From the NCBI GenBank assembly GCA_964016885.1, contig OZ024741.1:94674001-94738000 (forward strand): a stretch of DNA of 64,000 nucleotides. The letters run 5' to 3'. A program made the translations under genes and the position numbers. This document shows positions 1 to 64,000 of the stretch, in pieces (position 1 is the stretch's first letter; each line of letters starts with the position of its first letter). Under the pieces are notes generated by a model. The model did not search any database, had not been told where the DNA came from, and saw only the letters and a list, made by a program, of their open reading frames with translations. The stretch comes from Eledone cirrhosa (lineage: Eukaryota).

Positions 1-3000
1 ATGACAGTGATGGTGGGGGTGATGGAGGAAGTGGAGGTGGTGATGGCAGTGATGGTGGGGGTGATGGAGGTAGTGATGGTGGTGGTGATGGAGGAAGTGG
101 AGGTGCTGATGGCAGTGATGGTGGGGGTGATGACAGTGATGGTGGTGGTGATGGAGGAAGTGGAGGTGCTGATGGCAGTGATGGTGGGGGTGATGGAGGT
201 AGTGATGGTGATGACAGTGATGGTGGTGGTGATGGAGGAAGTGGAGGTGGTGATGGCAGTGATGGTGGGGGTGATGACAGTGATGGTGGTGGTGATGGAG
301 GAAGTGGAGGTGGTGATGACAGTGATGGTGGGGGTGATGACAGTGATGGTGGTGGTGATGGAGGAAGTGGAGGTGGTGATGGCAGTGATGGTGGGGGTGA
401 TGACAGTGATGGTGGTGGTGATGGAGGAAGTGGAGGTGGTGATGGCAGTGATGGTGGGGGTGATGGAGGTAGTGATGGTGGTGGTGATGGAGGAAGTGGA
501 GGTGGTGATGGCAGTGATGGTGGGGGTGATGGAGGTAGTGATGGTGGTGGTGATGGAGGAAGTGGAGGTGCTGATGGCAGTGATGGTGGGGGTGATGGAG
601 GTAGTGATGGTGGTGGTGATGGAGGAAGTGGAGGTGGTGATGACAGTGATGGTGCTGGTGATGGAGGAAGTGGAGGTGGTGATGGCAGTGATGGTGGGCG
701 TGATGGAGGTAGTGATGGTGGTGGTGATGGAGGAAGTGGAGGTGGTGATGACAGTGATGGTGCTGGTGATGGAGGAAGTGGAGGTGGTGATGGCAGTGAT
801 GGTGGGGGTGATGGAGGTAGTGATGGTGGTGGTGATGGAGGAAGTGGAGGTGGTGATGGCAGTGATGGTGGGGGTGATGGAGGTAGTGATGGTGGTGGTG
901 ATGGAGGAAGTGGAGGTGCTGATGGCAGTGATGGTGGGGGTGATGGAGGTAGTGATGGTGGTGGTGATGGAGGAAGTGGAGGTGGTGATGGCAGTGATGG
1001 TGGGGGTGATGACAGTGATGGTGGGGGTGATGGAGGTAGTGATGGTGATGGTGATGGAGGAAGTGGAGGTGGTGATGGCAGTGATGGTGGGGGTGATGGA
1101 GGTAGTGATGGTGGTGGTGATGGAGGAAGTGGAGATGGTGATGGCAGTGATGGTGGGGGTGATGACAGTGATGGTGGGGGTGATGGAGGTAGTGATGGTG
1201 GTGGTGATGGAGGAAGTGGAGGTGGTGATGGCAGTGATGGTGGGGGTGATGGAGGTAGTGATGGTGGTGGTGATGGAGGAAGTGGAGGTGGTGATGGCAG
1301 TGATGGTGGGGGTGATGGAGGTAGTGATGGAGGAAGTGGAGGTGGTGATGGCAGTGATGGTGGGAGTGATGGAGGAAGTGGAGGTGGTGATGGCAGTGAT
1401 GGTGGGGGTGATGACAGTGATGGTGGGGGTGATGGAGGAAGTGGAGGTGGTGATGGCAGTGATGGTGGGGGTGATGGAGGTAGTGATGGTGGTGGTGATG
1501 GAGGAAGTGGAGGTGCTGATGGCAGTGATGGTGGGGGTGATGGAGGTAGTGATGGTGGTGGTGATGGAGGAAGTGGAGGTGGTGATGGCAGTGATGGTGG
1601 GGGTGATGACAGTGATGGTGGGGGTGATGGAGGTAGTGATGGTGATGGTGATGGAGGAAGTGGAGGTGGTGATGGCAGTGATGGTGGGGGTGATGGAGGT
1701 AGTGATGGTGGTGGTGATGGAGGAAGTGGAGATGGTGATGGCAGTGATGGTGGGGGTGATGACAGTGATGGTGGGGGTGATGGAGGTAGTGATGGTGGTG
1801 GTGATGGAGGAAGTGGAGGTGGTGATGGCAGTGATGGTGGGGGTGATGGAGGTAGTGATGGTGGTGGTGATGGAGGAAGTGGAGGTGGTGATGGCAGTGA
1901 TGGTGGGGGTGATGACAGTGATGGTGGGGGTGATGGAGGAAGTGGAGGTGGTGATGGCAGTGATGGTGGGGGTGATGGAGGTAGTGATGGTGGTGGTGAT
2001 GGAGGAAGTGGAGGTGGTGATGGCAGTGATGGTGGGGGTGATGGAGGTAGTGATGGTGGTGGTGATGGAGGAATTGGAGGTGGTGATGGCAGTGATGGTG
2101 GGGGTGATGGAGGTAGTGATGGAGGAAGTGGAGGTGGTGATGGCAGTGATGGTGGGGGTGATGGAGGTAGTGATGGTGGTGGTGATGGAGGAAGTGGAGG
2201 TGGTGATGGCAGTGATGGTGGGGGTGATGGAGGTAGTGATGGAGGAAGTGGAGGTGGTGATGGCAGTGATGGTGGGGGTGATGGAGGAAGTGGAGGTGGT
2301 GATGGCAGTGATGGTGGGGGAGATGACAGTGATGGTGGTGGTGATGGAGGAAGTGGAGGTGCTGATGGCAGTGATGGTGGGGGTGATGGAGGTAGTGATG
2401 GTGATGGTGATGGAGGTGCTGATGGCAGTGATGGTGGGGGTGATGACAGTGATAGTGGTTGTGATGGGGGAAGTGGAGGTGGTGATGGCAGTGATGGTGG
2501 GGGTGATGGAGGTAGTGATGGTGGTGGTGATGGAGGAAGTGGAGGTGGTGATGGCAGTGATGGTGGGGGTGATGACAGTGATGGTGCTGGTGATGGAGGA
2601 AGTGGAGGTGGTGATGGCAGTGATGGTGGGGGTGATGACAGTGATGGTGGTGGTGGTGATGGAGGAAGTGGAGGTGGTGATGGCAGTGATGGTGGGGGTG
2701 ATGACAGTGATGGTGGTGGTGATGGAGGAAGTGGAGGTGGTGATGGCAGTGATGGTGGGGGTGATGACAGTGATGGTGGTGGTGATGGAGGAAGTGGAGG
2801 TGGTGATGGCAGTGATGGTTGGGGTGATGACAGTGATGGTGGTGGTGATGGAGGAAGTGGAGGTGGTGATGGCAGTGATGGTGGGGGTGATGACAGTGAT
2901 GGTGCTGGTGATGGAGGAAGTGGAGGTGGTGATGGCAGTGATGGTGGGGGTGATGGAGGTAGTGATGGTTATGGAGGAAGTGGAGGTGGTGATGGCAGTG

Positions 3001-6000
3001 ATGGTGGGGATGATGACAGTGATGGTGGGGGTGATGGAGGTAGTGATGGTGGTGGTGATGGAGGAAGTGGAGGTGGTGATGGCAGTGATGGTGGGGGTGA
3101 TGGAGGTAGTGATGGAGGAAGTGGAGGTGGTGATGGCAGTGATGGTGGGGGTGATGGAGGTAGTGATGGTGGTGGTGATGGAGGAAGTGGAGGTGGTGAT
3201 GGCAGTGATGGTGGGGGTGATGGAGGTAGTGATGGAGGAAGTGGAGGTGGTGATGGCAGTGATGGTGGGGGTGATGGAGGAAGTGGAGGTGGTGATGGCA
3301 GTGATGGTGGGGGAGATGACAGTGATGGTGGTGGTGATGGAGGAAGTGGAGGTGCTGATGGCAGTGATGGTGGGGGTGATGGAGGTAGTGATGGTGATGG
3401 TGATGGAGGTGCTGATGGCAGTGATGGTGGGGGTGATGACAGTGATAGTGGTTGTGATGGGGGAAGTGGAGGTGGTGATGGCAGTGATGGTGGGGGTGAT
3501 GGAGGTAGTGATGGTGGTGGTGATGGAGGAAGTGGAGGTGGTGATGGCAGTGATGGTGGGGGTGATGACAGTGATGGTGCTGGTGATGGAGGAAGTGGAG
3601 GTGGTGATGGCAGTGATGGTGGGGGTGATGACAGTGATGGTGGTGGTGGTGATGGAGGAAGTGGAGGTGGTGATGGCAGTGATGGTGGGGGTGATGACAG
3701 TGATGGTGGTGGTGATGGAGGAAGTGGAGGTGGTGATGGCAGTGATGGTGGGGGTGATGACAGTGATGGTGGTGGTGATGGAGGAAGTGGAGGTGGTGAT
3801 GGCAGTGATGGTTGGGGTGATGACAGTGATGGTGGTGGTGATGGAGGAAGTGGAGGTGGTGATGGCAGTGATGGTGGGGGTGATGACAGTGATGGTGCTG
3901 GTGATGGAGGAAGTGGAGGTGGTGATGGCAGTGATGGTGGGGGTGATGGAGGTAGTGATGGTGATGGAGGAAGTGGAGGTGGTGATGGCAGTGATGGTGG
4001 GGATGATGACAGTGATGGTGGGGGTGATGGAGGTAGTGATGGTGGTGGTGATGGAGGAAGTGGAGGTGGTGATGGCAGTGATGGTGGGGGTGATGACAGT
4101 GATGGTGCTGGTGATGGAGGACGTGATGGTGGTGATGGCAGTGATGGTGGGGGTGATGGACGTAGTGATGGTGGTGGTGATGGAGGAAGTGGAGGTGGTG
4201 ATGGCAGTGATGCTGGGGGTGATGGAGGTAGTGATGGTGGTGGTGATGGAGGAAGTGGAGGTGGTGATGGCAGTGATGGTGGGGTTGATGGAGGTAGTGA
4301 TGGTGGTGGTGATGGAGGAAGTGGAGGTGGTGATGGCAGTGATGGTGGGGGTGATGGAGGTAGTGATGGTGGTGGTGATGGAGGAAGTGGAGGTGGTGAT
4401 GGCAGTGATGGTGGGGGTGATGACAGTGATGGTGCTGGTGATGGAGGAAGTGGAGGTGGTGATGGCAGTGATGATGGGGGTGATGGAGGTAGTGATGGTG
4501 GTGGTGATGGAGGAAGTGATGGTGGTGGTGATGGAGGAAGTGGAGGTGGTAATGGCAGTGATGGTGGGGGTGATGACAGTGATGGTGGTGGTGATGGAGG
4601 AAGTGGAGGTGGTGATGGCAGTGATGGTGGGGGTGATGACAGTGATGGTGCTGGTGATGGAGGAAGTGGAGGTGGTGATGGCAGTGATGGTGGGGGTGAT
4701 GGAGGTAGTGATGGTGGTGGTGATGGAGGAAGTGGAGGTGGTGATGGCAGTGATGGTGGGGGTGATGACAGTGATGGTGCTGGTGATGGAGGAAGTGGAG
4801 GTGGTGATGGCAGTGATGATGGGGGTGATGGAGGTAGTGATGGTGGTGGTGATGGAGGAAGTGATGGTGGTGGTGATGGAGGAAGTGGAGGTGGTGATGG
4901 CAGTGATGGTGGGGGTGATGGAGGTAGTGATGGTGGTGGTGATGGAGGAAGTGGAGGTGGTGATGGCAGTGATGGTGGGGGTGATGACAGTGATGGTGGT
5001 GGTGATGGAGGAAGTGGAGGTGGTGATGGCAGTGATGGTGGGGGTGATGGAGGTAGTGATGGTGGTGGTGATGGAGGAAGTGGAGGTGGTGATGGCAGTG
5101 ATGGTGGGGGTGATGACAGTGATGGTGGTGGTGATGGAGGAAGTGGAGGTGGTGATGGCAGTGATGGTGGGGGTGTTGGAGGTAGTGATGGAGGAAGTGG
5201 AGGTGGTGATGGCAGTGATGGTGGGGGTGTTGGAGGTAGTGATGGAGGAAGTGGAGGTGGTGATGGCAGTGATGGTGGGGGTGATGGAGGTAGTGATGGT
5301 GGTGGTGATGGAGGAAGTGGAGGTGGTGATGGCAGTGATGGTGGGGGTGATGACAGTGATGGTGGTGGTGATGGAGGAAGTGGAGGTGGTGATGGCAGTG
5401 ATGGTGGGGGTGATGACAGTGATGGTGGTGGTGATGGAGGAAGTGGAGGTGGTGATGACAGTGATGGTGGTGGTGATGGAGGAAGTGGAGGTGGTGATGG
5501 CAGTGATGGTGGGGGTGATGGACGTAATGATGGTGGTGGTGATGGAGGAAGTGGAGGTGGTGATGGCAGTGATGGTGGGGGTGATGACAGTGATGGTGGT
5601 GGTGATGGAGGAAGTGGAGGTGGTGATGGCAGTGATGGTGGGGGTGATGGAGGTAGTGATGGTGGTGGTGATGGAGGAAGTGGAGGTGGTGATGGCAGTG
5701 ATGGTGGGGGTGATGGAGGTAGTGATGGTGGTGGTGATGGAGGAAGTGGAGATGGTGATGACAGTGATGATGGTGGTGATGGAGGAAGTGGAGGTGGTGA
5801 TGGCAGTGATGGTGGGGGTGATGGAGGAAGTGGAGGTGGTGATGGCAGTGATGGTGGGGTGATGACAGTGATGGTGGGGGTGATGGAGGAAGTGGAGGTG
5901 GTGATGGCAGTGATGGTGCTGGTGATGGAGGAAGTGGAGGTGGTGATGGCAGTGATGGTGGGGGTGATGGCAGTGATGGTGGGGGTGATGACAGTGATGA

Positions 6001-7300
6001 TGGTGGTGAATGAGGAAGTGGAGGTGGTGATGGCAGTGATGGTGGGGGTGATGGCAGTGATGGTGGGGGTGATGGAGGAAGTGGAGGTGGTGATGGCAGT
6101 GATGGTGGGGTGATGACAGTGATGGTGCTGGTGATGGAGGAAGTGGAGGTGGTGATGGCAGTGATGGTGGGGGTGATGACAGTGATGGTGCTGGTGATGG
6201 AGGAAGTGGAGGTGGTGATGGCAGTGATGGTGGGGGTGATGACAGTGATGGTGGTGGTGATGGAGGAAGTGGAGGTGGTGATGGCAGTGATGGTGGGGTG
6301 ATGGAGGTAGTGATGGTGGTGGTGATGGAGGAAGTGGAGGTGGTGATGGCAGTGATGGTAGCATGTATTGTTGAAGGTGGTGATGGTAGTGATGGTGGGG
6401 GTAGTGGATGTGGTGGTGACAGTGGTAGTGGTGGTGATGACAGTGATGGTATGGTGATGGAGGTAGTGGAGGTGGTGATGGCAGTGATGGTGGGGGTAGT
6501 GGATGTGGTGATGACAGTGATGGTGGGGGTAGTGGATGTGGTGATGACAGTGGTAGTGGTGGTGGTGATGATGACATTGATGGTATGGTGATGGAGGTAG
6601 TGGAGGTGGTGATGATGATGACTGTGATGGTATGGTGATGGAGGTAGTGGAGGTGGTGATAGCAGTGATAGTGGTGGTGGTGGTGGTGGTGGTGATGTTG
6701 GTGGAGGTAGTGGCTGTGGAGATGACAGTGATGGTGGAGGAAGTGGAGGTGGTGATGACAGTGGTGGTGGGGGTCATGACAGTGATGGTGGTGGTGATGG
6801 AGAAAGTGGAGGTGGTGATGACAATGGTGGTGGGGTGATGACAGTGATGGTGCTGGTGATGGAGGAAGTGGAGGTGATGATGACAGTGGTGGTAGCATGT
6901 ATTGTTGAAGGTGGTGCTGGTGATGGTTTTGAGGTTTGTGGAGGTGCTGGTGCTGGTAGTGGTTGTGGTGGTGGTGGTGATGTTTGTGGAGGTATATGTG
7001 GTGATGCTGGCGCTAGTGGTTTTGATGTTGGTGGTGATATATGTGGTGGTGGTAGTGGTGAAGGTTTTGTTGTTGGTACAGATGGTGATGGTGGTGGTGG
7101 TAGTGATGGTTTTGTTGTTAATAGAGATATATATGATGGTGGTGATGGTGGTAGTGATGGTTTTATGTGGTGGTGATGATGGTTTTGTTAGTGGTGGAGG
7201 TATATATAGGTAGTTCTGATGCTGATGCTGATGGTTTTGCTGTTGGTAGAGATATTTGTGATACTGCTGGTGATGGTGGAGAAATAGATGTTGACGGTAC
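1..7300. repeat. GTG/ATG/GAG triplet-based compound minisatellite (42-bp core ATGGAGGAAGTGGAGGTGGTGATGGCAGTGATGGTGGGGGTG plus variable modules), degenerating after about 6350; runs off the left edge
   Basis: Seen directly: tandem modules whose lengths are multiples of 3. The long M/V/E-rich (+) and Pro-rich (-) ORFs are by-products of the repeat. Confidence 0.95.
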
Positions 7301-7867
7301 TGTTTTAGTTGGTATTTTCTTATTGTTGCTTGTTTTTGTTTAACCCTTGGTAAACTATGAATAACCAAATCTAGTCCAACTGTGACCATCATGTCCTTTC
7401 CTACATTTAGCCCTCCAATGTCCAATGTGTCCTTTTTTAAAAAGGAAAGGTATGATCTGAATAGATCTGGTTGCTATGGTAATATTTCCATTGTTGATGG
7501 TAATGGTGATGTTGTTGTTGGTGGTAGTGGTGGTATTCGTCATTGTGGTGAGGGTGGTGGTAGTGATGGTATGATACAGTGGGAGGTGGAGAAAGTCAGA
7601 GACTATAAATAGTGTGTGTGGGGGTGGGTAGCAGTTACAGAAATAAGGTAACAGAGAAGGGGGACAAAGTAAGGAGAAAAAAATAATGAAAGTAGGGGAT
7701 GAGATAGATAAAGTGAGGGGGGGGGGGGTGAGAAGGGAGACATACTGAAAAGATGGCAGAGAGAAGGAGAAAGCTGGAGAGAGTGAAGAGAAGTAGTAAA
7801 ACAGTGATGAGAATGAAAGAGTAAGAAAGAGAGAGAGTGAGAGAAAGAGAACTATGAGGGGAGAAGG

Positions 7868-9095
7868 GTGTGATGTAATGTGATGTAGAATGGTGTGGTG
7901 TGGTGTCATGTGATGTGGTGTGGTGTAATGTGGTGTGTGGTGTGATGTGGTGTGTGGTGTGATGTGTTGTGGTGTGGTGCAATGTGTAATGTGGTGTAGT
8001 GTAGTATGGTGTAATGTGGTGTAGTGTGATGTGATGTGATGTAGTGTGGTGTGGTATTGTGTGGTGTGGTGTGGTATCGTGTGGTGTGGTGTGGTGTAGT
8101 GTGATGTGGTGTAATGTGGTGTGGTGTGGTGTGGTGTAGTGTGATGTGGTGTGGTGTAATGTGGTGTGGTGTAGTGTAGTGTGATGTGGTATAGTGTGAT
8201 GTGGTGTCTGGTGTGATTTAATGTGATGTGGTGCAATGTGTAATGTGGTGTAGTGTAGTATGGTGTAGTGTGATGTGGTGTGGTGTAGTGTGGTGTAGTG
8301 TGATGTGGTGTAGTGTAATGTGGTGTAGTGTGATGTGGTGTAGTGTGAGTAGTGTAGTGTGATGTGGTGTAGTGTAGTGTGGTGTAGTGTGATGTGGTGT
8401 CGTGTAATGCGGTGTAGTGTAATATGGTGTAATGTGGTGTGATGTAATGTGGTGTAGTGTAATGTGGTGTGGTATGGTGAAATATGACGTAATGTGGTGT
8501 GTTGTAATGTAATACAGTGTAATGTAATGTATGCGATGTGGTGTGGTGTAATAGGATGATGTGGGGTGCTGTGCAACGTTGTGCAATGTGGAGTAATGTG
8601 ATATAATGTGGTGTCATGTGATATAATGTAGTGTCATGAATGTGATATCATGTAGTGGTGTTGTGTGGTATGATGTGATGTGATGTAATGTAATATGGTT
8701 TGATGTAGTGTGGTGTAATGAAATGTAATGATGTATAGTGTGATATGATGTGATGCAGTGTAGTGTAATGTGATATGTGTGTGGTGTAATGAAATATGAT
8801 GTAATGCAGTATGGTGTGATGTGATGCAGTGTGGTGTAATGTAATGAGGTGTAATATAATGTTGCATCATGTGTTGTGATATGATATAATGTGGTGTAAT
8901 GTGATGTAGTGTAACACATTGCATGTAATGTGGTGTTGTATTTTGTGATGCAATGTTGCGTAATGTAGCATGGTGTAATGTGATGTGTTTTGGTGTGATG
9001 TGATGCCATATGATGTGATGTAATGTAACTGATGTAATGTGATGTCCTATGGTGTGGGGTTATGTGATGTTGCATAGTGTGATGTAATGTGATAT
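7868..9095. repeat. Pentamer-type satellite (GTGTG/GTGTA/ATGTG/ATGTA variants)
   Basis: Seen directly; produces the spurious H/T/Y-rich ORFs on the minus strand. Confidence 0.9.
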
Positions 9096-10218
9096 GAACA
9101 TACATGTATGTATGTGTAAGTTTCTGAGTGCATGTGTGTGTATGTGTGAGTGGGTGCATGTCTTGTTTATTCTTGAAATATTTTTTCTGCATCTTAGAAC
9201 ATTTTACCCATGAATTACTCCCAGTTCCCTTCCTCTTCCAACACCTTCCCTGGATTGTATTCCCGTTCACGATCCCACACATGCAACTTCATCACCAACA
9301 CCATAACTCTCACTGGTCCCACCCAACACCTCAGTTTTCAGCCTTGTTGCTTGCCCCACATGCCTCAGAAGAGAACAGTAACTTATTTTTCTCTCCAAAC
9401 TTATACTAGAAACAGCCTAAATGCCCGCTCTTCTTTAGTCTGCTCTTTCCCAGCACTCACCTCCCATCCACTCTCACACCCACACATGTGCACTACCATT
9501 TACACCAACACACTCACTCACACACACACATACATAGACACACTAACACACATAGATATGAGAAAACACACATGCACCAACACAACTAATTATTTACACC
9601 AATTCGATCATAGATACACATTTAATTTTACAAATGCTACTAATTAACTAGTCAATCATAATAACAGACCACTCCCACACCAACACACATACACTACTGC
9701 CAGCACCCACCAACACACCCATCTACACATGTGCATAGACACACAACATGGCCATAGATAAATAAACACATTTAATTTTACTAACGCTACTAATTAACTA
9801 ACTAATCATACTAATACAACTATACTACACAGCTACTGATTGCACCAAATCGATAGCACAACCATCCTGCATAAGACAGATGTGATTTCGAATCCCACAG
9901 GTGATGCTGTCAACTTTTTTCTGTCCAATTTGGTAGACTATTTTTCATAATCGAAAAGAATGTGCATTGAAGCTTCTAACTCTAGGTTAATTTTCAATAA
10001 ATATATATCAATGTTTCTAAAACTAGATCACTGTTTACATTCTGGTTGATTGATAAGACTTCAAAATAGCAGAAAATTTCATCAGCCTCACTTTGGTGTA
10101 ATTGGTAGCACAGCAGTCTTTCTATGCTGGCATGGTTGGATAGGGAAGGAGGAATCAGGGATATGAATGGTAGCATCATTATCATCATACATCAGACCTG
10201 TAAACTGAAATGACTCAC

Positions 10219-10382
10219 CCCATTTTACATGTGAGGATTATATCTTTCCAGCCATCATTGTTGAAGTCTCCAACAACAAGTGGAGCAGTGGGGTAGCAGG
10301 GTGTGGAATGAGATGCCAGGATGGTACCTTCCTTGAGGTCGAGTAACGTGAGCCGTTGCCACCCAGCAAACACTAGGGCATC
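10219..10382 (-). CDS. NERD1-like gene coding exon 8 (DALVFAGW...PTAPLVVGDFNNDGWKDIILTCKMG; FG-GAP-like Ca-binding motif)
   Basis: Acceptor ttttgcAG, donor GG|GTGAGT; 164 nt, phase 0->2. No in-phase final exon found between 9100 and 10218. Confidence 0.9.
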
Positions 10383-11232
10383 CTGCAAAACAAATCAAAC
10401 AAAATTGAAGAACAATTTAGGAAAAAAGCCCTGCATTTTAGAATTGGTTACTCAACTGCAATCAACCATCATCATTTCATCATCACCATCATTTTTCCGT
10501 CCTTTTTTTTCCAAGCTGGTATGGGTTGAATGAAACAATTTTTAAACAAAATTCTACGGCTAGATGCCCTTCCTAACACTAATCCTTGCCCATTTTTTTT
10601 TCTTTTTAAGCAAGGTACAGATCTTCATACACCTAACCATTTTTGTTAGCAAATGAAATGCAAAGTTAACAATGATTATTTCAAAGTACATCATCATCAT
10701 CATCCTAATTCTCATCATCAGAAACATTGTCTTAAGGACATCACTATGTAATGTGTATATAATTATCAACAACCTCATCATCTTCCTCATCATCATCTTC
10801 CTCATCACCATCTTCCACATTATCTTCCTCATCATCATCTTCCTCATCACCATCTTCCACATTATCTTCCACATTATCATCTTCCACATTATCATCTTCC
10901 ACATTATATAAAAACAGTTACAATATATATTGAAGTGAACCTGTTCTTCAAGGTTAAACAGGGTCCACAATGTGGCATTTATATATCTTTAACAGAATCC
11001 ATCTGTTGCAAACAATTGGACCAAGTCCCTAATTTGATATCTTAATGGGGTGCTTCCTAATGTAGCAACCCATTAGTCATGATTTCGTCCCTCCCGTCCC
11101 TCTCCTCACTGATATCACTGACCCTGCAAAAGGCCATGGGTACTACCCTTCCTCTCCTGTTAAAAAATGTTAGTCTGCCCCAAGATCAGAAACTCATTAA
11201 GCCAGAGCTTATCTCAATTTCATTAGCATTAA

Positions 11233-11444
11233 CCCTTTTGTGACCATATTTCTAATGAAATACACTCTATTTCAATTAACTAATGAAGACTTTTCATCCA
11301 TTTACTAAAATTATTAATTATTTCATGACTAAGATAGTAACTTAATACATGGTTCTCATATAAAATTATGTTGAAATCCTATAAAATGGGTGTTTTTCTT
11401 TCATAGAACCAGAACTGCTTTTGATCAGGTTGGTATCAAAGGGG
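11233..11444. mobile_element. Short non-autonomous TTAA-target element (piggyBac-type MITE, family A)
   Basis: TTAA-CCCTTTTG ... CAAAGGGG-TTAA termini; a related, interrupted copy lies at about 34900-35262. Confidence 0.65.
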
Positions 11445-11703
11445 TTAAGCAATTGAAAGTAGAAGACTTCCCCCAGCTGTTGCTGCTGGTATTCAATGTT
11501 TCAACTGACTCATCTAAAACCAATATGAAATGACATGTCTTGCTGAAGTACACAATACACCACTCAGTCTGGGAATGAAACCGATGATTTTATAAACCTA
11601 ACCACTAGGCCTAGCATGGTTTTTTTTTTTTTCCTGACTAAACCTTTAAAAAAGTGTGAAACATAAAATAGCAAAATAGCATATTAGGACAAATATGTAA
11701 TAC

Positions 11704-11844
11704 CTTGGATCCATAGACTTGCAGAGAGAGGGACTGATAATTTGGTAAGAATGACTTAGTATACACCTCCCAGCGACTAGTGTCTATAACTTTATCTTTC
11801 AGTGCAGCCCGGCCTTCTTCAAACCAAAATGATGAAGTCTGCGT
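11704..11844 (-). CDS. NERD1-like gene coding exon 7 (TQTSSFWFEEG...FLPNYQSLSLQVYGSK)
   Basis: Acceptor tgtttacAG, donor AAG|GTATTA; 141 nt, phase 0->0. Confidence 0.85.
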
Positions 11845-12812
11845 CTGTAAACAGTAAGAATTTCATATATATATATATATATGTACTCATAGATAAGTTG
11901 CAGTTCTTTACTCAAAAAAGACAAGCACAAAAACACTTATCTCCCAAGCCTTGCACTAGACTTCAACACACACAGACACACACAGACACACACAAATATA
12001 TATTTACATGCATACATCAACATCATATTATGATCATCATTCTACATCTGCTTTCTATGATGGAATTGGTTAGACAAATCCTCAAAGTTCGAGACTAGGC
12101 ATGCCTGAGAACCACAGTAAAACAATACAACAAAGCTATTCATTTTCTCTCATGTGGAACATCAACACCATCATCATAGTTTTCCACACAGGCATGAGAT
12201 GGTTGAGACATTTTTTAGGCAGTTTTTCTATGTATGGATGCTTTCTCTGACACCAACCCATATACACTACTGACCTCCATTGAGCTGCTAAGCTGTGGGG
12301 GCCTGTTGTTTATGCAGGACATAAACAAACGTCACTGCTTGATTTCAATGGTGTCAATATAAAATCACATGATAACAGATACATATGAATACACATACAG
12401 TATATATATCATCATCACTTTTGATGTTTTTCCATGCTTGCATGGGTGAGACAGGCTGTCCCATTATGAGGCTGGACAGGTCAGGTGACCACATCTTTCT
12501 CATACAATCTGTTTTTGGCTAGGTTTTCTATGACTGGATGCCCTTCATAATGTCAACGACTTTATAGCATGTACTAAGAGCATTTTATAATAAGTTTTCT
12601 CACAGTTTCTGTCAATCAAATTCACTGACAAAGCATTATTCGACCCAAGACAACAGTAGAAGATATTTATTTGCCCATGGTGCCACACTGTGGGATTAAA
12701 CCTGAAACCTGTAAATTTTGTTCATTTTTTCCCCCATGTATGATCATCATGAAAAAAGAAAATAGACATTAATTATAAAAAGACTAATCAATATTACTGT
12801 TTGTTGACCTAC

Positions 12813-12951
12813 CTGCCATTGGTAAACTCCATCAGAAGAGTGGGAAGTTACCCTTCCAGAACTGGATACTGTCACAATATCATAAGTTACTTTACTACTT
12901 GGTAATCTGTGCCCCATCAAATGCTGAAGAATACCAGATTTTTTGGCCACA
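12813..12951 (-). CDS. NERD1-like gene coding exon 6 (VAKKSG...YDIVTVSSSGRVTSHSSDGVYQWQ)
   Basis: Acceptor atttgtAG, donor CAG|GTAGGT; 139 nt, phase 2->0. Confidence 0.88.
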
Positions 12952-13869
12952 CTACAAATATAAATATATGGTCGTAGAAATGAATACAAAAAGGCAGTAA
13001 TTATCATCGCCTCAAATGAAACAAACCCATCTAACCCATGCTAGCATGGAAAGTAGACATTAAACGATGATGATGATCATTATCATCATCATGATTTAAC
13101 CTATACTTTCTCTGCTAACAAGAGATGGATGGGTCATCATAGACCAAGTCTGCACTTAATCAGAGCCACTGACCTCTCAAGCAGGTCAGAGAGGTCCGCT
13201 TCTTATTTACATATGTTCCTGCACTCTACTGAGTGTACCAGCTACATTTTATTGTGGCATCAGCACTAGAGAGGTTGTCATATCATTGACACAACTGAGG
13301 AATTCACCTGACCCTTTGTTTGGCAAGTTTCTTATAGCTGGATGCCTTTCCTATCAACAAACTACTTTACAGAGTGTACTGGGTGCATTCACTGTGTAGG
13401 TCACCAACACCAGCTCATATGATCCATTTTTGGCTTCGTTTTCTTCAGCTGGATGCCCTTCCTAAAGCCACCTTACAAGATAGACTGGGTGCTTTTTGTC
13501 ATGGCCCTAGTGTAGCCACTTTACAGGGTGAACTGTGTGCTTTTTGTCATGACCCCAGTGTAACCACTTTACAGGGTGAACTGAGTGTTTTTTGTCATGT
13601 TCACCAGTATGACTCACTTACAAGGAGCTTTTTGTTGTTGCACCAGGACAACCACCTGACAGTTGGCAGGTTAAACATTGGAATCTTGGTGATGGCCTCC
13701 ATCAACAACAATCAACCAACTGAAGAGTTCAATAAGTTCATTTACTGTGATGAGTTTAGAATCTAACATTTTATGCCTTGCCCTACATCAGAGTGAGAAT
13801 TAGAGAAAAAGTGATGTCATTTAAATTTAAAGGAAGACATCAGTACATTTGTGCATGCAATTGCAATAA

Positions 13870-14975
13870 CACTTAGATTGTATCATACTGACAGACAGGC
13901 AAGTACAAAGCTGGTAATAGACCATGGCCAGTTGTGATGTGCAGGCCTCCTTTAAATTTGTAACAGGCCCAGACCAGATGTAAAATATTCATGTTGATGA
14001 TATAATTAGCAACAACGGTATTTGACCATATTTGTTTTTTCTCAGAATCTATACAACTCTTGCTTTCCTTGTGCATCACATGACCATACCAGCACAATTA
14101 TCTCTCTTGCAAGCTACATTCAATTCCCCGTATGCTCAGCTGTTTTCACAGCCCACTTGTGCTCTGCTATTCCCATACACTAACATTACACATCCAGCAA
14201 AGACTGCATGCTTCATTTCTTTTAAACTGCTGCAGATCTCCTATACTTGTGTCTTTCTGCCAAGCAGCATAGTAGTTCAAACACAAGCATCATACAATCT
14301 ACCCTTCACTGTTGCCAGCAGAGGTAAAAACTACCTAAACCTTTGCCACTTTGTTCTCACTCTAGCTACAACCACCTTCATTGCTAATGAAGTCCCCTAG
14401 ATAGCAAAAGTTATTCACTTCTAGTGCGCCTTCTAAACATTTAAAAGAGTTCATTTCCTGAGTATCTTTACTGTTGATTACTTCTGTGCACTTGTCAAAT
14501 ATTACATTGTCCTTCTCTGTCGGCTTAGCTGTGACCCTGCTACATCTCATGCATCCACTGCCATACTGGATACACTGTATGGAGTTTCTACCTATCTCTT
14601 TTTGACATATTGAGTATGACCATTTACCTGACAGAATCAGAGTCCTATCCTCTTTCCTACTTACTAAAACTTTAGTCTCTACTTGGTTTACTTTGATTCC
14701 AAATTTTGTTTCCATGCCTGGAATTTCTGCTCTAGTTCTTTTACAGTTTCTGCTATGCAGGCTAGATCATCAGTATACAGGCTTTCCCATGAACATCCAA
14801 TTTTTAATTCCTCTGTTATGACCAAGAGAACTAATGAACTAATAACAGGAGAGACTAAGAATTGTTCCTGATATCAGCACACAAATTGCTGTACTCATTG
14901 TTAATCCTCACTTTGCTGACTGCACCCCTGTACATGATTTGTACAGTTCTCAAAAGCTATTCATCTATCCCTTGC
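13870..14975 (-). pseudogene. Degraded RTE-clade LINE ORF2 fragment (RT, PHD-like insert, C-terminal part)
   Basis: Peptides ETKVLV...GKWSYSICQKEIGRNSIQCIQ, FCYLGD and WYGHVM; frameshifted. Boundaries approximate. Confidence 0.8.
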
Positions 14976-15086
14976 AATTTTTTTGTCTACTTTTTAACAC
15001 AATTGCATTTTTAAATTTCATGGCACTTTTTAAGAAATTGATTTAGCAACCCTGGAGCACTCTACAAACAAAATATTGCAACAAAC

Positions 15087-15595
15087 CTTTTCACTACTAT
15101 CGGAGCAAGAAATCGGTTAGCATCTTCTTCGTAACTCCAAGAACGGGACCAAAACAGCCTTTTAGTCACGCACACAGCTATCTGATTTATGCTCTCTTTC
15201 TCAGGGTAAAATCTGTGGACATCAACATAACATGGGTTCCGACCTCCTGCACCACCAGAGGAAATGGCTTCAATACTAAAATCGCCATCAAAATTCACAT
15301 ATGTGGCCCCCTCCACAGGAAGAGACAATCTAGTTATAGGACGTCCTGACACTAAATTTAGCACTTCTATACCAAATTGGTTGTAGATGATCACAGCATT
15401 GGGGTCTGGGACATGGTCACTGGGATTGTGTGGACGTTGACCTCCATGGGCATAGCCAGCTAAATGTTCAGATTCAAGGGCACTTCGAATAGGATGTGGC
15501 CGGTTCTCAGTTTGCTCCTTGCTTTCATCATCAAGTTGTTTTTCCATCCGTGCAGCAACAAACTTGGTATCTCGGATGTTGCTCCAAGAATGAGG
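15087..15595 (-). CDS. NERD1-like gene coding exon 5 (PHSWSNIRDTK...PNAVIIYNQFGIEVLNLVSGR...NFDGDFSIE...LAPIVVK)
   Basis: Acceptor tatttcAG, donor AG|GTTTGT; 509 nt, phase 0->2. Overlaps ORF 15062..15547. Confidence 0.9.
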
Positions 15596-15697
15596 CTGAA
15601 ATAGTTAACAGAAATTAGTTGAGAATGACATTTATTTCATATCTATATATGTGTATACATATATATATATATATATATATACAAATACATACATGTA

Positions 15698-17011
15698 CGA
15701 GGGGGGATCAAAAGGTTTGCGGAATTTTATCATAGCAAGAAAAATATCAGGTTAAAACAATATTAAACATGTCAGAACATTGTCACTGGGTGTTTACCTT
15801 GCTATTAGTCACTTGCAATCAGTTATGCGCGGACTATTGTACAGTACTGACACTCTTTAAAAAACCTCTTTTTGGAACAATGGAAAATAGTTATTTTGAG
15901 ATAAGATCGAATATCAAGTTTCTGGTGAAACTCAAATGGAAAGGGACACAGATTATGGAGGCTTTAGTTAAAGTTTACGGTACTACTGCTCCAAAGAAAA
16001 CTGCTGTCTACAAATGGATTCAGCAATTCAAACAAGGGAGAGACGACCTTGAAGACGACCATCGCAGTGGAAGACCAGGAACATCAAAAAATGACCAAAA
16101 CGTTGAGGCTGCTCAGACTTTAATTGAAGAAGATCGAAGAATAACAGTTAATCAGTTAGCTAAGCCCCTAGACATTTCATATGGTTCGGCAAATTCAATT
16201 CTGCACGATAATTTTGGACTAAGCAAGCTTTCAGCGCGATGGGCCCCAAAAGCGTTGCGTCCTGATCAGCTGATTCTTCGAAGTGATCTGTCTTTGGCGA
16301 TATTAAACAAAATTGAAGTTGATGAAGAGCATTTCCTGACCAGAATAATCACCGGAGATGAAACCCGGATCTACCAGTATGATCCTGAATCCAAACAGCA
16401 GTCAAAACAGTGGCTTCCACGTGGATCATCGGGGACAATCAAGTTTAAATCTCAAAAGTCAGATCAAAAAGTGATGGCCACCATTTTCTGGGATTCAGAT
16501 GGGGTGATACTAATAGATTATTTTGAAGGTCAAAGAACTGTGACAGGAACTTACTATGCAAATGTTTTAAGGAAGCTGAAAGGGGCATTAGTCAAGAAAC
16601 GAAAAGAGAAACTTCATGGTGGGATCTTGTTTCACCATGACAATGCACCAGCGCATTCTGCGCGGGTTGCAAAAGAAGTTCTTCGAGAATTTCGATGGGA
16701 AGTGCTTCCTCACCCGCCTTATAGTCCAGATTTAGCCCCATCAGACTTTTTCCTCTTTCCAAAACTCAAAGAAATGCTAAAAGGAACCCGTTTTAGTGGT
16801 GTTGAAGAAGCTAAAAACACTACCAACACATGGCTTCAAACAAGGCCTTCAACTTTCTTTAGAGACGACTTACGAAGCTGTAAGCATCACCTTGTGAAGT
16901 GTATTGACCTGGATGGCAACTATGTAGAAAAATAAATTGAAGGTAAATCATATTTTTTGAAAAATAGATTATTTTCTGAAAAATTCCGCGAACTTTTTGA
17001 TCCCCTCCTCG
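15698..17011 (+). mobile_element. Full-length mariner DNA transposon (DD34D, irritans/Hsmar2-like), 1314 bp
   Basis: TA TSD at 15696-97 and 17012-13. About 31-bp TIRs, CGAGGGGGGATCAAAAGGTTTGCGGAATTTT versus CGAGGAGGGGATCAAAAAGTTCGCGGAATTTT (1 indel, 2 mismatches). Confidence 0.95.
15880..16935 (+). CDS. Mariner transposase, 351 aa from the likely start MENSYF
   Basis: Uninterrupted ORF with an HTH region, WAPKAL (WVPHEL-like), TGDET, HHDNA and YSPDLAPSD; 34 residues between the 2nd and 3rd catalytic D. Confidence 0.9.
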   Translation: MENSYFEIRSNIKFLVKLKWKGTQIMEALVKVYGTTAPKKTAVYKWIQQFKQGRDDLEDDHRSGRPGTSKNDQNVEAAQTLIEEDRRITVNQLAKPLDISYGSANSILHDNFGLSKLSARWAPKALRPDQLILRSDLSLAILNKIEVDEEHFLTRIITGDETRIYQYDPESKQQSKQWLPRGSSGTIKFKSQKSDQKVMATIFWDSDGVILIDYFEGQRTVTGTYYANVLRKLKGALVKKRKEKLHGGILFHHDNAPAHSARVAKEVLREFRWEVLPHPPYSPDLAPSDFFLFPKLKEMLKGTRFSGVEEAKNTTNTWLQTRPSTFFRDDLRSCKHHLVKCIDLDGNYVEK

Positions 17012-17744
17012 TATATATATATCATCATCATCATTTCATTTAACGTCCACTTTTGATACAAATTATGATACAAGACAAGGCTATCTTATCAGGTGTCATC
17101 TGCAAAATTATGTAACAGGATTACATTGAACCAAATGGAAGATAAGATAAATAGAAAATAAAACATTCGATTCGGGGACAGCCTGCTAATATGGTGTTAT
17201 ATCCATAACAGATGGTCCCTGAATGACACTTGATGCCAGCTTTGTGGGCTGGTAGGGGTGGTGGAGAGGGTAGGAATGGCCAAGTGGCAACAAAAATACA
17301 TCCGTCTTAGAGAATGCCATGATATTTAAAGGGGAGCAGAGCTATGTAAAATTTAGAGATAGAAAAAAATGATAATAATATTTGCCTAGAAAAGAATAAG
17401 GGTTTTAACAAGATACAAACAATTATAAGGTTATAAGGTTGCATGTATAATAAGGTTGTAAGGTTGCATGAATAATTAGAATTATAAGATTAAGGAATTT
17501 TCAAAAACAATAAAGTTTACTAGAACTTACAAACACTATGTACTAAATTATGTTTAGTAAGGCCGTTATTAATTTTTTTTATTTTTAATGGCCAGGATTT
17601 ATGAAAGTACACTATAGGAAGAATAAAAAAAAAAAAAAACATCATAATAAATAATAATAATATTGTGAGAAATATGACTGAGAGGTCATTAATACGTGGC
17701 AGTAATGTTAAGATATATAGGATTTGACCTAGAAAGTTTCCCTC

Positions 17745-18015
17745 CAAGGCACAAGTCCAGGCAAGATTGTTTGTGGAAGACTAGCAGTTGCCCATGCATA
17801 CCAACCTCCCTTCTCCACACCACCGATGATGTCCAAGGGAAAAGCCAATAAGCTTGGCACCAGTAACGTTGCAACTCATTTCTACAGCTAAGTAAAGTGG
17901 AGCAACGTGAAAATAAATAAAGTGTCTTGCTCAAGGACACAACGCATCACCCAATCCGAGAATCGAACTTACAACCTTCCGATTGCAAGCCCAATGCTCT
18001 AACCACTAAGCCTTC
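17745..18015 (-). mobile_element. tRNA-derived SINE, CORE-like
   Basis: Box A/B-like head GGCTTAGTGGTTAG...GTTCGATTC followed by GTGTCCTTGAGCAAGACACTT. Related copies at about 39238-39540 (+) and 52155-52275 (+). Confidence 0.75.
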
Positions 18016-18324
18016 ACACACACACATATATATATATAAACAAAGAAGGTGCGGTAAGATACCAGGTGGACCATAATGCACCAGAATACTTGATACTGAG
18101 GATAGTAGAGTTGGTAATAGGAAAAGAGTCAGGACCCTGACAGCTGAACTCCAGCTGTTTCGACAGCTAGACCTGAACTCTAACTGTCGAAACAGCCAGA
18201 ACTCAGCCATCGGAGTCCTGACTTAGATGTGTTAATAATACAACTGTATAAGGCAGACAGATATTCAAAGCTTGAAATGAAATGCATGTAAATCAATTAA
18301 ATATTGGATTAAAACTTGGTTATA

Positions 18325-19290
18325 TCATCATCATCATCATCATCAACGTTTAACGTCCGTGTTCCACGCTTGCATGGGTTTGGACGGGGGTAGTCCCACT
18401 TGAGGCAAGAGTGATTGTCTTGCTCGCATAGGACTGTCTGGCAGGTTTTCTACAGTTGGATGCCCTTCCTAACACCAACCACATTTACAGTGTGGGTCTG
18501 GGAGGTTTTTACCGTGTTGCCTACACGGCCACATTACAGCGTGGACTGTGTGTTTTTTTGTCGTGACACCTACACGATCTCATTTGTTTCGGCCTGGATG
18601 GCGCGGCACCAACATAACTTTACATAGAACGGGGTCTGGGAGGTTTTTACCGTGTTGCCTACACGGCCACATTACAGCGTGGACTGTGTGTTTTTTTGTC
18701 GTGACACCTACACGATCTCATTTGTTTCGGCCTGGATGGCACGGCACCAACATAACTTTACATAGAACGGGGTGGTGTGGATGGGGTGGGGGGTGGGACG
18801 GGGTGTATTTTGTTAGAGATGCCTACTGGCTGGAGTAGGTTTTACTATATATTTAGGTAAGGCGGGTCTTCTCTGTTACTGAGTACCGCCAAAGGTCTCG
18901 GTCCAGTGACATTGTCTTGGAGAGGTGTAAGTGTGTGAGGTCGGAGTTTATCAGCTCGTCCCAGGTTTTTCTAGGTCTGCCTATTCCGTGGCTACCATCT
19001 ATCTTTATTGCCCTGCACTTTGTTATACAGCTATCGACTTTCATGCGCATCACGTGTCCATACCAACGTAGCCTTCTCTCGAGTAAACAACATCTGATCC
19101 CTCTTATCTCTAATTTTTTCCTTAGTTCGTTTATGCTTTGCCGTTCACGTATATTACTGTTACACATCCAGCGGAGCATGCAAGCTTCGTTCCTCTCTAG
19201 TCTGCGTATATCCTCTGCACACAATGCCCAGGTCTCACTGCCATGCAACATTGCTGTTCGTATGCAGGCATCGTACAACCTGCCTTTCAT
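18325..19290 (-). mobile_element. 5'-truncated RTE LINE: ORF2 C-terminus, 3' UTR with a 138-bp tandem duplication, and (ATG)n tail
   Basis: ORF 18853..19290 with MLHGSETW, RRLRWYGHV and GRPRKTW. Tail reads CCCATGCAAGCGTGGAACACGGACGTTAAAC-(GAT)n on the minus strand. Duplication starts at 18494 and 18632. Confidence 0.88.
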
Positions 19291-19322
19291 TTTTATTTAT
19301 TCATTATATATATCATAATCGG

Positions 19323-20883
19323 CAACCACATTTATAGTGTGGACTGGGTACTTTTTGTCATGACTCCTACACAACCACATTTACAGTGTGGGCTGGGTAC
19401 TTTTTGTCATGACTCCTACACAACCACATTTACAGTGTGGACTGGGTACTTTTTGTCATGACTCCTACACAACCACATTTACAGTGTGGACTGGGTACTT
19501 TTTGTCATGACTCCTACACAACCACATTTATAGTGTGGGCTGGGTACTTTTTGTCATGACTCCTACACAACCACATTTACAGTGTGGACTGGGTACTTTT
19601 TGTCATGACTCCTACACAACCACATTTACAGTGTGGACTGGGTACTTTTTGTCATGACTCCTACACAACCACATTTACAGTGTGGGCTAGGTGCTTTTTG
19701 TCGTGACTCCTACACAACCACATTTATAGTGTGGGCTGGGTACTTTTTGTCATGACTCCTACACAACCACATTTATAGTGTGGACTGGGTACTTTTTGTC
19801 ATGACTCCTACACAACCACATTTATAGTGTGGGCTGGGTACTTTTGTCATGACTCCTACACAACCACATTTATAGTGTGGACTGGGTACTTTTTGTCATG
19901 ACTCCTACACAACCACATTTACAGTGTGGGCTGGGTACTTTTTGTCATGACTCCTACACAACCACATTTACAGTATGGGCTAGGTGCTTTTTGTCATGAC
20001 TCCTACATAACCACATTTACAGTGTGGGCTGGGTACTTTTTGTCATGACTCCTACACAACCACATTTACAGTATGGGCTAGGTGCTTTTTGTCATGACTC
20101 CTACACAACCACATTTACAGTGTGGGCTGGGTACTTTTTGTCATGACTCCTACACAACCACATTTACAGTATGGGCTAGGTGCTTTTTGTCATGACTCCT
20201 ACACAACCACATTTACAGTGTGGGCTGGGTACTTTTTGTCATGAATCCTACACAACCACTTTACAGTGTGGACTGGGTACTTTTTGTCGTGACTCCTACA
20301 CAACCACATTTACAGTGTGGGCTAGGTGCTTTTTGTCGTGACTCCTACACAACCACATTTACAGTGTGGACTGGGTACTTTTTGTCGTGACTCCTACACA
20401 ACCACTTTACAGTGTGGGCTGGGTGCTTTTTGTCGTGACTCCTACACAACCACTTTACAGTGTGGGCTGGGTGCTTTTTGTCGTGACTCCTACACAACCA
20501 CTTTACAGTGTGGGCTGGGTGCTTTTTGTCGTGACACCTACACAACCACTTTACATTGTAGGCTGGGTGCTTTTTATCATGACTCCTACACAACCACTTT
20601 ACAGTGTGGACTGGGTGCTTTTTGTTGTGACACCTACACAACCACTTTACAGTGTGGGCTGGGTGCTTTTTGTCGTGATTCCTACACAACCACTTTACAG
20701 AGTGGGCTGGGTGCTTTTTATCATGACTCCTACACAACCACTTTATAGTGTGGGCTGGGTACTTTTTGTTGTGACACCTACACAACCACTTTACAGTGTG
20801 GGCTGGGTGCTTTTTTTCGTGACACCTACACAACCACTTTACAGTGTGGGCTGGGTGCTTTTTGTCGTGACACCTACACAACC
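19323..20883. repeat. 49/48-bp tandem minisatellite (about 32 units) expanded inside an RTE 3' UTR
   Basis: Unit ACAACCAC(A)TTTACAGTGTGGGCTGGGT(A/G)CTTTTTGTC(A/G)TGACTCCTAC with no spacers; followed at about 20884-20985 by the reverse-complement end of RTE ORF2. Confidence 0.93.
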
Positions 20884-21539
20884 AGCCTGTCCTCAAGAAA
20901 GATGTATGGGAGGGGGTGCAGGCTATATATGTATGTATGTTTCAGCTTCAGCCCATGGGAAGGCAGGTCTTCTGTATTACTGCAACATAATATAAACACA
21001 TATTTTTCTATATGTAAAATATTAAACTTACATATTTGCTTAATTGCATATAAAAGACACATATATTTATATATGTGTATTTATCTACAATAGCCATATG
21101 CAATACATACACATGTATAGATAAGCAATATATCCTATAGGTATACATGAATTGCAATAAATTAAACTCATGCCACAATCTTCAGGGAATTGTGCCGGAG
21201 TAAACAGTGGTAAACATGATAAGAGAGAAATTTTGTAATATACAAAACCTGTCAACATTGAAGAGTGGATAAACTTTCTAACATCTGTTTACTGCACTGG
21301 ACTTCATTGGTGGATATCTTGATGGAATTTGTACTATATTGGGCTAACTTAGTTTCATCATAATAAACCTCCAGCTCATGTAAACAGAATAAGTCAGCAT
21401 ACATGCATAAATGTGTATATGTGTATATGTGTATGTATGCATATGTATGTGTGTGTATGTATGTATATATGTATGTATGTATATATGTAGGAAATGGTAT
21501 CTTGATGGAATATGTGCTAGCTATATTTGGCTAGTATCG

Positions 21540-21810
21540 AGTCCATGATCATGAAACAGGATCTCTGTTGGTCAGGTCACATAGTACACCAAGAGTACAG
21601 TAGGCTCTCACAACAAACATTTCTGTAGCAAGGCAAACACCTGCAGTGCAAGCCACACAAGGGCTTTAAAAACTGTTTGAAAGATGCTCTGAAGAAGATC
21701 AATGCTAACACCATAATATGGGAAAATCTTGCAACAGATAGAGCCCAGTGGTGAATTCTGGTTGCTACCAATGTTAAAGAATACAAACAGAAGTGGAGAG
21801 CCTATGCTGA
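21540..21810 (+). pseudogene. Degraded RTE/BovB-like LINE 3' fragment
   Basis: Frameshifted peptides resembling LRWSGHIV, QGKRLQCKPHK.FK.CLKDALK and WENLATDRAQW. Confidence 0.55.
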
Positions 21811-22005
21811 AGTGAAGTGAACAGTTTTTAGGCGGGAGGTGGTCGTCAGTCATCCGTCTAATTGGTTATTTGGTTATTATTTACTGGTACATAGTCAAAC
21901 AAGGAATAAAGAACATACCTCAATTTTATGTTATAAAAACATTTTTTATATAGGAGCAATTACAGAATATATACAAATACATTAGGGCTCCTCGGTTTGG
22001 GATAT

Positions 22006-22373
22006 TGTAGCAGGAGTTGCCTCCCTTGTTGTGACACTCACATCACCAATAGAGTAACGCTCTCTAGACGGGAAGTAGCTGGAGTTGCTTCCCATTGGGG
22101 TGATAGAACCCTTTTTATCACTTCCGGCAGAACCCTATAAAACGAATAACTTTCAGCTCCCTTTCTCTCATTTGCCTTTTTGGCTCCTGGCCGTCTTCGG
22201 TCAGGCGCGTTCGCCTGGCAACCAAAACAGTAACTAATAACTTTGCTTCATTCTTTCATCTATTCATTGACATGTCAACTATACTGTTCTATATATCCAC
22301 AAATTGTTAATTAAATATTATACACACAAACCACGTCTCTTGTTATATTCATACACACCAGTATTTTGTTATA
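22006..22373 (+). repeat. LTR-A (368 bp, complete)
   Basis: TGTAGCA...TGTTATA, followed by AG and a PBS. Confidence 0.88.
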
Positions 22374-22375
22374 AG

Positions 22376-22387
22376 TGGTGACCCCGA
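22376..22387 (+). promoter_or_regulatory. Primer-binding site TGGTGACCCCGA
   Basis: TGG-initial motif 2 nt after the LTR end, typical of Gypsy-type PBSs; primer tRNA not identified. Confidence 0.75.
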
Positions 22388-23688
22388 AAAAAGAAAAAAA
22401 ATAGCAGAATCTGGTGTTGTGTGAGTAACATTACGAATACGCAGCAAATTTTATTGATAAACTATGAAAATACGCAGTCAAAGAAACGAACACACGCACA
22501 TGTGAAATTCTCGTTCAGACAGACTCTTTTTCTCTCACGCATCAACTAACTGTCGCATTTCACTGTATATATATATATATATATGTTTTTCATTTCTTTC
22601 TTACAACGAACACTTTAAAAACAAACAAAAAAAAAAAGAAATTTGATTTTTTTTTTAAACATTTCAACATGAACTTTTATTTTCGATGAATCTCAACTAT
22701 TGTTTTTTTTCATTGTTTTCTTCATCGTTCAAGTTTTTTTTAAAGTTCACAAAAAAAAAAAAAATTGAACTCGCCATATTTGTTATACTAAGTGAAGCCT
22801 TTCTTTCTTTTTCATCATTGTCACTTTCACACACACATTTTTTCAAAATGGCTGCCAACGACCTGTTGCACTATCATTTTCGCGCCATTTTCTCGCGCAT
22901 TAGAAATATTTTTTTTTTCAACTTAACCTTGTTTTGGCACGTGTAGGCAGCAGAATTCTCGACTCACGGAGATGGCCGCACGCCAGAGATAACGTTTCTC
23001 GCCAAGGATTCTCCAGCCTTAAGCTATATTCTCCTATTTGCCGGTTTAAAAAATTTACTACGTAAATTTGCCGTTGAAAACTGCGCATTTATTCAGAATG
23101 CTTATTTCTTTGGTCGCTGGCCTCTTGACCCTTCCAGTTCAATGCATTCTCAACATCGACCATCAACTTCGGCTGTTATTTCTAGCACTTTGCGCAACTC
23201 ATTTTTTCTGAAAAAATTTTTACTGTGAATTTAAACATCGAATACGCTCACTCCGCGAGACAACAACATCAACAGCAACACAGCTTCATCAACAACCAAA
23301 ACCAGCAGAACAAGCCAGAGAATTTATTTTTGCAGCACTCTTCCTGTGAGAAAATCCATTCGGAGGTTGGAAATTTCACGTTATACCACAGAACAGAAAC
23401 CACCTGCATTCATTCTCTGGAACACACTTTCTTTCCTGCTGTCATGTGATTGCACACCTGTGAACTGTATGTTGAACATTTGAACTTTGAGCTCTTCTCT
23501 TACTTTGATTGCATTGTATCTTTGGGTGATGGATAAATAGATGTCCAGTCGTTCTCTGGCCAAGAGCGGTTGGCTACCTTGATATCTATCATTGATTATT
23601 GCAAACATTAGTTTTTTCGTAATTTTCATGCCTGTTACAACATTCTCGCCAATTACTACATACATATTTCATTCGATTTTTATATTTT

Positions 23689-23705
23689 AAAAATCTGGTG
23701 GGAGG
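23689..23705 (+). promoter_or_regulatory. Polypurine tract region AAAAATCTGGTGGGAGG
   Basis: Lies 3 nt before LTR-B and is identical to the outer element's PPT. Confidence 0.8.
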
Positions 23706-23708
23706 TAA

Positions 23709-23907
23709 TGTAGCAGGAGTTGCCTCCCTTGTTGTGACACTCACATCACCAATAGAGTAACGCTCTCTAGACGGGAAGTAGCTGGAGTTGCTTCCTGTTG
23801 GGGTGATAGAACCCTTTTTATCACTTCTGGCAGAACCCTATAAAACGAATAACTTTCAGCTTCCTTTCTCTAATTTGCCTTTTCGGCTCCTGGCCTTCGG
23901 CCAGCCG
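23709..23907 (+). repeat. LTR-B (5' ~200 bp only)
   Basis: Near-identical to 22006-22207, then breaks off. Confidence 0.88.
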
Positions 23908-23912
23908 TGATA

Positions 23913-24257
23913 AATATAACAAGGAGACGTGGTTTGTGTGTATAATATTTAATTAACAATTTGTGGATATATAGAACAGTATAGTTGACATGTCAATGAA
24001 TAGATGAAAGAATGAAGCAAAGTTATTAGTTACTGTTTTGGTTGCCAGGCGAACGCGCCTGACCGAAGACAGCCAGGAGCCAAAAAGGCAAATGAGAGAA
24101 AGGGAGCTGAAAGTTATTCGTTTTATAGGGTTCTGCCGGAAGTGATAAAAAGGGTTCTATCACCCCAACGGGAAGCAACTCCAGCTATTTCCCGTCTAGA
24201 GAGCGTTACTCTATTGGTGATGTGAGTGTCACAACAAGAGAGGCAACTCCTGCTACA
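23913..24257 (-). repeat. LTR-C (inverted, lacks only the last ~25 bp)
   Basis: Reverse complement of about 22006-22349 with few substitutions. Confidence 0.9.
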
Positions 24258-24789
24258 ATATATTTAAGTCGTCATATACTGCCGCATGATGTGAGGTCAT
24301 CCTTTGGATCACTGCTGGTGATTATAGCACTTCTATTGGGTCCAAGCTCTCATTGTCCAAGTATTTTTCAGCTACTGACGTCAGAATGTGACGTCAGAAC
24401 TAAGGGCAGTTAATCGACTGTTTTCACTGTCGACCCTAGCTGGCGTGATCTTCTACATGGCCTCCCACCAGATTTTTAGAAAATTAAATAAAAATCGGTT
24501 CATCAAATCATGTATGTAGAAAAACCGATTAGCAACCAGCAAAAATCCCAAACCAAGGAACAATCAGCCCAACCGAGCATGAAGGGCACAACAAATTTCA
24601 AAAATACATATTAAAAAAGCATGCAAGAACGTGAAAGGAAAAAAAAAGAAACAAATGTAATAAAATGTAAATACAATTTCCTAAAAGTTCCAAAAGTCAC
24701 TACAGGATTAAAGCACCGCACAATAGCAGTTTAAAAATATACCGTGCTACACAGTTTTTTTGGCCAATGAACCCTCCGACCGGAACAGG

Positions 24790-26230
24790 TCATAGTCTTA
24801 TATCTTGGTGATGGGGGGACGAAGAAGCAGGTGTGTGTGCGAAAGAAAAAGACGGGAGCGTTTGTGGCTCAGGTGCGATAGCATCTGTATCCAAATGTGC
24901 TCGTTTGAGTCTATCAATCGAAACCGTCTCTCTGGAACCCTTAATGTCTACAGTGAAATATTTCTCTGAACGAGCTAATACACAGTAGGGTCCAGAGTAC
25001 GGTTGTGTGAGAGGTGGTTTCACGGCATCGTTTCTCACAGACACATGGGTCCACGAGGCAATATCCCTTGGGACTGCAAATTGTACAGTTTGCTTCCTCG
25101 TATCCATCGGCGGCAGGTCCTGAAAATAAGAACGCAGATGGGATACATAGGAAAGCGGATCTTGTTTAGCAAGATCGACAGGGGGAAGCATTTGCCCAGG
25201 TAACGCTAGAGAAGCACCATATAACAATTCGGCCAGGGAGAACCCAAGTTCCTCCTTTATTGTTGAACGAATCCCCAACAACACAATAGGGAGGTACTCG
25301 CTCCAGCGCGTAGAGTCAGGAGAAGTCCGTAGAGCAGCTTTCAGTTGTCGGTGGAAGCGCTCCACCATTCCATTAGAGGCAGGATGATATGCAGTAGTTC
25401 GGATGCGTTTAGCGCCGATGATCTTCGTCAATTGATGGAAGAGATTCGACTCAAACTGCCTTCCACGGTCCATGGTAATTGACGTTGGCACTCCATATCG
25501 AGCGATCCATCCAGACACAAGGGCACGCGCTGTCGTCTCAGCAGTGATATCTTTCAAGGGGATGGCTTCAGGCCATCGCGAAAAACAATCGATTACCGTC
25601 AATAAGTAATTGTAACCACCACTGATGGGTCAAGGTCCCACGATGTCCACATGAATGTGGCGAAACCAGGCGTCCGGGTTACTAAAAGTACCAAGAGGAG
25701 TCTTAATATGTCTATGAACTTTCGATTTCTGGCAAGCAACACAGGAACGGCACCAAACAGTAATTTCACGTCTCATATTTGGCCAGAAGAATCTAGCCGT
25801 TATGAGTTTTACTGTGGCAGAAGATCCTGGATGTGAAATGCCACGCAAAACAAGAAACACAGTTCGACGATGGTTCAACGGAACAAAAGGGCATGGCGTA
25901 TCCAGAGACGTCGCAGAGGATCCATCCATCTGCGGTCGGTAATGGTAGGTATTTCATCCTGCAATTCACAAATTCTGTCGATGTAACATCCAACGATTCG
26001 AGGGTAGGCTGATCGGCTGCCAAGCGATTCAAATCTATGTCATCGGACGACGAGATTGAAGTAATCGGTAAATGAGACAGGGCGTCGGCCGCTGTATTCA
26101 TAGAACCCGGAATATGTTGAAAATCATTTGTAAACTGATAGATGAGGTCGAGATATCTAGTTTCTCTAGGCGAGTATTTGTCTGCCTTTGCCTGCAAGGT
26201 GAATGTCAACGGCTTGTGGTCCGTAAGCAT
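24790..26230 (-). pseudogene. Gypsy pol fragment: RNase H end, integrase Zn-binding region and DDE core; disrupted
   Basis: TDHKPL, SHPG...[36 protein letters not shown] and [12 protein letters not shown]; frameshift near 25900 and stop at 25630. Confidence 0.93.
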
Positions 26231-26647
26231 TTTAAGGCCATTTTCCCTGCTAAAGGTGTTAGCCTTGCAGACCACATGACAGTTTTCTTCATTTTGACCT
26301 ACCCTCTGTATTTCTCTCTTACCAGTAGACCCTTGACTTTCATTTCTTATTTATCTGTCTTTCGTGGTCTTCTTTTTCATCTACTTCCTTCCACAGTCAC
26401 TAATCAACTATTATAGGACCATCTTATAACAAAGATAAAAATGATGATCAATAAAATATGTATTGTTAAAGAAAGATGTAGCATACATGATCAAGATTGT
26501 GGTGGACTAGATTATGTACTGAATATAGTTCAGTAGTTCCTTGTTCCAAATTCAAATCCTTTCACACATCATTCAGAGCATTTTGTACGGTTTTTATAGA
26601 ACAATCTAAAAATTGAAATCAGTGTTATACAAAATCAGAACACTTAC

Positions 26648-26743
26648 TAAATGCTGAATTAAGTCTGTTCTATAATGATCCCATCCAAGTTCTCCAATAT
26701 GAAGACCATTTTTTCGGAGTGCTAACTTCCAGTGATGCCCTGT
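26648..26743 (-). CDS. NERD1-like gene coding exon 4 (TGHHWKLALRKNGLHIGELGWDHYRTDLIQHL)
   Basis: Acceptor tttctacAG, donor GTAAGT; 96 nt, phase 0->0. H.WKL...H.GE parallels plant HNYKL...HPGE (recalled). Confidence 0.85.
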
Positions 26744-26913
26744 CTGTAGAAATATTAACAAAATCAATAAAAAAACTAGCCTTCATAAATCATTTCCTCA
26801 TCATATAAGAGAAGTCATGTGTGTGTGTGTGTAGGTATATATGCTTATATAAATAGTGGAGCGCACATGGACGGAGATGCTGTAGAATAGCTTATGAAAT
26901 AGGGTGAATCCCT

Positions 26914-27095
26914 TCATCATCATCATTTTACGTCCGCTTTTCCCTGCTTGCAAGGGTTGGACGGGTCCTATTCAGCACAGCATCTCTCCACTTGTCACGG
27001 TCCTTCGTCATCTCCTCGGTGAGTTTCAGCGATCTGAGGTCTGCTCTGACCACCTCCGCCCATGTCTTTCGTGGTCTACCTCTACTGCATCTTAG
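26914..27095 (-). mobile_element. RTE LINE 3' terminus, short-UTR type
   Basis: RGRPRKTWAEVVRADL...DRDKWRDAV followed directly by ACCCTTGCAAGCAGGGAAAAGCGGACGTAAA(ATG)n. Confidence 0.8.
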
Positions 27096-27913
27096 AGATG
27101 GAAAAAGAAGTTGCCATTGGCCGCGTACATGTGTGGGTTCAAACAAGAAAAATGCAATCAACACTTAATGTTGGAGAAAATGCAGAAACAAGTTAAACTA
27201 CACCTGATATTCCCCCTACAAACACATGCATGTATGTAACTGTATGTATATCATGACTCATACACTGTTCATTTGTATATTATTCTATGTACTATACAAG
27301 CACCTTTGATGAGTTGTAGGGCACCTGAGCACTGTACACAATAATTTTCATAATTATTATTTATATATACTATATGTGTATGTGGTCGTGTGTGTGTATA
27401 AAGTCAATCAAATTCAAGGAACATCAAGAGAGAATCATATATTGTATTAACATCAGTTAACATAATGATTAAAAGGAGAAAATAAAAATATCTTTAATGT
27501 TTCAGACACAATGCCTTCATCTGGATTTCAACGGCTTGATGCCCTTCCTAATGCCAACCACATTACAGCATGTATTGGTAACTTTTTTCATGGTACCTCC
27601 ACTACCATTTTACAGGGTGTACTAGGTGCTTTGCGTTGTGGTACCAGTACAACCACCTTACAGGGTGGCCCGGATACTTTTTTATCATGGTACCAGCATG
27701 ACCCCCCCCTCCCGTTACAGGGTGAACTGGATGCTTTTTGTTGTTGTGGCATCAACACTACCACTGTACATGGCATCAGCACTGTGGGAATGCAAGTGTG
27801 GAATATGTCCGACTTTTCAAGCATGCATGGATTGAACAACAAAGGTATATCAGAGGTGTGAAAGGGGATGTAATCATATGGTAAAGAAAGGGTTAAAATT
27901 TTCAATAGCATAC

Positions 27914-28043
27914 CTTTGCCTCTGACCGTTTACCACTGAAATCACCAGGGAGATGGTGCCACCGAATCGCTCCATCAAACCCATTCAAAGCAAATGTAGA
28001 GAAATGGGTGAGAATATCTTGTTCAGATTTTGATTCTGAGAGG
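27914..28043 (-). CDS. NERD1-like gene coding exon 3 (LSESKSEQDILTHFSTFALNGFDGAIRWHHLPGDFSGKRSEAK)
   Basis: Acceptor ttcttgcAG, donor AAG|GTATGC; 130 nt, phase 2->0. Not in the ORF track. Confidence 0.88.
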
Positions 28044-29059
28044 CTGCAAGAATATAGAAATTAGAGTATGATCACTTGGATAGAAACCAGAAACTAAAAT
28101 TCCACTAAAAATATTTTTTTTCTTATTAAAATTCTTCTACTGAAATAAAAACTGTTTTTTTAATTTTTCTTTTCAATATTGGTGTCTTCTTTTGATTTGG
28201 ATACTCAATAATTACCAGGTATCTTTTTGCTGAATGTTATACTCACCATGAGGTCCTTTTAAAGGTATTGTTTTGTGGTCAGATAACACTTTCCGTGATA
28301 CCAATTTTTTTTAGTCACCTCTTACAACATGCAGAGACATAGGAGTTGAATGTGGAACAACAGAGAAGGGTGGAGAAAATGGAAATGAGAATTGTCCAGA
28401 TGCAATATTGCTGAGAGAGGAAGAGAAACAATAAACTGCAGAGGATGTCGGAAATAGAACCAATGATGAATGTTGGGAAGAGAAATGGAATGAGATGATT
28501 GGGTCATGTTTTGGGGAAGGATGGAAGTGACTAGCAGAGAGGAGTGATAGAAATGAATGTGGAAAGAAGTAGAGGGAGGAAAATACCAAAATAGACATGG
28601 CTAAAAATAACAGAGAAGGAGGAAATGAGGGTCAGGAGTTTGGTGAAGCAGTTGCAGACAATAGGGAAAAGTGAAGTTTGTCATGAAGCATGCATGGCTA
28701 ACCCATGCTTAGGTAGGAAAAATGGCCTTAAAACGCTTGTTATGGTTGTTGTTTGTTCTAGCTTTTTCCTAGACTTGTTCTTATCCACTAGGCCACTGAT
28801 GTATGTTTGCATGAATAAGCGTCATTGGAAACGATGCCATATAGAATTTCTTCTGGTTCTCACCAATGAGACATAGCCTGCATAGACTAGGGGTGTTGAT
28901 CAAATTCAGAAAAAAATACTGGAAGACATTTTGTCCTACCTTTAGTTTAGATTTAAAAGCTCCTAGTTCAAATCTAATCCAGTACTATGCATATGTCCAG
29001 GAATAAGATATCTGAGGATTAAACCAATTGAAACATCATCATCATTGAGACCAAAGTCG

Positions 29060-29380
29060 AACATTCCTGACTAAGTTTCTCCATCACTATTTTCCATTCC
29101 TCCTGGCAACTGTTCCCTACTGAAGTTTGTATTGTCTGAGAGTTAATCGATGACGATTCGAGCAGGCCTTCCTCTATTGCATCTCCCATGAGTTGGTTTC
29201 CACAATAGTAACATCTGTATAACTTCTGGCTTACTTCTCCAGAACGTCCTGCAAATTGTAACCATTTTTTAGCATCTATAATTGTTTCTGTATAAACTTT
29301 TATTTGTAATAAGCTGATGCCAGTTTATGTTTTGTACAACCATAAGCATTTCCCAGTCTGGATATGGAAGTCAGGTCTAC
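29060..29380 (-). pseudogene. Old non-LTR (RTE-like) ORF2 C-terminal fragment of a different subfamily
   Basis: Minus-strand peptides LQFAG and WKPTHGRCNRGRPAR. Confidence 0.5.
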
Positions 29381-29455
29381 TCAGAAAATCAAAATATCAT
29401 TTTTCAAAACTCAAACATAATGTAGATATTTATCTGTTGAAAAAAAATTAATCAA

Positions 29456-29668
29456 CCCTTTAGCATTTGCATTACTCTATATATATTTTGACGGTAAACA
29501 CTTTATCTCACATAATTATCTCACATAATATCGAATCTATGAGATTTTGATATTATTTATTTTGAGAACAATACTTTAACATAAGTATGAGTGTCTGGTT
29601 ACAGCTAGTTTGAACTGGAAGAGGTGAGAGAATTCTGGCCGGATACAGCTGATTTAAATGCTAAAGCG
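29456..29668 (-). mobile_element. TTAA-target MITE, family B
   Basis: TIR CCCTTTAGCATTT; homologous, in reverse orientation, to 40672-40878 and 61752-61973. Confidence 0.75.
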
Positions 29669-30284
29669 TTAATAGTACATTGGCAACAGCTCTGAGATAG
29701 GCATGAACATCACACAGCATCATTACTATTACACAGTATAATTTTTATAGTTTGTCTTCTTTTTTTGTATTTTTCTTAAAGAAATCAATAGTCTACACTA
29801 AATGACACAATCTCCACATACTTTCTTCCTCTTTTGAGGCTTCTATTAACACCCTTATTATCAACAGATGGTTGTTTCGTAGTCAAAATAAACTTGGCAC
29901 TAAATACGATATGCCACTACCAGACAGCACCACCACTACCACAAACACCACCATCACCACTACAATCCCCACTACTACCACCACAACCACAATCCCCACC
30001 ACCACTGCCACCACTACCTCAAACACCACCACCACCAGAGTTACATCCTTTCTCTCATAATCAACTAAGAAATCTACAAGGTTCTTTCTTTAAATTTTGT
30101 TGTTTTGTTCCCTCCTTTATTTCAGTAGCACCAAACCACAGAACAGGGATAACTGAAATCTCAGAAAATCATATAGTCAACATCCTACATATTTTCTGTC
30201 TTTAAATCCCTCATGATAAAGAAGAGAAGTCTGAAGAAGCAAAAAAAAATTGGTAACTTGTTAATCTGTTGTTATTATTTTCAT

Positions 30285-30910
30285 GACGCATAGAGTTACG
30301 GCCCTTGCTATTCTGAGTTCAAATCCCGCCGAGGTTAACTTTGCCTTTCATCCTTACGGGGTCGATAAAATAAAGTACCAGTAATGCGCTGGGTAATTGC
30401 TGGCCTTGTGCCAAAAAGTAGAAACAATTATTTTCATATCGGTAGAGTATCAGACACCATGCTTTAGCATAGAGTTATGGCCCTTTGCGTTCTGAGTTCA
30501 AATCACAAAGTTGGCTTTGCCTTTTATCCTTACGGGGTTGATAAAATAAAGCACCAGTAATGCACTGGGATAATATCTTGTGCCAAAAGTAGAAACAATT
30601 ATTTTTCAGATTAGGGCAGTGGATTGGCAAAGATTGTTGAAACTACAGAAAAAATGCCTCACTGCATTTGTTCTGGCTCTTTACATTCTGAGTTCAAATC
30701 CCACCAAGGTCTACTTTTCCTTTCATGCTTCCAGCGAGAAAGGAGACGGATGTTGATAAAATAAAGTACCAGTAAAGTTGAGGGGTCAATATAATTGACT
30801 TTCCTCTCACCCTAGATTTCTGACCTTGTGTCTAAATTACAAACCATTATTTTTCAGCAGTAATGCACTGGGTAATTGCTGGCCTTGTGCCAAAAGTAGA
30901 AACAATTATT
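30285..30910 (+). mobile_element. Head-to-tail cluster of 3-4 tRNA-derived SINE copies (central motif TTTGCCTTTCATCCTTACGGGGTCGATAAAATAAAGTACCAG)
   Basis: Repeated B-box GAGTTCAAATCCC, central motif and tail GGCCTTGTGCCAAAAGTAGAAACAATTA. The motif recalls conserved central domains of Meta/Sauria-type SINEs (from memory). Confidence 0.8.
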
Positions 30911-31734
30911 TTTCAGTTAATCTTATTTATATTTTGTGTTTTCACTCTCAACCAACTCTGTGTTCCATGTTTATATTAATCTGGTACTGCTGACATGATA
31001 AACTGTACCTAGTCATGCTGCAAAGTGGTTAGTAAAAATTGTACAAAAAATAACAACAAAAAAACACACCAATAAAGTCAATGATTAAATAGGTAAACCC
31101 ACAGAATTTGCACCTTTGTGAGGGTTTTGAAGGGGCCTAAACAGCACAATAAATAATAGCTGTCAAAATGGTGGTACAAGTGGTGGATCCCCTTCACAAA
31201 CTGTGACAAGGCTTCAAGGTACAACAGATTGTAGCACCAACATCTCCCTACAGTCGGACAGTCCCAGCATCAGCTCAACACTCTTACACCATGGATATAG
31301 GAGCTTTAACCCTTTCATTACAAAACTGCCTGAAACTGACTGATTCTACGATACAAAACTATTTGTTTTAAAGTGTTTATCTTCATCATCATCACGATCA
31401 TTATCACCACCACCATCATTGTCATCACCACTCTCACCACCATCATCATCACAATTATCGTCATGCACAATCATCACCACCACCACTACCATCACCACCA
31501 TCATCATTTAACATCTATTTTCCAAGCTTACATGGATTAGACAAGTTGTCACATTATGAGACAAGTCAAATCAGGGGATTGTATCTTGCTCATACATAAC
31601 TGTCTGGCTTGGTTTCTGTGGCCAGTTGCCCTTTCTAATGCCAACCACAGTTACAGTGTGGACTCGGGGTTTTTATTTTGGCACCAAAATTTTATGTAAA
31701 AACTTTTGTTAAGTTATGTTCCAGACACCAGCTT

Positions 31735-32115
31735 AATAATGGTTTATGATTTAGGCACAAGGTCAACAATTTGGGGGGAGGGAAAGTCGATTAAATTGAC
31801 CCTAGCGCATTATTGGTACTTTATTTTATTGATCCTGTAAGGATGAAAAGCAAAGTTAACCTCAGCGGGATTTGAACTCAGATTATAAAGGGACATAACT
31901 CTATGCCATAAAGGATGTTGTCCGACTCTCTAATAATTGTTTCTACTTTTGGCACAAGGTTGGTAATTACCCCCAGTGCATTACTGGTGTTTTATTTTAT
32001 CGACCCCGTAAGGATGAAAAGCAAAGTTAACCTCAGTGGGATTTGAACTCGGAACGTAAAGGGCCATAACTCTATGCTACAAAGCATTGTGTCTGACACT
32101 CTACCGATACTGCAA
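31735..32115 (-). mobile_element. Two tandem copies of the same SINE family
   Basis: Reverse complement of the motifs above. Further copies near 35383, 40230, 45358, 46600, 47408, 49370, 49585, 58200 and 61260-61605. Confidence 0.8.
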
Positions 32116-32496
32116 AATTCTAAATCCCTCTAAAGTCTTGATTACATTCAAAGTGATTTAAAAATCCTAGTTAGTGTCTTTTATTAAAAATATGGTAACA
32201 AAAGAGTTAGAGATCAAACACAGTAGAGATAGAACCCACAACTATTTCTCCACTTTAACCAGATTCACTAACAAATGATCCAATGTTTTCAACATATAGA
32301 TACACACAGGCCTAAACCCAAATATACACATATATATATGAGTGCATGCCTGAATCCAAACACGCACATATAAATATACTCGTGTTTATTTGTTCCAACA
32401 AAAGCCATCCCATCTATGTTGACACAGAAAGATGGATATAGAACAGTAAAAGTACACTTACATACAAACACACATATACACACATAAACACACACG

Positions 32497-32528
<32 letters not shown>

Positions 32529-33404
32529 GACACAGACACAAACGCACACAAACATATAGACAAAGACATACACACAGAGACAGACACATAGAAAAAGACA
32601 CACACACATAGAGAGAGGGAAGTCCTTACAACCATATAGGTCTCCACTTCCATAAGTAGCAGCATTATTCTCCATATTCCCACCAAGAGACACTTTCAAA
32701 CGAGATTATATCTAACAGAACATGTCAATCATTTTAAGATTGATACTTCCAGTCAAATGCCAGTTATACAAGAACTGCAACTTGCTGGTTCCGCTCCATT
32801 ATATTATAGCTCCCAGTACACAACTCCACATCACACACACACACACACACACACACTTTGACTCTTAGAAAATTGCTATCAAACACTTCCTACATAGAAA
32901 TATGCTATTTTCATTTTGATTTTGATTTTAATCACTGGATTGTGGCCATTCTGGAGCACTATCTTCAAGAGTTTTAGAGCTGGTCATACTCGATTCTAGA
33001 AAATATATTTTCAGTCTTATACTCATTTTATGGATCTCTATTTATTAAATAGCTAAACGATGTAACATAATACACTTTTTACATTACTATACACAAACAT
33101 AGACACCCACCCACACATACAGAATATGTGTGTGTGTGTATATAAATATATATATCATCATCATCGTTTAACGTCCATTTTCCATGCTAGCATGGGTTAG
33201 ACGGGTTGTCCCGTGAGAGGTAAGTCAGGTCAGGTGAGTGTGTCTTGCTCATATAGAACTATTTCTGGCTAGATTTCTACAACTGGATGCCCTTCCTAAT
33301 GCCAACCACATTTACAGTGTGTGCTGGGTGCTTTTTGTGTGACTCGTACACAATAATAATGACCTCCTCCACTATAATTACTCACACACACATGTATATG
33401 TATA

Positions 33405-34605
33405 GCTCTTAGAAAACTAGGAGTTGATGAGTGGCTTGTAAAGGCTGTACAAGCCATGTATAGGGGAGCAGTCAGCAACGTTAGGATTAACAATGGCTAT
33501 AGTGAGGAATTTAGCGTACAGGTGGGCATCCACCAGGGCTCTGTTCTTAGCCCTCTCCTGTTTATTATCGTATTGCAGGCTATAACAAGAGGAGTTTAAG
33601 ACTGGCTGCCCATGGGAACTCCTGTATATGGATGATCTTACATTCATAGCGAAATTTATGGTGGAACTAGAGAAGAAATTCCAAACATGAGGTCTTAGTC
33701 TCAACCTGACAAAGACTAAGGTCCTAATAAATAAAAGAGAAAACAGAACCCTGATCCCCTCAGGGAAATGGCTTTGCTCAGGATGTAGGAAAGGTGTAGG
33801 TAGAAATTCCATCATCTGCCCCAAATGCAAACTATGGGTACACAAGAAATGTAGTGGGATCTTAGGAAGTTTAGCTAAGAACATAGGTTTTATATATAGC
33901 AGTTGCACCAGAGCAGTAAGCAACAAATAATCACAGGAAATAAGAGCTATCAAATTCCTGGAAGGCTTGGTAGAAGCAGTAGACAGCTTCTGCTACCCAG
34001 GTGACCAAATTAGCAACAGAGATGGGTGTTCTGAAGGTACAGTAGCCAGAGTAAGAACGGAATGGAACAAATCCAGGGAGCTACAACCACTGCTAGCTAC
34101 AAAAAGGTTTTCCCTCAAAATGAAAGAGACTGTATGATGTGTGCATACGACCAGCAATGTTGCATGGTAGTGAGACCTGGGCACTGTGTGCAGAAAACTA
34201 GTGTAGATCGGAAAGAAATGAAGCTTACATGCTCTGATGGATGTGTAATAGTAATTATATAGTATGTTCCACTCCTACCTCCACCCTTCTATACATCTCC
34301 CATTAAGACAGGCTGAAGCATACATCTAGTGAAGCCTCCAGTTCACACTGTAAAGAGGTTGTGATGGTGACACAACAAAAGCACCCAGCCCACACTGTAA
34401 AGTGGTTATGTAGGTGTCACGACAAAAAGCACCCAGTATTCACTGCAAATGTGGTAGGCAATAGGAAAGGCATCCAGCTGTAGAAACCAAGCCCAAATCA
34501 GTTCTGTATGAGGAAGACATGGTCACCTGATCTGGCATTTCTCACAACAGGACAACTCATCTAATCCATACTAGCATGGAAAAATGGACATTAAATGGTG
34601 ATGAT
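33405..34605 (+). mobile_element. RTE LINE fragment with RT core, PHD-like insert, 3' UTR and tail; disrupted
   Basis: GIHQGSVLSPLLF, LLYMDDL, NLTKTKVLI, GKWLCSGCRKGVGRNSIICPKCKLWVHKKC, VDSFCYPG; the 3' UTR carries 48-bp units. Confidence 0.88.
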
Positions 34606-36112
34606 GACACACATATGTATATATATATGTGTGTATATCATCATCATCATCATCATCATTGTTTAACGTCTATCTTCCATGCTAGCATGGGTTAGATATA
34701 AAAGCTGACCTTGCACAATTGCACCTCTCAAAGGCAATGACTCAGGATCGAGATCTCTGGTGTTATGCAGTAATACAGAAGACCTGTCTGGGTTGAAGCA
34801 CACATCTAGTATAAACCACTTCCTCCTACCTCCACCACCCCCTTCCCTACACTTCACATATCCTAACACCCCCATTGCTCCAATTAACATACTGTTTAAC
34901 CCTTTTGTTACTATATATCTAATGAAAGATACTGCTAATGATTTTAGAATTTAGATATAGTAAACGTGGTTGGTGTTAGGAAGGGCATCCAGCCATAGAA
35001 AACCCCCCAGATAGTCCTGAGCAAGACAACCAATCTTACCGCAAGTGGGACAATTCCCGTCCAGACCCATGCTAGCGTGGAAGATGGACGTTAAACGATG
35101 ATGATAAGATAAGATAATGAAGAATGTAGATGGAATTAGTAATATTAAGCTGGTGTTTGTATGGAATTTAAAATGATAGGAGGTTTGTAGATAAATATTA
35201 AAAAACACTTTGTATCACAGAAACAGAGGCCACTTTCAGGCAATTTGATATCAAAAGAATTAAATTAGCATACTCCTGTTTCAACTATCACACTGCTCTA
35301 ATTAACATCCTACTCCAATTAATGCAGGGTTCCAATTAACATGCTGTATAATTACTAACATTAACACATTCATTAGAGTGATAAGCGGTGGATTGGCAGT
35401 ATCGGTAGAGCGTCAGACACCATGCTTTGCAGCACAGTTATGGCCCTTTATGTTCTGAGTTCAACTTTGCCTTTCATCCTTAAAGGGTCGATAAAATAAA
35501 GTACCAGTAATGCACAGGGTAATTACTGGCCTTGTGCCAAAAGTAGAAACAATTAATTAGATTGATATAGTCATTATAATAATTTTAACTATGCTTTCCA
35601 TGTTGGCATGGGTTGGATGGATTTTCACAGTCCAAGTCCGTTCTTATTTTGAACTTAACTAGACTGATTCAATTAATATAATTTTTTTTAATCCATTTTT
35701 GTTTTTCTGATTAATCAGAGAAGAAGGGCAGTACCCATTACCCTTTTCAGGGTCCCTGAAGGCCTGGTCTGAAAGCTTGCACCAGAACAGATTCCACTAA
35801 AATCACCCAAAGGCCAGATGAATGTGTTAGCATTTTAACACAGGATGCAAAGAGCTGGAACAGATATCACAATGCTGCCTATAATGTACATACAGGAGCT
35901 TTAACCCTTTGACACAAATCCACCCATTTTTCCTCTGTTATTATAAAACAAAACCATCCATTTTAAAATGTTCACTTTTAAATAACAATCTTCCAATGTA
36001 TGTGTAGAAAATAGTCTTTTCTTTGAAAGCTACCACAAATCGAAATGGATGGTAAATGTTAAAAATACCATAACAATGGTGTTGGGATATTACATTGCAG
36101 TTCTTTATAAGT

Positions 36113-36242
36113 TAAAATCCCTTTATCAAAAGATTAATGGAAGAAACTAGTTTGAAGCTGTATAGTTTTTGTTGCTCTTAAGCAGCCATTTAAAAAAATT
36201 TCAACTAGCTTCTTCTGTTAATCTTTTAATGAAGGGATTTTA
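36113..36242. repeat. Imperfect inverted repeat (about 39-bp arms, about 5 mismatches), MITE-like
   Basis: AAAATCCCTTTATCAAAAGATTAATGGAAGAAACTAGTT ... AACTAGCTTCTTCTGTTAATCTTTTAATGAAGGGATTTT. Confidence 0.6.
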
Positions 36243-36480
36243 TCCTAAAATATAAGGAACTAGGGGATCAGATATACATAAAAAAATTGTTGAGATTTAT
36301 GTTTTTACTTTTATCAGATTAAATCAAATTTTATTTCCCATAATTATACATATCCACTTTTTTACAGGGGGAAATTATTCGTAATAACCTTTGACCTTTA
36401 TATGAAAGCTTTTGAAGTGGATTTGTGATATTCTTTATTCATATTTCATAACCTTATAGCTGTAGAGCAAAGCAAACTAT

Positions 36481-36770
36481 AATGATGATGACTATGGTAA
36501 AGATGTTAATGATGATGATGATGACTGGTAATAATGATGATTATTTGACTATGGTGATAATAATGATTATAGTAATGATGATAACAACAACTATAATGAT
36601 AATGATGATGATGATTATGGTGATGATGATAACAACTAAAGTCATAATGATGATGAGAATGATGATTATGATGATGATCATGATGATAATGATGGTAAAG
36701 ATGAAGACAATGGTGATAATGATGATGACAATGATGATGACAATGATGACAATGGTGATTACTATTTGAC
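36481..36770. repeat. Degenerate (ATG/ATA)n microsatellite
   Basis: Seen directly. Confidence 0.85.
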
Positions 36771-38149
36771 AACAGCTGAGGTCAAATTCATTAGATTTTT
36801 CTTTCTCAGCATTCAGTGAAATCTAACCAACTGAAACAAAATGGCATCAAAAACTAGACAGGAGGTGAGAGGGATTACAGTAATTTGAGAAGATAGTGTC
36901 TGTATGTGGTTACTCCACTGGCTAGAAATAACAGTTAAATCTCCTTCAAACCCCACCTACCATCTTAAAAAAAAGAAACACTGGATAATGAAGTTCAAGA
37001 TACACTAGACTTGGAAATTTTAAAAAAAGCAGTGTGGTCATGGTTGGAATGCCCTTTATCATAGACTGGTTCGATGGATATGACTTTAAGCTAAATAACA
37101 GCTACAACATAACTTGGTGTTTTTGTTTGTTTTTTTGGTGGGAGGAGAGGTTGAATTATTAAAGTGCCAGCTAGACAAAATATTCTACAGTTCACTTCAA
37201 TCTCTCCAAGATACCAGTAATACACCACTTCTTCCTATCCTCCTCCTCCTCCTTCTTTGCCCATTTATTACTGAGCGGGTCATGGTAGCAGAGTCCTCAA
37301 ACATTCCTTCCAGTGGGTCCTGTCAGAAGCAATCGTCTCCAGGTGATCCAGTTGAATCACCAAATAAGACCAGCTGATATCATGGATGTTATCCAACCAT
37401 TTTGCTCAAGATCTACCCCTGGGTCTCCTGCCAGTTGTATTTTGTCCATAAAATCTGCCCAGCTATTCCTTCCTGAGACATTCAAATAACAAATTACCTT
37501 GCAATTCATTTTAATCTCACAAAGATACCAGTAACACACTTTATTTTCTTAAATAACTAACTCTTAACAGAAGCATGGCTATCATCATCACCATTGTTTA
37601 ACGTCCACTTTTCCAGCTAGCAAGGGTTGAACGGGTCTACATAGACCAAGTCAGTACTAAAGCGGAGCTACTGATCTTCCAGACAGGCCGAGGGGGTCTG
37701 CATCTCACATGTAGTGATATGGAGTGCAGAGAAGTTGCCATGTCTTTTGACACATACTGAAGCATCCTCCCAACACGTGTTTAGCAAGCTTTCTATGGCT
37801 GGATACCCTTCCTAACACCAACCACTTTACAGCATGTACTGGGTGCTTATAGTGTGTAGATTACCAACACAAGGGAGGCTGTCATGTCCTTGACATAACT
37901 GAAAGGTCCTCCTGACCCTTTGGCTGTTTCATTAAGAAGTTCACTTCACAACCTCATGATTTGGGATATTATCCTACTGTGTGGAACCTTGAGCAAATGT
38001 CATCTACTGTTGTCTTGGACAGGCCATTGCTCTGTAAGTGAATAATTTGATAGCCGGAAACTGTGTGAAGGCCACAAAAGGTTCAAGAGAAGTCTTAGTT
38101 ATATCAGGGAAATGACAACCTCTCTATTGATAGTGAACTACATAGTAAA

Positions 38150-38690
38150 TATGCCTGGTACGTAGATTAGAAAGAAATGAAGCCTGCATGCTCCGATCGA
38201 TGTGTAATAGTAATATACGCGAACGGAAAAGCATAAACGAATTGAGAGAGAGACTGAGCATAAGAGGAATCAAATGCTGTGTGCAGGAGAGGAGGTTGCG
38301 TTGGTATGGACATGTGATGTGTATGAAGGATGACTGCTGCATAAAAAGGTGCAGAGCACTAGAAGTCGATGGAAGCCGCGGAGTGGGGAGACCTAAGAAG
38401 ACCTGGGATGAGGTGATAAAAGCCGACCTTACCCAATTGTACCTCTCAAAGGCGATGACACACAACCGTGACCTCTGGCGTCATGCAGTAATACAGAAGA
38501 CCCGACCCCCCCATGGGTACAAGCCAAAGCTGAAGCATATAGACAATATGCCCCCACCCCCTCCCACTGTAAAGTGGTCGTGTAGGCGCCACGGAAAAAA
38601 AGCACCCAGCACTCACTGTAAATGAGGTTGGTGTTAGGAATGGCATCCTACCTGTAGAAATCAAGCCAGAATCAGTTCCCATATGAGCAG
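38150..38690 (+). mobile_element. RTE LINE 3' fragment (ORF2 end and partial 3' UTR)
   Basis: ORF 38188..38625 with RRLRWYGHV and GRPKKTW; highly similar to 55930-56330. Confidence 0.88.
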
Positions 38691-38856
38691 TTAACTGGCA
38701 CTTTGTGAGTCTTTATTGCTCTCCCTTCCACATTACACTATGTTTGTCTCTTCTATAAATCATATAGAATGAACTCTATATGATTTATAGAAGAGACAAA
38801 CATAGTGTAATGTGGAAGGCAGAGCAATAAAGACTCACAAAGTGCCAGTTAACTGC
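38687..38856. repeat. Near-perfect palindrome: 82-bp arms, 6-nt loop, 1 mismatch
   Basis: 38687-38768 is the reverse complement of 38775-38856; loop ATGAAC. Confidence 0.95.
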
Positions 38857-39704
38857 AATTGTTCACAAATATGATCCCTACAAAAATTAATAATTCTAGT
38901 TACATGGCACAGTACTGTAGGAAAGAAAAAACTGGAAATTATGATGTTCATTCCTTTTCTTGACACATTATTGGGATAAATGAGCTAAACTGGTTTGGGC
39001 ATGAATAAAGAAAAGTCTGTTTCTTATCCTTCAGTAAATTCTTCCTAGAATTTATGACTAGCTTATGCATTGGTAAACTAACATATCGTTAACGGTGAAA
39101 TTAAATGGACATATGTCGATTTAAGCATTCCAATAAGTGGCTGCTTTGTATAAGGGAGTTAACTCTGCCAAGGGAGATAACCTGATGTCACACCAGCCGA
39201 TGTATGGTAGAAAATATTGGATGATGTAGTCCTAAATGAAGACACATGGCATAATAGTTATGGCATTCGACTCACGTACGTAAGGGTCATGAGTTCAATT
39301 TCTGGCGGCGCGTTGTGTCCTTCAGCAAAATGCTTTCTTTCACGTCGCTCTAATCGACTCAGCTGACAAAAATGAGTTGTACATGTAATTCAAAGGAGAT
39401 AGCTATGTCACACAATGTGTCATGCTGTATAGCCCTGAGAAAAATCTTTGCGGTACACGTGTCTGTGAAATGCTTAGCCACTTTCACATTAATTTTTCGA
39501 ACAGGCTGTTTCATTTCATTCATTCAACTGGAACACTGTTGAAACTAATAAAAGTTCAAGACACAGTCAATCCTAGATATACAAGTTTGAATCATAGGTG
39601 TGCTCAATGAGATCTGAGGTCAGCAACATGGTTCAACTTTATTATAATGTTTAGTCAAGTTATTTCAATTCACAACAAACATTAACTGCACTAACCATCT
39701 AACC

Positions 39705-39869
39705 CAGGCATGGGCAACCTTTTTCAAGCAATGAACCACATAGAATGTGGCTCATCATAAGGTGGACCACACTACTAAAAAAGTTCAAGGCAATTTCAAA
39801 ATTAGGCGTACCATTCAGAAAGCCTAACGAGCTGCATGTGGCTCACAAGCCACAGTTTGCCCATGACTG
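39705..39869. mobile_element. 165-bp hAT-type MITE inserted in an RTE tail
   Basis: TIRs CAGGCATGGGCAA / TTGCCCATGACTG and 8-bp TSD ATCTAACC / GTCTAACC. Removing it restores the RTE tail CCATCTAACCCATGCAAGCATGG. Confidence 0.82.
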
Positions 39870-40671
39870 GTCTAACCCATGCAAGCATGGAAAATAGTTG
39901 TTAAACGGAGATGATGCACTAATCTAAGTATTAATCCTGAAGTTTATGGTAGAAGCTAAATACGTTTGAAATTATGTTATATTAGATAATTAGATTGTGG
40001 TGGTGGCGGTGGTATGTAGCAGCAGCAGTAGTAGTAATAAAGAGAGAGAATTGCATGTATATGATTGATTGACTGATTGATTAATGAACTAATGTTAATC
40101 AATTGAATGGCCTTCTTTTGATTGTGGTCTAAGAGTGATTGTATATCGCAGTGGCAGCACTGTCCTAAATATGAGGGTTGCATCAGCAACTGATCAGATA
40201 AATAAGTGCCTATGCTCTATGTTAGTAATGCAGAATTGTTAGAACGTCAAATAGAATGCTTTGTAGTATTCATTTTGGCTCTCTGTTTTCTGAGTTCAAA
40301 TCCCGCTGAGGTCAACTTTGCCTTTCATCCTTTCAAGGTCAATAAAAAAAGTACCACTCTAGTACTGGGGTCGATTCTTCTTCTTTACCTCTTTCTCACT
40401 TCCCCTCTCTCACTTTCTATCCTTCTCTGGAAGAAATTGCTGTATTCAGACCTGAAGAGGAGATGGGCCCTGCCAGGTTTAAAAATTGCCCAGAAATGCC
40501 GTAGGTCAATACAGTGGCTCTACGACTCCCTCAGGAGTTATGGGACCATGCATGTTCTATATTAATAATCTCACTATGATCCTCTAAATAGAAGAGAAAC
40601 TTAAATTTATAGCTGTCATAATTTTTACAAACATGATATCCAATTTCCCTTGTTCCCTTCCATTTTCTTAA

Positions 40672-40878
40672 CCCTTTAGCATTTAAACCGGCTGTATCAG
40701 CCAGAATTCTCTCCCCTCTTTCTGTTCAAACTGGCTGTAACCAGCCACTCATACTGATGTTATGGTAGTGTTCTCAAAATAAATAATATCAAAATCTCAT
40801 AGATTCAATATTATGTGAGATAAAGCCTTTACCATGAAAATACAATAGTAAATATAGAGTAATGTAAAACCTAAAGGA
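40672..40878 (+). mobile_element. TTAA-target MITE, family B
   Basis: TTAA-CCCTTTAGCATTTA ... CTAAAGGA-TTAA. Confidence 0.78.
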
Positions 40879-41431
40879 TTAAACAATCAAAAGAAATATT
40901 TAACCTACTATTAATCAAAAAGTTAATGAATGAAAATAAAAGGGAATTTTTCTGTACTTCAAATATGGTCAATATTTAAATATACATAAAACTATTAACT
41001 ATTTAGTTTATATTTGAAATATATCACATTAAGTATGTATATACATTAATGGATTTCTACTGCATTTCGTTTTTCATCTAATTGATATTGTTTTCGTAAA
41101 ACCTGTAGTTCCCCCAGCATATGACATGTTCAATGCATGCATGGTCCTGTAACTCCTGGGAGAGTCATAGATAAGCAAGATCTGTGAAAACCACTCCAAC
41201 TCTTGCTAGCAGGAAAAACAGACATTTCAGCCACTTGTCTTTTGACATGTCCGTAGTATTGGAGCTGTCCTCTCTCAATTTGGAGAAGTAGCAACTCTAC
41301 TTGGAGTGACTCTCTGAGTTATGCACTCTATCAAATAACGTTACTCCAAAGACCCTTCGGAGGAACCCCGTTTCAGCCACTTGTTAAGTACAAAAAAATT
41401 AATTAATGAATAAAAAAATAAATATACTTAC

Positions 41432-41670
41432 GTTTCATTTTTCTCAGAATGTTCTTCCTTGTGAACCTTGTGTCCATAGCTACCACCAACGATGACCATT
41501 CCAGTGTCAGACTTCTTGACAGAGAACGGCAACACCAAGACAGTCATTGACTTCATGTAGTACTGTGAGTGGGCCATGCCAGAGATGTTACGCAGCTGCT
41601 GTGTCCAGAGCAGTTGCAAGCTTTCATCAAAGCACAAAACCTGCCATTGATCAGTTACCACAACGATAAC
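41432..41670 (-). CDS. NERD1-like gene coding exon 2 (VIVVVTDQWQVLCFD...SEKNE)
   Basis: Acceptor ttctccAG, donor GTAAGT; 239 nt, phase 0->2. Confidence 0.9.
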
Positions 41671-42785
41671 CTGGAGAACAACAACAACAATATCAGAATT
41701 ATTCTAGGCTTTTAACTGAACTTTTATCGTTCAATCAACAATTAAAGAAAAAAGATTCAATGCTGATGTTATACATTTGTGGAACATACTGTAGTAGTGA
41801 TAGTAACTTCTATCATTTTATTTTGTTAACCTCAGAGAGAGAAAGGAGTAGTGTACATGACCCTTTACATGACCTCAAAAATTGGAGTGAGGGAGGGAGA
41901 AGGTGAGTGGAGAGAGAAAGGAAGAGAGAATGTGGTAGGGGGAGAAAGGGGAGGAGAGAAGGGGAGAGGAGTGGAGAGAAGGGAGTGATGGGGGAGACAG
42001 AGGGAGAAGTGGAGAGGTAGCTGACACTTGCCCAAGATTCTGTGCACTGAGATTGAACATAAACTTAGATACTTGTGAAATCCCCATCATAATGACAGCT
42101 CTTTTAGTTCCCTGGTATAATACACAAGGGTACAGTGTACCTATTCAAAAACCAAGATACTCATAATACAACCATAAACTAAATTGAATCTATGAAAGAA
42201 TTATACAAACAAACCAAACAAGAAACGACTTTTAACATCCTGTAATGATTTAGTAGAAAACATTAAAAAACTGGCTTGTTAATTCAAATGTTTATAGTAT
42301 TCTTATTGGTAGACAGATCACTGAAAATTTACAGTAATAGAATTTCTTTTCCATACGCTGATGTGTATGTATATATGTGTGTGCATATGCATACATTTAT
42401 ATGTATGAGTATATAAATATGAACGTGCAAATACAGACACTTACAAAAATACACACTCACAGACATACACAAACATACATTCACACAAACACACATTTAC
42501 ACAAACACACACACACACTCACACAGCGTAGTTTTTTCATCATCAACTTCCTTTCTTTTATACACACATTAACGCAAGCAATAGACATAAAGAGAGAGGA
42601 GTGGTATGAGGTAGTCAAACTACTCTCTCTTTATGTGTTGTATCAGAATCACAGAAATTTATATATCGATTAAAGTAAAGAGTATAATTTTTAATGTGAT
42701 GCAGTCATAGTGCTGTTTGATATTTTTCAAGAATGTTTTACTTGTGTGGTTTCATGTGGTACAGAACATTAAGAGTTAAACTCAC

Positions 42786-43238
42786 CTGCTTCCTGACTTG
42801 GACCATTGACTTATAAGGAAGCCTGTAACCAGTTGTCATGGAAACTGGCCAGCCTATCTGTTCAGATTTTGGAGATAACATAGTCTTGTATTTGACAATG
42901 ACATGAGGAAGTATCTTGTCTTCTTCATCTCTGTTGTCAACATCTGGCAAAGCAAGGATGCTGAGTTTCATGTCATTTGTGAGAAGGATGATTTCGTTGG
43001 TGCCATCACTGTCAAGGTCAGTCACAATGGGTGATGGTAAGGCTTCGTTTTCTGTAGGGTATTTCCCATTAGCATAAAGGTGGGTGTCAGCCCTCTTTCT
43101 CCACATTGGTTGCAGGCTGTAGACATCATCAGCACGGAAGAGATAAACAATGAGAAATAGAAGGACAATAACAGAAACGTGGTTGGCTGAAATACTTTCA
43201 GCTTTTACCTTTAGTTTCTCCACAATTTCAAAAGTCAT
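42786..43238 (-). CDS. NERD1-like gene coding exon 1 (MTFEIVEK...VQVRKQ; N-terminal hydrophobic segment and first FG-GAP-like DLDSDG motif)
   Basis: ATG at 43238, preceded by a polypyrimidine tract, an AG acceptor and 5 nt (exon starts at 43243). Donor CAG|GTGAG at 42785. 453 nt, phase 0. Confidence 0.9.
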
Positions 43239-44039
43239 GGTTCCTAAAGAGAGAGACAAAAAAAAAAAAAAACTCTTAAACGGATTACTGATACTCAGTA
43301 AACATGATTTAACATTAACAACAAAAGTGATACTTCTTTTAAAGGATATATTTCTTATACTATAGGGGCATGCTGGTGACACAACAAATGCACCCAGTCC
43401 ACCCTGTCATGTGGTCATGTTGGTGACATGACGAAAAGTATCCATCCACCCTGTTAGGTGGTCATTCTGGTAACATGACAAAAAACACCCAGACCAACCT
43501 GTAAAGTGTTGTTGACACAAAAAAAAGTGCCAAGTCAACCCTATAAGATGGTCATTTCAGTACCACTATGAAAAGCACCCAGTCCACACTGTAACATGGT
43601 TAGTGTTAGGAAGGGCATCCAGCCATATGAATGTTTATTATAGATATACATAATGCCTATATCAACCCCTATTATGAACCCTGCTATATTAGTGCTACTG
43701 CTAATCAATGGTTCCTATATAGAGAGAGAAGCACTATCAAGAGATGCTCAACAAAACTAATACTCGTTTAGCAAAAAAAACATTTAAATTCTAGTAAATT
43801 CATCATCATCACCTTTTAATACCTATTTTCCATGCTAGCATGGGTTAGACGAGTTGTCTCATGAAACAAGTCAGATCAGGTGACCATGTCTTGCTCATAC
43901 AGAACTGCTTCTGGCTTAGTTTCTATGGCTGGATGCCCATCCTAATGCTAACCTAATGCCACTTTACAAAGTGGACTTGGTGCTTTTTGTTGTGTCACCA
44001 ACACAAGACATCATCATCATTTTTACGTCTGTTTTCCAT

Positions 44040-45097
44040 GCTTGCATGGTTTGGACAGGTGTGTCTTTTGTCGTCATCTTTGTGAAGTTTAATATTTTGA
44101 GATCAGCTTTTACCCTTGCTGCCCATGTCTTTCCTTGGCCTTCAACTTGGCACTCCTACACAGATTTACTCATGTATGTCATCTTTCAAACACATTGCAT
44201 GTCCACATCAATGCAGTCTTCTCTCTTGTATGCAACATCCAATTCTTCTTAGACCCAGTTTTTCTCTCAACTCATTTGTGCTTCATTATTCATGTACACT
44301 GATGTTACACATCCAGCAAAGCATGCTCGTTTCCTTTCTTTCCAACTTTCATACATCTAATGCCTTCAATACAACATTACATAAGTGTCAAGACACACCA
44401 GTGAAAATAAGCAGTTACTCAGGAAGACTGAAGAAGACCTAGTCAGAAGTAGAGGCAGCTGATCTGAAAGTGATGAACCTCATAGAGGAGATGACAAAGG
44501 AACACAAATGGAGGTAAACTGTACTAGAAAAGACCAATCAAACCCATGCAACTATGGAAAAGCAAATGTAAAATTATGACAATAGTGACACAAGCTTCAT
44601 GCAGCTTTTCTTTTGTCCTGACAAAGGGTTGTTACAAGCAGAGGTAAAAGCTTCATAAACTTCTTATTTTAGATACTATGCCTTCAGAGCACCCTCTCCA
44701 CTGCTGGTTATGTCATCCAGGTAACAGAAGCTATTAACTGCCTCAATTGAGCCTTCTGAACATTAGAAAGATGTTAATTTACTGGTGTCATGACTGCTGA
44801 TAACACCTGTGCATCTACCACACACAAACAGTCTACCTTTTCTGTTAGCCTGCCTGCAATTCCACTATGTCTTTTACACCCATATTTTTTATTGAGTACA
44901 CCGAATTGAATTTCTACCTACACTTTTCTACATATTGAGCACAATCATTTCTTTGATAGTAACTTTGGCCTTTGCTATGTTTACTCTAAGTCCTTTTGAT
45001 TTTAGATTTTGTTTCCACATCTGAAATGTCTTCTCTAGATCTTGTAAAGATTCAGCAGTAAGAACTAGACCATCAACTTACAGGAGTTTCCACAGAT
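44040..45097 (-). pseudogene. Scrambled old RTE fragments (mostly minus strand; a short plus-strand piece at about 44400-44580)
   Basis: Recognisable WMC, WKLL..DGL and PHD-like CRKSVGRNS remnants. Confidence 0.65.
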
Positions 45098-46910
45098 AGT
45101 GGTTTTACGTCTGATGTCTATCATGAGCCTGGAGGTTTATCAGGCTGGTGCTTATCCCGATTTCCATGATGTAAAGCAACTGAGAATACAAGGCTTCCCC
45201 ACAGATAGGACACCAGTCTACCACAGGTTTAAACCCCCAGCTACCACTAGTACTCATTTTCAGCTAAGTACACTGGAGTAATGTGAAATGAAGTGTTTTG
45301 TTCAAGAATACAAAACACAACCCAGTCCAGGAATCAAACCGACAATATTATAATAGGAAGGTGGTGGATTGGCAATATCAGTAGAGGGTCGGACGCCATG
45401 CTTTGCAGCATAAAGTTACGGCCCTTTACGGTATGAGTTCAAATTCTGCCCAAGTTAACTTTGCTTTTCATCTTTACAGGGTCGATAAAATAAAGCACCA
45501 GTAATGCACTGGGATAATATCTAGCCTTGTGCCAAAAGTAGAAACAATTATATTAGTTACATTTAGTATGGCGGATTGGTAGTATCAGTAGAACATTGGA
45601 CACTGGCCATTTACGGTCTGAGTTCAAATTCCACTGAGGTTAGCGTTGCTTCTCATCCTTATGGTATCGATAAAATAAAGTAGCAGTAACGCACTGGGGT
45701 CGATATAATCGACTTTCCCCTCCCCCAAAATTGGTGGTCTTGCGCCTAAATCAGAAACCATTATATTAGTTATACTTATTTAAAAACCTTCCATCATAAT
45801 TTTATGTAAAATCCTTTCTTATGTTCCAAACACGAATTTAATAATAATTTAATAAGTTAGTTATTTTATTTAATCCCTCCAAATTCTTGAAATGCATAGG
45901 AATATATATTAGAAATTTGGTTAAATGCCATTTCTTTTTCTTCTTTTTTCCTGTTCTACATTTATTTCTCTATGAGTCATTGATAGTTAAGTAGATAGAA
46001 TGGTAGACTACCAGTGTTAGGGTTAAGTTAGGTTGACTAGTTATGCAAATCTTAACATCTGCAAGAGCAGGAGTGGAGGGATTTATGAGAAAAAATGTAA
46101 GACCTATCTGAAACTCCTTTCAACTGTAACTGCAGCTGATGTAGCCACAGTAGTGCCACAGCTAATCAAACGCTATATAGATATATAATTCATTTATTGG
46201 CTTGTCATTTGAACGCGGTCATGCTGGAGCACCGGTTTCAATGATTTTAGTCAATTCTATCAACCCTGGTATTTAGTCAGGTACTATCATTTACAAATGT
46301 CAGACCCTTACCTTGAGTTAAGTCCCATTTAGGGTAGTTACCTCCCCTAAAATGAATGAAATACGATTATGAATTTACACCGGTATATGAAAACTATGTT
46401 AGTAAATATATGTAGTGGTTCCATACAGATATCCAAGTGAATACTAGCAATCTTTCAGTGGATTTTAAAGTAGAATTAAGAATAGTTAATTACCAAATCT
46501 ACTTTCCATACACTGCATATGTCGGTCTTCATTCAGACTCCTGTATAAAATCCTTGCATCAATGTTATTTAATAGTTACCTACGTGCATATAACAGATAA
46601 TTGTTTCTACTTTAGGCACAAGGCCAGCAATTACCCAGTGCATTACTGGTACTTTATTTTATCGACCCGGTAAGGATGAAAGGCAAAGTCAACCTCGGCG
46701 GGATTTGAACTCAGATCGTAAAGGGACGTAACTATCCTGGAAAGCATGGCGTCCGACCCTCTACCGATACTCCCAATCCACCGATATAACAGATAATACA
46801 CACTTTACAGGAGTGTATTAAATATTTTGTTTAAACCTCAACATATCTAATGAATATGTGTGTGTGTGACGAAACACGGGTGGGAACACTAAACTGTAGT
46901 TATGTTGTTT

Positions 46911-47035
<125 letters not shown>

Positions 47036-49897
47036 AACAGAAAAATAAAAAGTTTTTTGTCTCTAATATACAGGATATCTCAATGCTGGTTATCTTAATT
47101 TATTAAGATAGTAAATGTTTCTTAATTCCAGACACTGTAGTTATGCATATATATGATACCGCCTGTGTACATATTCTTCTACAGAATGTGTATTTGGTAT
47201 ATATACAATATACCATGTTTCTTGTGCGATATATGGCTCTTTCTCTGTATATACATATATCTCTTTATTTGGTTATATATATGTGTGTGTGTGTCTAACT
47301 ACAATTTAGTGTCTCCAGCTGACTTTGTTTCCTCATAACTTTCTTGTATATTTTTATGAAATACGTTTTTTAACGTATAGATTATGATTATGTTTATAAA
47401 ATTAATAATTGTTTCTACTTTTTGGCTCAAGGCCAGCACATACCCAGTGCATTACTGGTACTTTATTTTATCGACCCCGTAAGGATGAAAGGCAAAGTTA
47501 ACCTCGGCGGGATTCGAACTCAGAATGGCAAGGGCCGTAACTCTGTGCGTCAAAGCATAGCGTTCAACCCTCTACCGATACTGCCAATCCACTTAATAAT
47601 GGTTTCTGATTTAGGCACAAGACAAACAATTTTGGGGGAGGAGAAAGTCAATTAAATCGACCCCAGTGCGTGACTGGTACTTACTCCGTAAGAATGAAAT
47701 ACAAAGTTAACTTCGGCGGGGTTTGAACTCAGAAAGTAAAAGATCGTAAATATTAGCCGCAAAGCATTTTGTCCGATGCTCTAATGATGCTGCCAATTCA
47801 CCGAAATAATTGTCATTTTCATTCACGGAAACTACCGGAAGTTGTCTGTGATCTCAAAAGGAAGGATTACTTATATATGTGTGCGTGAAATGAAAATATT
47901 CTCTAACCCTTAATGCACAATTTGAACCCACTGAAAGCTTCGTCCTCTTTCGAAAATTGCAAGTTAGAAGCGAAGGTGTAAGTGAAATTATGCCTCGAAA
48001 GATATAACTCTATCATAAGGAGCTTAAATTAATGCATAGTGATGATGGTGTTGATGTATGCATGTTAGTATCTGTGTATAATTGCTTAAATCCCCTGGTA
48101 GACAGCTCCAACAAAAAAGAAATCATGACTGCAATGTATTTTTATATGGTGATTGTTATGGTTATTTAGCCCCAGTGGAATTCAGATCGGGTAAACTTAT
48201 AATCAAAGCTGTTCCAACTGTGACCAACTCTAACTTTAAATACATTGCCACATTTTACACCTATATTGACAAAATACACTACTTCGTAAATTTCGTGAAA
48301 AACACAATTTTGAGACCTACCTTCACTGGAATCAAAACTTAAGTAACATGAAACAAATAAATACGCTCTCTTCAGTGATGTTAGTATTTGTATACTTTAG
48401 ACATTTAACTGAAGTATTTTCCAAGTAGAGTATTGGCATAATTTTAAATTATTAATGAAACTATTTAACACGAGCTCCATCAGATAGTTCGAAGACGACC
48501 ATAATTAAACGGTGTTAGGTGAAAATAACTCCGACCTTGTCAAGTACCAGGCTTTCGTAATCGGTCGATTTAAAGATAGCTACCAAATCTCCTACAAATC
48601 ACATCCTACCATTTAAAAAAAAAGAAAAATAGTTGATGATATGATCATTCATACACTATTTCGGAGAAAAAGACGGAATGACTACGACCTTTGTCATAGG
48701 CTTGTTCAATCACAGCTAACCTGGAGCTAAACAACAAAAACAACAGTTTCCTATTTCATGTAATATATTATTTTAATTCTTCTTCTAACGTCATTAAACA
48801 AAGGCTCGAACGTCAAACAGTCCCAATGCGCCTCCGGTGCAAAATGTTTTACGATTATATAAAAAAATCAACAAATCTATTATTTTTGGAGGAAGTGTTG
48901 CAAGAATACTTACTGCCGAATACTGCTTTATCATGGTACTCCAAATGGCTTGAGTATCTTCCTTTCATTTATTTGCACTACATAGTAGCTCCTTTAATAG
49001 TGCAAACAGTCTTCTCTCCTAAAAGTCTGTCTAGAGCCCGGAGGCTCATCAGGCTAGTGTTTATCCCGGTTTCCTTGGTGTGAAGCAACTATGAGTAGAA
49101 GACTGACCCCTGGATATGATGCCAGCCCATCGCAAGATTAAACCCCAAGCTATTGATGTTACTTATTTTCAGCAGAGTATTCTGGAGCAATGTGAAATGA
49201 AGTGTTTTACTCAAGAATACAATACTCAACCCATTTCAGGAATTGAACCTACGACATTACAGTAATTTGTCTAACACCCTTACCACTAGGCCATGTACCT
49301 CCACTCCAGATTTTTGTTCCACATGTAGAGAGTAAGTAATTAAATATGGGTCCTTTGATGGAACTATATGGCGGTGGATTGGCAGAATACGTAGAGAGCC
49401 AGACAAAATAATACTTTGCAGTGTTTAGTTGTAACTTCCTAGGTTCTGAATTCAAATCACCCCAAGTTCTTTTATCCTTCTGAGGTCAGTAAAACAAAGT
49501 ATCATTAAAGTACTGGAATCGTCTTTCCCTTCCCCACAAATTGCTTGCCTTGAGTTTAAATTTGAAATCATTGTATGAATCTATGGGCGGCGAATTGTCA
49601 GAGTTGTTACAATGTCAGATAGAACGCTTTGTGGTATTCATTTCAGCTCTCTGTTCTCTGAGTTCAAATCCCACCGAGGTCAACTTTGCTTTTCATCCAT
49701 TCAAGGTCAATAAGTAAAATACCACTGGGGTAGATTCTTTTTCTCACTTTCATTCTCTCACTCTCTATCCTTCTCTGGAAGAAATCTGCTGTGTTCAGAC
49801 TAGGAAAGGAGATAGACTCCACCAAGTTTAAAAAGGAAAGCCCTAGAAACATTATATGTCAATACAGCATCCCTACAACTCCCACAGGTGTTACAAG

Positions 49898-50940
49898 TAG
49901 AGGTGTAACTAGGAAAAATGGCGCCCAGGGCAAGCAGTAAAATTGCCCCCTTGCCCAAACACCTGACACCCATCTTTGAGATAACCATAAAATCAGCTGT
50001 AAAACACCAAACGTGTTCATTAATTTTCTAATTGAAAACAATATATGAAAATTGCAACTACCCTCAGAAGAGCAAGATAAGAGTCTGACATGACCCATGG
50101 AGGCTCTCAAATAGCAGAGTATCAGTTTCATCTTGCTCAATGAACTCTCGCAGTTAGCAATGGAAACTGCGATGGTTATCATTATTTGAATAGCAATGCG
50201 AAGATTTTAAAATATGCTGTTATCTTCATATTGAACAATAAATTCAAGAAGCTCTTGAGGTCTTGATATTTTGATGTGGGCCTGACTTGACAGTAACAGT
50301 CTACAATCTAATATTTCTTCATATAGCTGTGGTCTATCAACATCAGAGTTGTAAAATTCTGCTAAATGTTCGCACTTCTTCTTTATGTCATTATTGTTAG
50401 CACCAATGCCGTAATACAGTTCTTTGACGTTGAGAAGAAACCCAAACTAGGCTTTGGTGTTGTGCAAACGGGTGAACCTTTCATAAATTTCTCTAGTAAG
50501 ACGGTCAAGTGTTCATCAAGCATCTTTAGACTTCTCATCAAACATTCTTTTTTTTTCTGTGTCCAATGACTTTCAACTTCAACATTCTATTCTTAACAGA
50601 GACCGAATCTTTCTTTGAGTGACTCACTGACCAAAGTTTCTCTTTCATCAAAATGATCTTAGAGGGCTTTCAAATCTAGAGCAACATCGTGGAAGTTCAT
50701 GCTAAGATCTTGTAACCTCTTTTGAACACAGTCACTGCAAATGAGTATTTTTTTCCAGAATCCAAGCAAAATCAGGGAATTGTAATTCATCATACCGTTA
50801 TACAGATGGCTTGCATCACTTCTTATTTCACTGGTTTCATTTTCATCATCCATCATGTGCTGGAGAACTTGAAGTATTTCCTCAAGATACTTGTTGATGG
50901 GTTTCACTACTTCTGTCCTTGCACTCCTCCTGGTTTATAT
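49898..50940 (-). pseudogene. hAT transposase 3' fragment with one terminus (Tip100/ZMYM1-like)
   Basis: TRRSART (TRW-like) and ITIAVSIANCESSLSKMKLILCYLRASMG (hAT C-terminal dimerisation motif). Terminus TAGAGGTGTAACTAGG...GGCGCCCAGGGCAAG at 49898. Confidence 0.75.
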
Positions 50941-51120
50941 AGTGATAAAAACCGTCACAGAAAACAATTTTCTATTTCCTCCTTTCATTACTCTCATTCT
51001 ATTTCCCTGTGAAGGGCTAACATCCGAAATGTTAAGTCCCTTTTCTTACTATATCAAGTGTTAAACTAATATATGCAATATATTGTTCTCCTGTGTTGAC
51101 TTTATGCAGATGTGTGTATG

Positions 51121-51192
<72 letters not shown>

Positions 51193-51289
51193 ATATATAT
51201 CGTCATCATCATCATCATAGAGAGTCTGGTTTTGGAAACAGAACTGAAAGTCAAAAGGAATTAAAATAAATGTTAGAAGAATGAAAGTT

Positions 51290-51730
51290 TTGGGAAGTAG
51301 GAAGAAAGACAGATCCCACCAGGAAAGTGGCCTTGCTTAATATGTAGAAAAGGAGTAGGTAGAAACTCTGTATGATGTACACAATATAAATCTTGGGTAC
51401 ACAAGAGGTGTAGTGGGAAAGCAGGCAGACTAACAGAAGAGATAAACATTATATGTGGCAAATGCACTAGGTTAGTTGGTAGTAAGAGCATCAGTGAAAT
51501 AAACATTTTTCCAATCCCAGAAAGGTTCTATAGAAATAGTGATAGCTTCTGCTACAGAGTTGATATAAATAGTGGTGGTTGAACTAAAAGCATAACAGCC
51601 CCGAAAAGTACAGAATGGAATAATTTCAGAATGCCACTACATCTGTTGACAACACAAGGTTTCTCTCAATGAAAGGCCAGCTCTATGTTGCCTGTGAAAT
51701 CTGATGTTGCATGGCAATGAATGCAGAGGA
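51290..51730 (+). pseudogene. Degraded RTE fragment including the PHD-like insert
   Basis: GKWPCLICRKGVGRNSV*CTQYKSWVHKRCSG...ICGKC. Confidence 0.75.
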
Positions 51731-54496
51731 TATTTAAATGATAATAATGTTGGTTATCTAGTGAACCTATGATGTAGCCATATTCATCCTAATACATTGA
51801 AGAAAACTGTAATCTGGATGAGCAGAACAGCACATTTGAGACAAAACAGTATATTCATTCCCTCGTCACATCAATAGAAAATGTCAAAACTATATGAAGA
51901 AAGTTCAACAGTCCAGTGTAATATTTTATCATTTTTATTTTTTATTTATGATATTTATCAAACAAAATAGATTGCTTTGATGGTGTGTCATGAGGAAAAT
52001 GGTCTCCCTAGGAGGTAGTGTTGCCATTTACAAAATCACTCACCAATTATGGCAGTTTCCTTCTCAATACGATATAACAATACAGTTTTTGAAAGAACTT
52101 TAAACTAAAACACTTTCAAATATACAGTTAATGTGGTTTGGTAAATAAATAAATGAAGGCACATGGCTAGGTGGTTAGAGCATTGGGCTTGCAATCGAAA
52201 GGTTGTGAGTTCAATTTCCTTGAGCAAGACACTTTATTTCACATTGCTCCAGTTTACTCAGCTGTAGAAATGAGATGATAGGATTGGGGTCCCTATCATT
52301 CCACTGCAAAGTGGTCGTGGAGGTGCCACAGCAAAAAAACACCCAGCCCACACTGTAAAGTGGACGTGTAGGCACCACGAAAAAAAAGCACCCAGCACTC
52401 ACTGTAAAATGAGGTTGGTGTTAGGAAGGGCATCCAGCTGTAGAAATCAAGCCAAAATTAGTTCCCGTCCCATCCTTGCAAGCAGGGAAAAACGGACGTA
52501 AAATGATGATGATGTACACCAGAAGACCCCACTGCTTTGGGCTCGACCGCAAACCTGTTGAAGAGCAACTGATATTTGGAGAGTTAGCCCTCCTCGACAC
52601 GAAGTGCATCAGAGCCTGGGTTAGTCACAGACTGCACCAGGAAAGGGTACAAGAAACAAAAAGGTGACTTAATTTGGTTCATAACTCATTGAAAACATGC
52701 TACAAGGTTCCTAAGGCAAATTGGAAGTCTTGTAAAATCAAACAATTGAATCAAGGTTTGCGCAACTCTGGTCTTTAATCGTTTGTGATAGTTATTAATA
52801 GAAACATTGGAGTACTTTTTCATGCATCTCAAGATGTGGGAGCTTTTATGTCTAAGTAATATAAATACAACTTATATTTTTTTTAAAGGTAGAAGAAGAC
52901 TTGTACACTCAATCACATGCCATAAGTGTCATTAAAGTTACTGTCTAATAATGTTTTAGGCTAGCCAACTCACTCGCAGCAGAATTATTTCTTCAAAGTT
53001 ACACATTTAATCTTGTATACTGTTTGTACAATCAAGCCAAATATTTATGTAATTATATCCTAAAAATAAATTCTTATCTTTAATCACTTCCACTTATAAA
53101 TAATCAATGTAAGCTATAAGGTTTCTTTTAAGCAAGCCATTAATTTATTAAAACACAAATTTGCCAGCTTGTATAATTATTCATATATCGGGTAATCATG
53201 GTATATTTGAAATACCAATCCTGGACTCCAAAAATTAAACATGTCCAATGCTCTTGTGATGGCACTGGCCGAGTAATTTTAAAATAAATGTGGTGGGTGT
53301 ACTACTGATTTCTTATAGATTCTGAAAGGATGATAGTCAAAGTTGTCCTTGAAGGGATTTGAACTCAGATTGTAAAGAGACATAACTACCTATACTGTAA
53401 ATTAGATACTATAGTTATTTCTGACATAGGCCTCTCTTTTCCTTTCTAATCTCATAACTTCTGGGGGAGTTGTAGGAATACTGTGTTGACATATGGCGCT
53501 TCTAGAGCATTTTCCATTGCCTTATTTCTATAGATAGCCTGCATATATAGAGCATTTATTTTAAGAAGCTGGTGGAGTCCATCTCATTTCCAGGTTTGAA
53601 TATAGCAGATTTCTTCTAGTGAAGTGAGAGAATAGAAGAGAAAAAGCGATATAGATGAGAGCTGGAACGAATACCACAAAGCAATCTATCCGACGTTCTA
53701 ACGGCTCTGCTAATTCGCAGTCTTTTCTGACAGCTAGAAAGCCTTATTAAAGGTACGTTGCAAAAATTACATCACATTAAGTTTAAAACGATAATTATCT
53801 CCCCTTACTCAATTGCAACCATTAAAAAGATCTACAGGAGTTGCTTCCCTTGTAATAAGTTTCTCTTAATCTTTTTACACAAATGTATGTGTATATGTAT
53901 GTTTGTGTGCCTGCGCGTTCGTTTGTGTATAAAATTAATTGAACGTTACAAAATCTTTATCAATGAAAATCTATTCATCTCTTGTAGAAATACTAGGATT
54001 AAGCTTGATACAAGCATTTGTAGGGATTCCTTTGTAAGAGAACACTGAATACTTAAATGCGTCTGTTTAGCTGGTGATAAGATTGTTTTGAAAATTAATA
54101 TCAATGGATTATACTATTCAAAGAAAAGGTTAAACCTATATATGTGTGTGTATGTATGTGTGTGTGGGGGGGAGGGGCACGTGTGTATACGCGTGCCCTC
54201 GCGCACACGCATAAATATATAAAGCAAAGGAAAAAGTGCTCAATCTAGCACAAGGGAGCTTATTTAGTTTTTTATTAATGGTCTCACTCTTAACACGACT
54301 TTGTTAAGTGTAAAACTATATTTATAATGACAAGTTTACAATTTTGATCACTCCGCCATACATTCTGCACCATCTGGCTGAACCAGAGGAGATGGTCATG
54401 CTTTCTTATTCTATGTATGAACATAAATATAATATAACAGTTTTCCCACTAGATCAAGCACTGTTTTCCTTCTTCCTTTTTCATATACATATATAT

Positions 54497-54946
54497 AATA
54501 AAAAATGACAAACACAGAGATACAAAATCAATTAGTCTTATTAGGATCATACTTTGGATGAAAAAGAGAAAAAAGTTTGATGTATCGGATGTTAATCCTT
54601 CATCAGGAGAGTACTATAGTTAGGACTCATGTGAGAGTTGAGAAAGGGAACAAGAGAGAGATGGAAGAGGAATATAAAAGATGAGAGCAGGTCACAGAAG
54701 ATTGGTGTGGTAAATTATTAAAAAAATTCCCACAATCCAAAATCTAGGTAATCCACCTGTGATATGTGGCTGGTCAAGATTGTTGGAAGGTCGCATTCCC
54801 AAGGTGCCAAGTAGATTTCAAGGTCTAAATTATGAGAAGTGCTGTGTAAGCATGGATAATGTAATAAAAAAAAATGACAAACACAGAGATACAAAAACAA
54901 TTAGTCTTATTAAGATCATGCTTTGGATGAAAGAGATAAAAAAAGT
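54497..54946 (-). mobile_element. Probable Penelope-like/retrozyme-like remnant: about 80-bp direct repeats and a degenerate hammerhead-like core
   Basis: Direct repeats start at about 54497 and 54862. The minus strand reads CCTGATGAAGGATTAACATCCGATAC at about 54582-54607; a homologous piece lies at about 51000-51100 (+). Confidence 0.45.
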
Positions 54947-55421
54947 TATTATATTCCATGTACCCCCAGCATTTTTCCTTAGAACCTAACTAATAATTGT
55001 TCGTAGAAACCACTGCATATTCGCAGAATCTTAAATATCTTCCGCAATTTTTTTAATGGCTTTTTTCGGGGCAATATATATTTTTTAACGCTTAATTATT
55101 AATAACAATATTTGCCAGTCTTAATTATTAATAACCGTATTTGCCGGTCTTAATTATTAATAACCATATTTGCCAGTCTTTTGGGCGTCCTCTCTATTTT
55201 TATTATATTTTACTTTATATTTTGATGTTTATAGGCACTTTTATGGACCACGTTCAATATTCGCAGTTTTTCACTGTTCGTGGATGCAAATACTGGGGAA
55301 CAACTGTATATATATATTTATTAAAATAACAGATTAAAGTTTAAGCAAAGAATCGCTGCTTTCACCCTTATCAAGCCCTCTTTGGATTTTAGTCTTCAAA
55401 TTTATTATTATTACTATATAT

Positions 55422-55498
<77 letters not shown>

Positions 55499-55499
<1 letters not shown>

Positions 55500-56395
55500 G
55501 GCCTTGCTCAGTATGTAGGAAAGGTGTAGGTAGGAACTCCATTCTCTGCCCCAAATGCAAACAATGGGTACACAAGAGATGTAGCGGGATCTCAGGAAGC
55601 TTAATTAAGAATGTAGGATTCACATGCAGCAGCTGTGCTGAAACAGCAAGCAGCAAACAGCCACAGGAAACAAGTACCACCAATCTCTGGGAGGGCCCTG
55701 TAGAAACAGTAGACAGCTTCTGCTACCTAGGTGACCGAATTAGCAACGGAGGTGGGTGTTCAGAAAGTACAATAACTAGGGTAAGAATGGGATGGAAGAA
55801 GTTTAGGGAACTACTACCACTGCTAGCTGCAAAATCTTCTCCCTCAGAATGAAAGGCAGACTGTATGATGCGTGTATCCGAACAGCGATGTTGCATGGTA
55901 GTGAGACCTGGGCGCTGAAGGTGGAAGACTTACGTAGATTAGAGAGAAACAAAGCCTGCATGCTCCGATGGATGTGTAACAGTAATATACGTGAACGACA
56001 AAGCATAAATGAATTGAGAGAGAGACTGAGCATAAGAGGAATCAAATGCTGTGTGCAGGAGAGGCGGTTGCGCTGGTATGGACATGTGATGCGTATGAAG
56101 GATGACAGCTGCATAAAAAGGTGCAGAGCACTAGAAGTTGATGGAAACCGCGGAGTGGGGAGACCCAAGATGACCTGGGATGAGGTGATAAAAGCCGACC
56201 TTACCCAACTACACCTCTCAAAGACAATGACACACGACCGTGACTTCTGGCGTCACGCAATAATACAGAGTACCCGACCTCCCATGGGTACATGCTGAAG
56301 CATATAAACAATATGCCCCCACACCCCCCACCGCAAGGTGGTCGTGGAGGTGCCACGGCAAAAAAGCACCCAGCCCACACTGTAAAGTGGACGTG
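55499..56395 (+). mobile_element. Young 5'-truncated RTE LINE: intact PHD finger, RT thumb and ORF2 C-terminus (one frameshift near 55833), 3' UTR
   Basis: WPCSVCRKGVGRNSILCPKCKQWVHKRCSGISGSLIKNVGFTCSSC...VDSFCYLG, then ORF 55849..56298. Confidence 0.9.
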
Positions 56396-57235
56396 TATAT
56401 ATATATCTTTGCACATATTTTTCTCTTCGTTAATTTTCAAATTCTTTTAATTTATACATTATCTTCCAACGGTTTTCAACCTCTCTATGTAAAACAATAT
56501 ATCTTTCTCAGTTATAAAAACTATCTCTCTCTCTCTATCACCCATCTCTCCTCCTATCTCATCCTTCCTCACTATACTCCTCCCTCTCCACCTTCACTCT
56601 CATCTCCTTCTTTTTTTCATCCTTTCCACCCCCCACCCCCCTCTAAATAAAATATTTTTCCCAATATCACACATCAATCTAAAACTACTTCTCATATGTT
56701 GATTTAAAACTGAACTATCCACAAGTGTTTTTTAACCTTCATATCATGTCCTGTTTTATCTGATGAAAACACAAATATTATTGCATGATGATATTTGTTT
56801 TTGAAATGCACATAATAAAATACATGGAACTCCTTTAACCATCTTTTGTTCTTATATATTATATATATATATATATATATCAGTAAGTAAACAAGTGTTT
56901 ATAAAAAAAAGTTTGTGTGCTATAGGAAGAGATGTGTTCTGAAATTTCAAGCAGGACACTTTTTCTTTTCCTAGTAGAGAAACATATTTTCCTTTTTGAA
57001 TTTTATTATTTAGGAAAGGAAACATATTTATATTTCATCCACTTTGAGAAGACTCTTCAGCTGTGTCAAAAACATGACAACCTTCTTAATGTGATAAAAT
57101 TGATAGAATGTAGGGATGCATGTAGGCAAGAGGCAGGGCCCCCAGCCCATCTGAGTGGTTAGTAGTTCTATTTGAGTATTGACTTGTTCTGTGACAACCC
57201 ATCCAATCCTTGTTGGCAGGAAAAATGGGTATTTG

Positions 57236-57420
57236 ATAATGATGATAATGGTAGTGGTGATGATGATAGTGTTGATGATTATGATGGTGGTGGTGGTGAT
57301 GATGATGATGATGGTGGTGGTGATGATGATGATGATGGTGGTGGTGGTGATGATGATGATGATGGTGGTGGTGGTGATGATGATGATGATGGTGGTGGTG
57401 ATGATGATGATGAGGATGAT
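57236..57420. repeat. (GAT/GGT)n microsatellite
   Basis: Seen directly; a complementary (CAT/CAC)n tract lies at about 58510-58700. Confidence 0.9.
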
Positions 57421-57654
57421 TACAGCTTCAGAGACCAATGTTAAGCTCAAGTTTATGGATAGAAGTAATTTGTAAAAGAACTAACTACAATAACTTTTAT
57501 TGCTGGCTCACAAACGCTACTGCATGTAATGATGATGATGCTGATAATTGTTAGGAAGATGATAAAACACAATGATAACGATGAGACAGAAGCATAGCAA
57601 AGGGAGGAGAGAGGAAGATAGTTGCAGGTATGTAGGTGCCCAAAATTTCATTTC

Positions 57655-57950
57655 TAACATACCTGTTAATTAAGGTGAAAGGAAAGTTTCCTCTGCTCTA
57701 CCAGACCTGTTAATTAAGGCAAGGGGAAAAATTTCCTTTCCTCTAACATATCTGTTAATTAAGGTGAGAGGAAAGTTTTCTCTCCTCTAACATACCTATT
57801 AATTAAGGTGAGTAGAAAGTTTACTCTGCTCTACCTCCTCCCCATACCTGTTAATTAAGACGAGGGGAAAATTTCCTCTCATCTACCATCTTGTTGATTA
57901 AAATGGGATGAAAATTTTCTGTTCTATCATACCTTTTAATTAAAGTGAGG
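57655..57950. repeat. About 45-bp diverged tandem repeat, about 7 units (ACCTGTTAATTAAGG...GGAAA(A/G)TTTCCTCT)
   Basis: Unit starts near 57661, 57705, 57750, 57794, 57846, 57890 and 57931. Confidence 0.85.
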
Positions 57951-58991
57951 AGACCAATAAGTATCTTTACTCTTAGGTACAGAGTCATTACCATATCAGA
58001 TATGATGCATTGCAGCATTTGTTCGAATTCTATGTTCTGAGTTCAAATCCCAGTGTGACCATGGGCCCATAAGTTCTGATTGAGTCATCAGGGTGCTGCA
58101 GTGATATAAAGTATGTCTTAGGTATTTTAACCCAGTGGAGTTCATCCCTCTCTCCTATTTTTTTTTCAGAGAGAGTGAAAAAGATATAGAGGAAAAATTG
58201 ACCCCAGTGTTAGACTGGTAATTTATTTAGCAACCTCAAAACGACGAAAATCAAAGTTGATCTCAGCGGGATTTGAACTCAGAGTGCAGAGAGCCAGAAC
58301 AATTACTATGAAGCATTCTATGTGATATTTTAGAAACTCTGCTAATGGTTTTTGATTTAGACACAAAGCCAACAATTTGATTAAAATCGATTAAATTTAA
58401 CCAGTGTGTTACTGGTACCCCATAAGGGGTCGAGAAAATATAGTACTATGAAGCATTCTATCTGATATTTTAACACCTCTGCTAATAATACAAACACATC
58501 TCCAATGTATTTATCATCATTATCTTCATTATCATTATCATTATCACATTCACCATCATCACCATCACTACCACCACTACCACCACCACCACCACCACCA
58601 CCACTACCACCATCATCACCATCATCATCATCACCCTCACACTATCCTCACCACCACCACCACCACCATCACCACTACCATCATCATCATCATCATCATC
58701 AATACAATAATCAGGAGATAAATTTGTTTCGATTTCTTAATTATTTTACCATTAAAATTTTTTCTTACTTTTCTTAAGATTTTAAACATCCCTAGAGAGA
58801 GATTTTGCCTACTAATTGCATGAATAATTTCAGTTGATTGAGATTTTTCAACTCATTATAATGAAAATCTATCATATGAGTATTTAGTATGAAGAAAGCG
58901 TCCCCACCTGACCCCACCTTTGGATATTTTTTCTCAGTCATATTGTTGATAGCCATAATCAGTCTTACTACATTCTTTATATTTCTATATA

Positions 58992-60188
58992 CATGGTTGT
59001 TCAGTTCATTGAGGATGTGTCTTTTAATAGCTCTAACTTTTTTCTAACTTAAACTGATTATCATTTCCTTTCAGATGAATGATGATAGACATCAAACTAA
59101 CTCAGCCAATGAAAAAGTATGCTGTAATCGTTACCTTAAAGACAGAGATTTGTGATTTAGAGATTGCTCGCTTCCTGAAAGTTGTTGGAAGCAACTGACA
59201 AGGATTCTACAGCAGTAGCCAAGTGTAAAACACCTGCTAAGGGTCCTAATACCATCAGAACACCCAAATTTGTATGAAAGGTGAAGAAAATTATCAATAA
59301 GAACCCACGAAAGTCAGTTAGTACCATAGTTAAGAAGCTCAAGGTTTTAAGGCACACTATTGGAAGAATTGTGCATGAAGACCTTTAATACAAGTTATAT
59401 GTGATGCAGAGAGTTCAATTCATGTCTGCAAAGACAAAAGATAAACATCTGATCTGCACAAAACACTTGTTGAGCATGTTGAAGCATCATGAGCCTAGAA
59501 TGCTTTGGTTTTTCTCTGATGAGAAAATCCTTAATCAGGACCAAAAGTAAAACCAAAGGAATAACAGATAGTTATGCAGAGACCGTAAAGATTTTCCAAC
59601 AATTATGTACACAAAGTTTCCAGCAACTGTGATGGTTCTAGGAGTCGTGAGCAGCAAGGGAGTTGCCATGCCTACTCACCTTTTCCTCAGGGCTGCAGGA
59701 TCATTGCTGCTAACTATAAGAAGGTGTTGGAGAGGGTTGTGTGGCCTTGGATAGAGAGCGTAAGCAAAATATTACCATACCCCTACTAACATGACTGCAC
59801 CATCTAAAAAGGCCAAGATGACCCAAGAATGGGTGAGTTACAATCTCCTTCTAGCTCTCCAGACCTAAATCTGTTGGACTACTACATATGAGTCATAGTT
59901 ATGAGGGAAGGCAATCAATATCTCCATAACACTATAAAATCTCAGAATTTCGCCATAACTAGCGCAATGCTCAAAATAAATAAAGATCATCTGATTCAGG
60001 CATATCAATGTTTTTTACCTCATATTGATGCAGTCATCAATGCTGATGATGATTTCATTGAGTAGATGCATCACAAAGTGCCTCAAGATTATTCATGCCA
60101 ATTTTGACTCAAATAAAGCTCTTCTTTCATTACTATTGCATCTTTTACTAAATTCAAGCAAATGTCTTCAAAGAACTGAGCCACTCTG
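58992..60188 (+). mobile_element. Fossil Tc1/mariner-superfamily element, maT (DD37D)-like
   Basis: Degraded TIRs (CATGGTTGTTCAGTTC versus rc CAGAGTGGCTCAGTTC). Remnant peptides WFFSDEK, TKFPATVMVLGVVSS.G and SSPDLNLLDYY; many stops and frameshifts. Confidence 0.75.
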
Positions 60189-60805
60189 ATCACTCTTAAT
60201 CTGTCCAACTGAGTAAGATATAGTTCACTGAGGAGGTTTAAGAAAACTGAAACATGTCTGTTTCTTTCATGAGTTAACTATAAAGACAAAATCCATTCCT
60301 ATCTACATTGTTTATATTGTCAATATATCGATTGGCTGATCTTATTGGAATTATCTCCCATGTTTATTGTTTTTAGAGTTTAACAACCCAAACTCTAAAG
60401 AGGAAGTTTTTATCTATTAATTGTATAGATAATCTCAGTTAATCTCTTGTGCAAATTAACCAATGTTATTGTCAGGAATGTCAAATGAATCCAAAAACTA
60501 AAATGTAAATTTAATCCTCTTTTGGATTTATTTATTTGTTTGCCTGGTTTTATTCTGTTTTGTTCTTTATTCATTTTTCCATATTTGAATCTGTGGGACG
60601 GTTTATTCTTCATTCTTTTGACACCAATCCACTCAAAACTGCCTCTAGTTCAATAAAACAAAACCTCTCATTTTAAAGAGTTTAAATTAAAACCTCCCCC
60701 AAAAATTTAACATAAGAACCCTCTGTTAAATTATGTTACAAATATTATCATTATAATGGTTTGTAATGCAAGGCCAGAATTTTTTGGGGTGGTGGGAGGG
60801 TCGCT

Positions 60806-61057
60806 TATAATAATAATAATAATAATAATGAAATTATTGTGTAAAGTGCTCAGGTGCACTACAGCTCGTCAATATAGTACATAGAATAATACACAAATGT
60901 CAGGGAAGTACATGTGTGTATGTGTTAGCTGTAGTGTTGGCGGATCTCGGGAAGCATGGAGGCCTTAAAGGATGCAGTGTCTCGACAGCTAACAACTGAT
61001 GCAGGTAGTTTGTTCCATGCTTCAGCAACTCTGAGCGTGAAAAAATGTTTCCGAAAG
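60806..61057 (-). mobile_element. CR1-like LINE 3' end with (ATT)n tail
   Basis: Minus-strand HDFRKHFFTLRVAEAWNKLP...SFK; a homologous 3' UTR lies at about 27270-27360 (+). Confidence 0.75.
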
Positions 61058-61751
61058 TCATGGGAACTGTGCTGTATTTTATATCACCTCCAGTACTTGA
61101 CTGGTACTCTTGGGTTCCAAATAATAGAGGGATGTGGAATAAGCGGGTGTGGTTGGACATTTGCTTAAATTCGTATTAGCGGCGGAGGTAATTGTATAGT
61201 GTACGTTTGTAAATGTGGGATTTCTTGTAATGTTCTTTTATTGTCATATATGTTGTATATGAAAGGCAAAGTTAACCTCAATAGGATTTGAAGTCAAAAC
61301 CTAAAGGACTGTAATGAAATATTGCGATGCCTTTCATCAGGCACACTAACAATTCTACTAATCCACCTCCTTCAAATGCCATCATAATAATTGTTTCTAC
61401 TTTTGGCACAAGGCCAACAATTATCAGTACATTACAGGTACTTTATTTTATCGACCCCATAAGGATGAAAGGCAAAGTTAACCTTGACGGGATTTGAACT
61501 CAGACCGTAAAGGGACGTAACTATGCTGGAAAGCATGGCATCCAACCCTCTACCGATATGATTTCTGATTTAGGCACAAGGCCAGCGATTTTTGGGGAGG
61601 GAAAGTGCATAATAATGAAAAAATGAATAACTAATAAATCCTTCAAAATTCGTCATTGACTTTTAATGTCCTGTACCACATAAAACAACATTAGTAAGAC
61701 ATTCTTGAAAAGTATAACGCAGCATTATGACTGCATAACATTAAAAATTAA

Positions 61752-61973
61752 CCCTTTAGCATTTAAACCGGCCATATCCAGCCAATATTCTCTTTTACCT
61801 CTTTCTATTCAAATTGGCCATAATTAGCCACTCATACTAATGTTAAGGTAATGTTCTCAATATAAATAATATCAAAATCTCATAGATTCAACATTATGTG
61901 AGATATTATGTAAGATAAAGCATTTACTGCAAAAATACAATAGTATATATAAAGTAATGTAAATGCTAAAGGG
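61752..61973 (+). mobile_element. TTAA-target MITE, family B (best-preserved copy)
   Basis: TTAA-CCCTTTAGCATTTA ... TAAATGCTAAAGGG-TTAA. Confidence 0.85.
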
Positions 61974-63052
61974 TTAAAGTATTTACTTTAGTTCACTGCA
62001 AAGTAAAGATATTATAAACATCTAAATTAACAATCCTATTTTTAGATATTTTCTACCTAATCATTAGAGGATGTTAAGTTTTAATTAATTCACATATAGT
62101 GTAATTTCATTAGAAATATGTTGACATAAGGGTTAATTTTTGGTTTGAATATGAATATCATGTACAGGTTGAATGGCTAAAGTAATTTAAATTATTTCCT
62201 GTAAACTTATAGAAAGTGACATTCATACAATTGTCAAAAAACAAAAGAGATGTAAGTGAAATAGTTCCAACTGGGAATTATTGAAATGTTATGAAATGAC
62301 TGTTCCTAAATCACATAGCAATTTAAACCAAAAAGTTTCCTTTCCGGAGAAAGATTTGGGAAAGCACCAAATTAGTCACAGATCACTGGTCAGTTAAATA
62401 AGAATGTTGTTTTTCATTGCTTCTAACACTTTACTTACTTTAAGCTTGGCGTGAACTCAATTCATCTCGTGTATATGTGTATATTCACCTTATTGTGTGT
62501 GTATGTATGTCTGCGTGTAAGTTTGTGTGTGTGTGATGTGAGCATGCACCTTTCTAAACACATGTGTACACATCTGTGAACATGAACATGTAAATGTGTG
62601 TGGGAATATGTATATCCGCTGCAATGGAAATATATATCTATAAAAGGAGAAAAACTTTTTAAATGAATATAATCATTCTGAAGATCAAAATTAATCCTTG
62701 ACTTTTGCCTAGCTACTGTGCAGTATCTCAAGGTGTTAACAATTGCAGCCAAATCTCCTTCAAATCCTACCAAAAATATACAGGTATAACATCTTTGATC
62801 ATAGATCTGTCTGATCAGGGATGACTAATGGTCAAATAATAACAACGTACAAAGATCCATTTTCATAGAAATTATTGAAGAAAATCTTATTTATAATTAT
62901 ATTAAGAATTGTTTTAAAAAGACATAATTGTTTAAATATATTAAAATTTTCCATTTATCAATATGTACTTCATATACAAGATGGCTACTTATAAATGGTA
63001 CTAAAAAAAATCAGTGAGACTGGTTTCAGTCATTGGATTGTGATTATACTAG

Positions 63053-63083
<31 letters not shown>

Positions 63084-63333
63084 GGCACCACTTTCAAGAG
63101 CTTATGTCAATTATATAAACTCTGGTACTTATTTTATTAGTCTCTATTAGTTGAACTGCTAAGTTACTGGCTATAAGGAAATAAATACAATATAAACAAT
63201 TAAACTGATGTTGCGATTGGTAGATAGTATCAGCAATGAAAAGACCAATGGAAACATTGTTTCCTCGGTCCAATTTGATGAGTTCCATCCCACTTGGTAG
63301 GCAAATGAGGTCTGGAATCTTGTCAATTGGTAA

Positions 63334-63415
<82 letters not shown>

Positions 63416-64000
63416 TAGTGTAATATAAAATGATGATGATGATGTAAATAGAAACAGACATAAATACACACATATATATTCTTCTTTTTCTTGTATATTA
63501 AGCTGTGCATTAAGCAGTTGAAATATGCAATTAGTTATAACTATACATATATACGGTATAAAAGTAACCAAGACTATGTAAATGTGTGAATAAATGTACA
63601 CATTTGTAGTCCAAAGACATATAGACATGCCAATTATACCCATTTTTATGTTAAAATGATACCTTTATTTGGTTTTCTGGCCTAGGTGGGTTCTAATCAG
63701 AAGGAAATATGTAATTGAGGGACTTATATACCCTATCACTTATAGTAGTATCCTGATGGCTATACTAATCTGCATGTTATTAGTGCTCGTGTTAGTAGTT
63801 AATTAAGATACATATTAAGTTGAGTGCTATGAAGTTACTGTATATATTCAAATATATGCCAATTCAAATATAAGCCGACCTCCTATTTTATGTTTAAGAA
63901 ATAGGTAAAAATTTAAACCCCATGTATAAGTTGAGGTAGTTAATCAACACATTATGTTTAGATGGTACAATTTTGTAAATTCTCATGCGTGGATAATATT

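Follow-up and report, generated by a model that had tools for sequence, protein, structure and literature searches.

An LTR retroelement of Eledone cirrhosa bounded by two U3 ends, and nine further insertions of this form in the same genome

The element at positions 22006 to 24257 of the stretch analyzed here (64,000 nucleotides of the Eledone cirrhosa genome, contig OZ024741.1, positions 94,674,001 to 94,738,000 of assembly GCA_964016885.1; hereafter the window) is a dead copy of a CsRn1-like Gypsy LTR element that is non-autonomous, and each of its two termini is a U3 (left) end. In this genome, we observed ten loci, the window and nine others, each with two U3 ends that face inward and with an exact 4-bp target site duplication (TSD), and these fall into two related families. 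In the reading toward which we lean, the window copy is best accounted for as one of a class of mis-transfer products that arose independently and repeatedly, the ten loci being its members. We likewise consider it fairly probable that plus-strand strong-stop DNA mis-annealed before insertion and that the resulting two-U3 DNA was inserted by integrase in one step.

The layout proposed in a preliminary description of the window, namely LTR-A, PBS, a non-coding interior, PPT, a partial LTR-B and an inverted LTR-C, was confirmed with the following coordinates.

22002-22005: left TSD copy, ATAT
22006-22373, forward strand: LTR-A, complete 5' LTR (368 bp), TGT...ATA
22374-23708, forward strand: non-coding interior of 1335 bp, with no coding sign
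22376-22387, forward strand: PBS of 12 nt, preceded by AG, matching the tRNA-Trp PBS consensus given for CsRn1-like elements in the available text of PMC2582038
23697-23708, forward strand: polypurine tract (PPT)
23709-23908, forward strand: LTR-B, 3' LTR, broken after 200 bp at a predicted GC hairpin (3' arm)
23907-23910: inversion junction, read either as 2-bp microhomology (GT) minus one base or as blunt plus one base
23910-24257, reverse strand: LTR-C, inverted, LTR positions 347 to 1 (348 bp), the second U3 end
24258-24261: right TSD copy, ATAT

Whereas canonical LTR insertions have direct LTRs and end in U3 on one side and U5 on the other, both termini of the window element are U3. LTR-C is 98% identical to LTR-A over 352 columns.

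The insertion lies within the 3' LTR of an older Gypsy element, the remains of which occupy the reverse strand.

21827-22001, reverse strand: distal part of the host 3' LTR (an element of the TGTAGAAG...AAA family), separated from the proximal part by the insertion; in 21 of 24 other copies it directly adjoins 24258-24457, with a 4-bp overlap
24262-24457, reverse strand: proximal (U3) part of the host 3' LTR
24458-26400, reverse strand: host PPT and broken integrase/RNase H region (rve, Integrase_H2C2), 5'-truncated near 26.4 kb, with the broken integrase at 24790-25953

The host LTR runs from 24457 to 24258 and continues from 22005 to 21827. When each flank was aligned separately to the 24 other copies of this LTR, the two overlapped by exactly the 4 TSD bases in 21; the remaining three show local indels or divergence at the overlap. 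Because the flanks abut with this 4-bp overlap, ATAT is a true duplication at a single pre-insertion site, which bears out the clean ATAT/ATAT duplication put forward earlier and settles the contiguity of the outer flanks that had been named as a check. Sequence just before the PPT is also common to the host element and the family nested in it: positions 24450-24488 match 23678-23716 at 85% over 39 bp, up to and including the PPT, which suggests that the two use related machinery.

The parent family of the window element is non-coding, non-autonomous and ∼2.07 kb long. Its exact 18-base LTR start occurs 279 times in the genome, and with one variant base allowed there are 479 occurrences after C, G or T and 125 after BA. 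The interior of the window element is 90 to 96% identical to 29 other copies, of which 20 have two LTRs that could be parsed. An exact 4-bp TSD flanks 15 of these 20 full-length copies, the others having one TSD mismatch, a parsing offset or no match. The absence of a terminal CA from the only complete U5 end had been regarded as a defect. However, among the 80 LTRs aligned to their end (from 86 other LTR copies of the family), 76 end in TA, the alignment stops one base short in 4, and none ends in CA; TGT...ATA ends are, moreover, published for the CsRn1 clade (available text of PMC2582038). The "missing CA" is therefore a trait of the clade, and a defective U5 end was rejected as the cause of the two-U3 structure, since normal copies end in TA and most of them nevertheless have exact TSDs.

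The coding partner of the family is represented by an autonomous-type copy, L120, which has interrupted frames and contains a CHCC Gag motif (C-X2-H-X9-C-X3-C), a protease motif, RT, RNase H and integrase (rve). The 3' interior and PPT of the family match L120 at 84 to 91%, and the best solved-structure match of the L120 RT is Ty3 (E = 2.6e-76). The LTRs of L120 and of the host family have AAA ends. The available text of PMC2582038 describes CsRn1-like elements as having a 4-bp TSD, a tRNA-Trp PBS and LTR ends of the form TGT...AAA or TGT...ATA. Our elements share all these features with the CsRn1 clade of Ty3/Gypsy (CsRn1, PwRn1 and AgCR; PMC2582038), and through L120 also the CHCC Gag motif and the protease, RT, RNase H and integrase domains, the window element itself being non-coding. 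In contrast to that clade, the family here is non-coding throughout its ∼2.07 kb and the window copy has two U3 ends; on the shared traits, membership in the clade is putative. Direct LTRs, a PBS, a PPT, a non-coding interior, hundreds of copies and a 3' region in common with an autonomous-type partner are features of normal family members. We take the family to resemble the non-autonomous LTR elements of TRIM/LARD type in these respects, with the difference that the window copy has an added inverted LTR and has lost its U5 terminus. In eight copies (L013, L018, L024, L088 and L090-L093), the PBS after the 5' LTR extends as a longer tRNA-Trp-like copy, with about 47 extra bases ahead of the usual interior start, which could represent tRNA-primer read-through that was inherited.

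The ten U3-U3 loci are given below, with the length of the element and its TSD.

Window: TSD ATAT
L107: 2171 bp, TSD GGCT
L108: 1228 bp, TSD AATC
L111: 502 bp, TSD GATG
L112: 223 bp, TSD AAGG
L113: 620 bp, TSD ATAG
L115: 791 bp, TSD CTAC
L122 (509-733): 225 bp, TSD GGTA
L123, host family: 488 bp, TSD GTTG
L127 (G000:C1:210448956-210449297): 342 bp, TSD GTTC, found via the L122 junction

The arms of these loci are 77 to 98% identical and often come from different subfamilies. The census covered 485 of 604 non-PPT LTR starts and 100 of 243 host-family starts, with close convergent pairs chosen by eye, and is therefore a lower bound. In a simulation with 420 uniformly placed starts, 0.07 convergent pairs within 3 kb were expected by chance, a value that is too low for real insertions, which cluster; the TSD matches are independent of this simulation. 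Seven elements have both ends among the 485 listed starts, corresponding to about 1.5% of insertions, and allowing for unlisted ends the share is perhaps 2 to 3%, a rough frequency. Two of the 12 convergent pairs examined, L114 and L124, proved to be U3-U5 units with their own TSDs, the wide convergent pairs L118/L119 and L120/L121 were separate elements, and two of the three divergent pairs, L116 and L117, contained solo LTRs with TSDs of their own. The L124 unit (346-5958; G000:C1:223530745-223536357) belongs to the host family, has U3 and U5 termini and TSD CTAG, and carries a whole inverted element inside its LTR; it is possibly an integrated autointegration or nested product. Tail-to-tail LTR junctions were also seen at L042/L109 (5291-5824) and L126 (5454-5967), with one arm of each ending at LTR position 342; no second U3 end lies within about 5 kb of either, and we left both uncounted, although they are possibly interrupted U3-U3 insertions. 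No inverted pair was present among the 43 listed U5 ends, too few for a count of U5-U5 insertions, and a pattern search for short fold-backs matched L107 alone.

We then asked whether these loci are copies of one another. A 25-mer spanning the window junction has a single match in the genome at up to 2 mismatches, and in a search with a 101-base junction query only the window spans positions 1 to 101 of the query among the 40 candidates that were scored out of 289. The L115 junction is likewise unique, and the remaining junctions differ from one another with one exception: a single 26-mer occurs at both L122 (509-733) and L127, with different TSDs. One earlier suggestion was that the window element belongs to a family of LTR-derived elements that have inverted termini and propagate in this form; integrase would move such elements as DNA. 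The shared 26-mer is what such a family would leave behind, and we nevertheless regard this origin as highly improbable, given that the two loci are structurally different and several substitutions apart, a pattern that fits recurrence at one microhomology; the 26-mer itself could reflect either recurrent microhomology or shared ancestry. A TIR/MITE-like family should leave multiple copies that share one structure but not their TSDs; no such set emerged. The genome-wide junction search had been meant to separate a spreading family from a one-off event, and neither description holds: the window junction is unique, and there are nine further U3-U3 insertions.

An assembly artefact, in which a fold-back chimeric read had produced the inversion, was considered as well. 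In contigs of four runs (at most two samples, from one study), searched at 95% and 100% identity, no listed piece crosses the inversion junction and none crosses the junction at the right TSD, and the absence of the junction at 100% identity is what an artefact would predict. These contigs do reach over the unique flank on the left and the end of the host LTR. They also lack the private alleles of LTR-B and LTR-C, however, and may thus derive from another individual without the insertion, or the records concerned may have been filtered. In a read-run search, six runs matched, none with half of the query words. A chimeric read would moreover have to account for arms that differ by 2% and bear private CpG-type changes, for an exact TSD at a site that is contiguous in other copies, and for nine other loci with TSDs of their own; we consider it scarcely credible.

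The alleles of the three LTRs bear on how the window copy arose. LTR-A, LTR-B and LTR-C all carry 65G, which is rare elsewhere (2 of 86 other LTRs), and because of this shared rare allele they evidently come from one lineage. LTR-A and LTR-C alone share an 11-bp deletion (0/86 others), 176T (1/86) and 196T (8/86), and LTR-B carries the undeleted allele at the deletion site. Of the earlier statement that the three LTRs differ by only a few substitutions, pointing to similar age, the CpG-type site is confirmed, reading CCCA, CCTG and CCCG as described; the three are not equidistant, since LTR-A and LTR-C share alleles that are absent from LTR-B. These two differ in turn at U5 sites 333 and 345, where both alleles are common in the family. 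Normal 5'/3' LTR pairs (n = 20) behave similarly, with 46 differences at 16 polymorphic U5 columns compared to 2 at 30 polymorphic U3 columns (Fisher P = 5e-20, an exaggerated value because columns that are linked were counted as independent). In these 20 full-length copies (L077-L105), U3 alleles are the same within a pair, the U5 haplotypes are often different common ones, and in about half of the pairs the LTR lengths differ by ∼13 to 30 bp, mostly in a GC hairpin region with a 14-bp period. Because its U5 differences from LTR-A mirror those of normal pairs, LTR-C looks like a sister strong-stop DNA of LTR-A rather than a later copy of it. Arm-to-arm gene conversion after insertion could also be the source of the alleles common to the two. 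The U5 mosaicism of normal copies further means that dating by LTR pairs is biased in the parent family, with age overestimated.

The rare alleles common to LTR-A and LTR-C would also be expected if a normal copy had inserted first and a later template switch during repair or replication had replaced the 3' half of LTR-B by an inverted copy of LTR-A, returning to the host sequence at the palindromic ATAT. Such a return would be made easier in the window by the palindromic TSD and by the terminal 11 bases, 9 of which match between the two possible ends. The TSD is non-palindromic at the nine other U3-U3 loci, however, several of which have arms only 77 to 90% alike and from different subfamilies, so that the class as a whole does not need a rearrangement route. 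In the window itself, a copy made from LTR-A would not be expected to carry the common family alleles at the two U5 sites. We regard this later rearrangement as improbable.

Plus-strand strong-stop ends are present at the junctions of sister loci. At L115, an LTR with unprocessed AG is fused bluntly to an inverted LTR followed by AG and an 18- to 19-nt PBS; since a full-length PBS occurs in other copies, that of L115 could be native to its subfamily. At L111, the 9-nt PBS tail of an LTR overlaps by 9 bases with its complement in the U3 of another LTR, which is of autonomous type and 96.5% identical to L120; at L113, a short piece from the start of the PBS is retained where the U3 is complementary to it. 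Two U3 pieces are joined by microhomologies of 7 bp in L112 and 5 bp in L122. In L107, a same-polarity join with about 10 bp of microhomology connects U3 to pol sequence 95.5% identical to L120; further on, pol is joined directly to a U3 start, and there is a fold-back at a 12-bp palindrome. Extra U3-to-internal joins are found in both L107 and L127. These U3-U3 junctions fit plus-sense strands of co-packaged templates joined tail to tail, and arms of mixed subfamily are expected because the templates would be co-packaged.

For the window, we carried the mechanism over from the sister loci because microhomology at its own junction amounts to only 2 bp and a PBS tail is absent there. LTR-C would be strong-stop DNA that ended near LTR position 347-349, annealed by microhomology to another plus-sense strand in place of the PBS, and primed backward synthesis at LTR position ∼200 through the U3 of LTR-B, the PPT, the interior and the PBS. 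The source of LTR-A would have been a sister strong-stop DNA, from the same donor minus strand, that completed the left end, and LTR-A and LTR-C would share alleles absent in LTR-B because both came from that strand; integrase would then have inserted the two-U3 molecule. The available texts offer partial precedents: identical LTRs are the product of the standard reverse-transcription model (PMC6894440), inter-template plus-strand transfer has been proposed for asymmetric HIV LTRs (PMC9278108), and alt-EJ has been proposed to mediate second-strand transfer via PBS microhomology (bioRxiv 10.1101/2022.09.25.509424). In our case, the join may have been made either by reverse transcriptase or by host alt-EJ. 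Against mis-transfer, at several sister loci both strands must have lost 3' flaps, a loss that suits host end-joining and could postdate integration. On sequence alone, joining may have preceded or followed insertion.

The strongest competitor places the joining after insertion. Two separate DNAs, one a full-length cDNA and the other a duplex intermediate of the 3' LTR, would each give a U3 end to one intasome, after which the inner ends would be resected and joined by the host. Two-donor concerted integration is routine in vitro, which counts in its favor; this route predicts an identical TSD and subfamilies mixed in the same way, and the junctions, ranging from blunt (L115) to 2 to 12 bp of microhomology with both ends trimmed, are typical of alt-EJ. 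It requires, however, a double-stranded U3 end on the second donor and a chromosome break that was survived, while TSDs are exact at all ten loci and the window flanks are contiguous. The extra U3-to-internal joins (L107 and L127) and the same-polarity pol jump would be easier to make before genomic insertion, and in the window an additional step is needed to explain why LTR-A equals LTR-C but not LTR-B. We thus consider it rather unlikely, although clearly ahead of the other alternatives. Of the origin initially suggested, a single integrase-type insertion via two U3 ends with a true TSD is upheld, and the end-joining of two cDNAs is kept as the main rival.

As a retroelement with inverted terminal repeats, the window element presumably resembles DIRS-1. 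DIRS-1, however, relies on a tyrosine recombinase, is not known to make a TSD of this kind and spreads in the inverted-repeat form, unlike the window element, which lies in an exact 4-bp TSD, shows no propagation and has a partner (L120) that encodes an rve integrase, a member of a DDE integrase family. Mis-annealed strong-stop DNA, which we favor, is closer to what is described for asymmetric-LTR HIV-1 proviruses, in which plus-strand strong-stop DNA of one template completes another and the LTRs are unequal; in the available description, however, those LTRs are direct with U3 and U5 termini, whereas the transfer in the window would be of inverted polarity, leaving U3 at both termini (PMC9278108). 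Autointegration in Ty1 and SISYPHUS likewise produces inversions within the particle, comparable to the U3-to-internal joins in L107 and L127, but the products are known, from the available text, as circles without integration, and the window holds a linear product in an exact TSD (PMC7197481).

Since LTR finders demand direct repeats, U3-U3 insertions are likely to be overlooked or taken for two events. Our literature search, which covered few subscription journals, found among the papers listed no account of genomic U3-U3 insertions with TSDs; in vitro two-donor integration and aberrant proviruses have been described in journals of that kind. Two-U3 insertions form a countable fossil class, which shows that an intasome in vivo can do without a U5 end. 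Their junctions would sample the sites where plus-strand strong-stop DNA anneals upon failed second-strand transfer, so that RT mispriming and host alt-EJ can be tested against each other. Inverted-terminal units bounded by integrase sites are also a possible start of DNA-transposon-like behavior. In a wider reading, to which we give slightly less than an even chance, Gypsy integrases routinely insert mis-transferred plus-strand products via two U3 ends in germ lines, at 1 to 3% of insertions. The genome would then record how faithfully, and by what chemistry, second-strand transfer proceeds, and TIR-bounded, TSD-flanked units would be made repeatedly as raw material for a one-step passage from an LTR retrotransposon to a Ginger-like DNA transposon; if so, some of these units carry RT and integrase sequence (L107). 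In the boldest form of this reading, some short U3-U3 units (the L122/L127 junction) could conceivably have been re-mobilized already.

The window further contains two tandem arrays. Positions 1-6900 are a long G-rich trinucleotide-based array with a GC skew of about 0.9, and positions 19323-20884 hold 32 copies of a 48- to 49-bp unit at 94% identity, which is also scattered elsewhere in the window.

Follow-up and report, generated by a model that had tools for sequence, protein, structure and literature searches.

A PHD finger within the reverse transcriptase of an RTE-type LINE from Eledone cirrhosa

LINEs of the RTE clade are defined by a single open reading frame (ORF) in which an APE endonuclease precedes a reverse transcriptase (RT). 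Like the element described here, RTE-2_OV of Octopus vulgaris is an octopus RTE with an endonuclease, an RT and a zinc finger in one ORF, but its description sets it apart: the protein has 1,109 amino acids, the UTRs are about 600 nt, and the finger is called C2H2, with PHD unmentioned in the part of the paper available (PMC9115989). The O. bimaculoides RTE of the same paper could belong to the PHD-containing RTE family (PHD-RTE) studied here. CR1/L2 LINEs encode PHD fingers of a Pygopus-like subtype, whose top matches (2vpb_A and 3zpv) are also found for our finger; those PHDs lie in ORF1 or at the N-terminus, whereas this one lies inside the RT palm of an RTE (PMC4120745).

Also inserted between RT motifs 6 and 7 is the 6a loop of R2 elements, a short base-reading loop, in contrast to the 46-residue zinc domain of this APE-type element. 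In R2Bm the loop (residues 672–677) reads the upstream part of the target DNA, nicking fails when it is deleted, and the authors who described it think it unique to R2 among non-LTR RTs (PMC10499050); the 6a loop of vertebrate R2 also wedges into upstream DNA (PMC12180492). BAZ1A, BRPF2-PHD2 and the piggyBac CRD resemble our finger in having a basic surface and in having lost the histone-binding acids (PMC5636791, PMC5861402), and the last of these is a case of a transposon using a PHD-like cross-brace fold on DNA (PMC5861402). None of the three is inside a polymerase, however, and BAZ1A lacks the aromatic cage that is partly kept here.

The element and its zinc finger

We analysed 64,000 nucleotides of E. 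cirrhosa contig OZ024741.1 (positions 94,674,001 to 94,738,000; the window), in which a sequence-only reading had described an RTE LINE with a C4HC3 PHD pattern at 55505–55636. Translation bears out both pattern and coordinates: frame +1 from 55499 reads W-P-C-x2-C-x10-C-x2-C-x4-H-x2-C-x14-C-x2-C, with C1 starting at 55505 and C8 ending at 55636, and the Trp before His and aromatic residue before C7 that had been reported are a Trp two residues before the His and a Phe two residues before C7. The copy itself (Table 1) is a dead fragment: a single-base frameshift interrupts it near 55835, and both the (GAT)n tail and the final ~200 bases of the 3′ UTR are gone. The finding is about the family rather than this copy.

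It had also been claimed that the finger lies between the KTK and F.YLG motifs and that the copy at 33405 fixes this position. That copy does carry YMDD, KTKVL, the PHD and FCYPG in order (we take FCYLG to be RT motif 7), and the placement stands for it and for the family, but not for the flagged copy, which has no KTK motif because it is 5′-truncated one base before the first PHD codon. The family norm is YADD rather than YMDD: of the 101 rows with a residue in that column, 98 have Ala. As the same reading had it, the finger or a remnant of it is present in five copies of the window: all eight zinc ligands are kept at 55499, seven at 33769, seven (with a stop) at 51328 and four at about 14620 on the minus strand, and the finger at about 44940, also minus, is frameshifted.

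Table 1. Features of the flagged copy and of the other RTE copies in the window
Feature	Position	Strand	Basis or remark
Young RTE LINE copy, 5′-truncated	55498..56397	+	Matches intact copy L036 at 98% identity; covers 2484-3385 of the ~3,590 element positions
(TA)n microsatellite at 5′ junction of flagged copy	55416..55497	.	Sequence, copy alignment
C4HC3 PHD finger, ORF residues 775-820, 8/8 zinc ligands intact	55499..55636	+	Translation, Pfam, sequence, predicted fold
Variable linker after PHD, then short hairpin to RT motif 7	55637..55717	+	Residues 821-841: column identity 0.36, dN/dS 0.54
RT motif 7 (FCYLG; presumed numbering)	55718..55732	+	Translation, alignment
Thumb and C-terminal helical part of ORF, frameshift-broken in flagged copy	55733..56298	+	Translation, RT model
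Older-subfamily copy, 81% identical; motif 5, motif 6, PHD (33769-33906), motif 7 in order	33405..34255	+	
Decayed copy, PHD remnant from 51328	51230..51666	+	
Decayed copy, PHD remnant near 14490-14622	14050..14971	-	
Decayed, frameshifted copy, PHD remnant near 44800-44941	44063..45092	-	

The 3.0-Gb genome holds 70,735 first-look candidates of this LINE, and all 150 that were scored are 97–100% identical to the query. Among 14 genomic copies selected for long open frames, three (L034, L035 and L036) have the full 1,040-aa ORF, and in the latter two the domains are an APE endonuclease (32–266), RVT_1 (557–761) and PHD (777–820). The element is ~3.6 kb long. Its leader is ~160 nt and its 3′ UTR ~300 nt, and it ends, like RTE-clade LINEs, in a short-repeat tail, here (GAT)n, which was matched in 76 of the 84 copies examined. 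It has a single ORF, with the APE endonuclease followed by the RT, and no ORF1; a single-protein RTE has been reported elsewhere (PMC13708176). The element is a young, very high-copy, single-ORF RTE-type LINE.

Several further observations concern the element and the window. The RTE element appears to seed minisatellites: a 49-bp minisatellite of 32 copies (19323–20884) matches the repeated unit of its 3′ UTR and adjoins an older copy on the minus strand. The 3′ junctions of five copies (L009, L019, L020, L023 and L079) lie near (ATC)n runs or near another copy's tail on the reverse strand, which suggests tail-to-tail insertion through repeat microhomology. The window also contains a broken LTR-retrotransposon remnant with an integrase core (24790–26350, minus strand; rve 46 bits) and, at 1–8650, long strand-skewed tandem arrays, GTGATG-type and then GTGTAAT-type, with a GC skew of ~0.9. 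An exon-like open frame at 42738–43406 (minus strand) has a hydrophobic stretch and a D-x-D-x-D-G motif and no Pfam match; it may be a host-gene exon, in which case much of the window would be intronic.

The PHD identity proposed for the finger is confirmed by profile, by sequence against solved structures and by predicted fold. Pfam PF00628 scores 30.9 bits on the window piece (cut-off 24, E 2.7e-7) and 25.1–28.1 bits on six of six longer proteins, above the same cut-off. A PHD-containing query retrieved 131 proteins at E < 1e-10 among 171 candidates; 120 of these as listed, together with L036, form an alignment of 121 rows, and 114 of the rows keep all eight ligands, the Cys/His conservation for which a check had been proposed. 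The finger modelled alone (pLDDT 80) has Pygopus as its best Foldseek match (TMq 0.71, E 0.013); every row shown is PHD-containing, although none reaches E 0.001. With VIA, the top 20 rows are PHD proteins (best Z 6.5, rmsd 2.7, 54 aligned), led by BPTF, MLL4-PHD6 and Pygo (Z 6.5–5.9). As modelled, the finger scores and folds as a PHD, which places it in the PHD cross-brace fold class. A chance pattern, contamination and a single-copy accident were considered as sources of the finger and rejected on the Pfam score, the genome copies and the homologues.

In the full-text literature we found no description of a PHD inside a LINE RT, and the available parts of PMC11203168, PMC13708176, PMC3905857 and PMC3747384 make no mention of one. 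RVT_1 together with PHD is already listed for many homologues in automated Pfam tables, and Repbase, Dfam and subscription journals were outside the search, so a curated note may exist. PF27108 is a precomputed domain in 11 homologues, perhaps too few members for a family built for the PHD insert.

Position in the RT and distribution among relatives

The AlphaFold2 model of residues 480–1040 (pLDDT 88.7; PHD blocks 81–92) has an RT that is intact around the insert. L1 ORF2p and R2 rank first in Foldseek searches with this model, and VIA aligns it with R2Tg (Z 24.4, rmsd 3.6, 466 aligned) and R2Bm (Z 23.0, rmsd 3.5, 450 aligned). The phmmer match to R2Bm pairs query 506–760 with chain 408–666; beyond it the RTE linker begins at 761, and the PHD follows from 773–775. 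As the match ends where query 760 meets chain 666, the 6a loop would correspond to the linker into the PHD, and the finger would sit at the R2 6a site, an assignment that rests on sequence anchors and motif order rather than on superposition. By analogy with 6a, the finger may also point at upstream DNA. A residue-level alignment of a PHD-less relative with R2 or L1 across motifs 6–7 was sought and returned only two unrelated matches.

Since a PHD-containing query biases the sample, the RT core alone was searched against 1.84 billion representatives and the best 150 matches were classified. Fourteen have a complete PHD between motifs 6 and 7, with a spacing of 86–95 residues in 13 (the fourteenth is measured from an earlier motif match). 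The 81 with a short linker, 24–33 residues in 80 of them, are mostly near-copies of one fish family; no motif 7 was found in 23 of the 150 and no motif 6 in 32. The linker had been said to be short in other elements, and it is so in the PHD-less RTE relatives.

An RT-only tree of 85 rows, made by a quick search from 156 rows thinned at 85% identity, places all 66 PHD rows and five short-linker rows in one clade (SH-aLRT 95). PHD presence requires three changes on this tree against 17.3 in shuffles, with none of 500 as low, and the branch leading to the outgroup (11 rows) has a support of 100 once three long branches are removed (82 rows left). The finger is thus clade-wide, and the suggestion that it is a family trait holds well beyond the window. 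One PHD gain and up to two losses fit this sequence tree, whose root was not inferred. We infer that the ancestor of the clade gained the finger once, possibly from an ORF1 PHD of CR1/L2 type, a donor that the shared Pygopus top matches suggest but do not show.

The PHD clade is sister to fish and plant elements, in a tree without named Repbase references; the outgroups include proteins of the catfish Hemibagrus guttatus (P0169) and the plant Orobanche minor (P0164), a branch that we take to be RTE/Rex3. This PHD-less branch shares the single ORF with APE and RT, the short-repeat tail and 42–45% RT identity, but has 24–33 residues between motifs 6 and 7 where the PHD-RTEs have 86–95. A close named homologue of our element (P0003) is from Octopus vulgaris. 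The best homologue, P0001, is labelled as a Herbaspirillum MAG and is probably animal DNA in a bacterial bin, and contamination could account for one PHD row, whose source is a nematode assembly contig of 2 kb. A PHD-less group (P0142, P0150, P0154 and P0259) lies inside or at the base of the PHD clade; it includes a full-length PHD-less ORF of 987 aa (P0150) and provides a natural control for the function of the finger.

Conservation, pocket and charge of the finger

Residues 773–809 have a column identity of 0.76, compared with 0.73 for RT residues 620–760, in rows found with the PHD-containing query, and the non-ligand positions K782, V784, N787, S788, W797 and K800 are conserved as tightly as the RT core. 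Comparison of the old with the young subfamily puts dN/dS at 0.15 in the PHD (26 copies) and at 0.07 in the RT; the linker after the PHD reaches 0.54. These values are rough, in that the copies are not independent and synonymous sites are near saturation; dN/dS among young copies was discarded because these had been picked by identity to the PHD query. The finger is under purifying selection. That it is a tolerated passenger, kept folded only for RT stability, is very unlikely: a surface loop that tolerates insertions (R2 6a) and the five short-linker rows inside the clade would suit this, but the non-ligand positions are as conserved as the RT core, the 17 PHDs matched in the RT-only search are all net positive and keep the W before H, and deletion would restore the ancestral loop, yet the tree has at most two losses.

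The histone-binding pocket of Pygo (PMC2726290) was mapped onto the finger through alignment to Pygo2, with the numbering of Pygo1; the histone-binding residues of the two are called identical (PMC2927781). Five of the seven pocket positions are kept or conservatively replaced: the Y341 site (residue 775) is aromatic in 114 of the 121 rows, the V350 site (V784) is Val in all of them, the A356 site (S788) is Ser in 119, the I357 site (789) is I, V or L in 121 and the W366 site (W797) is Trp in 118. The invariant Trp divider and the aromatic/hydrophobic cage of H3K4me2/3-reading PHDs are present. The two acids are absent; D352 falls in a two-residue alignment gap, and the E360 site, the acid after C3, is acidic in only two rows of the 121. 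In Pygo the H3 face is acidic and mutation of E360 abolishes binding (PMC2726290). RAG2, however, reads K4me3 without an acid in its Arg2 pocket (PMC3241642), so the missing acid lowers, rather than removes, the chance of H3K4me2/3 reading. Residues 771–776 read D/K-S-G-K-aromatic-P and include no acidic cluster before C1 of the kind found in H3K4me0 readers (BHC80/AIRE type), so reading of unmodified K4 is unlikely.

Unlike the H3 face of Pygo, the finger is net positive. Over the 121 rows, residues 773–820 have a median net charge of +7 (range +4 to +13) and C1–C6 a median of +5 (range +2 to +8), against −3 for Pygo2 as counted in the alignment. Lys or Arg is conserved at residues 774 (102 of 121 rows), 781 (99), 782 (111), 800 (112) and 801 (110). 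On these alignments, the hydrophobic half of a methyl-lysine pocket appears to survive in electrostatic surroundings that would oppose the basic H3 tail. A complex prediction for the PHD and the unmodified H3 tail (30 aa) of the same genome, with the alignment unused, scored 0.00 and is no evidence either way.

Insertion sites and possible functions

The sequence-only reading had further proposed that a chromatin-reading module could steer insertion. To describe where copies land, we examined 84 copies for TA runs (six or more TA in 20 bases), dropping duplicates, unmatched tails and junctions outside the locus. Of 73 tails, 25 are followed by a TA run, and of 69 5′ junctions, 26 are preceded by one. 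The background is 9.1% of positions in 200 kb; unrelated (GAT)3+ runs have one after them in 4 of 39 cases (p 0.006), and copies of a young CR1 family in 3 of 28 (p 0.024). The excess is weak (p 0.044) when the reference is positions that come after AT, of which 24.8% qualify, a figure that the TA runs themselves inflate. This bias is a sequence-level preference, and cutting at TA has been reported for other RTEs such as Bov-B (PMC13295347).

CpG observed/expected (o/e) ratios were measured on repeat-masked 5-kb flanks in small samples taken by hand from top matches. With 18 of 20 tiles usable, the RTE has a median of 0.41; CR1 (19 of 20 usable) has 0.34, a mariner (20 of 20) has 0.45, and arbitrary tiles (34 of 40) have 0.72. 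RTE flanks stand apart from the random tiles (p 0.0004), but not from those of mariner (p 0.23) or CR1 (p 0.44). Values below 0.5 occur in 13 of 20 mariner versus 14 of 18 RTE flanks (p 0.23 by rank test, 0.48 by counts); a first pass with shorter flanks had the same outcome. Among the random tiles, 7 of the 12 with o/e < 0.6 contain RTE pieces, against none of the 22 with higher values. The CpG-poor placement of RTE copies is real. The young CR1-like LINE (L258:2377-3702, L152:1-2808) has a 945-aa ORF2 and an (ATT)n tail, and its ORF1, to which no Pfam family matches, carries a PHD-like pattern in which Cys replaces the His; mariner is therefore the only clean PHD-less control. It is represented in the window by a transposase with an open frame of 399 codons (15736–16935, plus strand) and in the genome by 4,686 first-look candidates, and is older than the RTE family. 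Since PHD-less mariner lies in the same CpG-poor DNA, the placement does not show PHD steering, and we rejected it as a sign thereof.

What the finger binds we infer from its fold class, position, conservation and charge. Our preferred reading, held tentatively at a rough probability of 0.45, is a basic grip with little sequence preference on upstream target DNA. From the motif 6–7 site the finger would face this DNA, its basic surface would grip it, with K774, R781, K782, K800 and R/K801 as the putative contacts to the phosphate backbone, and the grip would keep the RT steady at the nick while target-primed reverse transcription proceeds. The choice of site would come from the endonuclease and the tail rather than from the finger, and the retained Trp/aromatic half-pocket may add a methyl-lysine contact, which the site choice seen (TA runs and a short-repeat tail) does not need. 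The putative 6a-equivalent position, the RT intact around the insert, the positive charge, the missing Pygo acids and the low dN/dS argue for a DNA grip; against it, RT proteins are basic in many places, and the orientation toward DNA is deduced from two sequence anchors and motif order. Precedents for DNA binding by PHD or cross-brace domains are BAZ1A (PMC5636791) and the piggyBac CRD, BRPF2 and PHF6 (PMC5861402). On the other side, a near-invariant pocket is the pattern of methyl-K4 readers (PMC3241642), the DNA-binding BAZ1A lacks an aromatic cage, and a basic pair alone does not confer DNA binding (PMC5636791). With a PHD-less group and its full-length P0150 ORF in the same clade, the finger may also be dispensable.

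The pocket and the charge would be accommodated together by a bivalent nucleosome reader in a LINE polymerase, a reading with a real but minor chance of being right. A methyl-lysine half-cage (W775, V784 and W797) would then be ringed by basic residues gripping nucleosomal DNA, with the RT priming on a chromatinised target.

A histone reader proper, recognizing H3K4me or another methyl-lysine, would tether the RNP to marked chromatin and steer insertion; this too we regard as unlikely. The steering claim finds no support here, as mariner shares the placement, the TA bias is at the level of sequence and the finger is basic without the Pygo acids, which ill suits an H3 tail that is itself basic; the residues before C1 speak against the reading of unmodified K4 in particular. 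Since the hydrophobic pocket positions are nearly invariant, histone reading as such keeps some probability. The five retained Pygo positions favour it, the nearest solved PHDs by sequence or fold are mostly methyl-K4 readers (Pygo, PHF13, MLL1-PHD3 and BPTF), the CpG-poor flanks and the confinement of RTE pieces to CpG-poor random tiles would fit it, and general genome targeting has been proposed for LINE ORF1 PHDs (PMC4120745).

A binding partner in the element's RNA (3′ UTR or template), or in a non-histone host protein that RNP assembly or second-strand repair requires, is less likely still. A basic surface with exposed aromatics also suits RNA, the PHF6 PHD binds dsDNA or RNA (PMC5861402), PHD fingers bind non-histone partners (PMC3241642) and the element has no ORF1 for such jobs; however, the equivalent R2 loop touches target DNA, and single-ORF PHD-less relatives manage without a finger.

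The PHD-RTE departs from the report of a DNA-reading motif 6–7 loop in R2 only (PMC10499050) and from the description of LINE ORF2 as highly constrained (PMC4120745). It gives a direct test of the function of LINE-borne PHDs, for which there was no functional study as of 2014 in the available text of PMC4120745. If the bivalent reader were true, this would be the first case of a histone mark being read by the RT palm of a LINE as it inserts. A whole PHD fixed in the motif 6–7 loop across a large RTE subclade would make this site a reusable docking port facing the target, and, as RTEs are under development as gene writers (PMC13708176), a natural insertion site for a targeting domain in the RT may be of practical use.
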